Shown: in pieces, positions 1 to 64,000 of the stretch
Layout of the letters: every line of letters begins with the position of its first letter
How positions within the stretch are numbered: position 1 is the stretch's first letter
Source: an uncultured Candidatus Saccharibacteria bacterium
Lineage (GTDB): Bacteria > Patescibacteriota > Saccharimonadia > Saccharimonadales > SZUA-47
Reading direction: 5' to 3'
Assembly (NCBI GenBank): GCA_964419675.1
Contig: CAYQPN010000002.1
Span: 3,073-67,072 of the forward strand
Length of the DNA stretch: 64,000 nt
Translations under genes and position numbers: made by a program
The notes under the pieces: generated by a model
What the model was told of the DNA's origin: nothing
Seen by the model: the letters and a program-made list of their open reading frames with translations, nothing else
Databases searched by the model: none

Positions 1-113
1 TGTGCGACTTTCTACTATCCTTGAATGGGTCTGAGGTGCCTCTACTATCTCAATTTCTGGAACAATCTCTTCTATCTGATCCTCTTTTGGTGTGTTTTCT
101 TCTATATCTGCCA
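1..113 (-). CDS. gyrA: DNA gyrase subunit A, N-terminal fragment (gene runs off window start)
   Basis: ATG at 113-111 (minus), 3 nt after the gyrB stop. The open frame MADIEENTPKEDQIEEIVPEIEIVEAPQTHSRIVESRT reaches the window edge. Identity rests mainly on the common gyrB-gyrA adjacency; only 37 codons are visible. Confidence 0.45.
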
Positions 114-115
114 TC

Positions 116-2128
<2,013 letters not shown>

Positions 2129-2234
2129 TTATAGCGAATTGTAATGAATCACACAAATAATTACTATTGATTGAACACATAAAAATGTGTTTCAATAGCA
2201 TTAGCGAAATGCTCAAAAATAAAGGATACAAATA

Positions 2235-4172
2235 ATGTTCAAAAAACTGATAGCAAATTTACCGTTTAACCCAAGTCTTATACACCAGGTGGGCTTTTAT
2301 TCTGACCGTTTACGTGGTGAAAAAAGTATTAGACGCATTAGTCTGTTGTTTATGGTGATGGCTATGATTGTTCAAACTGTTGCTGTAATTAGTCCACCTG
2401 AAAAATCTCTTGCTGCATCCAATAACCACATTATTAATGGGCTCAAAACCAGAAAAGACATTATTGACGCTTGGGATCAGTCAGGAAGCGATATTCCTGC
2501 AATTTATGGACGATTTGGACTTACGAGAGATGATATTCTGGCGCTTCCTGCAGATCCGAACGTCACCATAAAGACAAATGATGGCAATGACTACTGGTCT
2601 ATTGGCCGTACTTCTCTGGGTTCAATAACGGGTGTCAAGAAAACATACGTAGACAGCCAAGTACCTGTTCAATACGCTGGACGGGAGACGCCAGCCACAG
2701 CCGACGACCAATTTGTTTATTACAGACAACTAAAAGCGTGGGACATAAAAAATCCCTACAATTCCTATAAAGCATTCAAAGGTACAATAGCCAAAACAGG
2801 CGAAACGTTCTGGATCCTTGTCGATTGTGGTAATTTTACTAAAATTGGCAAATTTAACGAGCCTAATCCGGGTTTAGACATAAGAAAAACCATAGAAAAT
2901 CCTAACAACTTGCAGTCGCTAAAGCCTGGTGATTCGTTTACTTTCAGATTCGAATATCGAAACACTGTCCCTGATTCAGTAGCAAAAGATGTATATATTG
3001 ACGACACATTTGACCTTAAGAACTTTGATATTGTTAGCCCAACCAACCTACCTCTTAATGGAAGTTACATGAAATACGACGTCGGTAACTTACCATATTC
3101 TGCAAACTATCAGGTTCTTAAGATTACTGTCCGGTTGAAGAACCCGCTCGAAAGTGGAATTGAAGTCTGTAATGCTACGAGGCTTATTGCTTCTAACGCT
3201 CCTCCATCTTGGGGTGGACCTGCCTGCGTAAAGGTAATTAATCCGTGTATATACGACGCAACTAAGCCAAGCAACAGCCCTGACTGTATAACCCCGAAGG
3301 TTGTATGTAGTGTCGTCGATTCAATTGTAGATAGAGTGACCAGAACTGTAACATACAAGACAACACTGGTATCAAGTAATCCTGCGACCACTACGGTCTA
3401 TGACTATAGTTACGACTTCGGAGATGGGTCTCCAGCCCTGGTTCAGACTTCTGCTGCGTTAACGGACACCGCCTCCCACGTATACGCTGCCGGATCATAC
3501 ACAGCAAAAGTGGTCGTGACATATGGAGCTGAAGGATTGAATGGTAAACAAAAAACCGACACATGCAATGCGCCTATCGATTTTGATAAACCGTTTGGCG
3601 AATCAAAGACCGTAAAGAATATTACTCAAAAGTTAGAAGGAACAGCTGCCCTTAATTCCAAGGTTAAGGCTGGAGATGTGCTGGAATATACACTAACAAC
3701 CACTAACTCGCAGAACTACGAACGAAAAGACATAACTATCTCTGACTATATTGGGGACGTTCTGGACTACTCAACGCTGGACACAGAAGGGTTAAAACAA
3801 ACTGGTGGTGAGTTTGACAAGCAGAAATTGAAGATTTCTTGGACAGGCATAACTATCCCTGCAAACGCATCTATAGATAAGGTCTTCCGTGTCACGATGA
3901 AGAACCCAATCCCTGCCACAAATTCTCCTTCGACAGTCAGTACAGACTTCGACTGTAAAATTAGTAACCACTACGGTAACGATTTGACCCTGTCAGTGCA
4001 GTGCCCTGCTGTAAAAGGAATCGAGTCTATCCCAAACACTGGGCCTGGTTCCAGTTTACTTATGGGTACAACACTTGTCGCGGTAGTAGGATACTTCTTC
4101 GCAAGATCTCGTTTGTTAAGTAAAGAATTAGACTTGATAAGAAATGATTATGCAATAACAGGAGGAATGTAA
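2235..4172 (+). CDS. Large surface protein with PKD-like and DUF11-like repeat domains and a C-terminal sortase-type sorting signal
   Basis: 645-aa ORF with an N-terminal TM/signal anchor. PKD signature YDYSYDFGDGSP...HVYAAGSYTAKVVVTY and DUF11-like block VKAGDVLEYTLTTTN. The C-terminus has IPNTG, a hydrophobic helix, then ARSR (LPXTG-like). Confidence 0.8.
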   Translation: MFKKLIANLPFNPSLIHQVGFYSDRLRGEKSIRRISLLFMVMAMIVQTVAVISPPEKSLAASNNHIINGLKTRKDIIDAWDQSGSDIPAIYGRFGLTRDDILALPADPNVTIKTNDGNDYWSIGRTSLGSITGVKKTYVDSQVPVQYAGRETPATADDQFVYYRQLKAWDIKNPYNSYKAFKGTIAKTGETFWILVDCGNFTKIGKFNEPNPGLDIRKTIENPNNLQSLKPGDSFTFRFEYRNTVPDSVAKDVYIDDTFDLKNFDIVSPTNLPLNGSYMKYDVGNLPYSANYQVLKITVRLKNPLESGIEVCNATRLIASNAPPSWGGPACVKVINPCIYDATKPSNSPDCITPKVVCSVVDSIVDRVTRTVTYKTTLVSSNPATTTVYDYSYDFGDGSPALVQTSAALTDTASHVYAAGSYTAKVVVTYGAEGLNGKQKTDTCNAPIDFDKPFGESKTVKNITQKLEGTAALNSKVKAGDVLEYTLTTTNSQNYERKDITISDYIGDVLDYSTLDTEGLKQTGGEFDKQKLKISWTGITIPANASIDKVFRVTMKNPIPATNSPSTVSTDFDCKISNHYGNDLTLSVQCPAVKGIESIPNTGPGSSLLMGTTLVAVVGYFFARSRLLSKELDLIRNDYAITGGM

Positions 4173-4732
4173 TGTCGGAAAAACAACCCTTACACGAACA
4201 TAGTGAGCTACTTAAGCCAATCGAGTCATCACCTGAAATATCTCAACAACTTGATAGTCGCGAGCTGTCCTCGCATGAAAAAAACCATGGGTCCAAAGAA
4301 CAAGTTGAAGCAATTGCGAAAATGGCTGAGAAGCATGCTATAGCTGGTAAGGAGGTCTCTGCGGGAGAGAATGAACACACCAATAACCAGCATCCCGCAA
4401 TGATAGGCAAACACTTGAAAGATATGGCTTTTTCAAGGGCATTGACTCGTGCCCGAAAGAAGCTTTCTACCCCCTCCCGTGTATTTAGTCGGTTTGTACA
4501 TTTAGCTCCCATCGACAAAGCTAGTGAGGTACTTGGAAAGACAGTAGCACGACCATCAGGAATGCTAGGAGGAGCAATCATAGCCTTCCTAGGTACTTCT
4601 GCATTGTTATGGATTACCCGGCATTACGGATATGAATACAATTACTTACTTGTCATAATCCTCTTTGCTATGGGTATGGCTGTAGGTCTACTTGGTGAAG
4701 TTCTATTAAAAGCTTTTCGTAAATCTAAGTAG
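4172..4732 (+). CDS. Hypothetical membrane protein, translationally coupled to upstream gene
   Basis: 186-aa ORF whose ATG overlaps the upstream stop (TAATG). Charged N-terminal half and two C-terminal hydrophobic helices; no recognisable family. Confidence 0.65.
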   Translation: MSEKQPLHEHSELLKPIESSPEISQQLDSRELSSHEKNHGSKEQVEAIAKMAEKHAIAGKEVSAGENEHTNNQHPAMIGKHLKDMAFSRALTRARKKLSTPSRVFSRFVHLAPIDKASEVLGKTVARPSGMLGGAIIAFLGTSALLWITRHYGYEYNYLLVIILFAMGMAVGLLGEVLLKAFRKSK

Positions 4733-4761
4733 ACAATTCTCTGTCTATTATTGAAACTTAG

Positions 4762-7617
4762 TTACCGAAGATTTACTACGTGTTCGTTTTGAAGTAAATC
4801 ATCCGGGCTTTTCGGCGTTGTATTGCTTTGTTGTTGATTTACTATAGGCGCTACAGGAGCCGTCTGCTGAACTTTTTGACTGCCAACTGGACTTTGTTCA
4901 TCGCCTGGCATTTGAACCGCTACAGGAGGCCGTTGAGCACCCTGAGAAGCTGGTTGGAGTGGTGTCCCTATTTGAGTACCTGATGGCTGGGATGGCACTG
5001 TTGCTGTACTAGGATTTTTGAATGGTGATGCAGGAGTTTTAAAAGTATTAGTTTGGCGTTTTTGCATCCAATCATCCAGGAAGCTTGAGCCACTACTTGG
5101 AGGCTTTTGTGCTCCTGGATTAGCATTAAAGTTCCTTCCAAAATCTGGACCTTGCTTTGCAGCAGTTACCGGCTCGTTCGTTCTTAATCGTTCAAATATT
5201 TCCTTTTCAACAATTGCTTTCGGCCTTCCGTGCTTTGCAGCAGATAACTGCTTTAGGGCACTTGCTAGCTCTTTGTTTGGGGTCCCCAAAGGTGGTAATC
5301 CGGTCATACTAAACGGCTGAGTTGGTATTCCACCAATTAACATTCTAACCACCGCATTATAGTTTGGAATACGCTGTAGATCGTCCATATCAAAAACTGG
5401 GGTAAACTGTTTGACTAAAAACTCTGCATCCGCGGTACCAACTCTGAAAGACACGATAGTACCAACATTTCCAAATACAGCGTCCCTTATTTCTTCCGTC
5501 AATTGAGTAGTGAACTGGTTAGCCACAATGAGGTTTAATCTATACTTTCTTGCTTCACTAAGAATTGTTGCGAAAGAATCCGTTGAGAAGTTCTGAAACT
5601 CATCCACATAAAGCGCAAAGTCTGTTCTCTCATCTTCGGGGATGCTGGCTCTACTCATAGCCGCGGCCTGGAATTTCATAACAAATATCATACCCAGTAG
5701 CTTAGAGTTGAGTTCACCGGTGCGTCCTTTGCTTAAATTCACGAGGAGAATTTTTTTGTTATCCATTATTTCACGCAGATTGAAAGAACTCTTTGTCTGG
5801 CCAATAATATTACGCATCATTTCATTACTTAAAAATGCACCAAACTTACTTACGAACCAACCAAGGACTTCACTTTTATGGTAGTCGCTGGTTTGCGCCA
5901 TCTCCTTATTCCAAAAATCTAACACTGTATGGTCGGTAACATGTTTTAACTTATCTTTTGCGTATTGGTTATCTGTGAACACTTTAGGTATGTCTATAAA
6001 TGTCGCTCCGACCGGATCAGCCATGATCGTTAATGCAGCGTTCCTAAACCAGTGCTCATAACGTGGTCCAATAATACCTTGATGTTGAGGGTCGTAAAGT
6101 TTATAGAGCATATTAATCGCTTCTTGTATCAGAAAGTCCTTTTGTTGCGGACTATCGAATTCAAACAAGTTTAAACCAAGAGGATAATCCATGTCAGCAG
6201 GACAAAAGTAAATCACATCTTCTGTTCGCTCTTTTGGAACCATAGCAAGCAACTTTTCAGCCGTATCACCGTGAGGATCAATAAACGCAAACCCCTCTCC
6301 GTTTAGCATGTCCTGTAGAGCCATGTTTTCTAGGAACGTTGATTTACCGGTTCCTGTCTGCCCAACTGCATAGACGTGACGTCGTCTATCATTAAGATCT
6401 AGATTAATCTTCTTTTTTGAACCTCTGAACACGTTATACCCCAACAATAGACCGCTGTCAGGTATATTTCTTGGGCCGTCGACCTGCTTGGAAGCCTGAC
6501 GCTCTAATTGCGTAGTTGGGATATTACTCTGAGTAGGAAAATGGAAAAGGGTTGCTAACTCTACCGAATTTAGGACTGATTTATTATTTTCAGGTGGGAA
6601 AAATCTTAAAATATAAGAAGTTATGAAGCTATCGATGTCTTTAGCGGCCGCAAACTTGAAACCATTCTTACCAGGAGAATCGTATAGCGCAAAAGTAGCG
6701 ACAAGATTATTTAAAATCGACTGAGCTTTCTGGGATAAATTCGAAGATGAAACAACACGGATTAACACCTCATATGCAGGATATTTAGCCTTTTCTTCAA
6801 TTGCATCAACTATAGACTGCTCTGTCCCAGATATTTGCTTGTCTTCATGTTTCTTCTCGTCTTTGTCCTCTGGCGGTTTTACAGGTGCGATCGCCAATTG
6901 TTTTACCCATGAGAATGCTAGGTCTGACTTTTTGCTCTTCTTCTTACCTTTTCTTTTCTTTTCAGCATATGCGAGCGCATTCTTACGCCATGTGCTTTGA
7001 GCCGGTCGAAGAAGAATCTGTATACCGGCACCGTCTTCTTTATCTAGCGTGGAAAGAGCATTAAGAATTGACTGCAGGGTATCTCGCTTAATGTCTTGAA
7101 AGGTTGCTATTGGATATGCCGAATCTTCTTTTAATGTTAGTTCCCCGCCCATCGTGGCGCTTGTCTTGCCGACAGGACTAAAAATATTGTGTTCAGCTAC
7201 TTCTTCTAGACGAGCCGACGGGTAGGCGCTCGTAATCGCCTGCTGGACCACATCTACTAAAGCGACAGGTACTGCAGTATAAAAATGGACAAAACCCCTT
7301 GTCCCAACTATCTCAAAGGCAAAGTGTCGTTGCCCATAATACTTACTCTTAAAACCCTTCTGAGTGGTGCTAGCGATAATGTTATAAAGAATCTGCGCTT
7401 TAGAGATGGTCTCATCCATAACATCGCGCTCGTCTCTGGACCCCACTTCAGTGTCATCGCTCTGTGGCGGAAGATGTATAAGCATGGGTACCATCTTTAA
7501 GCCACGCTCAAAATTCTTCTGTTCCCTGAAAACCTTTCGAGAATGATAATAACCAGTAAAGACACCAACTGCGACAATAAATAGTGCTACCACCAAAAAA
7601 ATTAATAATCCTGGCAT
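4762..7617 (-). CDS. Membrane-anchored P-loop ATPase of the TraG/VirD4/TraD coupling-protein or HerA-like type
   Basis: 951-aa ORF with an N-terminal TM helix. Walker A GQTGTGKST, FIDPHGD, Walker B-like LYVDEFQNF, NLIVANQ. About 150 aa of P/Q/S-rich C-terminal tail. Confidence 0.8.
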   Translation of the reverse strand: MPGLLIFLVVALFIVAVGVFTGYYHSRKVFREQKNFERGLKMVPMLIHLPPQSDDTEVGSRDERDVMDETISKAQILYNIIASTTQKGFKSKYYGQRHFAFEIVGTRGFVHFYTAVPVALVDVVQQAITSAYPSARLEEVAEHNIFSPVGKTSATMGGELTLKEDSAYPIATFQDIKRDTLQSILNALSTLDKEDGAGIQILLRPAQSTWRKNALAYAEKKRKGKKKSKKSDLAFSWVKQLAIAPVKPPEDKDEKKHEDKQISGTEQSIVDAIEEKAKYPAYEVLIRVVSSSNLSQKAQSILNNLVATFALYDSPGKNGFKFAAAKDIDSFITSYILRFFPPENNKSVLNSVELATLFHFPTQSNIPTTQLERQASKQVDGPRNIPDSGLLLGYNVFRGSKKKINLDLNDRRRHVYAVGQTGTGKSTFLENMALQDMLNGEGFAFIDPHGDTAEKLLAMVPKERTEDVIYFCPADMDYPLGLNLFEFDSPQQKDFLIQEAINMLYKLYDPQHQGIIGPRYEHWFRNAALTIMADPVGATFIDIPKVFTDNQYAKDKLKHVTDHTVLDFWNKEMAQTSDYHKSEVLGWFVSKFGAFLSNEMMRNIIGQTKSSFNLREIMDNKKILLVNLSKGRTGELNSKLLGMIFVMKFQAAAMSRASIPEDERTDFALYVDEFQNFSTDSFATILSEARKYRLNLIVANQFTTQLTEEIRDAVFGNVGTIVSFRVGTADAEFLVKQFTPVFDMDDLQRIPNYNAVVRMLIGGIPTQPFSMTGLPPLGTPNKELASALKQLSAAKHGRPKAIVEKEIFERLRTNEPVTAAKQGPDFGRNFNANPGAQKPPSSGSSFLDDWMQKRQTNTFKTPASPFKNPSTATVPSQPSGTQIGTPLQPASQGAQRPPVAVQMPGDEQSPVGSQKVQQTAPVAPIVNQQQSNTTPKSPDDLLQNEHVVNLR

Positions 7618-7620
7618 GAT

Positions 7621-8025
7621 TTATTCTTCACTAACCTTTATATCTTTATCGTATCTTTTCTTAATATATTCTGCTTTTACCTTATTTATTTGTTTGTTCT
7701 GGTTATACGGATCACCCGTAGTTTGATTGACAATTTCTTTTGCTTTTCTAACCCAAGCTTTTTCTATAAGCTCGATATCGTCCGCAACAGGGGGAACATC
7801 TAGTTGCACCGTTGCGCTCACAATACCTTTCGATGTTGATGATGGCGTTGCATATTGAGCTGTTTGTGCTGAGATAATCGTTTGTTGCGTAGATTGTCCT
7901 TGGCTAGTCGCACCGGCCTTTTCACTCAACATCGAACCGGCTGAATCCTCAACCCCGTCAAATGAGGTTTCGGATCCTTGTACTTCTGGTAGATCGCCGT
8001 CTTTAAGAGTTTCGTTGGGTTCCAT
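7621..8025 (-). CDS. Hypothetical protein (acidic/S/T/Q-rich N-terminus, basic C-terminus)
   Basis: 134-aa ORF ending 4 nt upstream of the ATPase start, co-oriented with it; no family recognised. Confidence 0.55.
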   Translation of the reverse strand: MEPNETLKDGDLPEVQGSETSFDGVEDSAGSMLSEKAGATSQGQSTQQTIISAQTAQYATPSSTSKGIVSATVQLDVPPVADDIELIEKAWVRKAKEIVNQTTGDPYNQNKQINKVKAEYIKKRYDKDIKVSEE

Positions 8026-8058
8026 TACTATAGATTATATCAGTACATTCAACTTAGT

Positions 8059-8394
8059 CTAAGCCCAAGTTCTGTAAAAATAGAACACCACAATAACACC
8101 GAGGGAGGTTGATAATAAAATATCTCCAAAGCTAAGTTGACCAATTCCAGACATCAGAAGAAGTAAAACAGTGATGCTTGACATACTAAAAATTAACGAC
8201 TTAGAGAATAAACTTCGTGTTTTTAATAGTTTCTTTGAAACAAAAAGCATCCCAAACGAGAGAGATATCCAAAAAAGTACCACCGGAACAAAAACATATG
8301 CGATGTTTCTATCTCTAGGGCTAACAGTAAACAGGAACAATACTAAAGACGAAAAAGTAGAAAAGCTAATTAAAAACAGGTTTCTTTCTTTCAC
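8059..8394 (-). CDS. Hypothetical integral membrane protein
   Basis: 111-aa ORF with 3-4 hydrophobic helices; first gene of the minus-strand run ending at 4762. Confidence 0.55.
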   Translation of the reverse strand: MKERNLFLISFSTFSSLVLFLFTVSPRDRNIAYVFVPVVLFWISLSFGMLFVSKKLLKTRSLFSKSLIFSMSSITVLLLLMSGIGQLSFGDILLSTSLGVIVVFYFYRTWA

Positions 8395-8444
8395 TATTAA
8401 TATAGTACCAAAATAAAGTACTTAGCTTACTATTTATCTAGAAC

Positions 8445-8482
8445 AAAAAAGTTGCACCAGGAGAAGGGGTGCAACTTTTTTT
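8445..8482. terminator. Bidirectional rho-independent terminator-like hairpin
   Basis: Stem GTTGCACC (8451-8458) / GGTGCAAC (8468-8475), flanked by A6 upstream and T7 downstream. Confidence 0.5.
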
Positions 8483-8504
8483 CTTCTTGTGACTTTAAGA
8501 GAAG

Positions 8505-8616
8505 CCTGGGACGATAAATCCGCCTTAATAATTGTTACTTTATAGCGCTTATCGTCCGCTGGCTTTGACTGACCGCTCTTTTTAGCTTTAGGCTAAAATG
8601 AGCGTCGCAGTTTTTT
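8505..8616 (+). ncRNA. Candidate structured small RNA ending in a hairpin plus T6
   Basis: 9-bp helix GGACGATAA (8509-8517) / TTATCGTCC (8549-8557). A second compound hairpin (8569-8610: CGCTC/GAGCG, TTAGC/GCTAA) is followed by TTTTTT at 8611-8616. No promoter identified. Confidence 0.25.
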
Positions 8617-9296
8617 ACTTTGATTCTTTTTGTATTTTTATCGAATCACGAGTTCAGAATAGCAAATTTTATACATAATGTCAATAGTACTTATGTTAAT
8701 TTTCTATTGTAATTATTACTACTTTACTTCTTGATTCGTTGCCTTTTTAACTCTGTTATATATTTTATACTACTTATTTTTTACAACTATAATTTTTTTA
8801 TAAAATCAGTTTTGTTGTATTAAAATTATCACATTTACAATGTTTTCTCCGAACAACAAATTATCTTAACTTGCGCTAAATATATGCTTGGACTGTTGTC
8901 AATCAATAGTACTCTAAGAAGTAACTTAAGGGCATTTATCTTAACTTAAGTTAGTCGGTGTTATTTATAAGCCATAACTTATCTTAATGACCCTTATTAG
9001 TTCACTTGGGGGGGGTTAATCACGGCTATCAGACTAGACTAAACAGAATCGCTGAGGCATTCTAAGGTTGCTTCCCTACTCTAATTGCATAGATATCGCT
9101 TATTCTCCTGGGTACTTGATGCTTTGTTTTTCTATAATTATTTATAAAGTACAATGCTCTTTGGGTATAGCTGATTCTGTAATAACTACCCCCTCTTTCT
9201 TTACTAAAAATGGTTTTGAGTGAACCCAGAAACTGTGGTTTTGCGGTTAAAGTTTCAGCACTATATTTAGGCTTTAAAAAAACTCTAAAATATATA

Positions 9297-9325
9297 TTGA
9301 CATAAGCATCATAGAGCTATAAGAT
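9297..9325 (+). promoter_or_regulatory. Sigma-70-type promoter
   Basis: TTGACA (9297-9302), 17-nt spacer, TAAGAT (9320-9325). Confidence 0.45.
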
Positions 9326-9331
9326 ACGGTT

Positions 9332-9410
9332 AGCACTTTGAATAAATAAAGTGCTCAAAAACAAAAATGTCTCTATAAAACAACGGTTCCTCGCAGGCCG
9401 TTGTTTTTTT
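9332..9410 (+). ncRNA. Candidate ~80-nt small RNA or comM leader, bracketed by promoter and terminator
   Basis: Downstream of the 9297 promoter. Hairpin AGCACTTT/AAAGTGCT (9332-9355), then terminator CAACGG...CCGTTG plus T7 (9381-9410), 70 nt before comM. Confidence 0.3.
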
Positions 9411-9480
9411 ATTTATAAATAATTATCGTTTTTTAGATGTTTGCTTTTTTAATAAAGTAACCTTAGAGTTAGATGTAGAC

Positions 9481-11001
9481 ATGGGAATATTCTCAACACA
9501 CGAGGCAGGCGGAAGCGGCACAATGGTTAGCATTGAGACTAGCCTTTCGAAAGGTCTACCTGGAATAATCCTTGTTGGCTTTGCCGGCAAAAGTTTAGAC
9601 GAATCTAGAGAACGAATTAGGAGTGCTTTTTCAAGTTCGTCGATTATGATGCCGAAAAAGAGGATTACCATAAATGTGTCCCCTTCTGATGTACCTAAGG
9701 ACGGTGCACATTATGACCTTGCTATAGCATTATCAATATTAGACACTGCAGGAATAATAAAAGTTGATTCAAGGCTTAACCCGGTAGTATTAGGTGAGCT
9801 TGGGTTGGATGGTTCGATTAAGCCTGTTCGTGGACTGTTGGGCAAGATACTCTTTGCAATTAGGCAAGGGCATGAGTACTTCATTATTCCCGAGGGCAAC
9901 GTACAACAAGCGTCCTTGGTGCCAGGCGTCAAGGTCATGAGCGCTAAGAATCTCGAAAACTTAGTTAAAAAGCTAACTGTAGTTGCGCAGGCTCAAATGT
10001 ATCAGAAGCTAGATAGCTCAGCTCTGCTTAAAATTAGACAAAAATCCCTAGATTCTAACCCTTTATACGACTTCTCAGATATTATTGGACAATCCAGGGC
10101 AAAACGAGCTCTTGAAATTGCTGTTGCTGGAAATCACAATATTCTTCTTAATGGACCACCTGGAGTAGGAAAAAGCATGTTAGCTAAAGCTGTTCCAGGC
10201 ATAATGACGCCTCCGTCTATAGAAGACACCATAATAATTACTCACCTCCACAGTCTAAGTGGTGGAGCCGTTACTCAACTGCTATGGAATAGGCCGTTTA
10301 GATCGCCTCATCACAGTTCTAGCGATGTATCTATAGTTGGGGGTGGCCAACGACCGAAGCCCGGCGAGGTATCTCTTGCCCACGGTGGAGTACTATTTTT
10401 AGATGAATTGCCAGAATTTCGTCGTTCTACAATTGAAAGCTTGCGTCAACCTCTTGAAGACGGAACCGTAACAGTTTCAAGAGCAAAGGATACCGTAACT
10501 TACCCAGCAGGATTTATGCTAGTTGCTACAAAGAATCCCTGCCCCTGTGGCTTCTATGGTAGCTCTAAGCCTTGCACCTGCGCGCCTCTTGAACTTCAAA
10601 GGTATCAAAAGAAACTATCTGGCCCCATATTGGACCGCATAGATTTACATGTAACTGTTGATAATATCCAACACGAAAACCTTCTCAAGAAAGAGTCGGG
10701 CGAAGAAAAAAGCAAAGACATTAGAAGCCGGATAATTAATGCAGTGGAAATTCAAGAAAAAAGAACGCCAAAAAAAAGAAATGCTGTTTTATCTAATAGA
10801 GATATTAAAAACAAATTAGTAATTGAACCTGATGCTAAGGAGTTAATAGACACTGCAGCTGAAAGATTGGGTATATCAGCAAGAGTTTATATGAAGATGA
10901 TTAAAGTAGCCCAAACCATTGCAGATCTAGACAATTCAGACAGTATAAAAAAGCACCATTTGGCAGAAGCTCTGCAATATAGACCAATAAATCAGGAATA
11001 G
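9481..11001 (+). CDS. comM: YifB/ComM family Mg-chelatase-like ATPase
   Basis: 506-aa ORF with an N-terminal Lon-protease-like domain. AAA+ Walker A NGPPGVGKSM and LFLDELPEF. C-terminal block typical of YifB. Confidence 0.9.
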   Translation: MGIFSTHEAGGSGTMVSIETSLSKGLPGIILVGFAGKSLDESRERIRSAFSSSSIMMPKKRITINVSPSDVPKDGAHYDLAIALSILDTAGIIKVDSRLNPVVLGELGLDGSIKPVRGLLGKILFAIRQGHEYFIIPEGNVQQASLVPGVKVMSAKNLENLVKKLTVVAQAQMYQKLDSSALLKIRQKSLDSNPLYDFSDIIGQSRAKRALEIAVAGNHNILLNGPPGVGKSMLAKAVPGIMTPPSIEDTIIITHLHSLSGGAVTQLLWNRPFRSPHHSSSDVSIVGGGQRPKPGEVSLAHGGVLFLDELPEFRRSTIESLRQPLEDGTVTVSRAKDTVTYPAGFMLVATKNPCPCGFYGSSKPCTCAPLELQRYQKKLSGPILDRIDLHVTVDNIQHENLLKKESGEEKSKDIRSRIINAVEIQEKRTPKKRNAVLSNRDIKNKLVIEPDAKELIDTAAERLGISARVYMKMIKVAQTIADLDNSDSIKKHHLAEALQYRPINQE

Positions 11002-11071
11002 CCTTGTTTTTACTTCTTTAATCTGATAAGATATCCCTTAGAATTTCATTAATTTGAAGGAGCAGTAGGCC

Positions 11072-11602
11072 ATAAGTACATTTACTCGTATCAACGAGAG
11101 GATTCGAGCACCCCAGCTTCGTGTAATTGATGAGGACGGCAACCAAGTTGGTGTTCTTAGCAGAGAAGAAGCGTTAAGGGCAGCGAAAGAAGCTGAACTA
11201 GATTTAGTAGAAATTTCTCCTGAAGCTAACCCACCAGTTGTTAAGATAATTGATTGGGGAAAGTACAATTACCAGCGTACTAAGCAGATTCAGAAGAATA
11301 AGAAAAAGACTAAAGCTCAGGAATTAAAGCAAATTCGAACAGGTTTAAAAATTAGTGATCATGACCTTGAGGTTAAAGCCAAGAAAACTAGAGAGTTTCT
11401 TGAAGACGGTCATAAAGTTAGATACGTTCTTGTCTTCCGTGGCCGAGAACTAGCCCATAAGGAACTCGGGTTTAAACTAGCTGAAAAAATCATAGAGTCA
11501 TTTAAAGACGAGATAGTGGTTGACCAGTCGTCACAGTTTGCCGGTAGACAACTAAGTTTTGTAATAAGGAGAGCACAAAATGCCAAAATTAAAGACACAT
11601 AA
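11072..11602 (+). CDS. infC: Translation initiation factor IF-3 with non-canonical ATA start
   Basis: Absent from the ORF track. Frame opens after TAG at 11066-11068 and has no ATG/GTG/TTG. AAGGAG at 11057-11062 lies 9 nt before ATA 11072. Product: (M)STFTRINERIRAPQLRVIDEDGNQVGVLSREEALRAAKEAELDLVEISPEANPPVVKIIDWGKYNYQ... Stop TAA at 11600-11602 overlaps the rpmI start. Confidence 0.85.
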   Translation: MSTFTRINERIRAPQLRVIDEDGNQVGVLSREEALRAAKEAELDLVEISPEANPPVVKIIDWGKYNYQRTKQIQKNKKKTKAQELKQIRTGLKISDHDLEVKAKKTREFLEDGHKVRYVLVFRGRELAHKELGFKLAEKIIESFKDEIVVDQSSQFAGRQLSFVIRRAQNAKIKDT

Positions 11603-11774
11603 AGGTACCGCTAAGCGGGTTAAAGTAAACAAGAACGGCAAAGTATTACGCCGTAAGTCTATGGGTAATCACTTATTGCAGAAAAAGAGCGCGAGCCGTA
11701 AACGTGGTCTTGCTGGTCTAATTCAAATTACTAACAAGCAAAGTAAAAACGCTAAATTGAGATTGGGAGCTTAA
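11580..11774 (+). CDS. rpmI: 50S ribosomal protein L35
   Basis: 64-aa ORF MPKLKTHKGTAKRVKV...; sits in the infC-rpmI-rplT order. Confidence 0.95.
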   Translation: MPKLKTHKGTAKRVKVNKNGKVLRRKSMGNHLLQKKSASRKRGLAGLIQITNKQSKNAKLRLGA

Positions 11775-11782
11775 GGAGAATC

Positions 11783-12127
11783 ATGAGAGTAAAAAGAGGC
11801 GTAACAGTCCGAGCCAAACACAATAAGATAAGAAAAGCCACTAAGGGAATGACGCTTTCTAACCGCTCAAGTATTAGGCGCGGTAAGCAAGCAGTTGTAA
11901 AATCATTAGAAAACGCCTACAGAGACAGAAGAGAGAAAAAACGAACATTTAGACAGCTTTGGAACGCTAGAATTAACGCAGCAGCCAGAGATAATGGAAC
12001 CACTTACAGCAAGTTACTTCATGGGATGAAACTGAAAAATGTTGTAGTTGATAGAAAAATTCTTAGCGAACTTGCAGTAAGCGACCCGGCCGCATTTTCT
12101 AAAATTGTTAGTACTGTAACTAAGTAA
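11783..12127 (+). CDS. rplT: 50S ribosomal protein L20
   Basis: 114-aa ORF MRVKRGVTVRAKHNKIRK...RQLWNARINAAAR. Confidence 0.95.
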   Translation: MRVKRGVTVRAKHNKIRKATKGMTLSNRSSIRRGKQAVVKSLENAYRDRREKKRTFRQLWNARINAAARDNGTTYSKLLHGMKLKNVVVDRKILSELAVSDPAAFSKIVSTVTK

Positions 12128-12152
12128 CAGTTTAACTTTAGTAAATTTATAA

Positions 12153-12185
12153 GAACCCTACGCTTGAAAACGTAGGGTTCTTTGT
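12153..12185. terminator. Rho-independent terminator after rplT
   Basis: Stem GAACCCTACG / CGTAGGGTTC with an 8-nt loop, followed by TTTGT. Confidence 0.6.
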
Positions 12186-12187
12186 AT

Positions 12188-12582
12188 TACTTAGACAGTG
12201 ACTATAAGCCGGGTTTTGTCACAATCGCCCTTGAAAAGGGCTCTTGTGGCTAATCATCTATCTAGTCCTACTATTGCTAGCAGGCTCAAGCGGTTTATCG
12301 GCAGACGTCGGACAAACGACCGTAGTTAAACGATGATTCTACCTCCTTGCAGCAGGCAGGGTTTACCATTCTCTGAAGTCACCCTCAGAGATTACGAGCT
12401 CTTACCTCGCTCTTTTCACCTATCCCGTAAGTGTTTAGACTCACGGTGTTTTGTTTCTGTGGCACTTTCCCTAGAGTTACCTCCGGTTGCCGTTAGCAAC
12501 TGCCCTATCCATTTGCTGCCCGGACTTTCCTCCCTTCATAGCATTGAAGCTACGAACGGCGATTAGCCGTCACGACTAAGCC
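12188..12582 (-). ncRNA. rnpB: RNase P RNA (bacterial type)
   Basis: The minus strand carries the universal blocks GAGGAAAGTCCGGGC (revcomp of 12518-12532) and GACAAAACCCGGCTTAT (revcomp of 12204-12220). Ends pair as P1 (CTTAG..GTGAC / GTCAC..CTAAG). The ORF at 12333-12566 here is spurious. Confidence 0.85.
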
Positions 12583-12585
12583 CTT

Positions 12586-13401
12586 CTATTGTATCGCATC
12601 TGCGCCTTTTACGGCATCTAAAGCTTTGTTCACTTCCCTATCTGCAAGTTTGTTAAGCTCCCGCGGAATATGAGTATATGAAATCGATTTAATTTGAGAT
12701 GATAACTTTTTTGCAAGTTCGTATAAAGACCACAAATCTCTATTTTTAACCCGGAATATCCCCTTCATTTGGCTGACTACCAACATACTGTCTAGTTGAA
12801 CATCTAATTCCTGTACTTGATTTTTTATACACCACTCTAGCCCCATGATTAAGGCGTGGTATTCAGCTTGGTTATTCGTGGTAACTCCAAGATATTTGTT
12901 ATCTGAAAATATAACTTGGCCGTTTGCATCTGTTACCACAAAACCAGACGCTGAAGGACCTGGATTGCCTCTCGAGCCTCCGTCTGCAAAAAGTTTTGAT
13001 ACTTCTCTGAACCTTTCATTTGTACTATTTTGTTCTAAGAATTTTCTTGGTGTTTCGTAGGGTATAAACTCAAACTTCAGAATCGTAACTTGAGTATTCT
13101 CGTCTACGTGCTCTCCGTAAAAACGACGAAAAGTAGCAATCATCTCTAAAGAATCCTTAAAATCCCCCCCTGAATTAAAGTATTCTGTACCTAGTTGAGT
13201 TATAGCTTTTATTTCAACTTCTTTTATTAACAAAACCCCTGTTAGTAGCCAGCTGGATGGGCTTGTATTATCTACTTTGTCTACTAGCTCTACTCTGTCC
13301 CCCGCAATAATATCTTTATCATCATTTACGCGGAAGGTGGCGGTTTTTTCGCCTTTTTTTATTTTTTCTGCATATACGTGCTCAAACTTAAGCTGTTTCA
13401 T
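12586..13401 (-). CDS. ASCH (PUA-like) domain fused to RNase HI-like domain
   Basis: 271-aa ORF. The N-terminus KIKKGEKTATFRVNDDKDIIAGDRVELV resembles ASCH. The C-terminus ADGGSRGNPGPSASGFVV...NNQAEYHALIMGLEW...DSMLVVSQM...REVNKLAD resembles RNase H. Confidence 0.8.
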   Translation of the reverse strand: MKQLKFEHVYAEKIKKGEKTATFRVNDDKDIIAGDRVELVDKVDNTSPSSWLLTGVLLIKEVEIKAITQLGTEYFNSGGDFKDSLEMIATFRRFYGEHVDENTQVTILKFEFIPYETPRKFLEQNSTNERFREVSKLFADGGSRGNPGPSASGFVVTDANGQVIFSDNKYLGVTTNNQAEYHALIMGLEWCIKNQVQELDVQLDSMLVVSQMKGIFRVKNRDLWSLYELAKKLSSQIKSISYTHIPRELNKLADREVNKALDAVKGADAIQ

Positions 13402-13429
13402 GACTATAATTATACTTTAAAACTATAAG

Positions 13430-13548
13430 CAGGGTTAACGTAGCCATGATTTACCTGCTGTAAGTAAAGTGGGATTTGCCCGCACGTATGTCTGGGTATA
13501 ACCCCTATGATTTATTGTTCAGAAAATCATATTAGCTACGTTTCCCTG
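13430..13548. ncRNA. Candidate structured RNA in the 190-nt spacer (strand unresolved)
   Basis: Long-range helix CAGGG..CGTAGC-C-ATGATTT (13430-13452) pairs with AAATCAT..GCTACG..CCCTG (13524-13548). It encloses internal hairpins such as GTGGGATTTGCCCGCAC. No Rfam family recognised by eye. Confidence 0.25.
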
Positions 13549-13590
13549 CAGTCCTATTATATCGACGATGGCTAGATTACCGCAAGCAAG

Positions 13591-14268
13591 CTAAAGTAGG
13601 ATATTCAATATAAATTGGCGTGCATTATCGATTATTGGAAATATAACAGGCGATAAGAATGTTAACAAAAATATTATTGCTAGCAATCCAAAAGATTCAA
13701 TCTTCTCCATTACTCGCTGAACGCTAGGTGGAGCTACGGCGTAGAGCACCCTGGAGCCGTCAAGCGGAGGAATGGGTAACATGTTAAAAACGAATAAACT
13801 GATGTTAAGAGTAATAAATAATTCCAGTAATTCGTATGTGAAACCCTGAGGATCCAGGGCTTTTAAAAAAGATGCTCCGACTATGGCCAGAGCTAGATTA
13901 GTTAAAGGGCCAGCTATGCCAACCGCAGCCAACCCAATCTCTTCTCCGCTGATACGAGAAGTGTTAATCGGTACTGGCTTGGCGGCCAATATAGGAGGCA
14001 TACCTAAAAAAAGCAAAATCCCGGGCAGCGCGATTGATAAAAACGGGTCGATATGTTTAAGGGGATTTAAGCTTATTCTACCTGCAGAATGAGCTAAATC
14101 ATCCCCTAGTTTATACGCAACCAAGGCGTGCATCAGCTCATGCACAGATACTGAAAATAAAAGCAAAACCAGAAAGATCAATATTCCAGAAAAGTTTTGT
14201 ATATCTATCATTTTAAGTGTTGCTAGTAGTATAACATTTAGTCCCCTTCTAAATAACAGATTGACCAA
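13591..14268 (-). CDS. Site-2 protease family (peptidase M50) membrane metalloprotease
   Basis: 225-aa polytopic ORF with HELMHA (HExxH) in the first helix; the start may be the internal Met at 14211. Confidence 0.8.
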   Translation of the reverse strand: MVNLLFRRGLNVILLATLKMIDIQNFSGILIFLVLLLFSVSVHELMHALVAYKLGDDLAHSAGRISLNPLKHIDPFLSIALPGILLFLGMPPILAAKPVPINTSRISGEEIGLAAVGIAGPLTNLALAIVGASFLKALDPQGFTYELLELFITLNISLFVFNMLPIPPLDGSRVLYAVAPPSVQRVMEKIESFGLLAIIFLLTFLSPVIFPIIDNARQFILNILL

Positions 14269-14323
14269 ACCGTTAAAACGTAGTATATTTATAAGCTGAA
14301 CATCAAATAGATAGCGAGATTAC

Positions 14324-14515
14324 ATGAAAGCATGCGACATAACCGGCAAAAGTAAACAGTTTGGAAAGAATGTTAGCTTTTCACAACGTCATACAAGTAA
14401 AGTCTGGGAGCCAAACCTGCAAAAGAAGACTCTTATAGTTGATGGCAAAAAAGTACGAGTTAAAATTAGTACAAGTGCTCTTAGAACACTTAAGAAAAAG
14501 GGACTAGTTAGCTAA
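14324..14515 (+). CDS. rpmB: 50S ribosomal protein L28
   Basis: 63-aa ORF MKACDITGKSKQFGKNVSFSQRHTSKVWEPNLQKK. Confidence 0.93.
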   Translation: MKACDITGKSKQFGKNVSFSQRHTSKVWEPNLQKKTLIVDGKKVRVKISTSALRTLKKKGLVS

Positions 14516-14540
14516 ACTAATTAGACTACTCTGACATTTA

Positions 14541-14567
14541 AAGAGCTGTTTGGTCAGCTCTTTTTTG
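14541..14567. terminator. Shared terminator of convergent rpmB and the MBL-fold gene
   Basis: Stem AGAGCTG / CAGCTCT followed by T6; overlaps the last codons of the minus-strand ORF. Confidence 0.55.
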
Positions 14568-15198
14568 CTTTAAGCACTACTAGTTGTGTCTGGGTTGATG
14601 CAACATCTGGACGCGAAACCTTATAAGATTCTACTTCTTCGCCTAAATTCATCGAGCTAGCCGAAACAAAATCTGATAACGGTGCAGCTGGAACTTCATA
14701 TTTCAATCCACTGACATCGTAACTTGAAGGTATAACCATACCTGGTTCAATCTTCTTCATTATTGATAAGGCACCTACCGCATCAAGAGTAAAGCCGTTT
14801 CCTCCAACGGGTACTACTAGTACATCTGTTCCACCTGCTAGTTCAAGTAACTCGGATGAAACGTCGGGATGTATGTGTCCTAAAAATGTAACCGTAACTC
14901 CGCTGTACATACATTGAAAAACCGTTGCACTCTCTACGCCTTCTTCGTCCATATGGGATCTGGCCTGAATCGCGACTAGAGATAAGTCACCTACCTCAAA
15001 TTCACCAGGGCTGTCTAGTACAAGCCGTGCTTTGGCTTTCGCGCTATCAGATTCAAGCATTTTATTACTGTAAACAAGTACGTTCTTTTCGGCTGTAATT
15101 GTCTTTGAGCCAAGTGCATCTAAGTTGTCGTCTATCACAATTGTTGCTTGCTTGGTTTTTACACGAAAACAGTTAGCACCAAAAAATTCAATTTCCAT
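14554..15198 (-). CDS. Metallo-beta-lactamase-fold hydrolase-like protein
   Basis: 214-aa ORF MEIEFFGANCFRVKTKQATIVIDD...FLGHIHPD, resembling small MBL-fold (UPF0173-like) proteins. Confidence 0.6.
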   Translation of the reverse strand: MEIEFFGANCFRVKTKQATIVIDDNLDALGSKTITAEKNVLVYSNKMLESDSAKAKARLVLDSPGEFEVGDLSLVAIQARSHMDEEGVESATVFQCMYSGVTVTFLGHIHPDVSSELLELAGGTDVLVVPVGGNGFTLDAVGALSIMKKIEPGMVIPSSYDVSGLKYEVPAAPLSDFVSASSMNLGEEVESYKVSRPDVASTQTQLVVLKAKKS

Positions 15199-15206
15199 AA
15201 TTTCTC

Positions 15207-15932
15207 CTATTTCTTACTAAAAATATTATCTTTATCCAAAACTACTTGCTTCTTAGCAGAGTCGAATTGTAGCCAAAATTTATCGTTTATCTGCCGGCGG
15301 TAATCCCATTCAGTTCTTTCCATGACAGCAAATCTCAGTTCTGTGTTCTTTTCTTTTTCTAGCTGGGCAATGACCCCATCAACTGCGGTATGGTTTACGT
15401 CGCCAATAACAAGAATATCCACGCCAGCTGAATCATCTCTAGTAAATATCCCACTATAGGCGATACCTAAGACGTTTCCAGTTTTTATCCATTGTTCAGC
15501 CTCAGCTGACTCTGTAACCTGTTTTTTATCTGGTTTTGTTTCAGCTATTTCTTCGGTCTTTACTTCTGGTTGGGCTGCTTTTGCATCTACGGGAGATTCT
15601 TCAACTGCCTTAGTTGTCTTGGCTGGCTGTTTCATCTTTTGACCTGCAAACATGCTTCTTAGAGCGTCATAATGTTCATATTTCTGGCTCACTTCATAGT
15701 AGAGTTTATTGTTGGTGCTATCGGATGTAATAAGGCCAATGGACAACAGATTGGCAAGTTCACGGCGTACTGAATTTATCTGTTCTTCAACTTTTCTGGT
15801 AATTTCGCGTACATAGAAAGATCTATTTGGGTTACCCATAAATAACCTCAGTAGTTTAACACGCGTCTTTGAACCAAATAACTGTTCTACCATATGTCCC
15901 TTTCTACAAACTATTGTAACAGATTTGTTCAA
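15207..15932 (-). CDS. Winged-helix transcriptional regulator-like protein
   Basis: 241-aa ORF. N-terminal wHTH LFGSKTRVKLLRLFMGNPNRSFYVREITRKVEEQINSVRRELANL and an acidic linker. The likely true start is ATG at 15893 rather than TTG at 15932. Confidence 0.65.
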   Translation of the reverse strand: MNKSVTIVCRKGHMVEQLFGSKTRVKLLRLFMGNPNRSFYVREITRKVEEQINSVRRELANLLSIGLITSDSTNNKLYYEVSQKYEHYDALRSMFAGQKMKQPAKTTKAVEESPVDAKAAQPEVKTEEIAETKPDKKQVTESAEAEQWIKTGNVLGIAYSGIFTRDDSAGVDILVIGDVNHTAVDGVIAQLEKEKNTELRFAVMERTEWDYRRQINDKFWLQFDSAKKQVVLDKDNIFSKK

Positions 15933-15939
15933 AGAACAA

Positions 15940-17190
15940 TTAAATCTGTTTAGCTATGTATTTTTCAGCTTGAGACTGTTGTTCAAACCATTTGATGTCT
16001 TTATTTCTCTTGAACCATGAACGCTGTTTTTTTGCATACTGCCTATCGGCAGTCTCGAAGTCTTTAATTAATTGTTCTACGTCGTACATGCCTGTTGAGT
16101 CCTTGTGTGTCAAAGCTATTTTATAGCCAATGGCATCCAAACTGTTCGTAGGATTGCCGTATTTTTCCAAAACTCTGTCTAGCTCTTTCAAAAATCCATC
16201 GGCAATCATTTTTTGAATTCTTTTCTCAATTCGCTTTTCGAGCATTTCTTTGCCTGGATCTAGGCCAATAACAACTGCTCCAGCACGAATTTCATCCCTC
16301 TGAGAAGCTAGTCCCTGAGATTCTATAGTTCTTATCAAGTGACGAGGGTTATGAGAGTTGTTCGGGAGCTCAAGGCCTTGAGACACAACTAATGACTGAA
16401 GTTGTTCAACGTTCATCTTTTCTAGTTCATCCCTAGACAAACTTGATGAACTTTTGCGGAAAGGAAAATTATAAAGTAACGCATCTATGTAGAGGCCTGT
16501 ACCCCCAACAATAATGGGTAATTTACCCCTCCTTAAAATGTCATTTATTGCCTCGCTAGCTAACGATTTGAACTCAGCCACAGAAAACCTATCATAAGGC
16601 TCGATAACGTCCAGCAAGTGGTGTGGCACGACCTTCTGGTCATCTTCTGAAGGTTTTGCAGTACCAATGTCCAAACCTCGTCTAATAGTCTGTGAATCAG
16701 CGCAGATAATCTCGCCTTTGTACTTTATAGCTGTGTCCATTGCCAGTTTTGATTTACCGCTAGCAGTAGGGCCTACGATGAACAGGATTGGGGGTTGGGG
16801 ATTGGGGGTTGGGGAATCTACGTTTTTTCTAATATTCAATCCCCCATCTTCAATCGCAAGCTCCGCTTGCTCTGGCCACCAAATCAATTTTTCAACATCA
16901 ACCTTAAAATCTCCGTCTATTTCAGTAACTTCAACGCCCTCTGCCTTCAAATGCTCCGCGTGTGCCCTTCTACCTCCGGGGTAACCAGATGCTAGCCGGC
17001 CTTGCTTGTTTACCACTCGTTGCCAGGGTAGTTTTGAATCACCAAAATGAGCAATGCCCCCCACAATCCTAGCCGCCTGAGGGTTTCCTGCAAGCGCAGC
17101 TAATTGCCCATAGGTCATAACCCTACCTTTTGGTATTTGAGCGACAAGATAAACGACCCTTCTAGAAAATTCTTTATTCGATTTCTGCAC
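15940..17190 (-). CDS. miaA: Fusion of an alkyltransferase-like (ATL/MGMT DNA-binding) domain to tRNA dimethylallyltransferase
   Basis: 416-aa ORF. Residues 1-105 match the MGMT C-terminal fold, with PWQRVV in place of the PCHRV active site. Residues ~130-416 match MiaA (IVGPTASGKS, ADSQTIRRGLDIGTAKP). Confidence 0.85.
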   Translation of the reverse strand: MQKSNKEFSRRVVYLVAQIPKGRVMTYGQLAALAGNPQAARIVGGIAHFGDSKLPWQRVVNKQGRLASGYPGGRRAHAEHLKAEGVEVTEIDGDFKVDVEKLIWWPEQAELAIEDGGLNIRKNVDSPTPNPQPPILFIVGPTASGKSKLAMDTAIKYKGEIICADSQTIRRGLDIGTAKPSEDDQKVVPHHLLDVIEPYDRFSVAEFKSLASEAINDILRRGKLPIIVGGTGLYIDALLYNFPFRKSSSSLSRDELEKMNVEQLQSLVVSQGLELPNNSHNPRHLIRTIESQGLASQRDEIRAGAVVIGLDPGKEMLEKRIEKRIQKMIADGFLKELDRVLEKYGNPTNSLDAIGYKIALTHKDSTGMYDVEQLIKDFETADRQYAKKQRSWFKRNKDIKWFEQQSQAEKYIAKQI

Positions 17191-17788
17191 TAAAGTACTC
17201 CTCTACTGACTGCCAGTCACGGCATAAAGTCAAATGCTTCGGCGCCGAGTGATGCCAACCATAGTTTCCAAATAATATCGCTTTAACTCCGTGGTCAATT
17301 GCGGATAAACAATGCTCAGGGTTATCATCAATTAACCATGAAGCCCCGATTTCGCGGCATACTTCTCCTTTTGAAAGAGGCTTTGCTTTTGTTTTATGAT
17401 TTCCTAAAACGTGAAGTCCTTTATGAATTACCCCCAGATTTTCTTCAATCCATCTTGCTGTTGCAAGAGCCGTCTCTTTGTCTCTTGAAGTAACAAGAAC
17501 TATCTCAAAATCCTGCGATAGTTTGGCTAAGACGTCAGCAGCCCCCTGTTTTAGCACAACATGAGACTGATCAGTTGACATACCCCGTTCTAGCTCTTCA
17601 TAACTTATTTTATGATGTACATTATGCTGCTCCCAGACTTGTTCGTAGTAGCCCCAATATTCACCAGGCACTCTGTAATGATGCTCCTCCAGGTTTATTC
17701 CTAGCTTTGTATTCACCAGCAATCTTAAGGCATCGGTACTGTCTGCGATTACGTCATCAATATCTACGGCGATAATTTTCTTACTCAC
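17174..17788 (-). CDS. HAD-superfamily 5'(3')-deoxyribonucleotidase-like hydrolase
   Basis: 204-aa ORF with HAD motif I VDIDDVIAD. Its last 17 nt overlap the start of the ATL-miaA ORF. Confidence 0.7.
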   Translation of the reverse strand: MSKKIIAVDIDDVIADSTDALRLLVNTKLGINLEEHHYRVPGEYWGYYEQVWEQHNVHHKISYEELERGMSTDQSHVVLKQGAADVLAKLSQDFEIVLVTSRDKETALATARWIEENLGVIHKGLHVLGNHKTKAKPLSKGEVCREIGASWLIDDNPEHCLSAIDHGVKAILFGNYGWHHSAPKHLTLCRDWQSVEEYFSAEIE

Positions 17789-17798
17789 ATCGTCTCTT

Positions 17799-19640
17799 TT
17801 ACAGGCTACTTCTACTTACCCTGCTTTTTGCTTCGTTCACTACTGATTTCAAGAAATTATCTATTAACATTGGTGAGGGCTCTTGTACTTGCATATCGTC
17901 TCTAACTCTTGGTGTTACTTCACTGGTTTCAATTTCTTTTTCACCAATAACTAACGTATACGGCACTTTCCAGGTAACAGAATTTCTAATCTTCTTACCA
18001 ACTGATTCGTTGTCATTGTCTGCTTTTACTCGCAGTCCTAACACTTTAGCTTTTTCAACTATTTCATCAACTAGTTTTAGTGTTGGTTTTTCTTGATTTA
18101 CAGAGATGATTCTTACTTGTTCTGGCGCTAACCAAACCGGAAACTTACCTGCTGTGTGCTCAATGTATACGCTCAAAAACCTCTCGATTGAGCCTAGAAG
18201 CGCACAGTGAATCATTACTGGTTGCTGCGGCTCACCGTTCTCACCGATGTACTCAAGCCCAAACCTCTCCGGCTGGACAAAGTCAAGCTGGACTGTTGCT
18301 ACTTGGTGCTCTCTACCGATTGCGTCAGTAGCCATAAAATCTATCTTAGGACCATAGAAAGCTGCCTCTCCCTCCACCTCAAAATACTCAAGTTTATTAC
18401 TTATCACAGCGTCTTTAAGTTGTTTCTGTGCCTGTATCCATAGTTTTTTATCGCCAAGATATGCATCGGTATCATCTCGATACGATAAACGCACCCGCAA
18501 CTTAAGTCCAACAGCAGAGTACAACTCTTGAGCAGCAGCAAGCAGACCGTCAATTTCCACCTCAATTTGGTCAGGACGACAAAACACATGACTGTCATCT
18601 TGGGTTGCAGATCGAACTCGGTTTAGACCTCCAAGCTCACCAGATTTTTCGTCTCGATAGATTGTAGTAGTCTCAAGATAGCGAATAGGCATATCTCGGT
18701 AACTTCTCTGTCGACTAGCAAAAATACGTGTGTGGTGCGGGCAATTCATTGGCTTAAGCGCAAGCTCGTCACTTGTTTCCTGGCTTTTAACCAAAAACAG
18801 CTCGTCCCCAAACTTTGCCCAATGCCCACTAGCCTCGTACAAATCTTTTTTAGTCATATGAGGAACCCAAACTTTTTCAAAACCCCTGTTTTCTCGAAGT
18901 TGATTAGAGTATTTTGATAATTCTTCGCGGAGTACGGTGCCCCTCGGAGTAAACATTGGCAAACCAGAGCCTACAAGGTCGGAAAACAAGAATAAATCAA
19001 GTTCTACCCCGAGTTTGCGGTGGTCACGTTTTTTAGCTTCTTCAAGCATGTTCAGGTGTTGGCGTAATTCCTTGTCCGTGGCAAAAGCTACCCCATAAAG
19101 CCTTTGCATTTGTGGGTTTGTCTCTTTGCCTCGCCAATACGCTCCCGCAACCCTCATGAGCTTAAAGGCACCGACTTTTCCAGTAGATTCAACATGTGGA
19201 CCTCGACAAAGGTCAGTAAAACTACCGTTTGTATAAAAGCTAGCAGAATCGACTTTAGATTTACCGTCTGACAGTGTGCCCATCTCTTCTGCCGACAAGT
19301 CTTTGGCCATTGTTGTACCAGCCCTCTTAAGGTCGTTCAACAGTTCTTCTTTATATGGCTGTTTCTGCTTTTTTGCCCAATCAACTGCTTCGGTAATTGT
19401 TTTTGATGATTTAACAAATTCTTGATTTTCTTTGATAATCTTCTTCATTTCTGTTTCAATTTTTTCAAAATCTTCTTCAGAAATTGTTACCTTAGGGATA
19501 TCAATATCATAATAAAAGCCATCCTCTACCACTGGTCCAACTCCTAATTTGGCATCAGACCAAAGAGTTGTGACGGCAGTAGCCATAATATGGGCCAAAC
19601 TGTGGCGCATTGCATACAATTTATCGTGATTATCTGACAT
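17799..19640 (-). CDS. thrS: Threonine--tRNA ligase (no TGS domain)
   Basis: 613-aa ORF with MRHSLAHIMATAV, class II core motifs (FRDEKSGELGGLNRVR, TVQLDF) and a C-terminal anticodon-binding domain. Confidence 0.95.
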   Translation of the reverse strand: MSDNHDKLYAMRHSLAHIMATAVTTLWSDAKLGVGPVVEDGFYYDIDIPKVTISEEDFEKIETEMKKIIKENQEFVKSSKTITEAVDWAKKQKQPYKEELLNDLKRAGTTMAKDLSAEEMGTLSDGKSKVDSASFYTNGSFTDLCRGPHVESTGKVGAFKLMRVAGAYWRGKETNPQMQRLYGVAFATDKELRQHLNMLEEAKKRDHRKLGVELDLFLFSDLVGSGLPMFTPRGTVLREELSKYSNQLRENRGFEKVWVPHMTKKDLYEASGHWAKFGDELFLVKSQETSDELALKPMNCPHHTRIFASRQRSYRDMPIRYLETTTIYRDEKSGELGGLNRVRSATQDDSHVFCRPDQIEVEIDGLLAAAQELYSAVGLKLRVRLSYRDDTDAYLGDKKLWIQAQKQLKDAVISNKLEYFEVEGEAAFYGPKIDFMATDAIGREHQVATVQLDFVQPERFGLEYIGENGEPQQPVMIHCALLGSIERFLSVYIEHTAGKFPVWLAPEQVRIISVNQEKPTLKLVDEIVEKAKVLGLRVKADNDNESVGKKIRNSVTWKVPYTLVIGEKEIETSEVTPRVRDDMQVQEPSPMLIDNFLKSVVNEAKSRVSRSSL

Positions 19641-19698
19641 TAACGCTCCTAAACTTGAGTTTGCTATCTTCCCTCAGTATAGCAGGGGTACATAAATA

Positions 19699-19725
19699 TA
19701 AAAGAGGCTGTTTAGCCTCTTTTAT
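19699..19725 (-). terminator. Terminator-like hairpin inside the thrS 5' leader (possible attenuator)
   Basis: Stem AGAGGCT / AGCCTCT with a 4-nt loop, flanked by A and T runs; 60-85 nt upstream of the thrS ATG. Confidence 0.4.
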
Positions 19726-19923
19726 AAGTACTTGTATTGTGATCTCTCGCAATTGAGCACAATACGCTAGGATTGGTCCTATAAAAACCTCTCCCAAAAC
19801 CTCACCTTACCTGATATTACAGTAGATAGTACTATAATGCTAGCAGATTATTACTGGCTTTATCCACACCGTGTGGGTAAGAATTAACATATATCACGGT
19901 TGGTATAATTATGTGTTCATTAT

Positions 19924-19952
19924 TGCTATCTATAGCTTTTACAGCTATAATC
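19924..19952 (+). promoter_or_regulatory. tRNA-Val promoter
   Basis: TTGCTA (19924-19929), 17-nt spacer, TATAAT (19947-19952); 13 nt before the tRNA 5' end. Confidence 0.55.
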
Positions 19953-19965
19953 TACCCCTGTACAA

Positions 19966-20042
19966 GGGCAATTAGCTCATTTGGCTAGAGCGCCACATTG
20001 ACGTTGTGGAGGTGAAAGGTTCAAATCCTTTATTGCCCACCA
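19966..20042 (+). tRNA. tRNA-Val (anticodon GAC), CCA encoded
   Basis: Cloverleaf read by hand: acceptor GGGCAAT/ATTGCCC, anticodon arm CCACA-TTGACGT-TGTGG, T-arm AAAGG-TTCAAAT-CCTTT, 3' ACCA. Confidence 0.93.
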
Positions 20043-20049
20043 AAACTAG

Positions 20050-20078
20050 AACCGGTCCATCTGACCGGTTATTGTTTT
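20050..20078. terminator. Terminator after tRNA-Val
   Basis: Stem AACCGGTC / GACCGGTT with a 5-nt loop, followed by ATTGTTTT. Confidence 0.6.
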
Positions 20079-20106
20079 GGTTGATGATATATGTGAATCT
20101 TTCCCT

Positions 20107-20217
20107 AGGTGAAAGGCGAAGAAGCCCTGTGGGCTTTTGAGTTTTCCTTGCTTGGCCGAGGCAAATGCGGTTCCGCTCTTTGCCGAGCAAATATGGGCAA
20201 ATCCTTTGTTGCCCCCA
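20107..20217 (+). repeat. Partial tRNA-Val 3' copy interrupted in the T-loop by an 81-nt insert (element X copy)
   Basis: AGGTGAAAGG (20107-20116) equals tRNA positions 20010-20019. CAAATCCTTTGTTGCCCCCA (20198-20217) matches the tRNA T-arm/acceptor with 3 mismatches. The insert is homologous by eye to sequence beside tRNA-Arg. Confidence 0.55.
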
Positions 20218-20244
20218 TCTAAATCTGATCTATATGACTAGTTT

Positions 20245-21324
20245 TTATTTTTGATACCCTTCACAAATCCGCATCATGTATCGTAAGTTGTGGATTGAAG
20301 CTAGCGTGCCGGCCAGTGGGTCGCCAGACTTGAATTGATGGCGCAGGAAGGCTCTTGAGAACCCATTTGCACATGTGTAACAATCGCAGTCATCTTCAAT
20401 TGGCCTAGAGTCTTCTTTAAATTGCTCGTTTGTTAGAGCCATCTTCTTGTCATTTTCTCCCCATACTGATGAATGTCGGGCATTTCTCGTTGGCAACACG
20501 CAATCTAACATATCAATGCCGTTCTCTACCGCTATTCGTAAATCCTCTGGTGTGCCAACACCAAGAAGAAACCTGGGGCGCTTTTTATCATACAAAGGGG
20601 CCAAAGCTTGTAAGACTTCCGTCATCTCGTCTCTGGTTTCTCCTACGGACAAACCGCCGATTGCTATGCCGTCTACATCACTATTTTGAATAATTTCTAA
20701 GCTTTTTTTGCGTAATTCAATATCTAAGCCACCTTGTACCACCCCAAACAATAGGGGTCTCTCCCCCGGTTTCATATTCTTGGTTAAGCGCTTGAATTCC
20801 ACTACACATCGAGCTAACCACCTGTGCGTTCTATCATATGCATCTTTAACATCCTTTGGTTTTGCATCTTTTGTGCCTATCAAATGATCAAAAGCCACTA
20901 TCATATCCGAACCAAGATCTAGCTGTATCTGCATAGATTTTTCAGGCGTTATTGTGCGAGTGTCACCATTTACCGGGTCTTTGAAAGTAACTCCTTCTTC
21001 GGTTACTTTGGCGTGTGCATCCAAAGAAAAAACTTGAAACCCACCAGAATCGGTCAACATAGGGCCTTTTCTATTAGCAAATTTATGTAACCCACCTAGA
21101 TTATTTATAACTTCTTCTCCTGGATTTAGATGCAAGTGATAGGTGTTTGCCAGAACTATCTGCACACCCGTATCTATAACCTGCTGCGGGGTTAGGCCCT
21201 TCACTGCTCCTCTTGTACCGTCCGGCATAAAAGTTGGAGTAACAACATCACCTGCTCGTGTGTGGAGTATCCCTGTTCTTGCGTAATTACCTATTAACTT
21301 TTTTTCTGTGAATAATTGATACAT
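20245..21324 (-). CDS. tgt: tRNA-guanine(34) transglycosylase
   Basis: 359-aa ORF with TPTFMPDGT, LANTYHL, TDSGGFQVFSL, GLSVGE and the CDCYTC zinc site. Confidence 0.95.
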   Translation of the reverse strand: MYQLFTEKKLIGNYARTGILHTRAGDVVTPTFMPDGTRGAVKGLTPQQVIDTGVQIVLANTYHLHLNPGEEVINNLGGLHKFANRKGPMLTDSGGFQVFSLDAHAKVTEEGVTFKDPVNGDTRTITPEKSMQIQLDLGSDMIVAFDHLIGTKDAKPKDVKDAYDRTHRWLARCVVEFKRLTKNMKPGERPLLFGVVQGGLDIELRKKSLEIIQNSDVDGIAIGGLSVGETRDEMTEVLQALAPLYDKKRPRFLLGVGTPEDLRIAVENGIDMLDCVLPTRNARHSSVWGENDKKMALTNEQFKEDSRPIEDDCDCYTCANGFSRAFLRHQFKSGDPLAGTLASIHNLRYMMRICEGYQK

Positions 21325-21349
21325 CAGAGGTCAATTGTAACACAGGGTA

Positions 21350-21378
21350 TTGACAAAGTGACCCTGATATGTTAGCAT
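21350..21378 (+). promoter_or_regulatory. Candidate promoter
   Basis: TTGACA (21350-21355), 17-nt spacer, TAGCAT (21373-21378). Confidence 0.35.
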
Positions 21379-21384
21379 AAGCAG

Positions 21385-21570
21385 GTTAAGAAGAGGTATG
21401 TGTGAACAACACGTCAAACTCGCTTGATGGTTTTAATCTTTTTTATGAAGAACTGGCTTCTGTGGCTCCCCAAAGGAACCGTATCAGAAGACCCAGAACG
21501 AAACTAGCCAAGCGTACTTAACGGTTAGAGTGGACGACCGGCCCCGCACGTTTTTAATGTGCGGGGTTTT
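21385..21570 (+). ncRNA. Candidate ~190-nt RNA upstream of nrdR, ending in a strong terminator
   Basis: Bracketed by the 21350 promoter and the terminator CCCCGCAC / GTGCGGGG plus T4 (21542-21570). Internal helix CTTCTG/CAGAAG. No ORF of 60 aa or more; only a 26-codon ORF without an SD. Confidence 0.3.
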
Positions 21571-21690
21571 ACTTTATCAAAGTAAAGTTACCCACAAAAA
21601 AGCTTAAGTTATGCACTGGATAAATCTACTGCGTTATGTCAATATGTTGTCATGGTATTACTAAACAAAACACAATTGAGGCCATAAATA

Positions 21691-22095
21691 ATGTTCTGCC
21701 CCTACTGTACGTCCAAGAGTAGAGTTATTAACTCACGCCATCAAAAACGCTTAAACTCCGTTTGGCGACGCAGACAATGCGAAAATTGCCAGGCTATATG
21801 GACTACAAACGAGCAAATTAAAGGCGCTAGCGCCTTCAAAGTGCTACGGGTCGGTAAACTAGAGGACTTTGCACCTGAAAAGCTTCTAATAGGCTTATAT
21901 GAAGCTTTAAAGCATAGAAAAAACGCAGAGATCGATGCGCAATACATCCAAAGTACAGTTATTCGTAATATTCAGCTGAATGGCGATCCGGTTATCACAA
22001 TTGAACAGATAGTTAATGAATGTATAGAGGTGCTCAAAAATTTCGACAAATTGGCCAGCGAATTATACAAAACCCTGCATACAAAAGCCTCGTAA
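21691..22095 (+). CDS. nrdR: Transcriptional repressor NrdR
   Basis: 134-aa ORF with an N-terminal zinc ribbon MFCPYCTSKSRVINSR...CENC followed by an ATP-cone. Confidence 0.9.
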   Translation: MFCPYCTSKSRVINSRHQKRLNSVWRRRQCENCQAIWTTNEQIKGASAFKVLRVGKLEDFAPEKLLIGLYEALKHRKNAEIDAQYIQSTVIRNIQLNGDPVITIEQIVNECIEVLKNFDKLASELYKTLHTKAS

Positions 22096-22121
22096 CTAAC
22101 AGATAAGCTATACTTACACCG

Positions 22122-23780
22122 ATGCTTCACATTGTTATTAACGAAAAAACTATGGGTTCAAAACTACTGCTATCTAGATTTGAGTTGCGTTTAGAGCGTG
22201 GTGAAAAAGTTGGTTTTTTGGGTAGAAACGGTACCGGTAAAACAACATTAATGAATCTTATTAACGGTACTGACGAGGATTTTGATGGGGAAATTAAGTT
22301 GCCTAAGAATCTTCAACTCATGACAACCTCACAAGAACATACGGACCTGCATAAAGCAGATGTTCTGACTTTGAACTATATCACCGCTAAGCTACCAAAA
22401 TTTGCTTCCCTACATCACATATTAGAGTCCTACCCTAAACACATCAGTGATAATCCAAAAAAGATGGAAGTTTACAGCGATGCCTTGCAGGAGTTTTCTG
22501 ATTTGGGATACTACAACGTCGAAAATTCCCTGGCTAAATACTTTGATTCTTATCAGTTAGATGAATCTCTGCTTAATAACAACTTCTCTACGCTGAGCGG
22601 TGGTCAAAAAAGATTAGCCGAACTAATAGCAATACAACTGGCAGAGCCGGCAGTTGCACTATTGGATGAGCCGACAAACCATATGGATTACGTCGGCAAA
22701 GCTGCGTTTATTAGTTGGTTAAAAAACACCAAAAGCGCCGTTTTGGTTATATCTCACGACCGCTATGTGCTTGAAGCCGTGGATAGAATTGTTGAGCTTA
22801 AAGATAAAAAAGCTCATAGCTACAAGGGTAACTACAATGCTTATCTGGCACAAAATGCCACAAAAACGTCTAATTCGATTAACGAATATGAGATAACCCA
22901 AAAAAGAATTGATAATATTAAAGAACAAATCAGATATGCTCGTTCAAGAGCACCTGGCTATAGAGGCAAGGCTGGTAAAAACCCTTGGGTAGTCATGCGT
23001 GAAAGACTAGAGCGAGAACTTGCTGAAATAATGGACAAAAACCAAAAACCAAGCTTCTGGATAGATAAAGAATCTGCCAAAAATCTCTCTGTTAAAACAA
23101 CGAATTCTTACCACAAATACAAAGCTAAGAATATTTCCATTTCTAGTTCAAAGACTGAACATGGCAATTCTTCACTCATAGCATTGGATGGGATTAGCCT
23201 TGGCTATCAAGGCGTGCCACTGTTTAAAGACTGTAGATTTAGCCTCACAGCAGATGACAGGTTGCATATTGTGGGCCGAAATGGCGCCGGAAAAACTACT
23301 CTTATCAACGCAATCCGAGATGCCTCAGAAAACAAAAAACCAGAAACACTTATCGGCAAGGGTTTTATAGAAATTAACCCAGCCTTGCGCTTGAGCAACT
23401 ACGAACAAGAGATAGGTCCCGAGCTATTAAACCTTTCTCTATATGACGCAATAGATAAAATTCTAAGAGACAAAGAGATTCCGTCGACTCACCAAGCAAT
23501 ATTTAGGCTAATGGACAATTATTTATTCAACCCAATAATCGATAAAGACGTTTTAGTAAACCAGCTTAGCGGGGGTCAAAAAGCACGATTACAATTGATT
23601 AGGCTACTCGCCGGCAAACCAAACTTGTTAATTCTAGATGAGCCCACAAACCATCTTGACCTGCCTAGCATTGAAGAGCTAGAAACACATCTAAAGTCAT
23701 ACACTGGCGCAATTTTATACATCACACACGATAGTTACTTTGCATCAAACATAGGTGGCAAAACGCTACATATCGGGTAA
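22122..23780 (+). CDS. ABC-F family ATPase (two ABC domains, no TM domain)
   Basis: 552-aa ORF with two Walker A sites (GRNGTGKTT, GRNGAGKTT), two signatures (LSGGQKRL, LSGGQKAR) and two LLDEPTNH(M/L)D blocks. Confidence 0.9.
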   Translation: MLHIVINEKTMGSKLLLSRFELRLERGEKVGFLGRNGTGKTTLMNLINGTDEDFDGEIKLPKNLQLMTTSQEHTDLHKADVLTLNYITAKLPKFASLHHILESYPKHISDNPKKMEVYSDALQEFSDLGYYNVENSLAKYFDSYQLDESLLNNNFSTLSGGQKRLAELIAIQLAEPAVALLDEPTNHMDYVGKAAFISWLKNTKSAVLVISHDRYVLEAVDRIVELKDKKAHSYKGNYNAYLAQNATKTSNSINEYEITQKRIDNIKEQIRYARSRAPGYRGKAGKNPWVVMRERLERELAEIMDKNQKPSFWIDKESAKNLSVKTTNSYHKYKAKNISISSSKTEHGNSSLIALDGISLGYQGVPLFKDCRFSLTADDRLHIVGRNGAGKTTLINAIRDASENKKPETLIGKGFIEINPALRLSNYEQEIGPELLNLSLYDAIDKILRDKEIPSTHQAIFRLMDNYLFNPIIDKDVLVNQLSGGQKARLQLIRLLAGKPNLLILDEPTNHLDLPSIEELETHLKSYTGAILYITHDSYFASNIGGKTLHIG

Positions 23781-23796
23781 TCGTTCTGCTAAATTA

Positions 23797-25401
23797 TTAG
23801 TGAGAACTTACTACTTCACCGCTGTCAGACTTGACAGCTTTTTCAGTAATATCAAACTTATCAAGGTACTTCCCAAACATTAATCGTGTCTGTGAATATA
23901 TTGCAGCAAAAGAGCTGTAGCAGATAGTTGTAATTGGCAACAATGCCCACTGAAGAACCATCCAGATTGTTCGGTGTCTCTTATACCGTTGAGGCTTTGG
24001 GGGCAATATTTTAAAGCTTAAAAACATCGTGATAAAGATACCAAGCATGGCTGCAGTTTGTAGTTTGCTAGATATCTGAGGGAGCTGGTTAGCCAAGAAG
24101 TCTGTTTGATGAAATAGCCATGGTATTAGTGCCCCAAAGGCTAGAATTAACGGTGACGTTGCCCAGCTTAAATGTCCCTCAACCAGTCGCATAAATTTAA
24201 AAATTCTATCGTGCAAAGGAATTTTATTCTTTTTAAAGAATGCGTATTTAGCAACATACGCGATATCTGATACGCCCCAGGCCCAACGTCTTAACTGGAT
24301 AAACTGGGCTTTTAAGGTACGTCTATACCCGTCAGCTAATACTGCATCCTGATAAATAGGTAAAAATATTGGTATAACTTCGTGTTTACCATCAAAAGCA
24401 AAATAACTACGCCAAAACTGATGTCCGTCTTCTACCACTGTTCTTACACTCCAAAAATCCGTTTCAAGTAGGGCTTCTAGACTCTGGGCGTGAGCAGAAA
24501 AGTTGCGCAACATATGCTGCCTAAGAGCCTGAATCATCATCCAGTATGAGTTTCCTGTAGCGATTACACGCATCGGAGCCGGTGCGTCCCAAATATTGTT
24601 AGTAAACATAGGAATCGGCTGAAAAGATAGCATTTTAGGGTCATGGCAAACAGTGTAAACATATGATAGCCCAGCAAAATATGACGGATGTGGGCGATTA
24701 TCTGCGTCAAGTGTAGTAACCAGAACATTTTTAGGATCATAACCGTTTTGCTTCACAATTCTTGCAAGCTCCCTACCCGTAAACGTTATATTTCCGCCCT
24801 TGCCTATTACTTCTCCTGGTGCATCAATATGCTTAACTGCTTTTGAAATTAAAAATACATCTTCATACTCTTTCATTAGCTTTATAGCTTGTTTTTCTAC
24901 GGCAAGTCCACCCCTGTTTTCATATGCCAACAGCACTATAATTTTTTTCATGTCATAGTGACTGTTTTTGATGTTCTCTAATGTTGGTTGCAGAATTTCG
25001 CGAGCTTCATTCCAGGTTGCAACTATCACTGCGTGGATGATATCTTCGCTTTTAATACCATTCGGGTTCTCGTTTTGACGCTTCTTATTGTCATAGTGCC
25101 ATTTGGGGAATTTTTTAGTTTCATTGTGTTCTTGATCAAGGTCAGCTATTAGCTCTTCCCAGTCAATTTTCTGATGCTGTTGCAAAACCCGCCAACCCTG
25201 AACGGCACGAATGTTTAAGGCTACAGCCTTTACAAACCAGAGGAGTAGATAGCCTATCATGAATATTGCAGCCAAACGAATGCTGGTAAACGCCAAAATA
25301 AAAGGTAGCAACAACACCAGCCAAGACACCAAACCAGGAAGTATTTCAAACAACCTATAACTAAAGTTCTTATCCTTCTTAAATGGTATTTCGTACTTCA
25401 T
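23797..25401 (-). CDS. Membrane-embedded family 2 glycosyltransferase (processive, cellulose/chitin-synthase-like)
   Basis: 534-aa ORF with flanking TM helices, TLDADNRPHP (D,D,D) and QLRRWAWG (QxxRW). Confidence 0.8.
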   Translation of the reverse strand: MKYEIPFKKDKNFSYRLFEILPGLVSWLVLLLPFILAFTSIRLAAIFMIGYLLLWFVKAVALNIRAVQGWRVLQQHQKIDWEELIADLDQEHNETKKFPKWHYDNKKRQNENPNGIKSEDIIHAVIVATWNEAREILQPTLENIKNSHYDMKKIIVLLAYENRGGLAVEKQAIKLMKEYEDVFLISKAVKHIDAPGEVIGKGGNITFTGRELARIVKQNGYDPKNVLVTTLDADNRPHPSYFAGLSYVYTVCHDPKMLSFQPIPMFTNNIWDAPAPMRVIATGNSYWMMIQALRQHMLRNFSAHAQSLEALLETDFWSVRTVVEDGHQFWRSYFAFDGKHEVIPIFLPIYQDAVLADGYRRTLKAQFIQLRRWAWGVSDIAYVAKYAFFKKNKIPLHDRIFKFMRLVEGHLSWATSPLILAFGALIPWLFHQTDFLANQLPQISSKLQTAAMLGIFITMFLSFKILPPKPQRYKRHRTIWMVLQWALLPITTICYSSFAAIYSQTRLMFGKYLDKFDITEKAVKSDSGEVVSSH

Positions 25402-25411
25402 GGAATTAGGG

Positions 25412-25762
25412 TTAAAGAGTTCTAGTTAAAGCGTTAAAAACGACGAGACAAAGTGTCAATGTTACTATGTTTAATCCCAGCATACTAATCGCTAGATGTC
25501 GTCTGTGTGTATATAGTTTAACGCTTAGAAGTACGCTTAAGACAGTAACTAGGACTGCAAAAACCGCAAATTGATACAAATCACTCGTTGGTCCACTAAC
25601 CTGAATGCTTCGGCTAGAACGATAAGAAACAATACTTGTCCCATTTAGTTCAGTGTCTACGTTCAATAGTACGTTAAATACAGCTAACAACAATAGCGCG
25701 CCGTTTGCACCAAGCATGGCTAACACAGATTTATCATGAAAATATTTTTTTGGAACTAACAT
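25412..25762 (-). CDS. Hypothetical membrane protein
   Basis: 116-aa ORF with three hydrophobic helices; ends 10 nt upstream of the GT2 start, co-oriented with it. Confidence 0.55.
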   Translation of the reverse strand: MLVPKKYFHDKSVLAMLGANGALLLLAVFNVLLNVDTELNGTSIVSYRSSRSIQVSGPTSDLYQFAVFAVLVTVLSVLLSVKLYTHRRHLAISMLGLNIVTLTLCLVVFNALTRTL

Positions 25763-25824
25763 TTATTGATTACAAGTATATATGAGTTGGGATTTAGTAT
25801 CTAGAGGCTGACAAAAAAGCGCAT

Positions 25825-25898
25825 TGGTGCGGGTAGCGAGAATCGAACTCGCATCTCATCCTTGGGAAGGATACATTCTACCACTTAACTATACCCGC
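25825..25898 (-). tRNA. tRNA-Gly (anticodon CCC), CCA encoded
   Basis: Revcomp GCGGGTATAGTTAAGTGGTAGAATGTATCCTTCCCAAGGATGAGATGCGAGTTCGATTCTCGCTACCCGCACCA; anticodon loop TTCCCAA. Confidence 0.9.
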
Positions 25899-25974
25899 TG
25901 GAGCCGAAGACGGGAATCGAACCTGCGACCTGCTCGTTACGAGTGAGCTGCTCTACCAACTGAGCTACTTCGGC
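25899..25974 (-). tRNA. tRNA-Thr (anticodon CGT), CCA encoded
   Basis: Revcomp GCCGAAGTAGCTCAGTTGGTAGAGCAGCTCACTCGTAACGAGCAGGTCGCAGGTTCGATTCCCGTCTTCGGCTCCA. Anticodon loop CTCGTAA. Abuts tRNA-Gly with zero spacer. Confidence 0.88.
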
Positions 25975-26086
25975 GTGATAAGTGATATCAGAGGTAATTA
26001 TAGCAAAAGGAGTCCTGTTTTAGTCTCTTTCGAACCGAGTTCACAATTTTCTTGGCTGTCTTTGACTGGGTGTTTCAGTGTCTATC

Positions 26087-26270
26087 TGGTGGGCCCGACC
26101 CGACTGCGCTTTGCTTGCACGGTATCTTATTTCTTACATGCTAAGAGGTAGCATGACGAAATAAATACCTGTAGACCGGACGTTCGCTTTGCTCACTCTT
26201 CGCCAGTTCAACATCCAAGTCGGAGTCAGAGCAAGAAAAAAGCCCCATGCTTTGCATGAGACTTTTGTCT
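26087..26270 (-). repeat. tRNA-Asp downstream element ending in a second copy of the tRNA 3' end (element X-like)
   Basis: Terminator-like hairpin plus T6 directly after tRNA-Asp. About 150 nt later, TGGTGGGCCCGACC (26087-26100, plus strand) repeats the tRNA 3' end TGGCGGGCCCGACC (26271-26284) at 13 of 14 positions, including CCA. Confidence 0.5.
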
Positions 26271-26347
26271 TGGCGGGCCCGACCGGATTTGAACCGGCGA
26301 TCTCCTCCGTGACAGGGAGGCATGTTAGGCCACTACACCACGAGCCC
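26271..26347 (-). tRNA. tRNA-Asp (anticodon GTC), CCA encoded
   Basis: Revcomp GGGCTCGTGGTGTAGTGGCCTAACATGCCTCCCTGTCACGGAGGAGATCGCCGGTTCAAATCCGGTCGGGCCCGCCA; anticodon arm CCTCC-CTGTCAC-GGAGG. Confidence 0.93.
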
Positions 26348-26470
26348 GCGCGTCTGCATGTAATGGTGCCCTCGCCACACTGTCGGCAAAACAAGTTTGA
26401 CCGTCACTGTTGGCGCTTTCACCAAGCCGCATCCTTTCAATTTTGAGAATCCCCTCTCAAAATTGTAAAG
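26348..26470 (-). repeat. tRNA-Asp upstream element, homologous by eye to the tRNA-Arg upstream element
   Basis: Minus strand CGGCTTGGTGAAAGCGCCAACAGTGACGGTCAAACTTGTTTTGCCGACAGTGTGGCGAGGGCACCA aligns with the tRNA-Arg leader CGGCCTTGGCCGAG...GCGACAGCTGATTTGCGACTTTGTTGC...GACTGTGGCCGACTCGG. A perfect 11-bp hairpin lies at 26438-26466. Confidence 0.35.
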
Positions 26471-26570
26471 CTACAGTTCGTACAAGCATTTGTCACTCGA
26501 AGTGGCAAAGAATGCCACAGTTCGAATACTTCGGTCATCTTATCAGTTTAGGGGCTAAAAGACAAGGGTT

Positions 26571-27653
26571 TTACGGTGTTGATTGCTCTGGTTTTACTGG
26601 GTCAAGGTATAGTTTATACGGTTTTTGTTCTTTACGGTCGTTCAAAATATCGTCCAAGCTCTTTAGCTGGAAAACAACGTGGGCGCCTGTTGCCTGCTCG
26701 CCGTTTACCCCAAGATTTTTTACAATTTCAAGAGCATATCCTGTCCCGTAAGGAATAATTGTGACTTCAGATATTTGTCCAACTGGCAGATTGAAAAGTG
26801 TATCTACTGTTTGCTGAGAAACGTTACGATTAGACTTGTTGACTTCTCCAAATTCTCCTGCAGACTCTTTAGTTGACAGGTCGTCTGAGTATTCCAGCGC
26901 TATCGCACCAAATTCTTCGCCAGTTTTTAGCCGTGCCAACGCTTCTCTGGCTCTATTTTCAGTATCTTGGTCTGAGGCGCGAATAACTTTTTGTGCTAGT
27001 AGCTCGCTCGTCAAACTTCTTCTGAAGTCGCTCACCGACCAGTCCCAATATTCTCGCAAAACATCTTCAAAAATCTCATCACTACTGCCCAGACGATTCT
27101 GTTCTTTCGCTATCTTTATCTGAGTATCTACCTCTGACGGGCTAACTGAAATATTCAGTTCCTTAGCTAGTAACTTAATGTATGCATCGTTCACGACTTT
27201 GTCTATTGCCCGCTGCTTATAGCTATTCAACTGAGCCTGACCTGCCTCTGTTTCGAAGCTAAGTTGCTGCTGGTTCTCGTAGTAATGAATGTAGTGCCTC
27301 AGTTCGAATAAATAATTTTCATATGCAATAAAAGTACCTCCTGAGCGCGCAATTGGAAACGGAACAATCCGTGAAACCTGATACATAAAATTCGACGTTG
27401 TCTGGAAGTGGTACAACAGAGCGACTGAGAATATAGAGAATATCACTACTACCGACATAAAAATACTCGCGGTAATCAAAACAATACGATGCTTAGAGTG
27501 CTGAAGTGGATATATGTACTTCCTGGCTCCTGATAACATATCTTCTCTGTGCTCAGCAACATTATCATTGGTTATCTGAGGCACAGAACCGCTCTGCGTT
27601 TGATCGCGCTTTTTTAAACGCTTCTCTCTAAATTGTTTAATTTTCTTTCTCAT
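26571..27653 (-). CDS. Membrane-anchored peptidyl-prolyl isomerase (SurA-N/PrsA-like plus parvulin domain)
   Basis: 360-aa ORF with an N-terminal TM, a chaperone-like middle region and a C-terminal PpiC-type block EYSDDLSTKESAGEFGEV...GQISEVTIIPYGTGYALEIV. Confidence 0.75.
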   Translation of the reverse strand: MRKKIKQFREKRLKKRDQTQSGSVPQITNDNVAEHREDMLSGARKYIYPLQHSKHRIVLITASIFMSVVVIFSIFSVALLYHFQTTSNFMYQVSRIVPFPIARSGGTFIAYENYLFELRHYIHYYENQQQLSFETEAGQAQLNSYKQRAIDKVVNDAYIKLLAKELNISVSPSEVDTQIKIAKEQNRLGSSDEIFEDVLREYWDWSVSDFRRSLTSELLAQKVIRASDQDTENRAREALARLKTGEEFGAIALEYSDDLSTKESAGEFGEVNKSNRNVSQQTVDTLFNLPVGQISEVTIIPYGTGYALEIVKNLGVNGEQATGAHVVFQLKSLDDILNDRKEQKPYKLYLDPVKPEQSTP

Positions 27654-28192
27654 TATTCTTCGTCTTCCTGTTGTAGCCTACCCGGAGGCGCAGAGTTATG
27701 TATAGCTATTCCTCTTGAGCGCAATATTTCTAGCAATTCGTGCTGTATATGTGCCGGCTTATGTACTTCATGTATTACTAAATCTCCTACATAAGTCTGC
27801 ACCATTATTGTACCAAACCCCAGTAGAGTTTCTTGTATTCCAGAAATCTCATAATTAACCATTTGTATCTGATTTAGAGCTAGGTCTACGACCTTTTTAT
27901 TGAAGAAACCTTTTTGAGTGATCTGAATAAAACGTTTATCGGTAACTATGTACACACTAAAGTACCAATAAACCCAATGTGGGAATGCAACAATGAAACC
28001 CAATAGAAAACCGGCACCAATGCCCCCGTAAAAATAGCTTAATTCTGGCTTAATAAACGACGGTACTGTACCAAGCAAAATAGCTAACATAAAGTAAATT
28101 AACCCGCGCCTCATTACGACTGGGTGTTTACGAAAAACCAGCAGCACTTCTTCGTCATCGTATTGCCCTTTAAAAGCTTGTTTAGTAGACAT
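27653..28192 (-). CDS. Membrane protein with bacterial PH (YdbS/YdbT-like, DUF304) domain
   Basis: 179-aa ORF with a TM hairpin followed by a bPH-like fold. Its stop overlaps the downstream ATG (TAATG). Confidence 0.65.
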   Translation of the reverse strand: MSTKQAFKGQYDDEEVLLVFRKHPVVMRRGLIYFMLAILLGTVPSFIKPELSYFYGGIGAGFLLGFIVAFPHWVYWYFSVYIVTDKRFIQITQKGFFNKKVVDLALNQIQMVNYEISGIQETLLGFGTIMVQTYVGDLVIHEVHKPAHIQHELLEILRSRGIAIHNSAPPGRLQQEDEE

Positions 28193-28232
28193 ATGTTTTT
28201 ATATTACGCTAATGGTTTATGAATATCTAATA

Positions 28233-28308
28233 TGGTGATCCGGGTGGGAGTCGAACCTACAACCTTTTCCTTAGGACGGAACTGCTCTATCCATTGAGCT
28301 ACCGGACC
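28233..28308 (-). tRNA. tRNA-Arg (anticodon CCT), CCA encoded
   Basis: Revcomp GGTCCGGTAGCTCAATGGATAGAGCAGTTCCGTCCTAAGGAAAAGGTTGTAGGTTCGACTCCCACCCGGATCACCA. Anticodon loop GTCCTAA. A51-C63 mismatch in the T-stem. Confidence 0.88.
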
Positions 28309-28451
28309 ACATATCACACTATCTATTATAAAGGTTCGACTCCGAGTCGGCCACAGTCTTACTTGCAACAAAGTCGCAAATCAGCTGTCGCCACACCTCG
28401 ACTCGGCCAAGGCCGGGTCTCCGGTCTTGCAAAAGTCCACAGGACTTTTTC
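28309..28451 (-). repeat. Structured element between a tRNA-Arg pseudo-copy and tRNA-Arg (element X copy)
   Basis: Starts (minus sense) with hairpin AAAAGTCC-TGTG-GGACTTTT. Contains CTTGGCCGAG, an 8-bp long-range helix CCGAGTCG/CGACTCGG, and a 12-nt inverted copy of the tRNA-Arg T-arm (AGGTTCGACTCC at 28332-28343, plus strand). Confidence 0.5.
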
Positions 28452-28508
28452 ACCTACAACCTTTTCCTTGAGGTGCCGAACTGCTCTATCCACTCAAGCT
28501 ACCGGACC
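28452..28508 (-). pseudogene. Truncated tRNA-Arg-like copy (5' two-thirds only)
   Basis: Revcomp GGTCCGGTAGCTTGAGTGGATAGAGCAGTTCGGCACCTCAAGGAAAAGGTTGTAGGT matches tRNA-Arg positions 1-54 at roughly 80-85% (hand count). It has a 2-nt longer anticodon loop and breaks at the T-loop, with no 3' half. Confidence 0.6.
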
Positions 28509-28537
28509 AATAGAGGTGATTATACACCTCCTACTTC

Positions 28538-29050
28538 TTATTTCTTGCGGGATTTTGCTAGAGTAAATTTTTCATTAACTGTTTCATATTCAAACATCTC
28601 ACTTTCACTAAACCAGTGAGCTATCTCTTCTACGGCTTCTTGTGAGTCTCCTGAAGCGTGGATAATATTTGGAGTTGCAATACCATGTGCATTAGCATGC
28701 TTGAAGCTTATGTGTGAATAGTCACCCCTAATTGTGCCTGGAAGTGCCGTTTTTGGCTCTGTCCCACCTACCATCTTGCGGACAACTTCTACCGCTTCAA
28801 CCCCCTCAAGTACATAAGCGATTACTGGTCCTTCGCTCATCATCTCTAGAGTTACGTCAAAGATTTCTTTGCCTCTTCTAGTTACCATCTTGCCGATATC
28901 TTCGTAGTGCTTAAAATAGTGATCATAATCAGGTAATAGCATTTTTGTTCCAACGATTTTTAGGCCGGCTCTTTCAAATCTTGTAAGAATTTCTCCTACA
29001 ATTCCTCTTTGAACTGCATCAGGTTTCAGAATAATTAGTGTTCGTTCCAT
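28538..29050 (-). CDS. ndk: Nucleoside-diphosphate kinase
   Basis: 170-aa ORF MERTLIILKPDAVQRGIVGEILTRFE...NIIHASGD. Confidence 0.93.
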   Translation of the reverse strand: MERTLIILKPDAVQRGIVGEILTRFERAGLKIVGTKMLLPDYDHYFKHYEDIGKMVTRRGKEIFDVTLEMMSEGPVIAYVLEGVEAVEVVRKMVGGTEPKTALPGTIRGDYSHISFKHANAHGIATPNIIHASGDSQEAVEEIAHWFSESEMFEYETVNEKFTLAKSRKK

Positions 29051-29124
29051 TTATATTTTCTCCTATTTATTACCTTTAGCATATCAAAATAACTTCTTAA
29101 GCACCAATCATATTTTACCTCACC

Positions 29125-29160
29125 TACACATATTATACGCTATAGCGTATAATATGTGTA
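29125..29160. promoter_or_regulatory. Perfect 36-bp palindrome: symmetric divergent promoter and/or recombinase or operator site
   Basis: TACACATATTATACGCTATAGCGTATAATATGTGTA is its own reverse complement. Each strand reads TACACA, 17 nt, TATAAT. It lies between divergent ndk and xerC/D-like genes. Confidence 0.6.
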
Positions 29161-29243
29161 CTACGAATGAAGCGCAGTTTGTTCTATTGCCAATGATTAG
29201 TTTAAAATTTGTGTCGCACAATCTAGCAGATTTCGCTACAATT

Positions 29244-30170
29244 ATGAATATGCTTTTATCCAAAACTAAGACAGATTTTTTAGAATATTTAGAGATAGAA
29301 CAAAACCGTTCACAAAAAACTATTGAAAACTACGACCACTACCTTACTCGCCTACTTGACTACGCCGGCGAAATCAAAATTAGCGATATAGACCCCGAAT
29401 TAGTACGAAAATGGCGTCTTTGGCTAAACAGATTAGGTACAAACACCGCTGATGAGTTGCAAAAAAACACCCAAAACTACCACCTAATAGCACTCCGGGG
29501 ATTTTTAAAGTTTTGTGCCAAGCGCGGTATTAATGCTATGCCTGCAGATAAGATTGAACTAGCCAAAAGCAACCGAAAACAGGTGACATTTCTCAACACA
29601 GAGGAGTTAGAGCGACTATTTAATGTCCCAAAGCTTGAAACAATAAATGGTTTACGCGATAGGGCTATTTTAGAACTTCTCTTTTCAAGCGGATTACGTG
29701 TTTCTGAGTTAGTAAATCTTGACCGTGAACACATTAATCTTAAACGCAAAGAGTTTATGGTGCGTGGAAAAGGACAGAAAGATCGACCCATATTTATTAG
29801 CGACACGTCTGTTTGGTGGCTAACCCAATATCTTGAAAAGAGAAAAGATAACAGCCGACCATTATTCATCCGCTACAGTGGCTCTAAACAGGTCAATATC
29901 AGCGGAAATTATTACCGCTTAACTGCACGTAGCGTTCAACGACTGGTGGCGCGATATGCCCTGCTTGCGGGGATTACCAAACATGTCAGTCCGCATACAC
30001 TAAGACACAGCTTTGCTACTGATCTGCTCATGAATGGGGCAGACTTACGTTCAGTCCAGGCAATGCTTGGTCACAGTAACATTTCAACAACCCAAATCTA
30101 CACCCACGTCACCGACCCGCATCTAAAAGCGATACACCAGAAATTCCACCGCAAACCAGAAAGTAGCTAA
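29244..30170 (+). CDS. Tyrosine recombinase, XerC/XerD family
   Basis: ORF 29154-30170. The likely start is ATG 29244 (MNMLLSKTKTDFLEYLEIEQNRSQKTIENY, SAM-like N-domain). The catalytic region has RVSELVNL, HTLRHSFAT and GHSNISTTQIYTH. Confidence 0.9.
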   Translation: MNMLLSKTKTDFLEYLEIEQNRSQKTIENYDHYLTRLLDYAGEIKISDIDPELVRKWRLWLNRLGTNTADELQKNTQNYHLIALRGFLKFCAKRGINAMPADKIELAKSNRKQVTFLNTEELERLFNVPKLETINGLRDRAILELLFSSGLRVSELVNLDREHINLKRKEFMVRGKGQKDRPIFISDTSVWWLTQYLEKRKDNSRPLFIRYSGSKQVNISGNYYRLTARSVQRLVARYALLAGITKHVSPHTLRHSFATDLLMNGADLRSVQAMLGHSNISTTQIYTHVTDPHLKAIHQKFHRKPESS

Positions 30171-30249
30171 GGAAAGAGCAGCCAACTAACGAATTTCGTT
30201 CATTGCATGGATAGAGAAAACCGCTATCCGGTTGTCTCGTAGGAGGTAG

Positions 30250-31254
30250 CTAGTTACATTGATCATCTATACTACTGGCGCCAATAGTATATTGTTTACA
30301 TAAATCTGAATTAAACTGAAAATCTGGGTAGACATACTCCTCATAGACAGGCACCCTAGCTTGTAGTCTCTTATATACATCACTAGCCCGCCCCGTTACA
30401 TCCACCACAACCTGCCCTTCGCTAAAGAGTAACTTATTGCCCAATGCATCTAAGGCAGTTATTTGTACATTAAGATTACTGTATATCGAGCTCATCTTCA
30501 CATAGTATTTTTGCTCAGCGCCTAAGCCATTTATTGTTAGTAAACAGTCATGATCGACTGTTTTAACGCATTGAACTCCGACATGCTTACCAAGGTTTGA
30601 ATCTCCTTTGAAGTTTGCGAAAACAACACTTGAAACAGCTCCAGGTGCTCCAGATGCGCACGGGAAAAGAATTGTGCTAAACTGCCCATTTGCAAGAGCA
30701 TCTCTACTTAGAACAGCGGGTACTGGGTAAATATCCAGTTTTAACGCTCCAACGGTATTATTACCCCATTCATTTACCTTTAAGTTTGAATCGACAGCAC
30801 ACGAGTTTAGTGCTCCGTCGTGATCATTGTCTGTCCATTCAAAAACGAATGAATCGGGTTTTGCACTGGTAGTAAAAGAAACTAGCTTTGAGGTACTAGA
30901 AATGGAGTCGTTTCCAAAATATAGTGAGTCGGGATTAGGATTGATTAAAACGCATGTGAAATAAACGTCTTTTTCCGCTGACACAACACCGTTATTATAC
31001 TCACCGGACGGAAAGCCACACGTGTTACGGGCTGGGGTGCTTTTTGTAACTCCCTTAACGGCTACGTTTATCCCAGACTCTGCAGCGTAGAATGCCTGAG
31101 TTGATAACTGCTCATCAATTGCTTGGCGTTGTTCTCTCTGGGCAATGCGTGCGAATCCTAAAGTTATTAAAGACATCACGACCATCAATACCGACGCTAC
31201 CATGATAGAGACTAAACCAAATTCATTCTTCTTTAATTGCTTAATTTGTTGCAT
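30250..31254 (-). CDS. PilX-like pilus assembly/minor pilin protein
   Basis: 334-aa ORF. The N-terminus NEFGLVSIMVASVLMVVMSLITLGFARIAQREQRQAIDEQLSTQAFYAAESG resembles the PilX N-terminal domain. Confidence 0.6.
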   Translation of the reverse strand: MQQIKQLKKNEFGLVSIMVASVLMVVMSLITLGFARIAQREQRQAIDEQLSTQAFYAAESGINVAVKGVTKSTPARNTCGFPSGEYNNGVVSAEKDVYFTCVLINPNPDSLYFGNDSISSTSKLVSFTTSAKPDSFVFEWTDNDHDGALNSCAVDSNLKVNEWGNNTVGALKLDIYPVPAVLSRDALANGQFSTILFPCASGAPGAVSSVVFANFKGDSNLGKHVGVQCVKTVDHDCLLTINGLGAEQKYYVKMSSIYSNLNVQITALDALGNKLLFSEGQVVVDVTGRASDVYKRLQARVPVYEEYVYPDFQFNSDLCKQYTIGASSIDDQCN

Positions 31255-31921
31255 TGCTTATCCGCCTTGTTACTATTGTACTAAGTTCTGCGATTGAACA
31301 AAACTCTGCGCCTGTATTATTAGCGCAGACGACACGCCCAGCACCAGTATCATCCGTGTAACGTAATAAATCTTGAGCTCCGTAAGCGATAGAAATCTCT
31401 ACTTTCCATAAACCTGAACCGGACGAAACCTCGTTTACTTCGAATTTAGTCAATCGCATATTGTTATCCAGCAAAGATTTTTGGGTCGAACTGAGAGCTG
31501 CTGGAGAGTTTAAATCCTGTGGTGAGATACCGGCTGCGCATAGGGTATCGTCACTAAGTAGAGCATTCTTGATTTCTTTCTTGCTTGGATCGGAGTTTAC
31601 ACTACCGGTGTTCATTCTATCAATTGCATAGCTATATAATTTATTTCCTACGCAGAGTGTTCCTTGGGCGTTATCGCTGGTTAACACTTGCGGCCCTGCT
31701 GGACCAGAGGTGGGCTGAATTTTCACACCAGAAAGTTGAATAGACTCCTTAATTTCATCCATCAATCTCCGAGTAGTTTCTTGAGTTTTAGCTCTAGTGA
31801 CACCTTTATAGTAGGTTCGACTAACTTGTACGATACCAACTAAACACATAAGCAGCACCAAAGAAAATATAACAGTAGAAATCATCAGTTCAATAATGGT
31901 GAAGCCTTTTGTTTTACTCAT
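31241..31921 (-). CDS. Type IV minor pilin (PilW-like)
   Basis: 226-aa ORF with the canonical prepilin motif KG/FTIIELMISTVIF. Confidence 0.75.
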   Translation of the reverse strand: MSKTKGFTIIELMISTVIFSLVLLMCLVGIVQVSRTYYKGVTRAKTQETTRRLMDEIKESIQLSGVKIQPTSGPAGPQVLTSDNAQGTLCVGNKLYSYAIDRMNTGSVNSDPSKKEIKNALLSDDTLCAAGISPQDLNSPAALSSTQKSLLDNNMRLTKFEVNEVSSGSGLWKVEISIAYGAQDLLRYTDDTGAGRVVCANNTGAEFCSIAELSTIVTRRISNATN

Positions 31922-32349
31922 GGGTTGCGGTACACCAAAGTTACATTGGCTTTATTAGAATCACTACCACCAGGAGGAGTCCAATCAACTACAATTGTGT
32001 AGGTATCTCCTGATAGCGAAAGTGACTTATTAAAAAACGTTTCCTCTACACATCCTGCTGGGAATGGTGCTCCGCCGGCAATAGCAATAATTGGCTGTGC
32101 TTGACTTATATCTATACAAAAACTCCCCACTAATCTTGGGTCACTTATCGCTATACCCAAGGACTTTATTTGCTCAATCTGAGATTCTGCAATTCTTGTA
32201 GCTCTTGTTCGTTCTTGCGAGTACTGACTGGTATTTAAGCTCCTAGATGACGTAGCGTACGCGCCAGCCAATATTAAGCCGATTATTGTCATAGCCAGAA
32301 GGACTTCAATAATAGTGTCCCCTGTCTGATTAAGAATCTTCACGGACAA
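31918..32349 (-). CDS. Type IV minor pilin (PilV-like), atypical cleavage motif
   Basis: 143-aa ORF NQTG/DTIIEVLLAMTIIGLILAGAY; E5 retained but position +1 is D. Confidence 0.65.
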   Translation of the reverse strand: MSVKILNQTGDTIIEVLLAMTIIGLILAGAYATSSRSLNTSQYSQERTRATRIAESQIEQIKSLGIAISDPRLVGSFCIDISQAQPIIAIAGGAPFPAGCVEETFFNKSLSLSGDTYTIVVDWTPPGGSDSNKANVTLVYRNP

Positions 32350-33164
32350 ACTCCGCTTGCTAGGTCAAATTCGGAAATAGTACTAGTAGCAACACTGCCC
32401 GCACCTATAACAATTCTGGCGCTACGTCCTTCTTCAGTCTGTACGCAGACAAATATACCTCCTGGAACGTTAACCGGGCTAGTGTCTACCAAAGTTCCAA
32501 CCCTGTTAGCATAATAGCTGACGGCTTGCGCTTGCGTTGGCAAGTTCCCAGTTGTCAGATATACATTTGTCGTTAACGTCCCGTTTTTTGATGCGCTCCC
32601 AGCCCCGCCATTTAACCCCGCAATAAAATTAATAGTATCGTATGTTACGTTCGGGGCATTCATTTGAGCAATTTTGGTAACCCTCAAGCCATATCTCAGA
32701 GCCTTATACTCGGTCAAGTCTACGTTATTTGGATCATATGCCAATGATGGTTTCAGCTCACTAAGTTTTAAGGACGACTGTACTCCGATGTCAGTATTGA
32801 CGCCTATCAAAGTGCCAACTCCAATATCTTCTGTCTGCCCTGCTACATTAAAAAATAAGCTTTTACCGACAAATACGCATTTTGTGCTGGTGCCTTTGTC
32901 ATTAGTGGCTGAGGTAGAAAAACCAGGTTTTCCGCTGACGTTAATTGAGCATGTACCCCTACTACTATCTGGGAAAAATCCATTTGATACGTCATTAATC
33001 ACATCTTGAATCTGTGATTCAAAATCCCGCACCGATTGAGAATATTGTACATTGCGTTGTTGGCCATTCACAGCTGTTGCAGCACTTACGAACAGTAATC
33101 CAGATATTGCAAGGAACGTCATAACCTCAACAATCGTATACCCAAACTCTCGATGAAGTTTCAT
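32340..33164 (-). CDS. Type IV minor pilin (FimT/PilE-like)
   Basis: 274-aa ORF with prepilin motif REFG/YTIVEVMTFLAISGLLF. Confidence 0.7.
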   Translation of the reverse strand: MKLHREFGYTIVEVMTFLAISGLLFVSAATAVNGQQRNVQYSQSVRDFESQIQDVINDVSNGFFPDSSRGTCSINVSGKPGFSTSATNDKGTSTKCVFVGKSLFFNVAGQTEDIGVGTLIGVNTDIGVQSSLKLSELKPSLAYDPNNVDLTEYKALRYGLRVTKIAQMNAPNVTYDTINFIAGLNGGAGSASKNGTLTTNVYLTTGNLPTQAQAVSYYANRVGTLVDTSPVNVPGGIFVCVQTEEGRSARIVIGAGSVATSTISEFDLASGVCP

Positions 33165-33193
33165 ATAGCTAATTATAACATAAGCTTTATCTG

Positions 33194-33997
33194 TTAAAGA
33201 CCTAAGATTCTCAGATACAAATCAATGACACTTTGACCTGTCAGCAACACAAATATGGTCGCAACTATCAAAAGGGGTCCAAACGGCAGTTTACTTTTTA
33301 ATGACTTGCTACCACTCAATATTCCAGGTAGCGCTACCAAAATACCAAGTAGTGAAGCAAAGAAAAGAATAAGCCACGAAAATAGAGGACTACCAAGGAT
33401 AAGCCCCAGCCCGAACCCAAGCCTAACGTCCCCAAAGCCTATCCAGCGACCCTTACTGACAGCGTATAACGCCCAGAAAAAACCACTCAACAGAACACCA
33501 GACAATAGTGGCATTAGTAGACCATCATAGGCACTAAGGTTATTAGTCGTAAATCTCAACGTAGCAAATGCCATGCTGCCATAAATTAATGGATACACTA
33601 TCTTATTAGGCAGAATAAACCATCTCAGGTCATACCAAAATAAAGCAGACATCAAGATTAGCAATACAATCCAGATTGTGAACAATCCGTAGCTGTTAAA
33701 ACTCGCTAGCTCATATGGCCAATACAAATATGACAAAGCCAAGCTTAAACCCATTCCAACTTCAGCAAAGATTAACTGCGTGGGCAATTTTTTGTGACAG
33801 TATCTACACTTTCCACTCTGAATTAGCCAACTTAAAATCGGAATCAAGTCAGTAGGCGTAAGCTGCTGATGGCAATTATCACATTCTGACCGGCCCTTGA
33901 CCCAGTCCTTTTTATCATGCATCCGCCAAGCAAGAACTAAAGAAAAACTACCAAGTGCGCTACCGAGCACGAACAAGAAGATATACATAAGAGCCAT
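33194..33997 (-). CDS. pilD: Prepilin peptidase (A24 family)
   Basis: 267-aa polytopic ORF with zinc motif CDNCHQQL...CRYCHKKL and GFGDVRLG. Confidence 0.9.
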   Translation of the reverse strand: MALMYIFLFVLGSALGSFSLVLAWRMHDKKDWVKGRSECDNCHQQLTPTDLIPILSWLIQSGKCRYCHKKLPTQLIFAEVGMGLSLALSYLYWPYELASFNSYGLFTIWIVLLILMSALFWYDLRWFILPNKIVYPLIYGSMAFATLRFTTNNLSAYDGLLMPLLSGVLLSGFFWALYAVSKGRWIGFGDVRLGFGLGLILGSPLFSWLILFFASLLGILVALPGILSGSKSLKSKLPFGPLLIVATIFVLLTGQSVIDLYLRILGL

Positions 33998-34062
33998 TGT
34001 ATTAAAAAAAAGAGCTAACTCCTAGTGTTAACCCTTTCTTAATTTAATACTTCTTTGCTGAT

Positions 34063-34626
34063 TTACTTATTATCGGCGCAGAATATAGCTCCGCCTTCAA
34101 GCTTCATCTGTATGGCGTAATTTCTTGAGCTTGCACCTGCTGCAACAGTAGACTCTCCGCTACAAACTTCACCGGTTACATAACGGATTGAGCCAGCCGT
34201 GTTTCCGATTGCAGTCGCACCAACTACGGTTGTAGGCGGATTAGTCCCGGATCCGTAACCTACTGGTTCTCCTGTTGATGGATCGACAATACTGATACTG
34301 CAAGAAACTGGAGGACCTGCTGTACAACCTAGGTACCTAGCGAAAAAGCCCAGTGCTGTCGTTGGAGTGCCGAAGTTTGAGGCCCCCGAGGCTAAGCTAG
34401 CAACAGGATATGTCCCATTATTATTACCTGAGTAGCTATCTATTTCCGTTTTTATTCTTCCAAGAGTGTCTTTTCTAGCCGAATTTCTCTGACTACGTTG
34501 CAGCTGTGGAATTGCAACAAGTACAATTGCCATGATTAGCCCCGCAACAGCCAATACAATCATAACTTCTATAATCGTAAAGCCGCCTTCTTTATAACCT
34601 AGTTTCTTACCTATTCTGTTTAACAT
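34063..34626 (-). CDS. pilA: Major type IV pilin
   Basis: 187-aa ORF with KEGG/FTIIEVMIVLAVAGLIMAIVLVAIPQLQRSQRNS and C-terminal Cys residues. Confidence 0.8.
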   Translation of the reverse strand: MLNRIGKKLGYKEGGFTIIEVMIVLAVAGLIMAIVLVAIPQLQRSQRNSARKDTLGRIKTEIDSYSGNNNGTYPVASLASGASNFGTPTTALGFFARYLGCTAGPPVSCSISIVDPSTGEPVGYGSGTNPPTTVVGATAIGNTAGSIRYVTGEVCSGESTVAAGASSRNYAIQMKLEGGAIFCADNK

Positions 34627-34697
34627 TTAATGGTGCCCTTCTTAAATTGTTATTTGTCTAATAGCTATAATAATGCGCTTATGTTTAATTTGCAATA

Positions 34698-35912
34698 TTA
34701 TCCAAGAACTCCCTGGCCAACTAGGCCATAAATCGGTAGCAGAATTGCACCAACTATAATCAAAGCCACAACGCCCAGAATGATCATTAGCAGTGGCTCT
34801 ACGATGGTTGAGATAGACTTGACTGCGTTATCTACCTCTTTTTCATAATATGTGGCGATTTTTTCTAACATCTGTTCAATTGTTCCGGAATCTTCACCTA
34901 TTTTTATCATTTGCGGAACAAGTTCTAAAAAGTTAGGGTCATTTTCTAGTGATGAAGAGAGTGATTTTCCACCCTTTACCTTCTCTATTGCTGCTTTTAG
35001 CGAGTCTTCAACGTGCACATTTGAAATCGCCCGTCCGGTAATTTCTAATGTTTGGATTATCGGCACTCCACTAGAGACAAGGGTTGTGCCAGTACGAGCA
35101 AACCTGGCCATATATAATTTACTAAATAGCGGGCCAAGAAGTGGTGCATGCAACTTAATAGAGTCTACAGCTGATTTGCCGGTTATCGTACGAGCCCAGC
35201 GGGTTGTAAAGAAGCCGGCCAGCCCAAGTACTATAAGCACTGCCCACCAAAAACCGGTAACAAAATTTGATAACGTGAGTAAAGCAACAGTCAAGAACGG
35301 TAACTTAGCACCGGGGATTCCTTTATATAATTCTCCGACCTGTGGCAAAACGGCAACAACCATAAAACCAACGACACCAATCATCACAATCATAACAATC
35401 ACTGGGTATATTAACGCCCCTCTTACTTTACTAACTAGCTCTGCATCTTTTTCTTGTTGACTGGCTAGCCTATCCAGAGAGTCGTCCAAAGTACCAGATG
35501 TTTCACCCGCAGCCACTAAACTTATAAATACCTGATTGAATACATTCGTATGCTGTTCAAGCGCTTTAGAAAAAGCTACACCACCTTCAACCTTAGTAAT
35601 TACATCGGCGAGTACTACTTTGAAGCTCTCGTTTTGAGTCTGGTTAAGAACAGAGCGCATACTCTGAACAAGTGGTAGCCCTGCGTTCAATAGCGTAGAC
35701 AGCTGTCTTGAAAAAATAACTTTATCTTTAGTGCTTATTCTATTCTTATATCGCAAAAAGAAATTTCCGGAAACCTTAGGCTTCACAGATAATGTTGCGT
35801 AGCCTTGTCCTTTTAAAATCTTGGCTATTTCTTGTTCGTTACTGCCTTCAAGAGTACCTTTAACTTCTTCGCCTGTTGCTGGATCTTTAGCTATATAAGA
35901 ATAGGTAATCAT
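34698..35912 (-). CDS. pilC: Type IV pilus platform protein (GspF/PilC family)
   Basis: 404-aa ORF with two T2SS-F repeats and three TM segments. Confidence 0.9.
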   Translation of the reverse strand: MITYSYIAKDPATGEEVKGTLEGSNEQEIAKILKGQGYATLSVKPKVSGNFFLRYKNRISTKDKVIFSRQLSTLLNAGLPLVQSMRSVLNQTQNESFKVVLADVITKVEGGVAFSKALEQHTNVFNQVFISLVAAGETSGTLDDSLDRLASQQEKDAELVSKVRGALIYPVIVMIVMIGVVGFMVVAVLPQVGELYKGIPGAKLPFLTVALLTLSNFVTGFWWAVLIVLGLAGFFTTRWARTITGKSAVDSIKLHAPLLGPLFSKLYMARFARTGTTLVSSGVPIIQTLEITGRAISNVHVEDSLKAAIEKVKGGKSLSSSLENDPNFLELVPQMIKIGEDSGTIEQMLEKIATYYEKEVDNAVKSISTIVEPLLMIILGVVALIIVGAILLPIYGLVGQGVLG

Positions 35913-35917
35913 TTGGT

Positions 35918-37021
35918 CTAGCCTCGCATTAGTCTATCGAGTTCTTCGATATCAACTGCAAAATTACGAGCCTCATCATAACTTATTGTCCCTGAATGTA
36001 TCATGGAAACTAGTGTTTTGTCTAAAGACTGCATCCCAAATTCTGAACCAGTTTGAATAACTGCATCCAGCTGATGAGTTTTTCCTTCACGAATAATATT
36101 TCTAACTGCAGGTGTAGCAACTAAAATCTCTGCAGCCACTACACGCCCTCCGCCAATAGCTGGCACTAATCGCTGTGAACAAATTCCCATTAAAATATTG
36201 CTAAGCTGCGCTCTAATCTGTGACTGTTGATGGGGTGGGAAAACATCTATCATACGGTCAATACTTTGTGCGGCAGAGTTTGTGTGAAGAGTTGCAAAAA
36301 CTAAGTGCCCTGTCTCAGCGATAGTAATAGCACTAGCGATAGTTTCTAAATCACGCATTTCTCCAATCAAAACAACGTCAGGGTCTTGGCGTAGCGCACT
36401 ACGGAGAGCAGCAGAAAATGAAAAGGTGTCGTAGTGTACTTCTCTTTGTACCAAGACGGATTTTTTTGACTTGTGAGTATACTCAATCGGATCTTCGATA
36501 GTAATAATATGTACTGGTTTTTCGCTATTTATTTTATCCACTAAAGACGCAAGCGTAGTCGATTTACCTGAGCCAGTAGGTCCGGTAATCAAAACAAGGC
36601 CTCGTGGATAATCAGCGAACTTTGAAATTGTAGTGGGCAGTCCCAATTGTTCAATCGTTAATATTTCATTAGGGATTAGCCTAAGAGCAGCGGCTAAATT
36701 ACCCCGCTCATGATAAGCGTTAACGCGGAACCTACCAAGGTCACCAAAAGCAAAGCTAAAATCAAATTCTTTATCCTTAAGCAGAATCTGCTTCTGGTCA
36801 TCGTCCAATATTGCAAAAACAAGTGATTCCACCGCAGATTCTGTAAGCACCTCCGTACCTGAAACTGCCACTAGAGATCCATCAATACGAAGCATGGGTG
36901 TTAAACCAACTTGCAGGTGAAGGTCAGATGCCTTCTTCTTAATGACTTGCTCAAGTAGAATTTCTATTCTTGGTTGTGCTGCTTGTGTTGCCACCCTTAA
37001 CTCCTTCTTAGTTTCACGCAC
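35918..37021 (-). CDS. pilT: Type IV pilus retraction ATPase
   Basis: 367-aa ORF with GPTGSGKSTT, IITIEDPIE and GHLVFATLHTNSAAQSIDRMIDVFP. Confidence 0.9.
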   Translation of the reverse strand: MRETKKELRVATQAAQPRIEILLEQVIKKKASDLHLQVGLTPMLRIDGSLVAVSGTEVLTESAVESLVFAILDDDQKQILLKDKEFDFSFAFGDLGRFRVNAYHERGNLAAALRLIPNEILTIEQLGLPTTISKFADYPRGLVLITGPTGSGKSTTLASLVDKINSEKPVHIITIEDPIEYTHKSKKSVLVQREVHYDTFSFSAALRSALRQDPDVVLIGEMRDLETIASAITIAETGHLVFATLHTNSAAQSIDRMIDVFPPHQQSQIRAQLSNILMGICSQRLVPAIGGGRVVAAEILVATPAVRNIIREGKTHQLDAVIQTGSEFGMQSLDKTLVSMIHSGTISYDEARNFAVDIEELDRLMRG

Positions 37022-38804
37022 TATCCTGTGCAGTTACTCTGTTAACTTCCCCAATTGTAGTTTGACCGGCTAGTGCTTTCAGATACCCGTCCTGGCGCAT
37101 GGTAATCATACCCTCTGTTTGTGCAACCTTTTGTATTTCCGTACTTGTCGCCCTTTTGATAATGAGCTCCTGGATACTTTCGGTTACAGCAAACACCTCG
37201 TACAGTCCCATTCGGCCCTTTAAGCCTTCTGGAGATTGCGGGGTGACCTTGCCCTTAAACAAAGTATAAGCGTTTTGGTTGGCTAGAGGCAAGTTAGAAT
37301 ATCCCAAATCATTTGCAACCCTTGTTACCTCTTCTGGAGTTTTAGGTAAGATATTGCCGATCGCTATGTTTATAGCTTCTGTTTCTGCCTTGGTAGATTG
37401 ATAGGTCTCGCCTCCTGGAACTATCTTTCTGACCAGTCGTTGACCTATAACTGTGTGTACCGTGCTGGCAATCAAAAAAGGTTCAATGCCCATGTCTAAC
37501 AATCTTGGCAAGATTCCAGCAGCAGAATTTGTGTGCAAAGTTGAGAAAACCAGGTGACCTGTTAATGCAGCCTGAACAGCCAGTGTTGCCGTTTCTTTAT
37601 CACGAATTTCTCCAACCATGACAACATCTGGATCTTGGCGCAAAACTGACCTCAGCCCTGACGCAAAAGTTAATCCAACCTCAGGGTTCACTTGAATCTG
37701 ATTAATCCCCGGCATTTTATACTCGACCGGATCCTCAAGTGTCACAATGTTGATTTCGTCGCTTTTAATCTCTTGGAGCAGTGCGTAAAGTGACGTAGAT
37801 TTACCAGACCCTGTTGGTCCACTAGTTAGAATCATCCCATTTGGATGAGTCAAACCATCTCTAATAGATTTAAGAGCTCTACCGACAAAACCCATGTCCT
37901 CTAATTGCAAGACTGTCCCACTCTTATCTAGCAGACGAATCACAACTTGCTCTCCCCAAACAACCGGAGATATTGCTATACGGAGGTCGATAGTTTTTCC
38001 AGCAGCAGAGATAGAAAACTGACCGTCTTGCGGAATACGATGTTCGTCAATCTTTAAGTTTGCCAAAATTTTAACTCTAGAGATTAACGGCGCCTCTGTG
38101 CTTTTGGGTAACTTCATAATTTCTTTTAGAACGCCGTCAATTCTGACTCTAATTTTTAGTTCATTTTCAAGAGGTTCAATATGAATATCACTAGCTTGAT
38201 TATTCGCCGCGTACTCCAATATTGATGATATCGCTTTACTTATTGGCGAATCCTGAGAAATAGCCAAAGCGTCTATCTTGGCCTGAGTGTTAATTTTGTC
38301 GTCGGGCCCCTGCTGGTCTTCAATCTGCTTATCCAAGGCGCTGGCGATATCGTGGTCTAAATCAGCTGAATACTGATTTATAACGTTTCTAATTCCCTCT
38401 TCACTGGCGACGTAAACTTTTAGTGGCCGACCGACCTTATTGCTCAAAAAATCCACCGCCTGAACGTTATCGGCATCAAGCATCGCAACCACTAGCCGGT
38501 TCTGCATTTCTCCCAATGGGACTGCCATATAGCGCTCTGCAATCTCCTTGGGCAAAAGCGACAATATTCTTGGGTCTACTCTTGAGTTACTAAGGTTCAC
38601 GTAGGGCATTTTAGCAACGTGAGCGATGGTCTTAGTAAGTTGTTCGTTTGTAAGATGCCCTTCATTCAGCATTTCTGTTAGAAGAGGTGAATTTTTCTGT
38701 TCAGCATCAGACTTTAGCTTATGCATTTTTTCAGGGGATATCAGGCCTTCAGCAACTACGGCCTCTTCCACCTCTCTTTGTAGGGCTGGCGACAAGATAC
38801 TCAT
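37014..38804 (-). CDS. pilB: Type IV pilus assembly ATPase (GspE/PilB family)
   Basis: 596-aa ORF with an N-terminal T2SSE-N domain, GPTGSGKSTS and GHLVFSTLHTNSAAG. Confidence 0.9.
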   Translation of the reverse strand: MSILSPALQREVEEAVVAEGLISPEKMHKLKSDAEQKNSPLLTEMLNEGHLTNEQLTKTIAHVAKMPYVNLSNSRVDPRILSLLPKEIAERYMAVPLGEMQNRLVVAMLDADNVQAVDFLSNKVGRPLKVYVASEEGIRNVINQYSADLDHDIASALDKQIEDQQGPDDKINTQAKIDALAISQDSPISKAISSILEYAANNQASDIHIEPLENELKIRVRIDGVLKEIMKLPKSTEAPLISRVKILANLKIDEHRIPQDGQFSISAAGKTIDLRIAISPVVWGEQVVIRLLDKSGTVLQLEDMGFVGRALKSIRDGLTHPNGMILTSGPTGSGKSTSLYALLQEIKSDEINIVTLEDPVEYKMPGINQIQVNPEVGLTFASGLRSVLRQDPDVVMVGEIRDKETATLAVQAALTGHLVFSTLHTNSAAGILPRLLDMGIEPFLIASTVHTVIGQRLVRKIVPGGETYQSTKAETEAINIAIGNILPKTPEEVTRVANDLGYSNLPLANQNAYTLFKGKVTPQSPEGLKGRMGLYEVFAVTESIQELIIKRATSTEIQKVAQTEGMITMRQDGYLKALAGQTTIGEVNRVTAQDSA

Positions 38805-38813
38805 ACGCCTCCT

Positions 38814-39059
38814 CTACCGAGAATTAAACGGGTTAGAATTATTTTCTTCTCCAATTTGAATCGTTTGGGTCGGATTGTTTGAAAGCTCGTTAAAATATTT
38901 CTCGGGTGGCCTAGTAAATTCTGTAGATATTGGACTCACAACCTCAACATTAGTCTGTCTATTCTTCGGTGAAGAAATCAGAATACCCGAAAGAACAAAT
39001 GAAACCACAGCACTTATTACTGCTACCGTAACGATTGTAACTAGGTCTTTCTTTTTCAT
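38814..39059 (-). CDS. Small bitopic membrane protein of the pilus operon
   Basis: 81-aa ORF with a single N-terminal TM, between pilO-like and pilB; no family recognised. Confidence 0.5.
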   Translation of the reverse strand: MKKKDLVTIVTVAVISAVVSFVLSGILISSPKNRQTNVEVVSPISTEFTRPPEKYFNELSNNPTQTIQIGEENNSNPFNSR

Positions 39060-39745
39060 TATTTCACTACCTTTGTGCTTATCTGAAGCCCGATAGAGGG
39101 TTGGTAAAAAGTCCTCAGCGTCAAGTTAACGTCTAAACTATCACTACTTCCTTGAAAACTAAGACTATCTACATAAAAAGGCCTGATGGATCGCTCAAGT
39201 GTTTCCAAAAGAAGCTTTGTTTGCGCTGCTGATGCCCTGACGTTAATAGGATAAGGTATTTCTAAAGGTGTAGTGACATTTACCGTTGGCTCTTCGCCTG
39301 TATCTGATCCTGCTATTGTCTCCTGACCGCCTAATGACGTAATGCTGTATCCACCGTCAGTGAGAATTTTTTCTAAACTAGTAGAGAGCGCCGGAAAGTC
39401 ATATTCTGCCGGCAAAGCGTCTAAAACTAACTTAGAGTTTGAACCATCTCTTGGGCCTGAACCATTAGCATTTCCGTTGATAACATTAACTTCTTCTGAG
39501 GTGAATGCAATATATACTTTTTCTAAATCTTTTACTGCCGAGGCGTTCTTTTCTAGCACACTCAGCGCCACTTTCTTTTCTTTAATTACACGACCGTGAT
39601 ACAGACTTTCGCTTATCAGCGCCTTTAAGGCAAATAAGCTAAACATTAATATGAATACAGATATTGAAACCGCCACAACAACATTTGCATTTGCTTTATC
39701 AATTATTTGTCGCCTGTTAGACTTGTTAATTTTTCTAGCGGCCAT
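39059..39745 (-). CDS. PilO-like pilus assembly protein
   Basis: 228-aa bitopic ORF with a coiled-coil after the TM; position between pilN and pilB. Confidence 0.55.
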   Translation of the reverse strand: MAARKINKSNRRQIIDKANANVVVAVSISVFILMFSLFALKALISESLYHGRVIKEKKVALSVLEKNASAVKDLEKVYIAFTSEEVNVINGNANGSGPRDGSNSKLVLDALPAEYDFPALSTSLEKILTDGGYSITSLGGQETIAGSDTGEEPTVNVTTPLEIPYPINVRASAAQTKLLLETLERSIRPFYVDSLSFQGSSDSLDVNLTLRTFYQPSIGLQISTKVVK

Positions 39746-39746
39746 C

Positions 39747-40445
39747 TTAATTACTCACTCCTGTGCTTTCAGTACCGTTAACGCTATCCTCTTGCTTGAA
39801 TAGTTCTAAACTTGGCGCACCGATTGATGATCGGGTGGTAATCTTGTTAGGCACAACTAAAGTAATCACTTTCGTGTTGTTGAATAGAATCGGGTCAAAT
39901 GTAAAAGTCAGAGTATAGCTTGCTTTTTCTTGGTTTCTCGTCAGTTCTGTTGCAACATTCGTGAACGCGATGATGTCAGTTTGACCATCTACGGCGTAAG
40001 TAGCAAACTTTATAGTGTCTGCGTATTGGTTAATGGCGGCAAAATCACTTGCGGAACCCTCAATCTTAATAATAGAGTCTACCATATTCAAATCTAGCTG
40101 TGAGATACTAACGTCTGCTGGTGTTAAAACGCTCAAATAATCGAATATTCTTGAAGTGTATGGGTTGCCTTCGTGTAGCGATGTTAGGGAGTTGTCCTGG
40201 TTTTGTACCGTCAATATTTTTATAAGATTAGGAATTGCTTCAATCTCGGCTTTTTTCGCTGTAATATCCTTCGTTAAATCGTCTATACTCTTGTTTTGAG
40301 CCAAATGAACTAAGCTAAACATAGATAACACAATGACAATCGCAACTAAAGAGCTCACGAAAGACGCCGTAAATATCAAGCGCTTAAGTCTCTTTGCCTT
40401 CATGTATTCTTTTTTTACGTCAGGAAGAAGGTTAAACTGAATCAT
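39747..40445 (-). CDS. pilN: PilN-like pilus assembly protein
   Basis: 232-aa ORF with an N-terminal FNLLPD motif followed by a single TM. Confidence 0.7.
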   Translation of the reverse strand: MIQFNLLPDVKKEYMKAKRLKRLIFTASFVSSLVAIVIVLSMFSLVHLAQNKSIDDLTKDITAKKAEIEAIPNLIKILTVQNQDNSLTSLHEGNPYTSRIFDYLSVLTPADVSISQLDLNMVDSIIKIEGSASDFAAINQYADTIKFATYAVDGQTDIIAFTNVATELTRNQEKASYTLTFTFDPILFNNTKVITLVVPNKITTRSSIGAPSLELFKQEDSVNGTESTGVSN

Positions 40446-41476
40446 TCTGTCCTCTCCGCTAATCCTGCCGCTTTGGAAAAATGGTTAGATACAGCTAGTA
40501 GTTCGTTCTCTTGGCTGGCAGGGAAAGTCGCGTTGCTCCAGGCATTTCCAATCTCAACACCAATACCAAATTTGTTTGCAAGCATCAATGGGAACTCGGG
40601 CAAGACCGATGCACCTCCGGTAACAATAATCTTTTGAATTGGGTGGTCTACGTACCTTGTGTTATAAAACTTGATTGATTTTTCAATTTCATTAACTAAA
40701 ACTTCAATTGTGTTAATAATTGCGTTATAAATTTGACCTTCGAGCTTATCTTTGCCTACGCCAAACTTAAAGACAAATTGTTCTGCCTGTTTAGCATCTA
40801 TGCCCAAATTTTGCATTGCAGAATTAATAATCGCTTCGGTTCCTGTAGGTATTGAACGCACTAGTCTTGGAGCATCGTTAAGCGTAACTACAAGGTCGGT
40901 TGCCTGAGAATCAATATCCAGGAGTAAAGTTGGTTCTGCGGTATTTAGAGGTAATAACGCACGTGTTAAGGCTAAACTTTCTGGTTCAAATGCAATAACG
41001 TTTAGGCCCAGTGATTCAAGCAAGTCCAGGCGCTTTTCAACAAAATCATTACTTACGCTAGATAATAGCACTTCTACTTTGTTCGCCTCTTTAGGAGAAT
41101 CTCCTAGTAACGCCCAATCTATTTTTGACTCACTCAAAGGAGTTGGAATCAAAGCATCTGCTTGGTATCTTATTGCCTTGTCTAGCTCTTGTGTGTTGAG
41201 TTTTTCTATATCTACAACTGTCAAAAATACCTTGTTTGACGGCAAACCAACGGCTACATTAGAAGTAGATACTCCGGACTGAGCAATTACTTGTTTTATC
41301 GCTTGACCAAGTTTTTGTTGATCAGCGTTAGCGTCGCTTTGGGTAATCTTAGGGTCAACAAACATAGACCCATACCGGTGCAAAACCTTATTTTTACCAC
41401 CTTTCATCTGAACGACACGCAATGAAGAAGTGCCTATGTCCAAACCAAAGAATTCGTTTCCACCAATTACGCTCAT
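40442..41476 (-). CDS. pilM: Type IV pilus assembly protein PilM (actin-like ATPase)
   Basis: 344-aa ORF with FGLDIGTSSLRVV and VTGGASVLP motifs. Confidence 0.85.
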   Translation of the reverse strand: MSVIGGNEFFGLDIGTSSLRVVQMKGGKNKVLHRYGSMFVDPKITQSDANADQQKLGQAIKQVIAQSGVSTSNVAVGLPSNKVFLTVVDIEKLNTQELDKAIRYQADALIPTPLSESKIDWALLGDSPKEANKVEVLLSSVSNDFVEKRLDLLESLGLNVIAFEPESLALTRALLPLNTAEPTLLLDIDSQATDLVVTLNDAPRLVRSIPTGTEAIINSAMQNLGIDAKQAEQFVFKFGVGKDKLEGQIYNAIINTIEVLVNEIEKSIKFYNTRYVDHPIQKIIVTGGASVLPEFPLMLANKFGIGVEIGNAWSNATFPASQENELLAVSNHFSKAAGLAERTE

Positions 41477-41648
41477 GCTTAAGGGTTATTATAAAGCATA
41501 AACGTCATTTTATACACCCTCTTTTTTCTAAAACTAACCCCGTAGCCGTCCTAACTGCGCCCCAGATGCTATCCCCTGTTCACTACCTCTAATTGTAAAT
41601 AGCTAAAGTTGAGCAAATGGTTAAACGCAAATTGATAATGTTGCAGTG

Positions 41649-44525
41649 TTAGTATCTCGGTGGCAAAGATATCAAAGAATCCATCTTCTTAACACCACCA
41701 CCAGTACCATTGAGCCCTGTCTCGTTACCTCTTGGAGCCATAAATACCTCTGGCGGTAGTCTGAACATTTCTGCGCCAGACGTCAGAGCAGCTGTATAGT
41801 TTTGACCAGGGGTAGACCTATTCAAAGTGCCTCCAGTTCGCCATAATTTTATCTTATTCGCTACTATTGCACCGTTTACAGTCAATGAATTATTACAAGC
41901 TCTACCAATCCCATAATTAGCTGTTTGATTAGTCAGGCTAGTCGTTGCATCAGTAAATGTTTTGGCTTGTCCAACATTCATAGTATTTGGTATGCAAGTA
42001 TACACCGTGCCCTTAGAGATTACTATCCCGTCAAACTGGGTAACATTACTTGCAAAATAGACGTTACCCGTTGCGTAAATAATTGTCATCGGAATATTTG
42101 AGACACTTCCCCAACCACCAAGATTGTATACGGGCTGGTTACCGTTGCTACCAATCAACACATCACCTTGAACCATAACTCGTCTATAACCATTTAAGCT
42201 TGCGGCCCCAGAGAAAACTCTTATCGGACCAGTATATTTTCTAGAGTTATTGAAGTTAATATCTATATCTGACCCAGGGGTTAGCCCCATACCAGTAAAA
42301 TCTTGGCTCCAGGTATCTGCAGCGCATAACGGGTAGTCAAAACTACCGCCGTAACTAGGGCTATAAAGTAAGCCTCCAGCTACTGCAGTTGTATTTGCAA
42401 ACACATCTTTTTTAGGATTACTATTACCCGTACCATCTTGGGTAATTGCACTTCTAAATCCATTCACTGCTCCGGCTGCAAAAATTGCCATCTGTGCACC
42501 AGAACCTACAATCTTTGTATTGTCTGCTCTATCTGTATCTATATAACCCTTAGTTGCACCACCCGAAGCGCTGCAAGTACCAGAACTAATCCCGTACCCT
42601 GCAATCACATCAGACTGGAAGAATTGGGTGTAGGGATAGGTCACCACTCTTATTGTTGTAGGGCCTGTACAGTTCACTTTTACCCCGTCTGGCTGAGTTA
42701 TATATGCGCTGAAGTTAAAGTCACCTACCCCTAATATGGCTGGCAGAAGTTGTTCAATATCTCTAAACGTAACTCCGCTATCAGGCGGTATGTCAGCACC
42801 ATAGTTATTGTAGTTTTGTGAACCAACACCATTTATTGATAACGTTACTGGGTAGCTAGCTGGAGCAAGTGCTGCTCCGCCAGCTCCGGCATTATTTTTA
42901 ACTCTTATTTTCAAGCTTATTGTGTCGTTAGGTTGAGCATATGGCAGAATACCACCAACAACAGATATAGTTACGTTGCAAGCAGGCGCAGGCGCAGGAG
43001 CCTTAACATCAAAACTGCCTGTACAAGTTATAGGCGTCCATTCAACCCCAGGTTTTACTAAGCCCCAGTTAAACACTACCCCATTCTGAGCAGTACCAGG
43101 CGCAATCATGGGTTGGTTTAACGCCACACCATCTGCGTATGCAATATCCGTGACTGTAAATGTTTGGTCGCCGCTCGTCACGGCTGGCCCCCGGGCATAA
43201 CTCCATCCTCCCACCAGATAATTGTTGATGTTTGTTCTTGGATACTCATTACCCCAATTAGGCCCATTCACGCCAAGTGTCCATCCATTACCACCCTTAA
43301 TATTGACATCAAATTTAATTCTATCGCCAGTTCTAATATTCGAACTGTTATCAGAAAACCTAACTATATTACTAATCGTACAAGCCGTTGGTGGCGGAGC
43401 CGAACAATCACTCGTTCCTGAATCTGTTATGAACGTCGTATCTATAGTAAGTGTGTTAACCCTTGTCATGTGCCTAATAATAAAAGAATACTTATTTCCT
43501 GCTTTTATTTTAAACCTACCGTTTGCATCTGTGTTGGCTTTAATATTTGTTTGATCAATCAGCGACTGCACAAACGGGTTTGGAACTGTTGTCGTTGGAA
43601 TATATATTGAGGCGTCATTGCCAGATCCCGGTAGGGCACTAAGTGGAAAGCCCTCGCTATCTATCCATGGTGGTATTTGGGGTGATGGAATTACTGTTCT
43701 AGTGCCGTTGGGTTCGGTAATCTCCACCATTCCCCTGATGTTGGTTTGTTGGTAGTTGTTTTGACCATCACTTCCGGTATCTAAATCATACAGCTCAATG
43801 CTAGCATATGCGTTAACTTCACACTGTAAATCAATGTGTTGATCCCAGTATCCGCCAATTGTGCCTACACCTCCTGGCCTAGGTTGTGCGAAACTTGAGT
43901 AGCCTATGCCGCTAGAGGGGCATGAGTTAGGATAAGTTGGGTAGATCCCTGTGTCACAGGGTAAATTTAAATCAGTAATCCCAATTCGTACATCCGGATC
44001 TTCGGCTCGCAATCGGAAATGATTATAGTAATACACCCCTGCATCGGTATTATTGGTACCTATCCCATCAGCCATAAAAAGAAACTTATTAAAATTACCA
44101 TATGTACCCCCGGAGGATGTCGGAGTAAACGTAATTGCAAGGTCTACTTGACCGAAACCACACCAAAATGAGCTATTGCCAATCGGTCCTGAGGCGCTAA
44201 AAATATAAAAATTTGTATGGGAGAATCCACTGGGTAAGTCCATCCAGGTATGACAGCCGTCAACTATTGTTATAGTTATCGGTGTCGAGATATTCTTAGG
44301 TACATATATGTTAGCACCCGTTATTTTGCCGGGCATACAGCCCGACCGCGTTTTACATAGCTCTGTAATCATATAGGTAGTCTCACCGTTAAATGATGTG
44401 TCCGGATGATTATTGCTCGGTGCTGCAGGTGGGTTTAGTGCAAAGCTACGATCATGATGAATAAATGTAACGGCTACTAACAAAGTTAAGAAATAACCTA
44501 TGAATAGAATCTTTCTTTTACTCAC
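41649..44525 (-). CDS. Very large secreted or cell-surface protein (candidate adhesin)
   Basis: Maximal ORF 41649-44588 (979 aa). The likely start is GTG 44525, preceded by GGAG at 7 nt and overlapping the upstream stop (GTGAGTAA). Signal anchor KRKILFIGYFLTLLVAVTF. G/N/T-rich and predicted beta-rich; no enzymatic motif seen. Confidence 0.7.
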   Translation of the reverse strand: MSKRKILFIGYFLTLLVAVTFIHHDRSFALNPPAAPSNNHPDTSFNGETTYMITELCKTRSGCMPGKITGANIYVPKNISTPITITIVDGCHTWMDLPSGFSHTNFYIFSASGPIGNSSFWCGFGQVDLAITFTPTSSGGTYGNFNKFLFMADGIGTNNTDAGVYYYNHFRLRAEDPDVRIGITDLNLPCDTGIYPTYPNSCPSSGIGYSSFAQPRPGGVGTIGGYWDQHIDLQCEVNAYASIELYDLDTGSDGQNNYQQTNIRGMVEITEPNGTRTVIPSPQIPPWIDSEGFPLSALPGSGNDASIYIPTTTVPNPFVQSLIDQTNIKANTDANGRFKIKAGNKYSFIIRHMTRVNTLTIDTTFITDSGTSDCSAPPPTACTISNIVRFSDNSSNIRTGDRIKFDVNIKGGNGWTLGVNGPNWGNEYPRTNINNYLVGGWSYARGPAVTSGDQTFTVTDIAYADGVALNQPMIAPGTAQNGVVFNWGLVKPGVEWTPITCTGSFDVKAPAPAPACNVTISVVGGILPYAQPNDTISLKIRVKNNAGAGGAALAPASYPVTLSINGVGSQNYNNYGADIPPDSGVTFRDIEQLLPAILGVGDFNFSAYITQPDGVKVNCTGPTTIRVVTYPYTQFFQSDVIAGYGISSGTCSASGGATKGYIDTDRADNTKIVGSGAQMAIFAAGAVNGFRSAITQDGTGNSNPKKDVFANTTAVAGGLLYSPSYGGSFDYPLCAADTWSQDFTGMGLTPGSDIDINFNNSRKYTGPIRVFSGAASLNGYRRVMVQGDVLIGSNGNQPVYNLGGWGSVSNIPMTIIYATGNVYFASNVTQFDGIVISKGTVYTCIPNTMNVGQAKTFTDATTSLTNQTANYGIGRACNNSLTVNGAIVANKIKLWRTGGTLNRSTPGQNYTAALTSGAEMFRLPPEVFMAPRGNETGLNGTGGGVKKMDSLISLPPRY

Positions 44526-45012
44526 GTTGTTTCTCCGGCGGTACTTCTGATTCATAAACCTTGCCTTGTGCAAGTGCGTCAAAAGCATTCTGTGCTTCCG
44601 GCTTTTCAGAGTCTAACACTTTCGTTATCAGTTCGTTTCCCGCATTTAGGCAGATGCTTTGCAGGTCTGTTTTTTGAGCATTTTTAGCTGAGTACGCACA
44701 GTTGGCATAGGCACTTATGCGTAACGGTAGCGGATTATTTACTTCATCTGCATATTTTTTAAATTCAGCAGCAGCATCTTCCCACGATTGTTCATCTATC
44801 AATTTTTTGGCTTTTTCGTAGTCTTCAACAAGTTTGTCGACTGGCAACTGTTCAATAACGGGGCTATTTACGACCTGAGTGCCTTCTCTAGATCTATTGG
44901 ACAAGTATTTATATCCTACATAACTAGCCCCAGCCCCAAGTAGCACCACCGCAGATACCAGAATTATATACTTACGTTTCACAAGCATAAGTATATCAAG
45001 GTTTTGTATCAA
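44518..45012 (-). CDS. Membrane-anchored helical-repeat (TPR-like) protein
   Basis: 164-aa ORF with an N-terminal TM and an alpha-helical repeat-like remainder; coupled to the 979-aa gene. Confidence 0.55.
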   Translation of the reverse strand: MIQNLDILMLVKRKYIILVSAVVLLGAGASYVGYKYLSNRSREGTQVVNSPVIEQLPVDKLVEDYEKAKKLIDEQSWEDAAAEFKKYADEVNNPLPLRISAYANCAYSAKNAQKTDLQSICLNAGNELITKVLDSEKPEAQNAFDALAQGKVYESEVPPEKQRE

Positions 45013-45085
45013 AAAAAATTGTCATACTTTCAAAACACCAAGCAACTCCAAGGCAATAATAGCCGTGAACCAGGCTCTCTACGAC

Positions 45086-46078
45086 TTAGGCTGCCTTCTT
45101 TTTATTGCGTCGCCCTGCTTTTGCCTGTGCTAACCCGGGTGTGCCACTGGGTAGACTGTCACCGGGCTGTACGCCATAACCAAGGTCTTTCACTGGCCTC
45201 AAATGTCGTTTTACTTTGCTGGGGTTGGTTGGATCTGGCTCGTCTCCACTATTTCTACGTCTCACTAGTAAGATAAGCCCGCCTAGCACTGAGACTAAAA
45301 CTGTTCCGCCAAGCCATTTTTTTAACTCAGGGCTAATACCGCCAGAGCTACTCCCATGACCTTCAACCATACCTCCAGATGTAGGCGAGGAACTTTCTGG
45401 GCCTGTTGTAGTGCCATCGTTTGTAGTCGTGGTTCCTAATACTGTAGTAGTCGTCGACTCTATAGTAGTGCTAGTAGTTGGCGACGTGGTAGTGGTACTA
45501 GTAGTGGTAGTGACGGGGGCGGTGGTAGTTGTGACTTTTTGTGGTTTTGTGGTTGTTGGTGCTGGTGGCTGTGTAGTTGTTGGTGGGGGCGATGTTGTTG
45601 GAGGTGGGGGTGGGTTAGGGCCACACACAGGTTCTCCATTATGATAACGACCTTGATAATACCAACCAATAAAGTATGGGTCACAAATCTCATCAGCATG
45701 TGCAGTACTTACCCCACCTGCAAACGACGCTAAAAGTAGTGCAAAGGCACCAGCTGCTTTAGCCTTGTTTTCAGATAAAAGTTCTATAAGTCTATCCCAG
45801 GCCCCTACTTCTTGCATCTGTGCAATAACTTCTGCGTTAAAACCACTTGTCAGCTCCTCAATCGTAGCAATTTCTCCCAAAGCAAAGGTTGAATCAACAG
45901 GCCCGGTCTGCCCTAGTTCCTCAAGCCACTGTCCATATTCCATACCAAATCTTTCATTCTGAGCTGTAAGTCTAAGATCTTGAGCAACGGTGTCAAAAGG
46001 GTTCGGTGGCATGCCAGCAATAGTTAGCCCCTGGATTTCCATGGTTATGCTGTCTGGTGAGGTTAAAGTTGAGCTCAT
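45086..46078 (-). CDS. P/T-rich membrane protein, tandem paralog A
   Basis: 330-aa ORF with SD AAGGA 8 nt before the ATG. About 110-aa N-terminal soluble domain, a hydrophobic segment ending AHA, the Cys motif DEICDPYFIGWYYQGRYHNGEPVCGP, a P/T-rich stalk, a second TM and a basic tail. Confidence 0.75.
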   Translation of the reverse strand: MSSTLTSPDSITMEIQGLTIAGMPPNPFDTVAQDLRLTAQNERFGMEYGQWLEELGQTGPVDSTFALGEIATIEELTSGFNAEVIAQMQEVGAWDRLIELLSENKAKAAGAFALLLASFAGGVSTAHADEICDPYFIGWYYQGRYHNGEPVCGPNPPPPPTTSPPPTTTQPPAPTTTKPQKVTTTTAPVTTTTSTTTTSPTTSTTIESTTTTVLGTTTTNDGTTTGPESSSPTSGGMVEGHGSSSGGISPELKKWLGGTVLVSVLGGLILLVRRRNSGDEPDPTNPSKVKRHLRPVKDLGYGVQPGDSLPSGTPGLAQAKAGRRNKKKAA

Positions 46079-46165
46079 CTTTAGTTTCCTTTGTTGGGGG
46101 TTATTTAATAATAATCGCCCTATATCCTTATTTATACCAGTGGCTTATCTGTTTGTAAACTTAAA
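45571..46165. repeat. 595-bp perfect direct repeat, copy 1
   Basis: Identical by line-by-line comparison to 46391-46985 (offset 820 bp). Covers the promoter, the 5' UTR and the first ~170 codons. Confidence 0.95.
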
Positions 46166-46898
46166 AGCGAGGACGCAAATAGGGGTTTCTTTCTGTGTTA
46201 ACCACAAACTCATCACCTTGCCATACCAAATCTGCATAAACCCTCTCTCTTACGGGCATTACCTCTAGATCTGTCAATATGGTCGTGGTAGTAGTAGATG
46301 GTGTCGTGTCTGTTGGAGTCGTCGGGGGTGGTGTGGTTATTGGTGGTTTGGTTGTTGGAGGCGTAATGGTGGGTGGCTTAGTTGTCGGGGGTGTAGTTGT
46401 TGGTGGGGGCGATGTTGTTGGAGGTGGGGGTGGGTTAGGGCCACACACAGGTTCTCCATTATGATAACGACCTTGATAATACCAACCAATAAAGTATGGG
46501 TCACAAATCTCATCAGCATGTGCAGTACTTACCCCACCTGCAAACGACGCTAAAAGTAGTGCAAAGGCACCAGCTGCTTTAGCCTTGTTTTCAGATAAAA
46601 GTTCTATAAGTCTATCCCAGGCCCCTACTTCTTGCATCTGTGCAATAACTTCTGCGTTAAAACCACTTGTCAGCTCCTCAATCGTAGCAATTTCTCCCAA
46701 AGCAAAGGTTGAATCAACAGGCCCGGTCTGCCCTAGTTCCTCAAGCCACTGTCCATATTCCATACCAAATCTTTCATTCTGAGCTGTAAGTCTAAGATCT
46801 TGAGCAACGGTGTCAAAAGGGTTCGGTGGCATGCCAGCAATAGTTAGCCCCTGGATTTCCATGGTTATGCTGTCTGGTGAGGTTAAAGTTGAGCTCAT
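46161..46898 (-). CDS. P/T-rich protein, tandem paralog B (no C-terminal TM)
   Basis: 245-aa ORF. Its first ~170 aa are identical to paralog A. The PTTKPP-type repeats diverge and the unique 40-aa C-terminus lacks a TM. Confidence 0.7.
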   Translation of the reverse strand: MSSTLTSPDSITMEIQGLTIAGMPPNPFDTVAQDLRLTAQNERFGMEYGQWLEELGQTGPVDSTFALGEIATIEELTSGFNAEVIAQMQEVGAWDRLIELLSENKAKAAGAFALLLASFAGGVSTAHADEICDPYFIGWYYQGRYHNGEPVCGPNPPPPPTTSPPPTTTPPTTKPPTITPPTTKPPITTPPPTTPTDTTPSTTTTTILTDLEVMPVRERVYADLVWQGDEFVVNTERNPYLRPRF

Positions 46899-46985
46899 CT
46901 TTAGTTTCCTTTGTTGGGGGTTATTTAATAATAATCGCCCTATATCCTTATTTATACCAGTGGCTTATCTGTTTGTAAACTTAAA
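46391..46985. repeat. 595-bp perfect direct repeat, copy 2
   Basis: See copy 1. Contains the minus-strand promoter TTTACA (revcomp of 46974-46979), 17 nt, TATAAA (revcomp of 46951-46956). Confidence 0.95.
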
Positions 46986-47098
46986 CTGGTATGATATTCC
47001 GCACACTCTAACCACCAAATCTACGACAATATTAAGCCTAGTATACTGGTTTTGAACACTTTTGTCAACTCTCAATCTGTTATATTGTATCTTTGAAC

Positions 47099-47175
47099 CA
47101 TAACCGCTGTGGAAACACCGTGCATAACCACCTTAAGATCTGCGAATAACCACTAGCATAACTCCCCATAAACCG
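47099..47175. repeat. Cluster of five short direct repeats, (C/G)ATAAC(C/T) on plus = GGTTATG on minus
   Basis: ATAAC or ATAAAC occurs at about 47100, 47124, 47146, 47158 and 47168. Confidence 0.4.
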
Positions 47176-47229
47176 TGCTGTAAGCTAGTCTGCGCTTAAA
47201 AAAGCCCGTGATTCTACTGCTCTAATTGT

Positions 47230-48000
47230 CTATTTCTTATTTGGGGGGATAGGCAGAAGGATACTGGTGGATTCCTTGTAGGCTTGGTATTTCTTGTCTT
47301 TTCCCCACTTAGCATCAGCAGATTTCTCTAACAGCGGTATACCGCTTACAAAAAGTAGCAAAAACGAAATAAATAATGGCCCAACCATTGCATAATATTG
47401 ATCTACCCCACTTAAGCCGGATACAACAAAAATATAAACACCAAACCATACCAAAATTTCACCAAAATAGTTTGGGTGTCTTGAATACTTCCAAATGCCT
47501 GAATCTATCCATTTACCCTTGTTTTTGGCATTTTGTGAGAACTGGAACTTTTGCCAATCTGCTGTTGTTTCTATCACTAGACCAACCAACCACACCAAAA
47601 ACCCTACAATCATAAACGTTGTTATCGGTTTTACACCTTTTTCAATAAAGAGTATCGGGCCAAGCATTACAGCCCACACTGTTATCGCTTGCAAAAACCA
47701 AAACCTACCAAATTTCCAAAAGTTGTCCCGCATACCGTCAAACCGATTATCTTTTCCGGCTTTGTTAATACGGATATACAGATAGACACCTATCCTGCTT
47801 GCCCAAAAGAGAACCATAGATGCAAGAATCCACTTTTGAAACAATGCCCCACCATCCTTAACCATCGCGTACAACACCAGCGCAAAAAACGTTAATGCAT
47901 ACGAAATGTCAGTCAGCCTGTCGGTTTTGTTTTTAAAAGCCACCATAAACATTGAGAGGTTGAATACTATTGATATTAAAAGTGCGTAGATTAGTTCCAT
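47230..48000 (-). CDS. DUF1295 / steroid 5-alpha-reductase-like membrane protein
   Basis: 256-aa polytopic ORF with WKYSRHPNYFGEILVWFG. Confidence 0.75.
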   Translation of the reverse strand: MELIYALLISIVFNLSMFMVAFKNKTDRLTDISYALTFFALVLYAMVKDGGALFQKWILASMVLFWASRIGVYLYIRINKAGKDNRFDGMRDNFWKFGRFWFLQAITVWAVMLGPILFIEKGVKPITTFMIVGFLVWLVGLVIETTADWQKFQFSQNAKNKGKWIDSGIWKYSRHPNYFGEILVWFGVYIFVVSGLSGVDQYYAMVGPLFISFLLLFVSGIPLLEKSADAKWGKDKKYQAYKESTSILLPIPPNKK

Positions 48001-48018
48001 TTCATTCTCCTTTTTCGT

Positions 48019-48750
48019 CTAGATGTCTTTTATATAACATTCAACTCGAGCCATTTCTGATACCAGTTTAGCAGAATCCAGTTTTTTAAACATGTGTTCT
48101 GTCTGACTTGCATGCGCTTTTATGCATTGCACCTTTTTAGACAGAGTTTTATCGTCCAAAACAAAACATATATCAGCGTCTTTTTGGCTAACAAGTCGCG
48201 GACATTTGCAATTAAAATAAACATTATACTTCGAGTCTAACTGCTTACCGTATTTCTCATAACTTTCGTGATTCTCGCAGACGCAAAACAGCTCTGATTG
48301 AACACTAAATTTGTTCAATACATCTTTTGTCCATCTGTAAACTGTCTTGTGATCATCATGCCCTGTAATTCCCCCTGGTTCAAACGTTATAACTGTGTTG
48401 GGCTTAATTTTTTTAATATAGCTTATTAATACTTCTACTACATCGTTATGATTTAGACTGTCTAATTTACCGTCGGCATGCCCCAACCAATGGTGCTCAA
48501 CGCTACCCATAAGTTTTAGGCATTTTTCAAGTTCATTTTTTCTAATAGTACCCAGGTTTTTTGTTGGCCACCTGCTATCGTCAGCACTGCTACCTGCATC
48601 GCCGTATGTGGCGGTTATTAGAACAACCCTTTGACCATTGTTTAATGCAGCGCTTAGTAACCCAGCGCAAGAAAAAGCTTCGTCATCAGGATGCGCCCAA
48701 ACTCCCAAAATGGTCCCCAGCTTTTTCACTTCACTATTGCTGTACTTCAT
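48019..48750 (-). CDS. PIG-L/LmbE family N-acetylglucosaminyl deacetylase
   Basis: 243-aa ORF with ILGVWAHPDDEAFSCAG and HDDH motifs. Confidence 0.8.
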   Translation of the reverse strand: MKYSNSEVKKLGTILGVWAHPDDEAFSCAGLLSAALNNGQRVVLITATYGDAGSSADDSRWPTKNLGTIRKNELEKCLKLMGSVEHHWLGHADGKLDSLNHNDVVEVLISYIKKIKPNTVITFEPGGITGHDDHKTVYRWTKDVLNKFSVQSELFCVCENHESYEKYGKQLDSKYNVYFNCKCPRLVSQKDADICFVLDDKTLSKKVQCIKAHASQTEHMFKKLDSAKLVSEMARVECYIKDI

Positions 48751-48786
48751 AAGACAATCTTACAATACTCTGTTAAAATAAGAATA

Positions 48787-49872
48787 GTGAGTTTATCTAT
48801 TGGAATTGTTGGATTACCGAATGTTGGAAAGTCTACTCTGTTTAATGCGCTGACAGATAGCTCAGTTTTGGCGGCTAACTACCCCTTTGCGACGATTGAA
48901 CCGAACACCGGCATAGTTCCCGTTCCAGATGAACGGCTTAACAAACTGGCCGAACTGTATAAATCTGAAAAAATAATACCTGCCACCGTTACTTTTGTAG
49001 ACATTGCAGGTTTAGTGGCCGGCGCCAGTACGGGAGAAGGGCTAGGTAACCAGTTTTTAAGCCATATTCGAAGTTGCAGTGCCATTATCCAAGTTGTGCG
49101 AGCCTTCGATAACCCAGACGTGCTTAGAAGTGATAGTTCGCGCGACCCAGCACATGATATTGAAGTAATAACTACCGAATTAATACTTGCTGACTTGCAA
49201 ACTATTGAAAAACGTCTACCAAAACTAGAAAAAGAATCTAGAGCAAACCCAAAGCTAAAGCCAATTAGTGATTCGTTGACGCAAATAAAGAAATTACTTG
49301 ATGGTGGACAACCTGTCTGGAAAGATAGAGAGTTACTAGGCGCATATAATGAGCATTTATCTGACCTTCAGCTGATGAGCGCAAAGCCAATTTTGTATCT
49401 GTTTAATGTTGACGACAGCCAACTTAGCAATGATGGGCTGAAAAAGGAGTTATCTGAACTTGTGGCCCCTGCTCCAGCCGTTTTTGTATCAGCAAAACTG
49501 GAAGATGAATTACGCGGTTTAGATGAAAATGACCGCGTAGAAATGTTAGAAAGCTACGGCCAAAAAGAATCAGGACTATTGCAGGTCATACATGCTGCAT
49601 ACAGTTTGCTGGGGTTACAAAGCTACCTTACAGCCGGCGAAAAAGAAGTACGCGCCTGGACAATCCACAAAGGCGACACTGCTCCACAGGCCGCCGGAGT
49701 AATTCACGGGGACTTTGAAAGAGGTTTTATCGCAGCCCAAATTGTAGACTACAACGACCTAATGAATGCTGGCTCTGAAACGGCCGCAAAATCTGCTGGA
49801 AAGATGCGTACCGAAGGCAAAACCTACATAATGCGTGAAGGTGACGTTGTGGAATTCCGTTTCAACGTGTAA
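48787..49872 (+). CDS. ychF: Ribosome-binding ATPase YchF
   Basis: ORF 48691-49872. The likely start is GTG 48787, giving (M)SLSIGIVGLPNVGKSTLFNALT. C-terminal TGS-like block GDVVEFRFNV. Confidence 0.9.
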   Translation: MSLSIGIVGLPNVGKSTLFNALTDSSVLAANYPFATIEPNTGIVPVPDERLNKLAELYKSEKIIPATVTFVDIAGLVAGASTGEGLGNQFLSHIRSCSAIIQVVRAFDNPDVLRSDSSRDPAHDIEVITTELILADLQTIEKRLPKLEKESRANPKLKPISDSLTQIKKLLDGGQPVWKDRELLGAYNEHLSDLQLMSAKPILYLFNVDDSQLSNDGLKKELSELVAPAPAVFVSAKLEDELRGLDENDRVEMLESYGQKESGLLQVIHAAYSLLGLQSYLTAGEKEVRAWTIHKGDTAPQAAGVIHGDFERGFIAAQIVDYNDLMNAGSETAAKSAGKMRTEGKTYIMREGDVVEFRFNV

Positions 49873-49880
49873 AGACGCGA

Positions 49881-50780
49881 CTAATTTTCAGCTAAGATAA
49901 CGTTTCTAATTGCGTCGCCCAAAGCTATGATGTTTTTTGTTCCTACGTTTTCAGTCAAAACAGAGATAATCAATCTTCTGCCACCGTTAAATTCAACAAT
50001 CGCCGTATCGTGATATTCAACTTGTTCGTTAAAGCCAATCTTGTTGTATACTTTTTCGTTCTCAAAACTAACGTTAAGTGTGTCTCTGTATATCTGTTCG
50101 TTCATTGATTCTAAGAACGCACCTTGAGATGACTTTGAAAGCCCAGAACCTCTTGAAATCATAGATAATATAGTGGCAGCATCGGCAGACGTTGTTGTTA
50201 TAGCGCTCATGTTAGTATTATTAATTCCATAACTTTTTAGTTGCTGCGTTAACTCTGGTTTGCCAATTTCTGCCCACAATTTTTCAGCACAAGGGCTATC
50301 AGAATTACGAATCATCAAATCTAAGCACTCTGCCCTTGTCTTACCATTTAAATAAACCTCCGTAGGGTCCACTTGACCTGCGTCTACCTGTTTGTAGCCG
50401 GCATACGCAACATATAATTTATATATACTGGCCCCGAAATACACCCTACTAGGATCATGCGATGCAAGAACTGTTCCGTCTTCTGAAGCTATAACTACAC
50501 TAGCGTTCCCTGAGATTCCTGTAACCCATTTATCTAAAGCATCTTGAAGTAATTTGGCTTCGGCGTTAGTGTCTACTGGTACTACAACTTCTTCTGACTT
50601 ATTTACAACTTCATTAGTTGCACTAATAGGTGGCTGAACCGCCACTTGCTCTCCTTGGTTTGAAGATTCGTTTCTAAAAAGCAACAACAAAGCAACGAAA
50701 ATTATTAAAACTGCTAGCAATATCAGCGCTAGCAATATCTGACTTTTTTTGTGCTGAACTGGGTTTCGTCTCCACGCCAT
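49881..50780 (-). CDS. Membrane-anchored serine hydrolase of the class A beta-lactamase/PBP fold
   Basis: 299-aa ORF with an N-terminal TM and the motifs SIYK (SxxK), SDS (SDN-like) and KIG (KTG-like). Confidence 0.65.
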   Translation of the reverse strand: MAWRRNPVQHKKSQILLALILLAVLIIFVALLLLFRNESSNQGEQVAVQPPISATNEVVNKSEEVVVPVDTNAEAKLLQDALDKWVTGISGNASVVIASEDGTVLASHDPSRVYFGASIYKLYVAYAGYKQVDAGQVDPTEVYLNGKTRAECLDLMIRNSDSPCAEKLWAEIGKPELTQQLKSYGINNTNMSAITTTSADAATILSMISRGSGLSKSSQGAFLESMNEQIYRDTLNVSFENEKVYNKIGFNEQVEYHDTAIVEFNGGRRLIISVLTENVGTKNIIALGDAIRNVILAEN

Positions 50781-50803
50781 ATAAGGCTACTTTATCATAT
50801 CTC

Positions 50804-51328
50804 CTACAAAAGTGGCTGACGATAGGCAGTAAACTTGGTTGGGCGAAGTTTCGGCAATAGTGGTGAGTGTGGTTGCCAACTACTCTTATTAACTTCGTCC
50901 TCTGGAACATCTGTTCTGTGTGTCGGATGCTTTTCCATCTGTCGGGCTTGGGTAATTTTATCCTGTACATAGCGGCAAGTTTTTCTTAATCTACCGTCAC
51001 TTAAACTTCTAAAGGATAGTTTTTTTGAACCGGTATGAAGATGAAGAGATGCATCAAGCAAACGCCCGGCAAAATCCACTTCAGTGATCATTTCATATCT
51101 CAAATCTTCAAGATTTAAGAAAAATGGCCTTTTGTCCACCAGTAACATTCTTCTATCCGTTGCAAGTAATAGCCCTGAACCACCCTGATACCACCCATAG
51201 GTACAATGATAAATAATCTCGTCAGAATCAAGAATATGCATAAGTTCTTTTACCTCGGCCCGGCCGAAAAACGTAAATGAAAGTCCGATTTTATGAAGTT
51301 GGCTGTAAACAATTTGTTTTGTGATCAT
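50804..51328 (-). CDS. Bacterial PH-domain (YokE-like) protein
   Basis: ORF 50804-51370. The likely start is ATG 51328, preceded by AAGGAG. Core block HCTYGWYQGGSGLLLATDRRMLLVDKRPFF. Confidence 0.6.
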   Translation of the reverse strand: MITKQIVYSQLHKIGLSFTFFGRAEVKELMHILDSDEIIYHCTYGWYQGGSGLLLATDRRMLLVDKRPFFLNLEDLRYEMITEVDFAGRLLDASLHLHTGSKKLSFRSLSDGRLRKTCRYVQDKITQARQMEKHPTHRTDVPEDEVNKSSWQPHSPLLPKLRPTKFTAYRQPLL

Positions 51329-51410
51329 TTGTATCTCCTTTGTGACATAAGAACAAATATATTTAAGCATTAGCTATAGTTATTATCTGTAAGTCTAGAC
51401 ACAAAGGAGC

Positions 51411-51426
51411 TGTGATCTTCATCACA
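51411..51426. promoter_or_regulatory. Consensus CRP/FNR-family binding site
   Basis: TGTGATCTTCATCACA is a perfect TGTGA-N6-TCACA, 31 nt upstream of the Crp-family gene. Weaker half-matching sites start at 51341 and 51440. Confidence 0.6.
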
Positions 51427-51456
51427 ATTGCAAATATCGTGTGATGCTGAAACAAT

Positions 51457-52110
51457 GTGGGCATGTCTACCCATAACCAACAAAGAGATAAACTTAAGTC
51501 CTTTTTCTACTCTAGTACTAGAATCCAGTACAAAAAAAGCGAAATAGTTATTAGACCAGAGGACGAGCCAAGTGGAGTCTACCTCATAGAATGGGGTTAT
51601 GTTAAGGCCACTGTTATGACAAAATATGGTGAAGAAAACCTGCTTCTTGTGCGTGGCAGTGGAAGTATATTTCCGTTAATTTGGGCCTTCACTGGCGAAC
51701 ACCGTAGCGTAACGTACCAGGCGATGGAAGAGACATCGTTATGGCGCGTCAGTAAAGCTGACTATCTTGATTTTCTTCAAAAACACCCTGATGTTATGCC
51801 CATAATCTTAGACATGGCAATTGAGGCCTACAGACTACACTCTGAACGAGTCATGACCCTCAGCTTTAGAACCGCACGCGAGAGAATAGTTTCATATCTA
51901 CTCGTTTGTGCAAACAGATTTGGTGTAGAACACGGTGATGTAACAGAAATTGTTGCACCTTTCAGACAAACCGATATTGCAAGCTCTGTTAACGCAACAC
52001 GCGAAACAACTAGCCGTGAGCTGAACGCGATGCGTAGAAAAGGCTTAATTACTACTATAAATGGGCATATTGGCCTGGTAGACATTAAGGCATTAGAACA
52101 GCTACTTTGA
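51457..52110 (+). CDS. Crp/Fnr family transcriptional regulator
   Basis: 217-aa ORF with a cNMP-binding-like beta-barrel and a C-terminal HTH (RQTDIASSVNATRETTSRELNAMRRKGLI). Alternative start ATG at 51463. Confidence 0.85.
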   Translation: MGMSTHNQQRDKLKSFFYSSTRIQYKKSEIVIRPEDEPSGVYLIEWGYVKATVMTKYGEENLLLVRGSGSIFPLIWAFTGEHRSVTYQAMEETSLWRVSKADYLDFLQKHPDVMPIILDMAIEAYRLHSERVMTLSFRTARERIVSYLLVCANRFGVEHGDVTEIVAPFRQTDIASSVNATRETTSRELNAMRRKGLITTINGHIGLVDIKALEQLL

Positions 52111-52815
52111 GAATTTGAGCTTATAAAAACGTTCGACGTTACCTTTGGCGCCTGCGACTTGGCTGTCGGCTTTGCCTAAAGTGATAAAATTATTATTGCT
52201 CAGCCAGTTTTCAAAATCTTTCAAGATATTACGCCGTATTGCGCTATTTTTGATAATACCCTTATTAATTTGACTTTTACCTGCCTCAAATTGAGGTTTA
52301 CACATTATGATTAGTTGCGAGTCTTTAGTCACGAGTCTAGAGATAGCAGGAAGCACTTGAGTTAAAGATATAAAGCTAACGTCAGCAACGACTATGTCTA
52401 TCTTTTCTTTAGTTTTAAAATCACGAATATCGGTTTTTTCATGCAGATCAATTTTAGGGTTATCACGAAGTTTCGGGTGCAACTGATCTGTACCTACATC
52501 AACTGCAATAACCTTTTTTGCGCCATGAATTAAAGCAAATTGAGTAAAACCACCAGTGCTACTACCAACGTCCAAAACAACTTTATCCCTAAAATCTATT
52601 TTAAATTGCTCCGCAATCGAAGCTAATTTAAGTGCTGCGCGTGATACATATTGATCACCTTCAACCACCAAAACATCATCGCTGCCAACATTAAAACTAG
52701 TTTTAGTAATAATTTTATTGTTAACCTTCACTAAACCTAACAAAATATAGCTCTCGGCTTGCGACCTACTTGTAACCAGTTTCCGGAACTGTAACTCTTT
52801 ATCAAGTCTGTTCAT
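52102..52815 (-). CDS. tlyA: TlyA family rRNA 2'-O-methyltransferase
   Basis: 237-aa ORF with an S4 domain (RLDKELQFRKLVTSRSQAESYI) and an FtsJ-like MTase (VLDVGSSTGGFTQ). Confidence 0.88.
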   Translation of the reverse strand: MNRLDKELQFRKLVTSRSQAESYILLGLVKVNNKIITKTSFNVGSDDVLVVEGDQYVSRAALKLASIAEQFKIDFRDKVVLDVGSSTGGFTQFALIHGAKKVIAVDVGTDQLHPKLRDNPKIDLHEKTDIRDFKTKEKIDIVVADVSFISLTQVLPAISRLVTKDSQLIIMCKPQFEAGKSQINKGIIKNSAIRRNILKDFENWLSNNNFITLGKADSQVAGAKGNVERFYKLKFSK

Positions 52816-52842
52816 AAATATCCTGTAAAATAATCTTGGTTA

Positions 52843-52935
52843 GTGCAGTTTGGGATGATGAACAAGCACAATTGCCGAAGGCATAGACTATGCTACGACG
52901 AGACAATTTGACGCAGTTCATCACCCAAAGTGTAC
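52843..52935. ncRNA. Structured repeat element E, copy 1 (efp-tlyA spacer)
   Basis: 93 nt, about 74% identical (ungapped hand count 67/90) to 53939-54033. 14-bp helix TTTGGG(A)TGATGAAC / GTTCATCACCCAAA. Conserved blocks AGCACAATTG, CTATG.TACGA and CAATTTGACGCAG. Confidence 0.45.
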
Positions 52936-52948
52936 AACTGCAAATCAT

Positions 52949-53512
52949 TTACTTCTTTCGTTCGCGGTAAGCGTTAGTCTCAGTATCTACCGAAATCTCA
53001 TCTCCAACTTTTATAAATGCTGGGACACGAACACTAATACCTGTTTCAACTGTCGCCTCTTTCAGAACGCTACTGCTTGTGTCTCCTTTTACTACATTTT
53101 CTGTGTAAGTTACTTTTAGATATACGTTTTTGGGTAGTTCTATACTGACGGCATTACCATCAAGCTTCATAGCTTTTACAACATCGCCTTCTTTCAGATA
53201 ACCTGACTGGTCACTGATGACATCTGCGTTTAATTCAATCTGCTCAAACGATTCGTTATCCATAAAGTAGAATTTTGTGCCGTCATTATACAGATATTGA
53301 ATGTTTGAATAAGTTAAATCTACATTATCCAACTGTTCATTGCCTTTAAAGGTTTTTTGCAAAACCCTACCGTCCAGCAAGCTTTTAATTGTGACGTTTA
53401 CTATTGAACCTCCCCGTCCCACAACTTTTTGGGCATACTCAGTAACCCTGTACGGCGTACCGTCCAGGGCAAATACCGCCCCTTTTCTCAGGTCGGTTAC
53501 TCCTAGTGCCAT
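52949..53512 (-). CDS. efp: Elongation factor P
   Basis: 187-aa ORF MALGVTDLRKGAVFALDGTPYRVTEYAQKVVGRGGSIVNVTIKSL. Confidence 0.95.
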   Translation of the reverse strand: MALGVTDLRKGAVFALDGTPYRVTEYAQKVVGRGGSIVNVTIKSLLDGRVLQKTFKGNEQLDNVDLTYSNIQYLYNDGTKFYFMDNESFEQIELNADVISDQSGYLKEGDVVKAMKLDGNAVSIELPKNVYLKVTYTENVVKGDTSSSVLKEATVETGISVRVPAFIKVGDEISVDTETNAYRERKK

Positions 53513-53520
53513 AGATCCTC

Positions 53521-53724
53521 CTAATTACTGCTAACAAAAGGCAATAGTGCCAGGTGTCTAGCTCGTTTGATAGCTTTTGCTAGTTGTCTTTGCTTACTTT
53601 CAGTTAAACCTGTCTTTTTTCTCTGTTCAATTTGTCCATATTGGTTCACGTATCTTTGCAAGGTTTTAAAATCCTTGTAGTCAAAGAACGGGATGTCTGT
53701 CCGGTGTTTAAAAATCTTTGCCAC
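53521..53724 (-). CDS. rpsR: 30S ribosomal protein S18
   Basis: 67-aa ORF ...[49 protein letters not shown]. Confidence 0.93.
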
Positions 53725-53938
53725 TTAAGTTCTCCTTATTTGCGCAGACGATTTTTAGAGTGGTCATTTACTTTACTCTTGCGACAATTTTACCAGCTGT
53801 ATAGTTTATACACCTATCTAAAATGTGCTCGGACTAAAGCAAATGACACTTGGCAAAAAAGTCGCTGCTTCTCTGTTGTTACTTAATAATTTGTTAATTC
53901 TGAAGTATTTTGAGCAATCTTTTAAGGAATTTTGGGTT

Positions 53939-54033
53939 GTGCAGTCTGGGATGGAGACCGAGCACAATTGGTGAAATCGTACGCTATGGTACGATGAACC
54001 AATTTGACGCAGGTATCCGCCCAGAATGTGCAC
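53939..54033. ncRNA. Structured repeat element E, copy 2 (ssb-rpsR spacer)
   Basis: Homolog of 52843-52935. The equivalent helix TCTGGG(A)TGGAGACC / GGTATCCGCCCAGA has compensatory changes. The 73-aa ORF at 53818-54039 over it is judged spurious. Confidence 0.45.
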
Positions 54034-54044
54034 CCACAAATTTC

Positions 54045-54524
54045 TTAAAAAGGGATGTCGTCAAGATTTATAGGCTCGTCGCCTAAATCCTCAACTTCAA
54101 CGTCTTCTTTTTTCTTCGTAGATTTTGCTGGTGCGTCAGATTCATCTGAAGCTGAAGACGAACTTGGTGCTGAGCTTTCGCCAGCATTCCTGTCTCTGTC
54201 TCCGCCTACAAAATTAAAGTCTTCTACTACAACTTCTACCTTTGAGCGTTTTTGGCCTTCTTGTTCCCATGACCGTTGTTGCAAGCGTCCTGAGACCAAA
54301 ATGCCACTACCCTTTTTCATGTATTGGTTAATTATTTCCGCTGGTTTGCCCCAAATATTACAGTCAATGTAGTCAACTGCTTCTTGTTGCTCACCGCTAG
54401 CGTTCTTCCAACTGCGGTTAACCGCTAGTGAAAACCCACATACATTCTGACCGTTTGGTGTTGTTCGTAGCTCGGGGTCCCTAGTAAGATTCCCCATCAA
54501 AACAACTTTATTAAATCCTCTCAT
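54045..54524 (-). CDS. ssb: Single-stranded DNA-binding protein
   Basis: 159-aa ORF with the OB fold MRGFNKVVLMGNLTRDPELRTTPNG and the acidic tip DDIPF. Confidence 0.95.
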   Translation of the reverse strand: MRGFNKVVLMGNLTRDPELRTTPNGQNVCGFSLAVNRSWKNASGEQQEAVDYIDCNIWGKPAEIINQYMKKGSGILVSGRLQQRSWEQEGQKRSKVEVVVEDFNFVGGDRDRNAGESSAPSSSSASDESDAPAKSTKKKEDVEVEDLGDEPINLDDIPF

Positions 54525-54581
54525 CGTACCTCCTTATTTATAGTTCCACGTCGTTTACAATTTCATTCTACCCCACTTTGC

Positions 54582-54679
54582 TTGGTTTCTGAGCATATGT
54601 GACTCAGTAAACTAAAAGCGAAGTGCAGGCCGTTTCGGCCGTAGCGGTTTACTGAGTTACTTGTGCTCAGATAAACCAA
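54582..54679. other. 98-nt extended hairpin in the rpsF-ssb spacer
   Basis: Stacked helices TTGGTTT/AAACCAA, CTGAGCA/TGCTCAG and ACTCAGTAAAC/GTTTACTGAGT, with apical GGCCG-TTT-CGGCC. Confidence 0.5.
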
Positions 54680-54688
54680 CTTCACCCT

Positions 54689-55078
54689 CTATTCTTCTTC
54701 GTTATCGTCATCTTCGTCATCACGATCACTGTCGCCACCCTTGGCTATTCGCTTATCGCGATTAACTTTCATAGCTTCAGCTTTAGCAATGGCTTTCACG
54801 TCAACTCTAGTCAACAAGAAACGAATTACTTCGTCTGTAATGTTCAAACCATCATTGATTTTTTTAACGCCAGCTGTTGGCAATTCTAAGCTGTAAAATA
54901 CGTATACAGCATGTTCATGTCCAGCTATTTTGTAGGCTAGCTTACGCTTACCCCAATTGTCGGTTGCTTTGATACTTCCTTTACTAGCTGATACAAGTTT
55001 CTCAACCTGCGCAGACGCCTTTTCTAGATCAATTTCTAGATCAGGATGATAAAGTACAGCAAGTTCATATTGCTCCAT
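54689..55078 (-). CDS. rpsF: 30S ribosomal protein S6 (acidic C-terminal tail)
   Basis: 129-aa ORF MEQYELAVLYHPDLE...WGKRKLAYKI..., tail DSDRDDEDDDNEEE. Confidence 0.93.
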   Translation of the reverse strand: MEQYELAVLYHPDLEIDLEKASAQVEKLVSASKGSIKATDNWGKRKLAYKIAGHEHAVYVFYSLELPTAGVKKINDGLNITDEVIRFLLTRVDVKAIAKAEAMKVNRDKRIAKGGDSDRDDEDDDNEEE

Positions 55079-55180
55079 CTAAATGTTTTCTCCTTTCTTC
55101 GGTTTATAACTTACGCGCCTAAGAGCCGTAAGCTAAAGTTAATTATTACAGATGTAATTATACTCTATAACAGATAAAAA

Positions 55181-57367
55181 TCAAAGTTCTTCTAGCGCTT
55201 GGTCGGCTTCGCTCAATGGCTCGACCCCCAAATTGAATACTTCTGAGGTAGAAGATACCAGTACATCGCGTGGTTTTGAACCATCTGCCTGGCCTACAAT
55301 TCCCTGTTCTTCCATCATGTCTATCAGACGTGATGCCCTGCCGTAACCTATCCTTAGACGGCGTTGTAGCAAGCTTGTACTAGCTTTTCGGTTGTCTACC
55401 ACTACTTGTACGGCATCCTTCCATAAGTCATCGTCTGAGTCCATCGGCGCATGATCTGGCACTATCCCGCCCTTACCGTTAAGTTGTACTGGTTGGCTAA
55501 CAACCTCATCATCATATTGTGGTGGACGCTGGGTACGAAGAAAATCGTTAACTCTTACTATTTCTTCATTGGTAATCAAAGCACCCTGCACACGAATAGG
55601 TTTTGGCATTTCGGTTACCTTGAATAACATATCACCCATTCCAAGTAGCTTCTCTGCACCCATAGAATCAATAATGATATTGCTGTTAACTTGACCAGCT
55701 ACAGTAAATGCGATTCTAGCCGGTACGTTGGCCTTGATTAGTCCGGTAATTACGTCTGCGCTTGGCCTCTGAGTTGCAAGCACCAAATGTATTCCGGCTG
55801 CGCGAGCTTTTTGAGCTATTCTAACTACCAAAGCCTCTACATCCCGGGCAGCCATCATCATCAAATCGGCTAGCTCATCAATGACAATAACAATGTATGG
55901 CATTGAGTCATTATCGGGTAGACTATTGTATTCTTCTATGTTGCGTTTGCTTGCTTCAGCAAATGTGCGCAGACGCCTTTCCATTTCTGACACTGCCCAT
56001 TTTAGCGCACTAATACATTTTTCTGGCTCCGTAATAACGGGAGTAAGAAGATGCGGGATATCTTTATAAGAGGTTAACTCAACCTGCTTAGGGTCAACCA
56101 AAATTAGCTTTAAGTCTGCTGGGCTATTTTTGTATAAAAGGCTTGTTAGCAGCGTGTTAATCATCACTGACTTACCCGACCCAGTTTGACCAGCAATCAA
56201 AAGGTGAGGCATTTTGTCTAGTGAAGCCAATACGGGCTGACCAGCTATGTCCCTACCCACTACAAAACTTAAATGTTCTGTATCATTAACCCAACGTTTA
56301 TCTTCGATTACGCCTGCAAGTCGTACTGTTGCGGCCTTGATGTTTGGCACTTCTATTCCAACAGCTCTCTTGCCTGGTATAGGTGCTTCAATCCTGATAC
56401 TTTGTGCCGCTAAGTTTAGCGATAGTTCTTTATCCAAGGCTGAAATCTTGCTTAATTTAGTCCCGGCCGGTGGTTTTAGTGTAAATTGCGTAACCCTTGG
56501 CCCAACATTAGCCCCTTCCATTTCTACTTCAATATTAAAGTTAGAAAATGTATCTTTGATAATCTCTGCATTAGTATTTACATCACCAGGGTCTGCCTTA
56601 TCCTGCTTTTTTAACAATAAATCTACAGTAGGTAGTTGCCAATTTGGGTCTCTGGCTTCAGTTAGAGCCTCGTGATTTTCTTCAGGCGATAATTTAGGCG
56701 CAAAAGTGTTTTTTAGCGTACTTCTGCCGGAATTATGCTCAACAGGAACTCCTTCATTCAGCTGAAAACCTGGAGCGCCTTCAGCTTTTTCTTTCAGCGT
56801 GCTAAGGTCACTATCTTCGTCCGTTGATTTACGTTGAAATGGCTTAAGAAAAATGTATAGCGGTATTGAAAAAGTCCAGCATGTTGCAAGTAATGTAAGT
56901 ACAAGAAACAGAATGCTGGCTGGCAATTGATCCAGCGCGGCCAGCACGGCACCGCCTACTATTCTACCGGCACCACCACCTTCACCGCCAGCAGTAAGAC
57001 CCGCTGCTGACTTGCCAACAAAAACTACATGAAGCCAGGCTGATAACGCTAACAATAGGCTTCCCATACTAAAAATTCTGCTAATCGGAAGATTGTGTTC
57101 CTCGGACTTTAGTTTGTGGACTCCCCAATAAGCAAGTGCCACTGGTGATAAATAGGCAGCCAGCCCTAAAACAGACTCAACAATATCAAACATGCCAACT
57201 GGCAAGCTCCCACCCGTACCAAAACCACCCAATAAAAGAAAAACCGCTGCCACAATCATTAACACTCCGCCGGCCTGTCTAACAAACATGTTAGGCTCGC
57301 GCGGAACTTGATTTACTTTCTTCTTAGAAGTTTGTCTTTTGTTTGATCGTCTTTTTCTTTTTGACAT
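55181..57367 (-). CDS. ftsK: DNA translocase FtsK/SpoIIIE
   Basis: 728-aa ORF with N-terminal TM helices, LLIAGQTGSGKSV, IVIDELADLM and a C-terminal gamma wHTH domain. Confidence 0.93.
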   Translation of the reverse strand: MSKRKRRSNKRQTSKKKVNQVPREPNMFVRQAGGVLMIVAAVFLLLGGFGTGGSLPVGMFDIVESVLGLAAYLSPVALAYWGVHKLKSEEHNLPISRIFSMGSLLLALSAWLHVVFVGKSAAGLTAGGEGGGAGRIVGGAVLAALDQLPASILFLVLTLLATCWTFSIPLYIFLKPFQRKSTDEDSDLSTLKEKAEGAPGFQLNEGVPVEHNSGRSTLKNTFAPKLSPEENHEALTEARDPNWQLPTVDLLLKKQDKADPGDVNTNAEIIKDTFSNFNIEVEMEGANVGPRVTQFTLKPPAGTKLSKISALDKELSLNLAAQSIRIEAPIPGKRAVGIEVPNIKAATVRLAGVIEDKRWVNDTEHLSFVVGRDIAGQPVLASLDKMPHLLIAGQTGSGKSVMINTLLTSLLYKNSPADLKLILVDPKQVELTSYKDIPHLLTPVITEPEKCISALKWAVSEMERRLRTFAEASKRNIEEYNSLPDNDSMPYIVIVIDELADLMMMAARDVEALVVRIAQKARAAGIHLVLATQRPSADVITGLIKANVPARIAFTVAGQVNSNIIIDSMGAEKLLGMGDMLFKVTEMPKPIRVQGALITNEEIVRVNDFLRTQRPPQYDDEVVSQPVQLNGKGGIVPDHAPMDSDDDLWKDAVQVVVDNRKASTSLLQRRLRIGYGRASRLIDMMEEQGIVGQADGSKPRDVLVSSTSEVFNLGVEPLSEADQALEEL

Positions 57368-57450
57368 AGTGATTATATTTTAACACTTATATAATAGTGA
57401 TGAGTTACTGTTGTTATTTTAACAAAACTTAAGCGTTTTGTCAATGGCTA

Positions 57451-59505
57451 TCAGTCAGTACGGGCATCTTGGCCTAACAGTTGTTGGCGCAACTGCTTGA
57501 AACGTTCTTGCTGATCAGATGCGATTTGTTCAGGAGTTTTCTCTGGCTTTTGAGGGAAGTTACTACCTTCTGGCTTATCTGCACCGCGTCCACCAATGAT
57601 ATTTACAACCGGAATAACGATTGGGCTCCGCTGGGTTTGTTCGTATAGAAAATGAGTAACGTAATCTTTCAATTCTGCTTTGAATCTGTCTAGGTCAACT
57701 CGCTTATAGCGCTGAATTACTGCACGCTTAAGCTCTGTTCTGAATAAATTCATTAGCTCTTCTGAATCACGCATATATATGAAACCGCGACTAATAATGT
57801 CTGGGCTTGTCATTAACTGACCAGACTTTTTATCAATAGTTAGAATAACTACAACCAGTCCTTCCTCAGCCAAAATTAGACGGTCTTTCACAACCACATT
57901 GTTAACAAGCGCTCCTGTCTGATCTACAAGCACTGTTCCGGTTGGAACCTCGCCAATAATCTCCATTTTTTGATCACCAACGACAATAATTTGACCATTT
58001 TCGGCATTCACTGTATTTTTGCGAGGAATACCCTCTTCAATCGCTATGTCTATGTGGCGCTTTTTACTAGCAAAACTACCGTAGATTGGTATGAAATATT
58101 TAGGTTGCATGAAGTTAATCATGTCGCGATATTCTTCTACGCTAGCGTGACCTGAGACGTGCAGTGGACCACATTTATCAAGTTCACGGGTCTGATGACG
58201 AAAGACGTGAACACCCATTCGCATTAGATTATCAACCATACCGGAGATTAGGGCATCATTACCAGACTCTGGAATTGGCGTGCTACTTAACACTACTGTG
58301 TCTTGTTCTTTAAGTTTTACGTGCTTGTGTTGACCGGCTGCCATACGTTGCAGGGCAGAGTTTGGCTCACCCTGAGAACCAGTACACATAACCACGATAT
58401 CTCTATCCGGAATGTTACCAACGCTATTAATAGGTACAAATGTTCCCTTAGGGATTTTCATAAACCCATTACGCACCGCCATTTCAAGCGTGCTCATCAT
58501 GCTACGGCCATCAAGTGCAATCTTGCGATTATGCTTAACGGCAGCGTTAACAATCATCTGTACGCGGTTAACGTTAGTAGAAAACAGCGCTACAAACATC
58601 CGTCCTGGGGCTTGTTCCATAAGATCAACAAAGCTTTGTTCAATTGTTGATTCGCTTGGTGTTCTACCCGGACGTTCGGTTGTTGTGCTCTCTGATAAAA
58701 GTGCTAAAACCCCTTCTTTTCCAAGCTCTTTTAAGCGTTCAGTGTCAGTTTTCTCATGATCTAGAGGGTTTGGATCAAGACGGAAATCACCGGTGTTTAC
58801 GATACGTCCTACTGGGGTATCAACAACCACACAAGTGCTCCCAGGAATTGAGTGCGTAATGCCAACTAACTCTACAAAAAAGCTACCCAGTTTAAGCCTT
58901 TCATGAGTGTGCTCGTTCATAATTACGGTTTCTAACTTGAAGCCTTGAGGCATAGGCAAACCAAAGTTGCCAAAAATCTCTTCTACACGACCGATGGTAA
59001 ATCGGCTACCGTATACTGGTGCCGGAATCTTGGGAACAATATGTGGCAAACCACCAATGTGGTCAAGGTGCCCATGAGTAATTACATACCCTTTTAGTTT
59101 GTGTTTAATGCTTTCAAGATAGCTAAAGTCACATACACCGTAGTTAATACCTGGTAAATCAACCCCAAGGTCGTTACCAGCATCAATAACGATTGCTTCG
59201 TTTGCGTACTCAATTAGCATCATGTTTTTTGAACCACCACCGTCCATACCACCAAGACCGATTATTTTTAGCCTTGGGCTGTCGTCGATTACGTTGGCTC
59301 TTTTACCATTGACGTCACCTTCGGGCAATTTGTACTGGCTAACTATTCGGTTAGCGTCATCGATTGACCTTTTTTGAGCTCTTATAGCCTCTCCCCTGGA
59401 CGCGCTACGCGCTTGCTCGGTGGTCTTTGGTCTAGCTTGAGCGCTAAATTGTTGTTTTTGTTGAGGAGGTCTTTGGCCTCCTCTTTGATTATTTTGTTTG
59501 TTCAT
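57451..59505 (-). CDS. rnj: Ribonuclease J with a basic Q/R-rich N-terminal extension
   Basis: 684-aa ORF with the MBL motif THGHLDHIGG, a beta-CASP region and a C-terminal domain. The first ~60 aa are low-complexity. Confidence 0.9.
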   Translation of the reverse strand: MNKQNNQRGGQRPPQQKQQFSAQARPKTTEQARSASRGEAIRAQKRSIDDANRIVSQYKLPEGDVNGKRANVIDDSPRLKIIGLGGMDGGGSKNMMLIEYANEAIVIDAGNDLGVDLPGINYGVCDFSYLESIKHKLKGYVITHGHLDHIGGLPHIVPKIPAPVYGSRFTIGRVEEIFGNFGLPMPQGFKLETVIMNEHTHERLKLGSFFVELVGITHSIPGSTCVVVDTPVGRIVNTGDFRLDPNPLDHEKTDTERLKELGKEGVLALLSESTTTERPGRTPSESTIEQSFVDLMEQAPGRMFVALFSTNVNRVQMIVNAAVKHNRKIALDGRSMMSTLEMAVRNGFMKIPKGTFVPINSVGNIPDRDIVVMCTGSQGEPNSALQRMAAGQHKHVKLKEQDTVVLSSTPIPESGNDALISGMVDNLMRMGVHVFRHQTRELDKCGPLHVSGHASVEEYRDMINFMQPKYFIPIYGSFASKKRHIDIAIEEGIPRKNTVNAENGQIIVVGDQKMEIIGEVPTGTVLVDQTGALVNNVVVKDRLILAEEGLVVVILTIDKKSGQLMTSPDIISRGFIYMRDSEELMNLFRTELKRAVIQRYKRVDLDRFKAELKDYVTHFLYEQTQRSPIVIPVVNIIGGRGADKPEGSNFPQKPEKTPEQIASDQQERFKQLRQQLLGQDARTD

Positions 59506-59537
59506 TTATTCTCCTTTTTTTCTTGTTAAATAAATAT

Positions 59538-60125
59538 TTAATTTGTTGTTTTCAAAAGCAGAGGTACTGATTGAAAATCGTCAATCAGTGTTTGTCTAAG
59601 AGCTCCGTTATACAGAGCTGCTGCTGGATGATAAAGAGGCAAAACAACTATGCTTGTCTCCTTATTTTCTAACAGTACTTTTATCCGTTTTGGCTTTCCG
59701 TGATCTGCGCTAATGTGCAGATTTTTAATAAATGCTTCCCCGCTGTGACGCCCTAGTGTTGCAACTATTTTAGGTTTTATTATAGCTAATTGTTTAAGTA
59801 AATACGGCCAAAATTCTTTCTTTTCTTCAGGCAGTGGGTCACGGTTATTTGGCGGTCGGTATTTAACAATATTAGTTATATATACATCGCTACGATTCAT
59901 GTTGGCACTTTCTAGCATTGTATCTAGGAACTTTCCAGCTGCCCCAACAAATGGAATTCCCGAAGCGTCTTCGTTCTTGCCGGGCGCTTCTCCGATAAAT
60001 ACAACTTCAGCATCAGCATTACCATCACCAAATACTAGTTGGGTTGCAGTTTTGGCAAGTTCTTTGCAGGGCTGCTGAGAATTAATGAGCTTTTTTAGCT
60101 GCTCGAGCTCTTGAATTTTTGTCAT
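59538..60125 (-). CDS. Uracil-DNA glycosylase, family 4
   Basis: 195-aa ORF with GEAPGKNEDASGIPFVGAAGKFLD and HPAAALYN. Confidence 0.88.
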   Translation of the reverse strand: MTKIQELEQLKKLINSQQPCKELAKTATQLVFGDGNADAEVVFIGEAPGKNEDASGIPFVGAAGKFLDTMLESANMNRSDVYITNIVKYRPPNNRDPLPEEKKEFWPYLLKQLAIIKPKIVATLGRHSGEAFIKNLHISADHGKPKRIKVLLENKETSIVVLPLYHPAAALYNGALRQTLIDDFQSVPLLLKTTN

Positions 60126-60327
60126 TTGAAAATGCTAACTTAACTGCTATTTTTAAATACCTTACGCTATAATATACGCCCACAAAAGATGCTAAGTATG
60201 CTAGTAAACTTCCAGAATCGATTGCAACAAGCATAATGCTATAAGTTGCAACAAACACTAAAAGACTTAAAACTGCCGGGTATGTCCAGGACTCATTTTT
60301 ACTACTGAATATTCTCTTTTTACTCAC
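60082..60327 (-). CDS. Small two-TM membrane protein (uncertain)
   Basis: 81-aa ORF with a GTG start after GGGAGGG. Its last 44 nt overlap the UDG start; no family recognised. Confidence 0.4.
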   Translation of the reverse strand: MSKKRIFSSKNESWTYPAVLSLLVFVATYSIMLVAIDSGSLLAYLASFVGVYYSVRYLKIAVKLAFSNDKNSRARAAKKAH

Positions 60328-60341
60328 CCCTCCCTACCTTT

Positions 60342-62483
60342 CTACTTTGTTTCTTTTTCTTTAGCTGCTGCGCGCATACTTAGCTGAAGTCGCCCGCGGT
60401 CGTCAATAGCTACTAATTTCACTGTAACCATATCACCTTCTTTAACAACGTCGCTAGTCTTTTCTACTCGTTCATCGCTCAGCTCACTGATATGCACTAA
60501 ACCATCTTTGCCGGGAAGAATCTGTACAAAAGCACCGAAATCCATGACACTAACAACTGGCTTGTCTCTATAAATTGTTCCAACAACTGGATCTTCGGTC
60601 ATGCCTTTAATCCAAGCAATGGCTGCATCAATCTTAGACTTATCGGGGCTGGCAATCATAATTGTACCGTCGTCTTTAATATCAATTTCTGTCCCTGTTT
60701 CTGCTGTTATTTTCTGAATCATTTCACCTCCCTTACCGATAATTTCACGGATTCTATCTGGGTTAATCTTAATTGATTCAACTCTTGGTGCGTACGGGCT
60801 CATTTCAGCTTTTGGCTCAGCAATAGTACTCAGCATGTGTTGCAGAATTTCTGCTCGGCCTTGTTTTCCCTGCTCTAACGCCAGCGCCAAAACATCTGTA
60901 CCGAGTCCATGAACTTTCATGTCCATTTGAAGAGCAGTAATACCGTTCGTAGTTCCAGTTACCTTAAAGTCCATGTCACCAGCAAAATCTTCAGCATCAG
61001 CGATATCACTTAATATAAATGGTTTATCGCCGTCAAGCATTAATCCCATGGCTATTCCACTAACAGGTCGCTTAATTGGTACTCCGGCGTCCATCAAAGC
61101 CATACAGCTTGAGCAGGTTGCTGCCATAGATGTAGACCCATTTTGACTCATAATTTCGGTTACTGATCTGATTGCGTAAGGGAAATCTTCTTCACTAGGC
61201 AACATCGGTAATATGGCTCGTTCAGCCAAGTATCCATGACCAATTTCGCGCCTGCCTGGAGACCCTAGTCGTTTTACTTCACCAACTGTCCAACCTGGTG
61301 CATTGTAGTGATGCATATAGCGCCTATCACCTGATCGCTCCATGGTATCAATCATTTGCGAATAACTAAGTGGCGCGAGCGTAACAATGTTCATGGCCTG
61401 AGTTGCGCCCCGAGTAAACAAACTTGAGCCGTGAGCTCTTGGCAAGAAACCAATCTCGCTCGAAAGCTGTCTTATTTCGGTCATTTTTCGGCCATCAGGT
61501 CTAATTTGATCTTCTACTATTCCCTTTCGAGCATCTGCGTGAAGCGCCATTTGGAAGGCTTCTGAGTAATCATTTTTAACTTCGGCGTATGCTTCTTCAC
61601 CTAGTTCTTTTTCAAAATTGGCATGCATTTGCACTCGTATCTCGTCTATCATGGCATTACGCTTTGGATAGTCGATTCTTAAAGCTCTACCTAGCTTGCC
61701 CTCTACCCATGCACCGACCTTTTTCATGATTTCTTCATCAGTCTTCAAAAGTTCAAACTCTAGAGGTGTTACGCCAACTTTGCTTACAAGTTCCTGCTGA
61801 AGTTTTATAGCAGGTTGCATTTGTTCGAAGGCAAAGTTCATTGCGTCAATAACTTCTTGTTCGCTAACTTCATTAGCGCCAGCTTCAACCATCATAATGC
61901 CGTCTTTAGTACCAGCAACTACTAAGTCTAACTTGCTTGCTTCATACTCTTCATAGCTCATGAAGGCCTTCATCTTGCCGTCTTCGGTGAGTCCAACGCG
62001 CAATCCTGCTACAGGGCCCTCAAATGGAGCTCCGGTCAGCATTAAAGCAGCGCTGGTTGCAATCATAGCTATCATATCTGGTCTAAAACTTGGATCCATA
62101 CTAAGAACACTTGAAATACCTTGAACTTCTTGGCGGTAACCCTTTGGCCAGAGTGGTCGAATAGGTCGGTCAATGATGCGTCCAATTAATATTGCATCGT
62201 CACTTGGGCGGCCTTCTCTTTTTATAAATCTACTGCCACTAATCTTGCCGGCTGCATAGAATTTCTCTTCATAATCTATACTTAGCGGGAAGTAATCCAT
62301 CCCTGATATTGGCCTGTTACCAACCATAGCAGTCCCCATGACGACTGTGTCGCCATATTTGACTAGCACCGTAGCTGAACTTCTAAAGCCTACTCTGTTA
62401 ACTTCTAATGTTAGTGTTTGCCCGCAAAACTCGGTTGATACGCTTAAAATATCCTTACCTAGCGGATTTATTGTCTGTGACAT
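60342..62483 (-). CDS. pnp: Polyribonucleotide nucleotidyltransferase
   Basis: 713-aa ORF with two RNase PH domains, KH (IGKGGEMIQKI) and S1 (GAFVQILPGKDGLVHISEL). Confidence 0.96.
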   Translation of the reverse strand: MSQTINPLGKDILSVSTEFCGQTLTLEVNRVGFRSSATVLVKYGDTVVMGTAMVGNRPISGMDYFPLSIDYEEKFYAAGKISGSRFIKREGRPSDDAILIGRIIDRPIRPLWPKGYRQEVQGISSVLSMDPSFRPDMIAMIATSAALMLTGAPFEGPVAGLRVGLTEDGKMKAFMSYEEYEASKLDLVVAGTKDGIMMVEAGANEVSEQEVIDAMNFAFEQMQPAIKLQQELVSKVGVTPLEFELLKTDEEIMKKVGAWVEGKLGRALRIDYPKRNAMIDEIRVQMHANFEKELGEEAYAEVKNDYSEAFQMALHADARKGIVEDQIRPDGRKMTEIRQLSSEIGFLPRAHGSSLFTRGATQAMNIVTLAPLSYSQMIDTMERSGDRRYMHHYNAPGWTVGEVKRLGSPGRREIGHGYLAERAILPMLPSEEDFPYAIRSVTEIMSQNGSTSMAATCSSCMALMDAGVPIKRPVSGIAMGLMLDGDKPFILSDIADAEDFAGDMDFKVTGTTNGITALQMDMKVHGLGTDVLALALEQGKQGRAEILQHMLSTIAEPKAEMSPYAPRVESIKINPDRIREIIGKGGEMIQKITAETGTEIDIKDDGTIMIASPDKSKIDAAIAWIKGMTEDPVVGTIYRDKPVVSVMDFGAFVQILPGKDGLVHISELSDERVEKTSDVVKEGDMVTVKLVAIDDRGRLQLSMRAAAKEKETK

Positions 62484-62665
62484 ATATTCTCCTTTACTTG
62501 TACCGAGTGAACTCAGTAACAGGGTTCAGTTTGCGAATCTTGCCGCAAGCTGTGCTCTATCACTGATTACTAATGTAGTCCACTCTTTGTTATTTTTCTT
62601 CTTTCTCACGTATTTCGTAATTCCTAGAAATGCGTGCGAGTAAAAAACCTAACTTCTAAAAACGA

Positions 62666-62929
62666 CTAACGGCGAAGACCCAATTTCTTTATAAGTTCTA
62701 GGTAGCCTGCGCTATTTTTTTCTGCTAGATACTTAAGGAGCTTCTTCCGTCGTCCGACAAGAACAATCAGCCCTCTTCGTGCCATGTGGTCTTTCTTGTT
62801 TATTTTCAAATGCTCTGTAAGTTCATTAATGCGAGCAGTGAATGCCGTTATTTGGGCACTTGAAGATCCGGTATCGGTCGCAGTTTTGCTGACGCTTTTT
62901 TTCGCGCTTGCAGTCTTCGTTTCTGTCAT
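62666..62929 (-). CDS. rpsO: 30S ribosomal protein S15
   Basis: 87-aa ORF ...[35 protein letters not shown]. Confidence 0.93.
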
Positions 62930-62958
62930 TCTTAAGCTCTATTCTAGCACCTCTTTAA

Positions 62959-63660
62959 TCATTTTGCAAGAGATGATTGAATATTCTGCTCTGACAAATC
63001 TTCAACAGCTAAAGCATTCAAAATCCTGTAATCTCCAACTTCTGTTCTATTCAACGCGCTCATATAGGCTCCTGTTCCTAATTTATCGCCTATATCAACG
63101 GCTAGAGATCTAATGTACGTGCCGCTGCTAACTTTAGCCGTGAAGGTAATCTTAGGCCAGCCATAATTTATATCTCGAATTTCGTATATAGTAACCTGTT
63201 TTGGAGCCAGTTTTACCTCTTTGCCTTCCCTTGCTAACTGATATGCCCGCTTTCCGTTTATTTTTTTGGCGCTAAATGCCGGTGGCACCTGCTGAATCTC
63301 ACCCACAAATGATTTTAAGAGTTCCGTAACCAGGACTTTTTCTGGGACTATCAACTTTTGACCTTCGACATTTGACGTTATTACGCCTTCAGAATCCCCC
63401 GTGGTGCTAGTCTTCCCCAAAATTATTTCAACCTCATAACTCTTGTCATGCTTAATTAAAGCGGACATTTTTTTAGTGTATTTGCTGCCAACACAAAGCA
63501 CTAATAATCCAGTTGCAGCTGGGTCAAGCGTACCTGAATGTCCTACCTTGACTGACCTGGGCTTTTTATTTTCACTTTGGGCCACAATCTTTCGCACATA
63601 ATTAACCACGTCAAAACTCGTCCAACCTTTAGGTTTGTCTACTAGTAATATTCCCTCCAT
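62959..63660 (-). CDS. truB: tRNA pseudouridine(55) synthase
   Basis: 233-aa ORF GILLVDKPKGWTSFDVV...VGHSGTLDPAATGLL. Confidence 0.93.
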   Translation of the reverse strand: MEGILLVDKPKGWTSFDVVNYVRKIVAQSENKKPRSVKVGHSGTLDPAATGLLVLCVGSKYTKKMSALIKHDKSYEVEIILGKTSTTGDSEGVITSNVEGQKLIVPEKVLVTELLKSFVGEIQQVPPAFSAKKINGKRAYQLAREGKEVKLAPKQVTIYEIRDINYGWPKITFTAKVSSGTYIRSLAVDIGDKLGTGAYMSALNRTEVGDYRILNALAVEDLSEQNIQSSLAK

Positions 63661-63702
63661 AATTCCAATACTACACTAGATTAATTATCGGATAGGATAA
63701 AT

Positions 63703-64000
63703 CTATTTGGCTGGAGGATTAAGAAATGGATTTGCGGTCTTGCCATCTGCATCAAAAAACTGGGGCGTCATTGGTGGTGGGACCGGTGGTGGTGCTGTTT
63801 TATCGACTACTTGTGGTTGCTGTTGAGGTAGTTCTGGAGCCGATTTATTTAAATCAACCGTTTGAGCACCAATTGATTGTCTGGGTGTGGGATTTTGTGG
63901 CTCCTGTGCCTCAGTAGCTTGAGAAACTGCTTCTCTCAACGAACCTAGATGTTCTTCAACATCTGAATTATTCGAATCTACGGATAAATGTGGGCTGTCT
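63703..64000 (-). CDS. Hypothetical P/Q-rich protein, 5' end outside window
   Basis: The listed 78-aa ORF starts at TTG 63939, but the frame stays open to the window edge (…DSPHLSVDSNNSDVEEHLGSLREAV…), so the gene is probably partial. Confidence 0.5.
   Translation of the reverse strand, partial: DSPHLSVDSNNSDVEEHLGSLREAVSQATEAQEPQNPTPRQSIGAQTVDLNKSAPELPQQQPQVVDKTAPPPVPPPMTPQFFDADGKTANPFLNPPAK

Follow-up and report, generated by a model that had tools for sequence, protein, structure and literature searches.

A probable family of hairpin-rich mini-cassettes at the 3' ends of tRNA genes in Saccharibacteria

Directly behind a tRNA-Val gene on a segment of a Saccharibacteria (TM7) chromosome lies an element (positions 20043-20217 of the 64-kb stretch of DNA analysed here, referred to below as the window) that most likely belongs to a family of non-autonomous mini-cassettes, mobilised in trans and specific for tRNA gene 3' ends; the mobilising enzyme and the strand chemistry are inferred. 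In Saccharibacteria the family, which we call E, appears to consist of hairpin-rich DNA cassettes of roughly 140-190 bases placed at the 3' ends of tRNA genes. We found no description of it anywhere in the literature searched, and it is probably both previously undescribed and among the smallest site-specific bacterial insertions seen. Saccharibacteria and other CPR bacteria have tiny genomes and are thought to be poor in mobile elements.

The TGT (queuine tRNA-ribosyltransferase) encoded in the window shares at most 83% identity with its relatives, nearly all of them Saccharibacteria MAGs or unclassified bacterial MAGs. ARAGORN identifies tRNA-Val(GAC) at 19966-20042 on the plus strand (Rfam tRNA model, 65.7 bits), together with tRNA-Gly, tRNA-Thr, tRNA-Asp, and tRNA-Arg(CCT) on the minus strand. 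An earlier sequence-only reading had claimed that the 3' third of tRNA-Val recurs downstream of the intact gene, with its T-arm split by an insert of 81 nt. Both the strings and the spacing hold, every string lying where that reading had put it: AGGTGAAAGG occurs exactly twice in the window with both strands scanned (at 20010, within tRNA-Val, and at 20107), CAAATCCTTTGTTGCCCCCA (20198-20217) copies the last 21 nt of tRNA-Val, CAAATCCTTTATTGCCCACCA, with one mismatch and one base deleted, and the two blocks are separated by the 81 nt from 20117 to 20197. This insert begins with the hairpin AGAAGCCC-TGT-GGGCTTTT, continues with a T-run, and includes CTTGGCCGAG at 20151-20160. Taken by itself, the tail copy at 20198-20217 is merely moderately improbable (its local score of 16 was equalled in 3 of 2000 shuffles and in 14 of 2979 random windows); it is the comparative data that establish its reality. 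One correction concerns the start of the element, which is 20043, directly after the CCA, and not 20107, because the terminator at 20050-20080 is part of it; both a terminator of its own and a degenerate inverted arm belong to the unit. The features of this copy and of its counterparts elsewhere in the window are listed in Table 1.

Table 1. Coordinates of the element behind tRNA-Val, its component parts, and related elements in the window.
Feature	Position	Strand	Basis or remark
Intact tRNA-Val(GAC)	19966-20042	+	Last 21-22 nt (T-loop to CCA) form the left direct-repeat copy, the element's target
Bidirectional intrinsic terminator, element-borne	20043-20080	+	Terminator scan; assigned to the element by analogy to the empty-site pairs
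Degenerate inverted arm and left T-loop box	20081-20106	+	Alignments; covariance-model match begins at 20093
AGGTGAAAGG, copy of tRNA-Val variable loop and T-stem 5' strand	20107-20116	+	String search, alignment
Module hp1, CGAA-[GAAGCCC TGT GGGCTTT]-TGAG	20117-20141	+	Conserved hairpin of the family, covariation
Conserved junction TTTTCCTTGCTTGGCCGA	20142-20159	+	Alignment
hp2, GGCAAA-TGCGGTTCCGCTC-TTTGCC	20160-20184	+	MFE folds
Linker GAGCAAATATGGG	20185-20197	+	Sequence, folds
Right T-loop box remnant and second tRNA-Val tail (CAAATCC TTTGTTGCCC-CCA)	20198-20217	+	
Chimeric relative at tRNA-Arg(CCT)	28328-28508	-	Alignment, 0 of 1000 shuffles against the Val element
Analogous element after tRNA-Asp	26087-26270	-	Homologous to the Asp element of locus L045

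The terminator hairpin of the window element is AACCGGTC-CATCT-GACCGGTT (20050-20070), and its T-tract closes with TTGG, which is able to pair with the CCAA of tRNA-Val. The left T-loop box reads GTGAATCTTTCCCT (20093-20106; GGATTYGAACC in relatives), and in the alignment the AGGTGAAAGG copy stands where relatives have GAYAGG. The final base of CTTGGCCGAG doubles as the first base of hp2. At the right-hand end, GGGCAA (20195-20200, three of its bases inside the tail copy) repeats the acceptor 5' strand and can form a microhelix with the TTGCCC of the tail copy, for which L007a has the counterpart GGGCG...CGCCC. With its one mismatch and one deletion the tail copy is decayed; no second terminator follows it, and the TGT stop codon lies at 20245. 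Given the degenerate left box, the imperfect tail, and the lack of a second terminator, the copy behind tRNA-Val is in all likelihood an old and slightly decayed one.

The duplicated pieces do not amount to a second tRNA gene. ARAGORN calls none at the duplicated tail, and the tail copy and the copy of the T-stem 5' strand are tRNA-Val-derived fragments without a cloverleaf, a statement that describes the parts and not the whole element. Rfam 15 run on the window at the gathering score returned tRNA and RNase P only, and at E <= 10 the region 19950-20260 gave no credible match. A reading of the minus strand as a tRNA-like gene was rejected (no ARAGORN call, no Rfam match, no fitting acceptor or T-arm), as were, on the same grounds and by inspection, readings of the plus strand as a tmRNA-like, class II tRNA-like, or hammerhead-like RNA. 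By contrast with these library searches, a covariance model made from the relatives' elements matches the window at 20093-20204 (63.5 bits, E about 1e-12); this match is partly by construction, because the window copy is one of the 10 seed rows. All the remaining strong matches of the model are known elements behind tRNA genes, and two weak ones have E>0.4.

The family becomes visible in the relatives. We gathered 80 loci around TGT, of which 74 are Saccharibacteria-like, and the overall sample comprises about 90 loci of 2-15 kb each, without any whole genome. The spacer between TGT and tRNA-Val ranges from 12 to 3165 nt across relatives; many sites are short and empty, and many relatives carry a homologous element of about 130 nt directly past the tRNA-Val terminator. 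These Val elements close with an exact or near-exact copy of the tRNA-Val 3' end of their own species (for example in L001, 21/21; L004, 22/22; and also L007, L010, L015, L018, and L050). A census of the sampled loci, for which we required the last 14-15 nt of the tRNA to recur with at most 2 mismatches, found a same-strand copy of the gene's own 3' end 58-193 nt downstream of 30 of the 184 tRNA genes with sufficient downstream sequence, the carriers being of the Val, Asp, Arg, Gln, Tyr, Thr, and Gly types; a nearby upstream or opposite-strand copy was present at none of the 184. When metagenomes were scanned with a 20-nt element motif, 7 of the 15 matches were true ones, with the same core behind tRNA-Arg, tRNA-Gln, and tRNA-Tyr, each closing with the tail of that tRNA. 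One core is common to the flanks of Val, Arg, Gln, and Tyr genes. The other 8 metagenome matches were chance occurrences in coding DNA.

Comparison with empty sites reveals the inserted unit itself. L018 and L061 have tRNA-Val in common and downstream DNA that is about 85-90% identical; relative to L061, L018 has an extra segment of 163 bases (first terminator, arm, core, and 22-nt tail copy) flanked by a 22-bp repeat, and the terminator of the empty L061 site is homologous to the second terminator of L018. A like pattern, with about 190 extra bases in a divergent subfamily, distinguishes L064 and L062 from L065. Because both pairs show it, we conclude that the terminator comes in with the cassette and that the flanking repeat runs from T55 to A76. 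The two pairs thus show clean insertion of 163-190 bp with a 21-22-bp flanking repeat that extends from the T-loop to the CCA. The tRNA gene that bears a cassette remains intact, with the terminator of the cassette directly after it; farther out come the second tail and the terminator that the gene originally had. In order, the inserted unit comprises a private terminator, a degenerate inverted tail with its box, a structured core (hp1 and hp2), a direct box, and the tail copy. A further comparison, of L001 with L006, shows a first terminator in common even though L006 is without an element; it gives no right boundary, because the downstream genes are unrelated.

These data also bear on what the sequence-only reading had made of the duplication, namely a miniature, tRNA-T-loop-associated element family with att-like repeats and too small for autonomy or, alternatively, repeated decay of large insertions. 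The first proposal is supported, by homologous elements behind the tRNA genes of many relatives and by two independent empty-site comparisons in which clean insertions are flanked by the T-loop-to-CCA repeat, and its non-autonomy by the absence of a recombinase gene adjoining the examined copies (judged by eye, with Pfam applied to L088 alone). The alternative of repeated decay is not favoured. The picture of a T-arm split by an insert generalises only in part: L004 and L064 have a copy of their own variable loop and T-stem 5' strand before the core, and Asp-type elements carry GCCGGTTCGG.

Cassettes also occur in arrays and with inverted parts. Tandem arrays with a degenerate distal repeat are found in L007, L012, L027, and L091; that of L007 runs tRNA, term1, Ea, term2, Eb, term1, Ea', term3, where Ea and Ea' are nearly identical in core and terminator and the distal tail is aberrant. 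The elements at tRNA-Thr(CGT) in L021 and L045, like the Asp element of L018, carry hp1 inverted and next to the distal tail, from which it follows that the core is able to sit either way between its boxes.

Read in the sense of the tRNA, a typical long copy starts with an intrinsic terminator whose T-tract is extended by TGGN, which pairs with the NCCA of the tRNA (in L093, N follows the discriminator base). There follow a short degenerate inverted copy of the tail, the inverted T-loop box GGATTCGAACC, and the hexamer GAYAGG, which in L004, L064, and the window is replaced by the local variable loop and T-stem 5' strand (in L004 and L064, the version from their own tRNA). Next come CGAA-hp1-TGAG and the conserved junction (TTTTCC..CTTGGCCG), and then hp2, a position that is always a hairpin and whose sequence is free across the family (its stem is GGCAAA/TTTGCC in the window versus GCCAAA/TTTGGT in L007a). 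The unit closes with the direct T-loop box TCGAATCC and the tRNA-specific T-stem 3' strand, acceptor 3' strand, and NCCA. The tail match ends at the CCA in most copies and extends into the flank in L007, L021, L050, and L088; a second, different terminator usually stands after the tail copy. All long-form cores examined have inverted T-loop boxes at both bounds (GGATTCGA...TCGAATCC) and covarying hairpins inside. As regards the mobile-cassette reading, two observations count against it: the left T-loop box is internal and not terminal, and covarying hairpins are equally compatible with a functional RNA.

Compensatory changes are present in 5 of the 8 pairs of hp1, with 96% of cells paired and a score reached by 0 of 500 shuffles; the two T-loop boxes can pair in the folds, closing a three-way junction; and the tRNA 3' third joins with the terminator and the inverted arm in one long imperfect hairpin (z of -6 to -13.6 across 14 elements). 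The arm resembles the local tail more than it does the tails of other tRNAs (combined p = 2.5e-6, a signal that comes partly from the T-loop variant and the discriminator base). Arm pairing is maintained in L019 and L045 via G.T wobbles that exist on the tRNA-sense strand only. Overall, the strand bias of folding is weak (p = 0.07-0.08); both strands of the window copy fold equally well, and the folding energies leave the strand assignment undecided.

Such structure raises the first of three rival explanations, which we consider unlikely: that the elements are functional structured RNA genes or cis-acting RNA modules behind tRNA genes, acting in termination or processing, or as small RNAs in which a single-stranded 3' tail mimics the tRNA end, the identity of tail and tRNA being kept by selection or gene conversion. 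Several points speak for it, namely the strong hp1 covariation with conserved loop and closing pairs, the conserved junction nucleotides, consistent folds in which the T-loop boxes close a three-way junction and a tail of 14-15 nt is left free, an own terminator after most copies, pairs of the G.U type on the tRNA-sense strand in several copies, and an anti-SD-like CCUCY loop in Asp-type cores. Against it, the core occurs both ways relative to the tail and the tRNA, so that a 3' sense tail would become a 5' antisense leader; a scan of the window copy from the tRNA terminator to the core revealed nothing promoter-like on the tRNA-sense strand; presence among close relatives is patchy, with clean empty sites; tails are decayed in several copies, that of the window included; there is no Rfam match; and in the window copy neither strand folds better than the other. 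Also rejected was a reading as guide RNA (scaffold plus 3' guide, cf. the omega-RNA of TnpB), because the core occurs both ways relative to the tail.

Two further places in the window had been put forward as similar, the flank of tRNA-Arg and, more loosely, that of tRNA-Asp. The first claim held (22 of 26 positions identical over the hairpin, matched in 0 of 1000 shuffles, plus an exact 10-mer). The element at tRNA-Arg is a chimera: a degenerate copy of the 5' 57 nt of tRNA-Arg (28508->28452) lies upstream of the real gene and is joined at the T-stem 5' strand to a core with hp1 (TGAA-AAAGTCC TGTG GGACTTT-TG ... CTTGGCCGAG), and it closes with a Val-like TCGAA-CCTTTAT that merges into the TATAAT upstream of the real tRNA-Arg (28308->28233). 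The second claim failed at the level of sequence, since the tRNA-Asp element has no significant sequence similarity to the Val element (265 of 1000 shuffles), although the architecture is alike. It begins with a terminator and an inverted T-arm-like piece, continues with GGCGAAGAGTGAGCAAAGCGAAC and a long hairpin whose loop is CCUCU (26155->26137), and ends in the tail GGTCGGGCCCACCA (26100->26087), which copies the tRNA-Asp 3' end but for a single mismatch; it is homologous to the Asp-type elements of relatives.

Partial duplications of this kind suggest another rival, in which the elements are by-products of recombination at conserved tRNA boxes without any dedicated element, arising through homology-facilitated illegitimate recombination in naturally competent Saccharibacteria and enclosing arbitrary filler DNA. 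In its favour, duplications of the D-loop or 5' side with unrelated filler exist too (tRNA-Arg of the window, L010, L052), and the T-loop box is common to most cassette-bearing tRNA genes. We regard it as very unlikely, however, because the filler is not arbitrary: a structured core is conserved across tRNA types and species and is accompanied by a matched inverted arm.

If the cassettes are mobile, an enzyme has to be sought elsewhere. ORF clustering and inspection by eye revealed no recombinase, integrase, or transposase adjoining the copies examined, the ORFs being housekeeping-like; a 404-aa ORF bracketed between long repeats in L088 has no Pfam match. The sole recombinase seen is a Xer-type tyrosine recombinase, encoded in the window at 29154-30170, whose synteny with ndk and tRNA-Arg is kept in L084 and L094. 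In an NCBIfam scan the Xer-like protein scored 131.5 bits, far below the integron-integrase cut-off of 265 bits. It may be the trans-acting enzyme, a candidacy that rests on its presence alone, without data on recombinase activity. Neither the collections searched nor the roughly 90 loci of 2-15 kb, a sample that includes no whole genome, yielded an autonomous IS or transposase relative. Pattern scans, and blastn with a complete element, found neither cassette copies nor a full-length relative in viral-contig, phage, and plasmid collections; of three pattern scans of viral contigs, one was without matches and the third gave a single chance match. Among 120 viral-contig matches to AGGCGAANNNNGCCAGYGGC, 20 had hairpin-capable flanks and none resembled the element, those 20 being dismissed because all are GC-rich, apparently coding, and without T-loop boxes.

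The remaining rival holds that the duplications are passive attL/attR scars left by deleted integrase islands or prophages in tRNA genes, with no small mobile unit at all. A repeat from the T-loop to the CCA is the classic footprint of T-loop-class tRNA integrases, and the repeats seen here match that footprint; in addition, gene content changes especially often at the 3' flanks of tRNA genes in these genomes, the 404-aa ORF of L088 is bracketed by long repeats, and further partial tRNA duplications are present. On the other hand, independent deletions would not be expected to leave one unit of 140-190 bp with constant boundaries behind many tRNAs, the empty-site pairs differ by exactly one cassette, the hairpins covary instead of decaying, and no integrase remnants were recognised in or beside the examined copies, nor was anything similar present in the viral, phage, and plasmid collections. 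We consider this explanation improbable, more so than a functional RNA.

The mini-cassette explanation that we favour comes with a putative mechanism. The cassette would be present as a small circle or folded single strand comprising tail, terminator, arm, and core, in which tail, terminator, and inverted arm would fold up as an imperfect hairpin, a mimic of the tRNA 3' end in double-stranded form, by analogy with the hairpins of integron attC sites and CTX-phage attP. A recombinase supplied in trans would then cross the cassette with the tRNA gene within the T-loop-to-CCA segment, with the palindromic TTCGAA of the T-loop as the predicted usual boundary of exchange, and the tRNA gene would be rebuilt, in keeping with the attP x attB scheme that tRNA-targeting integrases follow. 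Exchange between the two inverted boxes would yield cores in either orientation, and repeated insertion at a tRNA would yield tandem arrays.

This sub-mechanism of a carried tail and a folded hairpin bears somewhat under half of the explanation's weight; neither an excised circle nor recombinase activity has been seen. That the tail travels with the cassette is suggested by the L084 element at tRNA-Arg(CCT), whose distal tail is unlike its own gene and identical to that of the L088 element at tRNA-Arg(TCT), and by the Val-type tail of the window's Arg element; the model also leans on the private terminator, on a repeat that ends where the tRNA constraint ends, and on the hairpin mimic of the target. 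Ranked below it, and conceivable, is a staggered-cut or target-primed insertion that duplicates 22 bp of target. The elements of L088 (Arg) and L090 (Gln) have related terminators and cores, yet their tails and arms match the local tRNA; these local tails and the terminator common to L001 and L006 therefore favour a target-derived duplication, by staggered cuts or target-primed synthesis. The carried-tail model is, in our judgement, probably hard to square with colonisation of new tRNA types. Lower still, and unlikely, is spread by short-homology recombination after natural transformation.

Several systems already known come close to the cassettes. One comprises tRNA-targeting integrative elements with att sites of the T-loop class, along with CIMEs (cis-mobilisable elements), their derivatives without an integrase; in common with the cassettes are tRNA 3'-end direct repeats from the T-loop, a gene rebuilt by an element-supplied end, tandem arrays at a single tRNA in which the distal repeat is the oldest and most degenerate, and an element without a recombinase. 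However, the cassette measures about 150 bp without cargo, as against kilobases, its core occurs at many different tRNAs, it has a private terminator, an inverted arm that hairpins with the tail, and an invertible core, and no cognate integrase or full-length parent was found for it in the loci and collections searched. Integron attC cassettes and CTX-type IMEX (which use IntI or XerCD) are alike in being small promoterless units with an imperfect palindrome that mimics a double-stranded target, in keeping structure while leaving sequence free (here, variable terminators), in forming arrays, and in the availability of a host Xer-family recombinase. They differ in that the boxes of the cassette, GGATTCGAACC / GGTTCGAATCC, are tRNA T-loop sequence and not RYYYAAC/GTTRRRY or dif, that its target is a tRNA gene, and that its single-strand recombination is inferred only.

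Like MITEs, the cassettes are short, non-coding, multi-copy, and hairpin-rich, with inverted boxes and an enzyme acting in trans (for the cassette, an inference). Unlike them, they have a repeat of 21-22 bp that is always the T-loop-to-CCA segment of a tRNA, in place of a 2-10-bp TSD; they lack terminal TIRs, the left box lying 40-60 nt inside the unit, behind the terminator; they are strictly specific for tRNA 3' ends; and no parent IS was found in the loci and collections searched. The cassette fails defining features of CIME, integron cassette, and MITE alike. Casposons and CRISPR spacer integration (Cas1-family) resemble it in tRNA 3'-end insertion, long duplications, and polarised array growth. 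Their duplications are of 14-15 bp for casposons and of the whole repeat for CRISPR. They differ in that no cas1 or polB was seen in the loci examined, that the cassette is non-coding, and that its repeat is perhaps carried by the element and not made from the target.

A bolder reading, which we offer as no more than a possibility, would make the cassettes a new class of minimal site-specific mobile elements of about 150 nt, built from hardly anything beyond a structured core and a folded imitation of the tRNA gene 3' end, in which single-stranded hairpins would enter tRNA genes via the lone Xer-type recombinase, or via an RNA intermediate, each insertion replacing the tRNA tail and terminator with the cassette's own. 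Were this true, the cassettes, abundant as they would be in the reduced Saccharibacteria genomes, would drive the plasticity of tRNA flanks unnoticed and would offer a natural template from which tools for tRNA-targeted insertion could be built. Independently of that reading, a family found at about one-sixth of the tRNA genes in the sampled loci would constitute a substantial overlooked part of the mobilome and would account for many of the "tRNA fragments" that confuse annotation in Saccharibacteria and CPR genomes. The attP/attB logic of tRNA-targeting integrases would reach down to a non-coding unit of about 150 bp, whose recognition apparently rests on a folded copy of its target; and if the housekeeping Xer is the trans enzyme, this would be a new exploitation of Xer, with a tRNA gene as the target instead of dif. 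We mention, finally, that short derivatives of about 42 nt are present in L012, L027, L033, L048, and L060.

If the elements (hairpin-rich cassettes of roughly 140-190 bp behind tRNA 3' ends) are moved by a trans-acting recombinase, an enzyme that is inferred rather than shown, one possible source lies in the window itself: a Xer-type tyrosine recombinase gene, with XerD, XerC and XerA as its top NCBIfam matches, some 650 nt away from the element at tRNA-Arg. In two loci from relatives (L084 and L094), a Xer-type gene with 77% identity likewise adjoins ndk, tRNA-Arg(CCT) and an element. Because the gene is kept with the same neighbours, it is a syntenic core gene and remains merely a candidate for the trans-acting enzyme.

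A larger bracketed segment is present in L088, where intact tRNA-Arg(TCT) with approximately 95 nt of flank recurs 1.7 kb downstream, giving flanking repeats of about 115 nt. Enclosed between the copies are an element, a degenerate pseudo-tRNA-Arg and a 404-aa ORF that matched nothing in Pfam. The enlarged core (structured middle part) of this locus shares with the cores of tRNA-Asp-associated elements the module GCCACGCGCA-hairpin-GAGCATGGC, whose outer stem covaries (AGCCA/TGGCT vs AGCCG/CGGCT) and whose loop, CCUCU or CCUCC, is anti-Shine-Dalgarno-like. At the terminus of the Val element, 20195-20217 (+), a possible acceptor microhelix can be drawn (GGGCAA-AUCCUUUG-UUGCCC-CCA); its counterpart in L007a, an element in a relative, is GGGCG...CGCCC, which matches the acceptor stem of that element's own tRNA.

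In two relatives (L010 and L052), the acceptor stem of an intact tRNA-Val is unusual (GGATCCG/CGGATCC), and within 16-50 nt downstream comes a copy of the usual tRNA-Val that is truncated at its 5' end. This arrangement has the appearance of an original gene displaced by an incoming one.

As a separate observation, three loci show a mirror-image insertion type at tRNA-Val, with the 5' end duplicated: the first 20 nt of the gene (GGGCTCGTAGCTCAGTTGG, as far as the D-loop) recur 86 nt upstream of the intact copy, leaving an insert of approximately 65 nt. Upstream of this partial duplicate there is a promoter-like TATAGT. In one of the three (L065), the duplication is present although the 3' element is absent. 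In L012, tRNA-Arg(CCT) is likewise preceded by a partial duplicate of the gene's 5' end.

Coordinates of recombinase, tRNA-associated and other features
Feature	Location	Strand	Detail
Xer-type tyrosine recombinase gene	window 29154-30170	+	Phage_integrase plus SAM-like N-terminal domain
tRNA-Arg(TCT) bracket	L088 6570-8480
Module with CCUCY loop	window 26155->26137	-
Module with CCUCY loop	L035
Module with CCUCY loop	L088 8248-8266
Unusual tRNA-Val and truncated copy	L010 7401-7477 and ~60 nt downstream (lower coordinates)	-
Unusual tRNA-Val and truncated copy	L052 7098-7280
5' partial tRNA-Val duplication	L062 ~5163-5248
5' partial tRNA-Val duplication	L064 ~7122-7207
5' partial tRNA-Val duplication	L065 ~2506-2591
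tRNA-Arg(CCT)	L012 230-390		between the arms of a 16-nt inverted repeat, GGATAACCCCGCACCT / AGGTGCGGGGTTATCC
Bacterial class A RNase P RNA	window 12188-12578	-
ASCH-domain and RNase H (RVT_3) fusion gene	window 12586-13401	-
Sizeable Pfam-less ORFs (951, 134, 111, 534 aa)	window 4762-8394 and 23797-25401	-

Elsewhere in the window, several ORFs had no Pfam match at E <= 1e-5, and the 534-aa protein family is seen again in relatives downstream of tRNA clusters. We note in addition that the ASCH-RNase H fusion gene directly follows the RNase P RNA (12188-13401, minus strand).

Follow-up and report, generated by a model that had tools for sequence, protein, structure and literature searches.

A plausible gene-less scar of T-loop insertion at a tRNA-Arg(CCT) gene in a Saccharibacteria genome

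Upstream of an intact tRNA-Arg(CCT) gene in a Saccharibacteria (CPR) genome lies an incomplete second copy of the same gene, separated from it by hairpin-rich DNA. How did this arrangement arise, and does the DNA between the two copies have a role in making the tRNA? We analysed a 64,000-nt stretch of the genome, referred to here as the window; a class A RNase P RNA (Rfam) marks the host as a bacterium. The intact gene occupies 28308..28233 on the minus strand (Aragorn; 55.9 bits in Rfam), and its T stem carries one mismatch, A51-C63 (GTAGG/CCCAC). The partial copy (the stub), a hairpin and end motif of a module that we call X, a nested helix and an inverted copy of the T arm all lie 5' of this gene on the same minus strand, and each element that a sequence-only reading had placed there is present.

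The stub (28452..28508, minus strand) is a 57-nt copy of tRNA-Arg nt 1-54. Its identity to the gene had been put at 80-85%, which is slightly low: 50 of the 57 alignment columns are identical (~88%), with exact blocks of 12, 15 and 18 nt. The seven differences are four substitutions and three insertions of one base each. One of these insertions falls in the D loop; the other two make the anticodon loop 2 nt longer in the copy, as had been noted. The stub ends ...GTAGGT, exactly after T54, and hence breaks after the 5' T stem as described. The direct repeat of nt 1-54 that flanks the inserted DNA begins at tRNA nt 1 (or -1) and terminates in the T loop, and its two copies lie 200 nt apart. We found no 3' half that would complete the stub's cloverleaf in the same orientation, only the inverted 12-nt T-arm copy after the stub, and neither Aragorn nor Rfam detected a second tRNA at the locus.

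The break is followed by a 50-nt block, the X-core (28402..28451, minus strand), which lies between T54 of the stub and a TCGA that matches T-loop nt 55-58. With slashes marking the boundaries, the junction reads GTAGG-T/X-core/TCGA/GGTGTGG; the full T-loop core TTCGACT-CCCAC is absent from it, and the core is not shared by both junctions. The Arg X-core consists, in order, of a hairpin AAAAAGTCC-TGT-GGACTTTT, a small CCGG/CCGG hairpin and the X-end motif CTTGGCCGAG (28411..28402, minus strand). The terminator-like hairpin as a whole, AAAAAGTCC-TGT-GGACTTTTT, spans 28452..28428 on the minus strand. Next comes a palindrome-rich filler (28344..28401, minus strand) in the form of a long hairpin closed by CCGAGTCG (28406..28399) and CGACTCGG (28349..28342), so that both the X-type hairpin and the nested helix of the sequence-only reading were recovered. 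Within the filler, the X-end motif recurs in inverted orientation (TGGCCGAC) alongside short T-loop-like pieces (TCGA, CGACTC), and the insertion contains a snap-back palindrome, CGACTC-C-GAGTCG. The filler folds more stably than shuffled sequence in both senses (z = -4.4 sense, -4.9 antisense).

At 28343..28332 (minus strand) lies the perfect 12-nt inverted T-arm copy, GGAGTCGAACCT, which matches tRNA nt 51-62 exactly as their reverse complement. Between the arms lie the previously described 73 nt, and the pairing extends weakly to 28350 (19 nt at 84%). A 12-nt inverted match arose in 5 of 20,000 shuffles of the 143-nt leader (p ~2.5e-4), in agreement with the earlier judgement that chance is an unlikely source. 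Apart from these two sites, the window has no exact copy of the T-arm 12-mer, and a window search allowing at most one mismatch returned 3 matches against 0.12 expected. The remaining stretch is a new upstream spacer, TTATAATAGATAGTGTGATATGT (28309..28331, minus strand), with a TATAAT box at 28330..28325. The non-tRNA DNA of the insertion amounts to only ~140 nt, is unrelated to the local flanks, and has no coding capacity: no ORF with a family match, and no integrase or other mobile-element gene, was found between the repeats.

To place these features in time, we compared the locus with empty sites on six related contigs from two relative lineages (NDK 84-85% identical). L083-85 are three contigs from one sample (NDK 85% identical), and L086-89 come from other samples (84%). 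A single tRNA-Arg, with neither stub nor X, is found on all three contigs of the first group and on three of four of the second. Gene order in L083-89 is Xer-type integrase, ndk, hairpin, one tRNA-Arg, bPH and PpiC, and the gap from ndk to bPH measures 345 nt in the window versus 135-145 nt in these relatives. In the window, ndk is followed by a hairpin (GAGGTG-TATAAT-CACCTC; 28513..28530, minus strand) and then TATT, a hairpin and T-rich layout also seen in L083-L089, which marks the ancestral 5' junction of the tRNA-Arg gene. The stub sits directly behind it, where L083 and L086 have their tRNA, and the flank 3' of the intact gene is homologous to that of L083 (ATTAGA...TAGCGTAA). Because the ancestral 5' flank has stayed with the stub and the ancestral 3' flank with the intact gene, we conclude that ~200 nt were inserted in the T loop of tRNA-Arg, consisting of X, the TATAAT box and a new copy of nt 1-54. 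Hence nt 1-54 of the intact gene belong to the inserted block, and nt 55-76 with the downstream flank are ancestral. The event is best placed within this Saccharibacteria lineage, because stub and intact gene have T3 in common (paired with A70), whereas L083 has C3-G70.

Two further features belong to this neighbourhood. The TATAAT in the loop of the ndk hairpin (28524..28519) is a possible promoter for the stub. The Xer-type integrase at 29154-30170 lies outside the repeats and is a conserved neighbour in relatives that have no insertion.

The same comparison bears on a simpler account, in which the stub would be an artefact of assembly or what remains of a tandem duplicate of tRNA-Arg after decay; we consider this account highly improbable. 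Two same-strand copies 200 nt apart are what a tandem pair would look like, and the source is a metagenome-derived contig. Our exact-protein look-up with bPH recovered one contig, L081 (Logan, 927 nt), which breaks off exactly at tRNA nt 1, and the Arg copy of X rests on one assembly; look-ups for the same locus in other samples with NDK of the window, and with a spurious ORF over X, had none on record. Yet the spacer between the copies resembles neither local flank and the relatives have one gene, which rules out the tandem-duplication model. The seven differences and the unique intervening sequence are also unlike the collapse or expansion of a repeat during assembly. The sequence-only reading would have yielded to a decayed tandem pair if relatives had carried the same pair and if no X-like sequence occurred at other tRNAs; what we found instead were relatives with one tRNA-Arg and X-like sequence at another tRNA.

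This second X-core (43 nt; 20118..20160, plus strand) lies downstream of tRNA-Val(GAC), a locus that forms a parallel case to tRNA-Arg. To its left is AGGTGAAAGG (20107-20116), which corresponds to the variable loop and 5' T stem of tRNA-Val. To its right lies a filler (20161..20217, plus strand) in which (G)CAAAT pieces of the T loop recur and the X-end motif appears a second time (CTTTGCCGAG, 20178-87). At the end of the filler stands CAAATCCTTTGTTGCCCCCA (20198-20217), the ancestral tRNA-Val 3' end, now displaced and 27 nt away from the TGT stop. The X-core therefore splits a 3' remnant of tRNA-Val (nt 45-76) at T54/T55, the same position as in tRNA-Arg. The gene itself has a new 3' end with its own terminator, and the X-split fragment follows. 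The distance from tRNA-Val to the TGT stop is 202 nt in the window versus 24 nt in the relative L099, which is without X. The Val copy of X is identical in an independent ENA contig (L098), which counts against the assembly-artefact account.

The X junctions read GTAGG-T/GAAAAAG in Arg and AAAGG-C/GAAGAAG in Val. Over the hairpin block the two copies are identical at 19 of 22 positions, and their local alignment scores 29, versus 15.5 +/- 2.3 in shuffles (1 of 2000 reached 29). An exact collinear 10-mer lies beyond the hairpin block in both copies, and overall the two share four short collinear blocks with unrelated sequence in between. We know of two X copies, both in the 64-kb window of one genome. 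Searches with nhmmer of the window and ~650 kb of related loci returned the Arg and Val X-cores only, and motif searches likewise found no X in the related loci. There was no blastn match in phage and plasmid records, and in viral and metagenome contigs exact and degenerate X patterns yielded nothing beyond chance matches in coding regions (L082, L095-97). A scan of viral contigs for the 5' part of tRNA-Arg as a possible attP was negative. We rejected two candidate relatives: a match of L070 to the Val copy is an unrelated terminator hairpin, and a T-loop insertion in L015 has one 11-mer in common with the Val copy in a different structural context.

Partial tRNA copies and flips of tRNA genes are common in the fetched loci of the clade. 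Copies broken in the T loop stand beside intact genes in L015 (Asp; a perfect 58-nt 5' copy), L005 (Arg), L052-58 (Glu), and L048 and L092 (Asp), and clade stubs as a whole are broken in the T, anticodon or D loop. Hairpin insertions occur in the T loops of the stubs in L005 (28 nt) and L015 (83 nt), and their sequence is unrelated to X. L027 has a direct copy of nt 1-17 of its tRNA-Arg and, behind it, nt 12-29 in inverted form, an arrangement that resembles the signature of a fold-back. The orientation of tRNA-Arg changed at least 5 times among 32 genomes, and single tRNA genes in neighbouring genomes are frequently flipped, relocated or replaced. The idea that recombination was aimed at the T loop has therefore held up as the best reading, because the site is empty in relatives, X also lies at the T loop of tRNA-Val, and T-loop breaks recur elsewhere in Saccharibacteria.

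We put at about even the chance that the region is a gene-less scar of a T-loop insertion into the ancestral tRNA-Arg(CCT), with "5'-half" polarity. The ~200-nt block would begin with X, whose hairpin could read as a terminator in both directions, continue with palindromic filler, and close with the TATAAT box followed by tRNA nt 1-54, copied anew. Fused to ancestral nt 55-76, the fresh copy would form the working gene, with transcription from the inserted promoter. What had been the first two-thirds of the ancestral gene would be left as a dead stub behind the old promoter, running into the X hairpin. Such an outcome would fit a site-specific, integrase-type event, with an element that was later reduced to X or was always miniature and mobilised in trans; the X-core is a module that this scar has in common with the one at tRNA-Val. 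The extent of the repeat, from nt 1 to the T loop, fits an element-borne replacement copy and not a slippage duplication.

Several observations count against the scar. No integrase or other gene lies between the repeats, and no larger relative of the element was found in related loci or in the phage/plasmid, viral and metagenome searches. In addition, the product of a conservative tyrosine recombinase should have the whole T-loop overlap at both junctions, and the stub has T54, the X-core and TCGA. An insertion bounded by T54/T55 is not the product of such a recombinase; therefore a second step, in which the X-core was inserted or copied, would have to be added, or else the TCGA and CAAAT pieces may be coincidental.

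If the X-core is given the leading part, it could be a miniature non-autonomous element of ~45-50 nt that inserts between T54 and T55 and survives only where the T arm is dispensable or duplicated; the partial duplications would come from separate events or from repair. We regard this as possible but somewhat unlikely. The T54/T55 junction is common to two different tRNA sequences, and because the T-loop bases after the X-core match the bases of each tRNA itself (TCGA in Arg, (G)CAAAT in Val), independent insertion is indicated rather than copying with flanks. The X-core is rich in hairpins, like the ends of HUH-mobilised elements, and the T-loop hairpin insertions of the L005 and L015 stubs would be comparable events, although unrelated to X in sequence. 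Against such an element, X is known in two copies, and none is present in relatives. Its ends (GAAAAAGTCC... and ...CTTGGCCGAG) are not mutual inverted repeats, T54 and T55 flank it without a target-site duplication, and a Pfam scan of 27 window ORFs returned no transposase, RAYT or HUH/Y1_Tnp gene. The right junction is moreover ambiguous, because the T-loop pieces are just 4-5 nt long and TCGA is palindromic. A broader version makes the X-core a miniature mobile module that inserts precisely at T54/T55 in the T loops of tRNA genes with the help of an enzyme acting in trans, within a clade-wide process that splits, replaces and flips single tRNA genes; we hold this to be doubtful.

The mosaic structure of the Arg copy raises a different prospect, an accident of replication or repair. 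The T arm is prone to hairpins, and a fork that stalled or a break that occurred there would have been mended by microhomology-mediated template switching, with pieces copied from elsewhere, among them X at tRNA-Val and the opposite strand of the T arm, before the tRNA was copied again from nt 1. We think this unlikely. The four collinear blocks that the Arg copy shares with the Val copy amid unrelated sequence, the inverted T-arm copy and the snap-back palindrome are what such switching would leave behind, and the direct and inverted copies of its own tRNA-Arg in L027 suggest a similar process. Two adjacent 11-12-nt matches to X also lie in a coding region at 56867-56893. Template switching leaves unexplained, however, why the duplication starts exactly at tRNA nt 1 and why the inserted DNA brings a well-placed TATAAT (Arg) or a terminator (Val). 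Identical T54/T55 junctions in two tRNAs would need homology-guided copying, and a donor for most of X was not found.

Returning to the scar, we considered what the inserted DNA may do for the gene. The TATAAT box at 28330..28325, between the inverted T arm and tRNA-Arg, ends 16 nt upstream of the tRNA, and its spacing matches that at other tRNA genes of the window (16 nt for tRNA-Val, 24 nt for tRNA-Thr). A simple -35/-10 promoter scan reported no pair at this position; judged by eye, the box is the putative promoter of the working tRNA-Arg gene. Since it lies downstream of the inverted copy, the main precursor probably does not contain the inverted T arm. This weighs against the proposal, made from the sequence earlier, that the leader keeps the precursor's T arm sequestered, which looks unlikely. 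We infer that recombination at the T loop left the inverted T arm and the remaining T-loop-like pieces behind as debris, that they are not a regulator, and that the scar probably has no function.

A functional alternative would have the stub, X and inverted T arm act as a leader that controls maturation of tRNA-Arg by pairing with the T arm, or the stub act as a tRNA-like small RNA; we judge both very unlikely. In the minimum-energy fold of a 276-nt read-through RNA (z = -4.4), the 12-bp helix between leader and T arm forms together with one between the stub and the 3' acceptor, and the short U run of the X terminator (UUUU, then G) makes read-through conceivable. The stub's seven differences also fall in two mutually complementary patches (CTTGAG, CTCAAG), which counts in favour of a leader or small RNA. 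Besides the position of the TATAAT box, stub plus hairpin fold no better than shuffled sequence (z = -0.9), and the stub/X arrangement is missing in all relatives examined, which argues against a conserved regulatory design. X does not have a conserved RNA structure, because the pairing partners of its shared motif differ between the Arg and Val copies. At gathering threshold, Rfam reported tRNAs only at a meaningful level across the whole window; up to E 10, both X regions gave nothing but tRNAs, the rest having E >= 0.38, far below gathering thresholds. Two other ideas were set aside: (i) the 12-nt arms as an inversion switch, since by our reasoning the flipped segment gives no foldable tRNA and its acceptor strands mismatch; and (ii) a plus-strand reading of X, either as the 3' end of a tRNA with a terminator or as the 5' beginning of a tRNA-Leu-like gene, which is suggestive by eye and unsupported by Aragorn or Rfam.

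We then compared the scar with known systems. Small palindromic repeats include REP/BIME sequences with RAYT transposases, MITEs and IS200/IS605-derived PATEs. X resembles them in being short, rich in hairpins, present in more than one copy and predicted to act as a terminator. It differs in having two copies only, no terminal inverted repeats or target duplication, and no RAYT or TnpA among the 27 window ORFs; these families are not known to prefer the interior of T loops as a target. Archaeal split and intron-containing tRNA genes, such as the split tRNAs of Nanoarchaeum and those with non-canonical BHB introns, are likewise interrupted at a loop with a complementary stretch (here 12 nt) nearby. 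The present case differs in its bacterial host, in a stub without a direct 3' partner, in the adjoining intact gene, and in a 12-nt complement that is the T arm itself and not a leader. The CIMEs of the Streptococcus thermophilus CIME/ICESt system are reportedly cis-mobilisable, att-flanked remnants of ICEs without an integrase of their own. Like them, the Arg scar has no genes, lies at a tRNA-type site with att-like repeats on both sides, and might be mobilised in trans. CIMEs are kilobases long with both att cores intact, whereas the Arg scar is small; we know of no helper element for it.

Integrated elements usually leave partial tRNA genes as their footprint (PMC9897764), and for those that target tRNA genes, PMC8371274 cites Williams 2002 for the T loop as a sublocation. 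The scar is like such prophages, ICEs and islands in having a tRNA direct repeat bounded by the T loop and a gene end, a rebuilt intact gene, and a site that is empty in relatives, and the tRNA-Val locus has their classical polarity. Unlike them, it holds ~140 nt of non-tRNA DNA with neither integrase nor cargo; the Arg locus duplicates the 5' part and not the 3' part, and the stub does not have the full T-loop core. "5'-half" integrations that place the rebuilt gene on an element promoter exist but are rare (PMC8371274, which cites Cossu 2017 and Williams 2002); they are made by pTN3-like integrases of Thermococcales and occur in a few bacteria, where the 5' half of a tRNA gene serves as attB. 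As in pTN3-like integrations, a displaced 5' fragment (the stub) keeps the original upstream flank, as seen in L083 and L086, and the rebuilt Arg gene would be read from an inserted, here putative, promoter. Those elements, in contrast, are kilobase plasmids or viruses whose integrase promoter drives the tRNA, whereas the insertion described here is gene-less, sits in a CPR bacterium and breaks the tRNA in its T loop.

A partial tRNA gene next to an intact one is a standard footprint of mobile elements, and in its basics the phenomenon is therefore known. Less ordinary are (i) a tiny, gene-less scar of rare polarity in which inserted DNA supplies the 5' part and promoter; (ii) a 43-50-nt hairpin module that remnants of two different tRNAs have at an identical T-loop position; and (iii) their occurrence in a CPR bacterium with a reduced genome. 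In practice, tRNA stubs of this kind can mislead tRNA annotation and break assemblies. If the X-core is indeed mobile, it would be a new T-loop-specific element and a handle on the turnover of tRNA gene sets in Patescibacteria. If both the module and the clade-wide process are real, tRNA genes in these reduced genomes would not be passive sites of integration but would undergo continuing turnover driven by enzymes.

On the minus strand, the DNA between ndk (28538-29050, stop at 28538; Pfam) and the intact tRNA-Arg(CCT) gene (28308..28233; Aragorn; Rfam 55.9 bits) is a series of tRNA-derived and hairpin-forming pieces. After a GAGGTG-TATAAT-CACCTC hairpin followed by TATT comes a 57-nt copy of tRNA nt 1-54, hereafter the stub (28508..28452), which ends ...GTAGGT after T54. 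The stub runs directly into a hairpin, AAAAAGTCC-TGT-GGACTTTT, followed by a small CCGG/CCGG hairpin, the motif CTTGGCCGAG (28411..28402; the X-end motif), a long hairpin in which CCGAGTCG and CGACTCGG form the closing helix, an inverted T arm, GGAGTCGAACCT (28343..28332), that is the exact reverse complement of tRNA nt 51-62, and the spacer TTATAATAGATAGTGTGATATGT. The sequence-only reading had described this layout correctly, all features lying on the minus strand, but had put stub identity at 80-85%; we find 50 of 57 columns identical (about 88%), with four substitutions and three single-base insertions. It had also judged the 12-nt inverted repeat, taken together with the direct partial duplication, very unlikely by chance; a 12-nt inverted match arose in 5 of 20,000 leader shuffles. 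The observation is real and statistically sound. The seven stub differences cluster in two mutually complementary patches (D arm, CTTGAG; anticodon arm, CTCAAG); this pairing is absent from the minimum-energy fold. The T stem of the working tRNA-Arg (28245-28260, minus strand) has an A51-C63 mismatch (GTAGG/CCCAC), and by eye T stems are perfectly paired in the type-A relatives L010, L012, L027, and L041 and in L083 (GTAAG/CTTAC). Its Rfam score is the lowest among the five tRNAs of the window.

The best matches of the NDK protein come from Saccharibacteria (TM7, Patescibacteria) genomes, and gene order is conserved as ndk, tRNA-Arg(CCT), bPH-domain protein, PpiC-type isomerase. Two relative lineages (contigs L083-85 and L086-89), with NDK 85% and 84% identical to that of the window, carry the same Xer-type integrase, ndk, hairpin, one tRNA-Arg, and bPH, with an ndk-to-bPH gap of 135-145 nt versus 345 nt in the window. 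The stub occupies the position of the relatives' tRNA (hairpin, T-rich tetramer, GGyCCGG), and the 3' flank of the intact tRNA-Arg is that of L083 (ATTAGA...TAGCGTAA...ATATG); hence, the extra 200 nt represent an insertion within the ancestral tRNA-Arg. The stub is what was the 5' two-thirds of that gene, and in the working gene nt 1-54 are a new copy, fused to nt 55-76 of the old one. Both copies begin GGTCCGG and have in common T3, which pairs with A70, versus C3-G70 in L083, so the duplication arose inside the window lineage. A simple tandem duplication is ruled out because the inter-copy DNA is unlike either local flank, and the relatives, with a single tRNA-Arg each, do not show the conserved, decayed tandem pair that would have told against the sequence-only reading. 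The sole other contig found with an identical bPH gene (L081, from Logan, SRR7369924) begins exactly at tRNA-Arg nt 1, equivalent to position 28308 of the window; this start could be a de Bruijn graph branch from strains with and without the insertion, or just low coverage.

The window has two exact occurrences of CTTGGCCGAG and no more, the second at 20151-20160, some 110 nt downstream from tRNA-Val(GAC). Alignment of the two regions (BLAST, MAFFT) revealed four collinear blocks in common, chiefly a hairpin block of 22 nt with 19 identities and the exact 10-mer; the local alignment score of 29, against 15.5 +/- 2.3 for shuffles, was reached by 1 of 2,000 shuffles. We refer to the shared segment as the X-core (Arg copy, 50 nt, 28451..28402, minus; Val copy, 43 nt, 20118-20160, plus), and an nhmmer search of the window and of about 650 kb of related loci gave no further copy. 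Each X-core is preceded by the 5' T-stem strand plus one base (GTAGG-T in Arg, AAAGG-C in Val) and followed by the matching T-loop bases (TCGA, nt 55-58, in Arg; (G)CAAAT, nt 56-60, in Val), beyond which lies palindromic filler with a second copy of the X-end motif. A 728-aa ORF holds, at 56861-56893 (plus), TGAAAAAGTCC and TGTTGCAAGTAA 4 nt apart, matching the Arg X region in the same order, there 62 nt apart; these matches could be coincidental or could hint at templated filler.

At the tRNA-Val locus (20043-20217, plus), the gene's own terminator (20050-20070, plus) is followed by a fragment of tRNA-Val nt 45-76 whose T loop is split by X-core and filler. The filler has three (G)CAAAT repeats; the CAAATCCTTTGTTGCCCCCA at its end, which copies tRNA-Val nt 56-76, is 27 nt from the stop of TGT. 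In the relative L099 (TGT 85% identical), tRNA-Val lies 24 nt from the TGT stop with nothing else between, so here the ancestral 3' end has been displaced and the intact tRNA-Val has gained a new one, with its own terminator. An independent ENA contig (L098) matches the window throughout this locus, differing only by three mismatches at the contig edge. The tRNA-Val locus has the classical polarity, with X inside the T loop of a displaced remnant; elements that integrate at tRNA genes almost always replace the 3' part.

We compared the X regions with known RNAs and elements; at E up to 10, they matched no Rfam family. They fold stably (Arg z = -4.4 sense and -4.9 antisense; Val -3.3 sense), and the stub with its hairpin is no more stable than shuffled sequence (z = -0.9). 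The conserved X motif has different pairing partners in the two copies, so X has no conserved structure. The leader had also been proposed to pair with the T arm of the precursor and sequester it, an idea that finds no support here and that we rate as improbable: the 12-bp helix is predicted only when transcription reads through, the inverted copy is upstream of the likely promoter, and no relative examined has the arrangement. A TATAAT box in the inserted DNA ends 16 nt upstream of the intact tRNA-Arg; the corresponding distances are 16 nt for tRNA-Val and 24 nt for tRNA-Thr. The insertion contains no ORF with a family match, and among 27 window ORFs searched with Pfam there was no transposase, HUH protein, or phage gene except the conserved Xer-type integrase. 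Neither X relatives nor a candidate attP turned up in phage and plasmid records, viral contigs, or metagenome contigs. Two adjacent ORFs without Pfam match (45086-46078 and 46161-46898) hold a perfect 300-nt direct repeat (45571-45870 and 46391-46690, 820 nt apart).

Partial beside intact tRNA genes are the usual trace of tRNA-integrating elements (PMC9897764). Replacement of the 5' half, with the gene rebuilt under an element promoter, is known but rare, in pTN3-like elements of archaea and a few bacterial cases (PMC8371274). The tRNA-Arg locus has this same rare polarity, as its repeat runs from nt 1 to the T loop and the insert brought a TATAAT box. For this reason we interpret 28309-28508 as a 5'-half-type integration, either its gene-less remnant or a form that is naturally miniature, a reading to which we assign about an even chance; transcription of the stub would start at the old promoter and be halted at the X hairpin. 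Three observations count against integration: (i) no integrase lies between the repeats; (ii) the T-loop core at the stub junction is incomplete; and (iii) the X-core sits between T54 and T55, a product that a conservative recombinase would not give. These keep two other explanations alive: that the X-core is itself a small T-loop-specific mobile module, which we regard as unlikely though worth serious consideration, and that the scar was left by template switching during repair of a T-arm break, which seems quite doubtful. The earlier proposal of recombination targeted at the T loop is supported by the partial tRNA copies and by the X-core at the same T-loop position in Arg and Val.

Across 102 tRNA contexts in the fetched Saccharibacteria loci, partial copies lie near several intact tRNA genes, usually broken in the T loop. 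The tRNA-Asp gene of locus L015 (5614-5920) has been hit by several events: a perfect 58-nt 5' copy lies 132 nt upstream and resumes past an 83-nt T-loop insertion, and a 14-nt 3'-end copy lies 29 nt downstream. The perfect copy suggests that at least one event was recent. Copies of 3' parts accompany tRNA-Arg in L005 (T loop holding a 28-nt hairpin insertion), tRNA-Glu in L052-58 (107-153 nt further on), and tRNA-Asp in L048, L092, L010, and the window. In the window (26084-26270, minus), the tRNA-Asp terminator is followed after about 170 nt by the 3'-end copy TCGGGTCGGGCCCACCA; the L010 unit (5840-6007) has the layout and the patches GAACTGGCGAAG and GCAAGCAA in common with it, and the L092 unit (4740-4941), in opposite orientation, contains a decayed tRNA-Thr-like piece. 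Locus L027 carries a direct copy of nt 1-17, then an inverted copy of nt 12-29. Two sequence types of tRNA-Arg(CCT) meet in L042 (1554-1700): one (GTCCCCATAG...) is intact, and 23 nt away is nt 1-40 of the other (GGTCCGGTAGCTCAAGG...), a 5' half broken in the anticodon loop; the pair looks like a gene-replacement footprint. On a rough NJ tree of 32 NDK sequences (loci L005-L079), the orientation of tRNA-Arg(CCT) relative to ndk changed at least five times; tRNA-Asp has opposite orientations in the window and its closest relatives, and in locus L093 tRNA-Val(GAC) lies elsewhere, beside tRNA-Asp. Inversion and relocation of single tRNA genes are frequent in this clade. About 115 nt separate a conserved promoter-like GCTATAATCTACCC motif from tRNA-Val in L099 (5185-5340), versus 8 nt in the window; tRNA genes also undergo insertions or deletions on their 5' side.

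Clearly, the tRNA genes of this Saccharibacteria group are hot spots of recombination. The kind of footprint is already known, and the tRNA-Arg scar is a new variant of it; the interest comes chiefly from the X-core at an identical T-loop position in remnants of two tRNAs, and from the high turnover of tRNA genes in these reduced Saccharibacteria genomes.

Follow-up and report, generated by a model that had tools for sequence, protein, structure and literature searches.

Imperfect palindromes of ~127-135 nt that reside in transcribed intergenic regions, within operons or at their ends, and that are kept at orthologous sites are described in the Enterobacterales as ERIC (IRU) elements, for which orientation-dependent effects on neighbouring mRNAs have been reported. 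The hairpin family presented here, from Saccharibacteria-type records, shares this size, placement and retention; it is presumably unrelated to ERIC in sequence and is treated here as an analogue. Its hosts belong to another phylum, it occurs as one to four diverged copies per genome rather than as near-consensus repeats, its conserved core lies inside variable outer stems and its copies are antisense almost without exception. REP/BIME elements and REPINs are likewise extragenic palindromes at gene 3' ends, with tandem clusters, long vertical inheritance and hairpins formed in the single strand. The arms of the present family, however, carry different conserved bulges and not two symmetric REP arms, there is no conserved terminal GTAG-like motif and copy number is very low. 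In the syntenic loci, the only signal of a RAYT-type (Y1) transposase is a faint Pfam match in L001/L002.

The attC sites of integrons provide a further parallel, being imperfect palindromes of 60-140 nt that begin at the upstream stop codon, with the folded strand antisense to the ORF, conserved extrahelical bases and small ORFs nearby. The strand and stop-codon features of attC are found in the hairpin family, yet this amounts to no more than a resemblance, given that the genes upstream belong to the core housekeeping set. Whereas attC sites have conserved ends (RYYYAAC/GTTRRRY) and a variable interior, the hairpin family shows the reverse, and the copies after yebC, rpsI, atpC, tsf, rplU and the tRNA have unrelated ends. 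Neither a tyrosine recombinase nor an integron integrase occurs among the called genes of the syntenic loci, and no cassette array was found. MITE-like sequences such as the Correia and Rickettsia palindromic elements are also short palindromic DNAs of compact genomes that yield RNA hairpins when transcribed. The present family differs from them in lacking conserved terminal inverted repeats, target-site duplications and a multi-copy burst, and in the strong purifying selection at orthologous sites; its outer stems are the least conserved part and are wholly different between contexts, with no consistent flanking duplication, which also sets it apart from IS630-derived MITEs.

Two transcript-level systems are comparable as well. 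GadY is encoded on the opposite strand between two co-directional genes and overlaps the 3' end of the upstream one, as the hairpins do, and this is the geometry needed to direct the processing of an operon mRNA. GadY is, however, a single locus with a known promoter and transcript, while the hairpin module recurs at many unrelated operons. Intrinsic terminators share the stable hairpin directly after the stop codon at operon ends, and a few copies of the family are flanked by A- and U-tracts. The family differs in its 135-nt length and three irregular modules, most copies are without a U-tract, none is predicted as a terminator and many lie inside operons, just before the next ribosome-binding site.

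Three copies in the window and their relatives

Judged from sequence, the elements E1, E2 and E3 of the 64-kb window (the whole stretch of DNA analysed) are members of one new structured family of ~135 nt specific to Saccharibacteria (Table 1). E1 and E2, which a preliminary description had reported as homologous elements, align without gaps at an offset of 1096 with 69 identities in 93 positions (52843-52935 against 53939-54031; previously counted as 67 in 90), and every conserved block listed in that description was found in both. Random pairs of 93-nt windows share a mean of 24.0 identities (sd 4.3, maximum 47 in 200,000 trials). The likeness reaches past the coordinates first given, to 123-138 nt. 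Two things had been overlooked, namely the diverged copy E3 and the extension of the outer stems of E1 and E2 to the efp and ssb stop codons. The three copies are at most 72% identical to one another.

The stem GUAAAAU/AUUUAC of E1 lies over the complement of the efp stop codon, and the outer stem of E2, CUUUUAAGG/UCUUAAAAAG, takes in the last ssb codons and the stop. E3 lies on the sense (gene) strand and ends ~12 nt 5' of the rpsR Shine-Dalgarno sequence. It retains the apical stem and the middle core, the latter as GAGCACA (53824-53830) and UUGUCGCAAG (53778-53787) in the minus-strand reading, but is without the basal module. E3 and E2 form an inverted, divergent pair, and the ssb-rpsR spacer, rightly singled out beforehand as unusually long, owes its length to these two copies. 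At the other site, tlyA adjoins efp directly in most Saccharibacteria, with a spacing of 0-21 nt (L013, L014, L016, L018, L030 and L032). The genes tsf, rpsI, rplU, atpC, yebC, nrdR and the KH genes are absent from the window, which therefore offers no empty-site comparison for them. Across the window 42 of the 51 long ORFs are on the minus strand, and GC skew is negative.

Table 1. Hairpin copies, their modules and adjoining genes in the window. Bit scores are from R1, the covariance model of the family with which the window copies were scored.
Feature	Position	Strand	Description
E1	52821-52958	+	between efp stop and tlyA start; full-length member, R1 109.8 bits
E2	53917-54054	+	adjoins ssb stop codon; full-length member, R1 131.6 bits
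E3	53749-53859	-	diverged third copy, R1 32.1 bits, E 3.5e-8, minus strand only
E2 basal module, 5' strand GUGCAG..UGGGAUG	53939-53953	+	partner 54018-54031 (CGCCCAGAAUGUGC)
E1 basal module	52843-52857 and 52922-52935	+	equivalent of E2 basal module
E2 middle core, 5' strand GAGCACAA	53960-53967	+	opposite UUUGACGCAG (54003-54012)
E1 middle core	52864-52871 and 52907-52916	+	equivalent of E2 middle core
E2 apical domain	53968-54002	+	pairs 61-67/76-82 of alignment A3 covary on either side of invariant GUA/UAC
ssb	54045-54524	-	ORF and translation; upstream neighbour of E2; stop 54045-54047
rpsR (S18)	53521-53724	-	ORF; downstream of E3; Pfam Ribosomal_S18 in syntenic loci
efp	52949-53512	-	ORF, EF-P homologues; upstream neighbour of E1; stop 52949-52951
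tlyA/FtsJ-like methyltransferase	52102-52815	-	ORF; downstream of E1, start 52815; Pfam S4 and FtsJ in syntenic loci

About 35 members, nearly all from Candidatus Saccharibacteria, were recovered by scanning genomes and metagenomes. With a 23-base pattern, 21 of the 25 genome matches and 13 of the 17 metagenome matches were true members, and the species-representative genomes scanned held at most two pattern matches each. Copies within a genome number one to four and are ~70% identical to one another. An orthologue of E1 occupies the same efp-tlyA junction in L036 (83% identity), syntenic copies of E2 follow ssb in at least 16 other loci and orthologues of E3 lie upstream of rpsR in L008, L011 and L039. 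The preliminary description had named a lack of further homologues and of covariation as grounds for refutation; with the members above in hand and strong covariation among them, the proposal is not refuted.

Duplication has produced tandem arrays in L049 and L026. In L049 four abutting copies, joined by the conserved linker AACCAC...GCGGAAG, follow tsf as hairpins without ORFs, in what looks like a multi-hairpin precursor. A truncated copy stands beside a full copy of a different subtype in L033, the 'variant B' loci retain the 5' arm only up to GAGCACAA, and in relatives the elements are surrounded by clusters of small ORFs that vary.

Between the window and L036, L011 and L005, four-fold third-codon positions are 34-40% identical, which is saturation, whereas the elements are 68-83% identical in the same comparisons. 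Since synonymous sites are saturated and the elements are not, the latter are under purifying selection; their level of conservation is close to that of codon positions one and two.

In agreement with the earlier view that E1 and E2 are unlike known families, no Rfam 15 family matched any of the three copies at its gathering threshold, none was found at E<=10 on 52700-54700, and on eleven related loci Rfam returned only rRNA, tRNA and a group II intron fragment. For the rpsF-ssb hairpin, Rfam gave chance miRNA matches only. An earlier description of the hairpin family was not found in the literature, and phages, plasmids and viral contigs held no copies. SRP RNA, 6S RNA and Y RNA, as well as hairpin and twister ribozymes and CsrA-binding GGA sites, are not known to share a defining feature with the family, nor did Rfam lend them support, and they were dropped. 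An apparent mimicry of 16S rRNA (UGACGC..GAAAGC..GAGCA) was rejected as the similarity sits in a variable helix, and a target-site duplication suspected at E1 (ATGA...ATGA) is not kept in the L036 orthologue. Peptide coding was likewise dismissed: on the complementary strand, the reading frame that crosses E1 does not match the one that crosses E2, and one of the two is broken, so there is no conserved peptide.

Structure, covariation and folding strand

Each full-length member forms a rod of ~135 nt, a single long hairpin in which a fast-evolving, locus-specific outer stem is followed by three conserved irregular modules. The basal module pairs GUGCA with UGUGC, including tandem G·U, and GGG-A-UG with CGCCC; in E2 it comprises tandem U·G/G·U, a bulged A and one further U·G. 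Its columns are invariant or nearly so, and its G·U pairs are kept in 31-33 of the 35 sequences. The middle module, GAGCACA/UUGNCGCAG, occupies invariant columns in alignments A2 and A3, its core being an irregular helix from which a C and an A bulge and which includes an internal loop, GA/GCA. The apical module consists, in order, of a covarying helix of 5-6 bp, tandem G·A/A·G as read off the alignment, a short stem with invariant GUA/UAC and a variable loop. Both tandem G·U and tandem sheared G·A are motifs typically seen in RNA, a point in favour of RNA over DNA. The three modules look like recognition sites for a putative trans-acting factor, which is probably a protein.

A consensus fold by RNAalifold contains 45 pairs, with two-sided changes at 26. 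In the 35-sequence alignment 96.0% of the cells are paired and 30 of the 45 pairs change on both sides; the covariation score of 0.508 compares with 0.170 in shuffles and was attained by none of 500, and controls in which the partners were slid by 1-3 columns were only 37-44% paired. A compensatory change also occurs in the outer stem: in L039 an ssb Phe codon is TTC instead of TTT, and the 5' arm of the hairpin correspondingly has UUCUAA instead of UUUUAA. As is generally expected of a conserved structured RNA motif, covariation exceeds that of the controls, the strand can be assigned and conservation goes beyond the neutral level.

The single long irregular hairpin proposed for E1 and E2 was recovered on the plus strand at -38.4 and -57.3 kcal/mol, respectively (z -4.7 and -7.4), and the details pointed out at the time, namely compensatory changes, a bulged A kept in both copies and G-T pairs on the plus strand, are real and agree with the family alignment. 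The minus-strand folds are weaker (E1 -36.3, E2 -46.7 kcal/mol), and E3 folds at -37.4 kcal/mol against -29.0 for its opposite strand. Read on the folding strand, the 35 sequences have 173 G·U cells but only 16 A·C cells; with the fixed G·U columns left out, the counts are 78 and 16. This excess of G·U identifies the window plus strand as the folding strand of E1 and E2. Only 85.8% of the cells are paired on the opposite strand, and the unpaired residues of the folding strand are rich in purines (A 470, G 254, U 194, C 131). The G·U to A·C ratio and these purines thus bear out the earlier preference for the plus strand, be it in an antisense RNA of the flanking operons or in an element that acts as DNA.

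The folding strand is antisense to co-directional flanking genes in ~14 independent contexts, among them those after ssb, efp, rpsR, RNase J, nrdR, yebC, rpsI, tsf, rplU, atpC, a KH-domain gene and tRNA, and only the copies upstream of rpsR are in sense orientation. The base of the stem adjoins or covers the stop codon of the upstream gene, and the element fills the spacer at the operon end or junction. Whether all long hairpins of the operon fold antisense was examined in the rpsF-ssb spacers of relatives; results were mixed, so that no general antisense rule for long hairpins can be drawn.

A proposed antisense RNA and the competing explanations

That the family is transcribed and most likely acts as RNA is an inference, and so is the role proposed for it. 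The reading preferred here, though tentatively, is that of a new structured RNA, probably bound by protein, which would be encoded on the antisense strand at the ends and junctions of operons. A plus-strand (antisense) transcript would fold into the hairpin where the upstream gene has its 3' boundary, and would there form a ribonucleoprotein. Acting in cis, it might, as a GadY-type antisense RNA, mark the junction in the operon mRNA for processing or stabilisation; alternatively, also in cis, antisense transcripts would be stopped or destroyed before entering the highly expressed gene. As the E3-type copies stand in folding orientation in the obligatorily transcribed rpsR leader, those copies at least exist as RNA.

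Signals for independent transcription are scarce around the elements. The real RNA genes and the rpsF operon of the window have a perfect TATAAT or TACAAT 7-10 nt upstream, whereas the best -10-like hexamers at E1 (TAAAAT) and E2 (TATTTT) are weak. No -10 box at a consistent distance was detected across 30 members, neither a sigma-70-type promoter nor an intrinsic terminator was predicted at E1 or E2, and no terminator-like sites were found on either strand of 52000-55200. In many ssb-type loci there are only 15-40 nt from the stem base to the Shine-Dalgarno sequence of the next gene, so that a promoter would have little space. Inspection by eye led to the rejection of the sense-strand promoters that had been considered within the element. 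The scarcity of promoters and terminators fits an element of single-stranded DNA, or an antisense RNA made by read-through only and never independently transcribed.

At these positions a hairpin of reverse-complement sequence is certainly present in the sense mRNA, and the functional form could be that one: a hairpin after the stop codon, serving as terminator, 3'-end or intercistronic stabiliser or RNase III site of highly expressed operons, much as REP or ERIC elements do within mRNA. There is no doubt that this RNA is produced, and its folding energy is still -36 to -47 kcal/mol; the sites after tsf, rpsI, atpC, efp, yebC and tRNA are those expected of terminators or 3' stabilisers, and the stem encloses the stop codon, with one compensatory change in an ssb codon. 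Four contexts have A-tract and U-tract flanks resembling those of bidirectional terminators, and the gene after the L049 array appears, read by eye, to own an extended -10 promoter. On the sense strand, however, the substitutions run the wrong way round (A·C 173 against G·U 16), pairing falls from 96.0% to 85.8%, loops would be pyrimidine-rich and no U-tract terminator is predicted; only four contexts (yebC twice, rpsI and tsf) end in G followed by 3-5 U. Termination would also be harmful in ssb-type loci because the next Shine-Dalgarno sequence follows within 15-40 nt, and a plain stabiliser would not need 33 invariant positions. A role of the hairpin in the sense mRNA is considered unlikely.

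A role as single-stranded DNA is likewise judged improbable. Here the family would be a low-copy domesticated palindrome of the REPIN/RAYT, IS200/IS605-end or attC kind, whose plus-strand hairpin is recognised by an enzyme and whose polarity stems from replication or recombination. Consistent with this, the copies have no convincing promoter or terminator, their orientation is strictly polar relative to co-directional genes, and the genes are probably co-oriented with replication, to judge from their strand bias (42 of 51) and from the negative GC skew. The folded strand would then be the leading-strand template, however, which is not normally exposed; IS200/IS605 elements act on the lagging-strand template. 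The E3-type copies, moreover, have the opposite polarity. The arrays of L049 and L026, the truncated copy of L033 and the 'variant B' loci point to duplication and replacement at fixed sites, and variable small ORFs surround the elements in relatives, but target-site duplications and near-identical copies are both absent, orthologous copies are under long-term purifying selection and the family is missing from phages, plasmids and viral contigs. Similarly, the attC-like geometry, with the folded strand antisense to the upstream ORF, a site starting from the stop codon and ssb-type ends TTTTAAC...GTTAAAA, is offset by the origin of these ends in the ssb Phe and stop codons and by their lack in other contexts. 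The conserved parts are internal and the termini locus-specific, the reverse of attC, transposon ends and REPs. The Y1 transposase match in L001 is faint and 10 kb off, and no recombinase is consistently nearby.

More doubtful still is a boundary module, locked in its orientation, that would act through the template (antisense) strand where the operons with the heaviest expression have their 3' ends. It would work either as a factor-bound antisense RNA that ends or destroys head-on transcripts, or as a template-strand DNA hairpin recognised in encounters between replication and transcription. If true, the antisense RNA version would replace Rho-type antisense suppression in a tiny genome, and either version would represent a new kind of polar genome insulator.

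An autoregulatory ribosomal-protein leader, such as an operator at which S18 or S6:S18 would control the rpsF-ssb-rpsR operon, would account for E3 and its orthologues, which are sense and directly upstream of the rpsR Shine-Dalgarno sequence, and many members adjoin ribosomal or translation genes. This explanation is nevertheless very improbable, as only the E3-type copies lie in a sense 5' UTR and most, including E1 and E2, are antisense and downstream of genes. Even E3-type homologues are antisense and downstream of rpsR in L045, L051 and L016, the contexts extend to atpC, nrdR, yebC, RNase J and tRNA, and Rfam gave no leader match. Chance likeness or a recent neutral duplication of functionless spacer DNA, for which it might be said that the 64-kb window holds only three copies, is already refuted for practical purposes by an E1/E2 similarity more than 10 sd above random pairs and by the ~35 homologues elsewhere with covariation and purifying selection.

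Meaning for Saccharibacteria

Saccharibacteria and other bacteria of the candidate phyla radiation have tiny, dense genomes, and to our knowledge almost nothing has been established about their non-coding RNA. Spacer is scarce in such a genome, and the element uses 135 nt of it; as orphan motifs go, its structure is one of the better supported. The alignment and covariance model are ready for genome annotation and fit for submission to Rfam, even if the family should prove to be a lineage-specific ERIC-like element. The operons that host the hairpins serve core translation, replication and energy production. The near-uniform antisense polarity of the family at these operons is unusual, and poses the question of whether an antisense ribonucleoprotein or a DNA structure marks their 3' boundaries.

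The hairpin elements and their structure

The preliminary description of two homologous elements, E1 in the efp-tlyA spacer and E2 in the ssb-rpsR spacer, is borne out: at an offset of 1096 nt they align without gaps with 69 identities over 93 nt, whereas random 93-nt pairs from the window share 24.0 ± 4.3 on average and 47 at most (200,000 trials), and the conserved blocks, helices, bulged A and G-T pairs listed for them are all present. The likeness extends over 123-138 nt according to a repeat finder and R1, a covariance model built from 24 homologues. Each element folds into a single long irregular hairpin, with a plus-strand fold (-38.4 and -57.3 kcal/mol for E1 and E2; z -4.7 and -7.4) more stable than that of the minus strand (-36.3 and -46.7 kcal/mol). 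A scan of the 64-kb window with R1, speed filters off, yielded no copies beyond these two and E3, a diverged copy that scores 32 bits (E about 3e-8) and is matched solely on the minus strand. In E3 the apical stem is kept, as is the middle core (GAGCACA...UUGUCGCAAG), the base differs, and the fold reaches -37.4 kcal/mol against -29.0 kcal/mol for the opposite strand. The rpsR ribosome-binding site follows ~12 nt past the end of E3. Since E3 also lies there, the long ssb-rpsR spacer is explained as an inverted pair of E2 and E3. Every gene around the three elements is on the minus strand, which carries 42 of the 51 long ORFs of the window; plus-strand GC skew is negative throughout, and the EF-P protein, up to 100% identical to proteins of Saccharibacteria, marks the window as part of a Candidatus Saccharibacteria genome.

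Positions of the hairpin elements, their neighbouring genes and other features in the window and in loci from relatives or database records (L numbers)
Feature	Position	Strand
rpsF	54689-55078	minus
Inverted repeat, rpsF-ssb spacer	54583-54678	
ssb	54045-54524	minus
E2	53917-54054	plus
E3	53749-53859	minus
Promoter-like site inside rpsR	53645-53672	plus
rpsR	53521-53724	minus
efp	52949-53512	minus
E1	52821-52958	plus
tlyA/FtsJ-like methyltransferase	52102-52815	minus
Adjacent paralogous genes	45086-46898	
Direct repeat in the paralogues	45571-45870 and 46391-46690	
Palindrome	29125-29160	
Inverted partial tRNA-Arg copy	28332-28350	
tRNA-Arg	28233-28308	
Tandem array	L049 1273-1773	minus
GCUCCAGGGAAAAGAGCAGCCGGAACAGGGAAUUUAUUUCACUGUCCCGCGCG motif	L001 about 8990-9080 and 8170-8280	
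Intron fragment and endonuclease ORF	L029 1-1353	

RNAalifold predicts 45 pairs from 24 sequences, and in 26 of these pairs both sides have changed in a compensatory way. In 35 sequences aligned to the model, an alignment that is fitted to R1 and so biased toward structure, standard pairs fill 96.0% of the cells, 30 of the 45 pairs have changed on both sides, and the covariation score of 0.508 (0.170 in shuffles) is reached by none of 500 shuffles. An independent MAFFT alignment gives the same structural picture, and in a control where the 3' partners were slid by 1-3 columns pairing was only 37-44%. From base to apex, the hairpin comprises a locus-specific outer stem of at most about 20 bp; a basal module in which GUGCA/UGUGC, containing a conserved tandem U·G/G·U, is followed by a 1x1 G/A loop and by UUUGGG-A-UG/CG-CCCAAA, where one A is bulged and a U·G pair occurs; a first covarying helix; an invariant middle module (GA-GCA-C-A facing U-UG-A-C-GCA-G); another covarying helix; tandem G·A/A·G pairs; and a short stem that includes an invariant GUA/UAC and is capped by a variable loop.

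Folding strand, selection and placement

The pair cells comprise 1303 Watson-Crick, 173 G·U, 16 A·C and 46 other combinations, and 78 G·U against 16 A·C remain when fixed-G·U columns are excluded. Read on the opposite strand, pairing would drop from 96.0% to 85.8%, and A and G are enriched among internal unpaired residues. The folded molecule thus has the plus-strand sequence of the window for E1 and E2, as previously proposed, and the minus-strand sequence for E3. When the window is compared with L036, L011 and L005, identity at the approximately four-fold degenerate third positions of tlyA or ssb codons is only 34-40%, and these sites are effectively saturated; the elements, at 68-83% identity, come close to first and second codon positions, which rules out a neutral relic.

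Where the flanking genes are co-directional, the folded strand is antisense to them, and the 3' end of the hairpin overlaps the upstream stop codon or sits 0-4 nt from it. The element follows ssb (at least 16 loci), efp (window and L036), rpsR (L016, L045, L051), RNase J (L001, L048), nrdR, yebC (two genomes), rpsI, tsf (two genomes), rplU and a KH-domain gene inside the rpsP-trmD operon, abuts a tRNA 3' end, and occurs in three further contexts; full-length copies lie directly after ssb in the syntenic loci L005/L006 and L011. An atpC copy between convergent genes is ambiguous in orientation. About 14 antisense contexts stand against one sense context, upstream of rpsR (two-sided binomial p about 0.001, our own arithmetic). 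The stem of ssb-type copies runs over the Phe and stop codons, and in L039, where ssb has a synonymous change of TTT to TTC, the opposite arm reads UUCUAA in place of UUUUAA, a matching change. The efp-tlyA gap, 0-21 nt in most Saccharibacteria, is split by E1 in the window and L036.

TATAAT or TACAAT boxes occur at the expected distance for RNase P RNA, four tRNA loci and rpsF in the window; E1 has TAAAAT and E2 TATTTT. No -10-like hexamer at constant distance was found among 30 members, nor any promoter or terminator at the elements in a consensus scan, and many ssb-type copies leave just 15-40 nt to the next ribosome-binding site. A promoter-like TTCACG-16-TAAAAT lies inside rpsR, antisense to conserved DFKTL codons; if active, its transcripts would cross the reverse complement of E3 and then E2.

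Several other features were observed in the window. The rpsF-ssb spacer (164 nt) holds its longest plain inverted repeat, a ~96-nt hairpin with 25-nt arms 88% complementary, the spacer folding at -53.3 kcal/mol on the plus (antisense) strand versus -45.4 kcal/mol; its apical part carries a motif (CCUGCACUUCGCUUUUAGU, sense strand) that relatives have conserved in their own rpsF-ssb spacers, and the hairpin is neither an E-family member nor a real match to Rfam. Two paralogous genes (330 and 245 aa), with N-terminal halves identical in DNA (a 300-nt 100% direct repeat) and both running into Pro/Thr-rich linkers, look like surface proteins that underwent recent duplication or homogenisation through gene conversion. 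TATAAT stands on both strands of a perfect 36-bp palindrome (TACACATATTATACGCTA/TAGCGTATAATATGTGTA), which could serve as a bidirectional promoter or an operator. Part of the T-arm region of tRNA-Arg recurs in inverted form just upstream of the TATAAT promoter of that tRNA and may be an integration-site remnant.

Distribution and turnover of the family

Of the 25 matches that a search pattern based on the conserved blocks gave in 185,579 species-representative genomes, 21 are true members, and nearly all come from assemblies of Saccharibacteria or Saccharimonadales; one match carries a Gammaproteobacteria label, on a contig we think is mis-binned, and two genomes each hold two copies at different loci. 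The same pattern gave 17 matches (13 true) in metagenomes and none in viral contigs, BLAST against phages and plasmids returned no E-family matches, and Rfam no match even at E<=10.

Downstream of rpsB-tsf, L049 contains four abutting tandem copies, alternating between the canonical and a second type with a conserved linker (AACCAC-NNN-GCGGAAG), and L026 a dimer at the same place. In L033 the 5' half of a copy like E2 lies beside a full copy of another subtype. In 'variant B' of the spacer after ssb (L001 and the close relatives L003, L008 and L009) only the 5' arm up to GAGCACAA is left, now adjoining three small, unrelated hairpins, of which one is GC-rich (GAGAGGGGAUAUUCCCCUCUC) and abuts the ssb stop codon. 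The arrays, half copy, variant B and two-copy genomes therefore indicate a family that, on an evolutionary timescale, duplicates, decays and relocates while individual copies are kept.

On the sense strand, variant B carries an AAGGAG ribosome-binding site ahead of a possible 16-17-codon ORF through the remnant. A ~110-nt sense-strand motif (GCUCCAGGGAAAAGAGCAGCCGGAACAGGGAAUUUAUUUCACUGUCCCGCGCG...), which may be a leader, is repeated in relatives directly upstream of ssb (also in L003, L009 and L011) and sometimes of rpsR (L003); Rfam offers no match to it, and the window lacks it. Across L001-L011 the ssb-rpsR, rpsR-efp and efp-tlyA junctions are hot spots of unrelated small ORFs (71-246 aa) without Pfam domains, with an Avd/23S-rRNA-IVP-like gene in one locus; the window genome has none of these. 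Downstream of a 16S rRNA 3' end, L029 carries a fragment that matches domains of group II introns, as well as an ORF for a LAGLIDADG endonuclease, with an E-family member 270 nt beyond on the opposite strand.

Possible function

The covariation is strong, G·U and G·A motifs are conserved, bulges are rich in purines and selection has been long-term, all of which suggests that the element functions as a structured nucleic acid and would be recognised by a specific factor. Conserved motifs of this kind are typical of RNA, E3-type copies lie in an obligatorily transcribed leader in folding orientation, and the L049 array looks like a multi-hairpin precursor, for which reasons RNA is tentatively favoured as the functional form. 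By its geometry, the element might then be a cis-antisense RNA within an intercistronic spacer, like GadY, or a structure that halts antisense transcription where a highly expressed gene ends. A single-stranded-DNA element of the REPIN or attC kind is a less likely reading; it would agree with the lack of promoters, the strictly polar placement and the traces of duplication and replacement, but its weak points are that conservation is centred inside the element instead of at its ends and that the strand which folds would be the leading-strand template. A role in the sense mRNA, as terminator, stabiliser or RNase III site, is about as improbable; it fits the positions of the elements but is contradicted by the substitution pattern. 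The E3 subtype alone could be a ribosomal-protein leader.

No description of the element was found in Rfam or the literature searched, and it is classed here as a new family of a known kind, either the conserved structured hairpin elements of intergenic regions or the small RNAs, with ERIC, REP/REPIN elements and GadY-type antisense RNAs as its closest analogues. What could lift it beyond these known kinds is that its polarity at operon ends is so consistently antisense.
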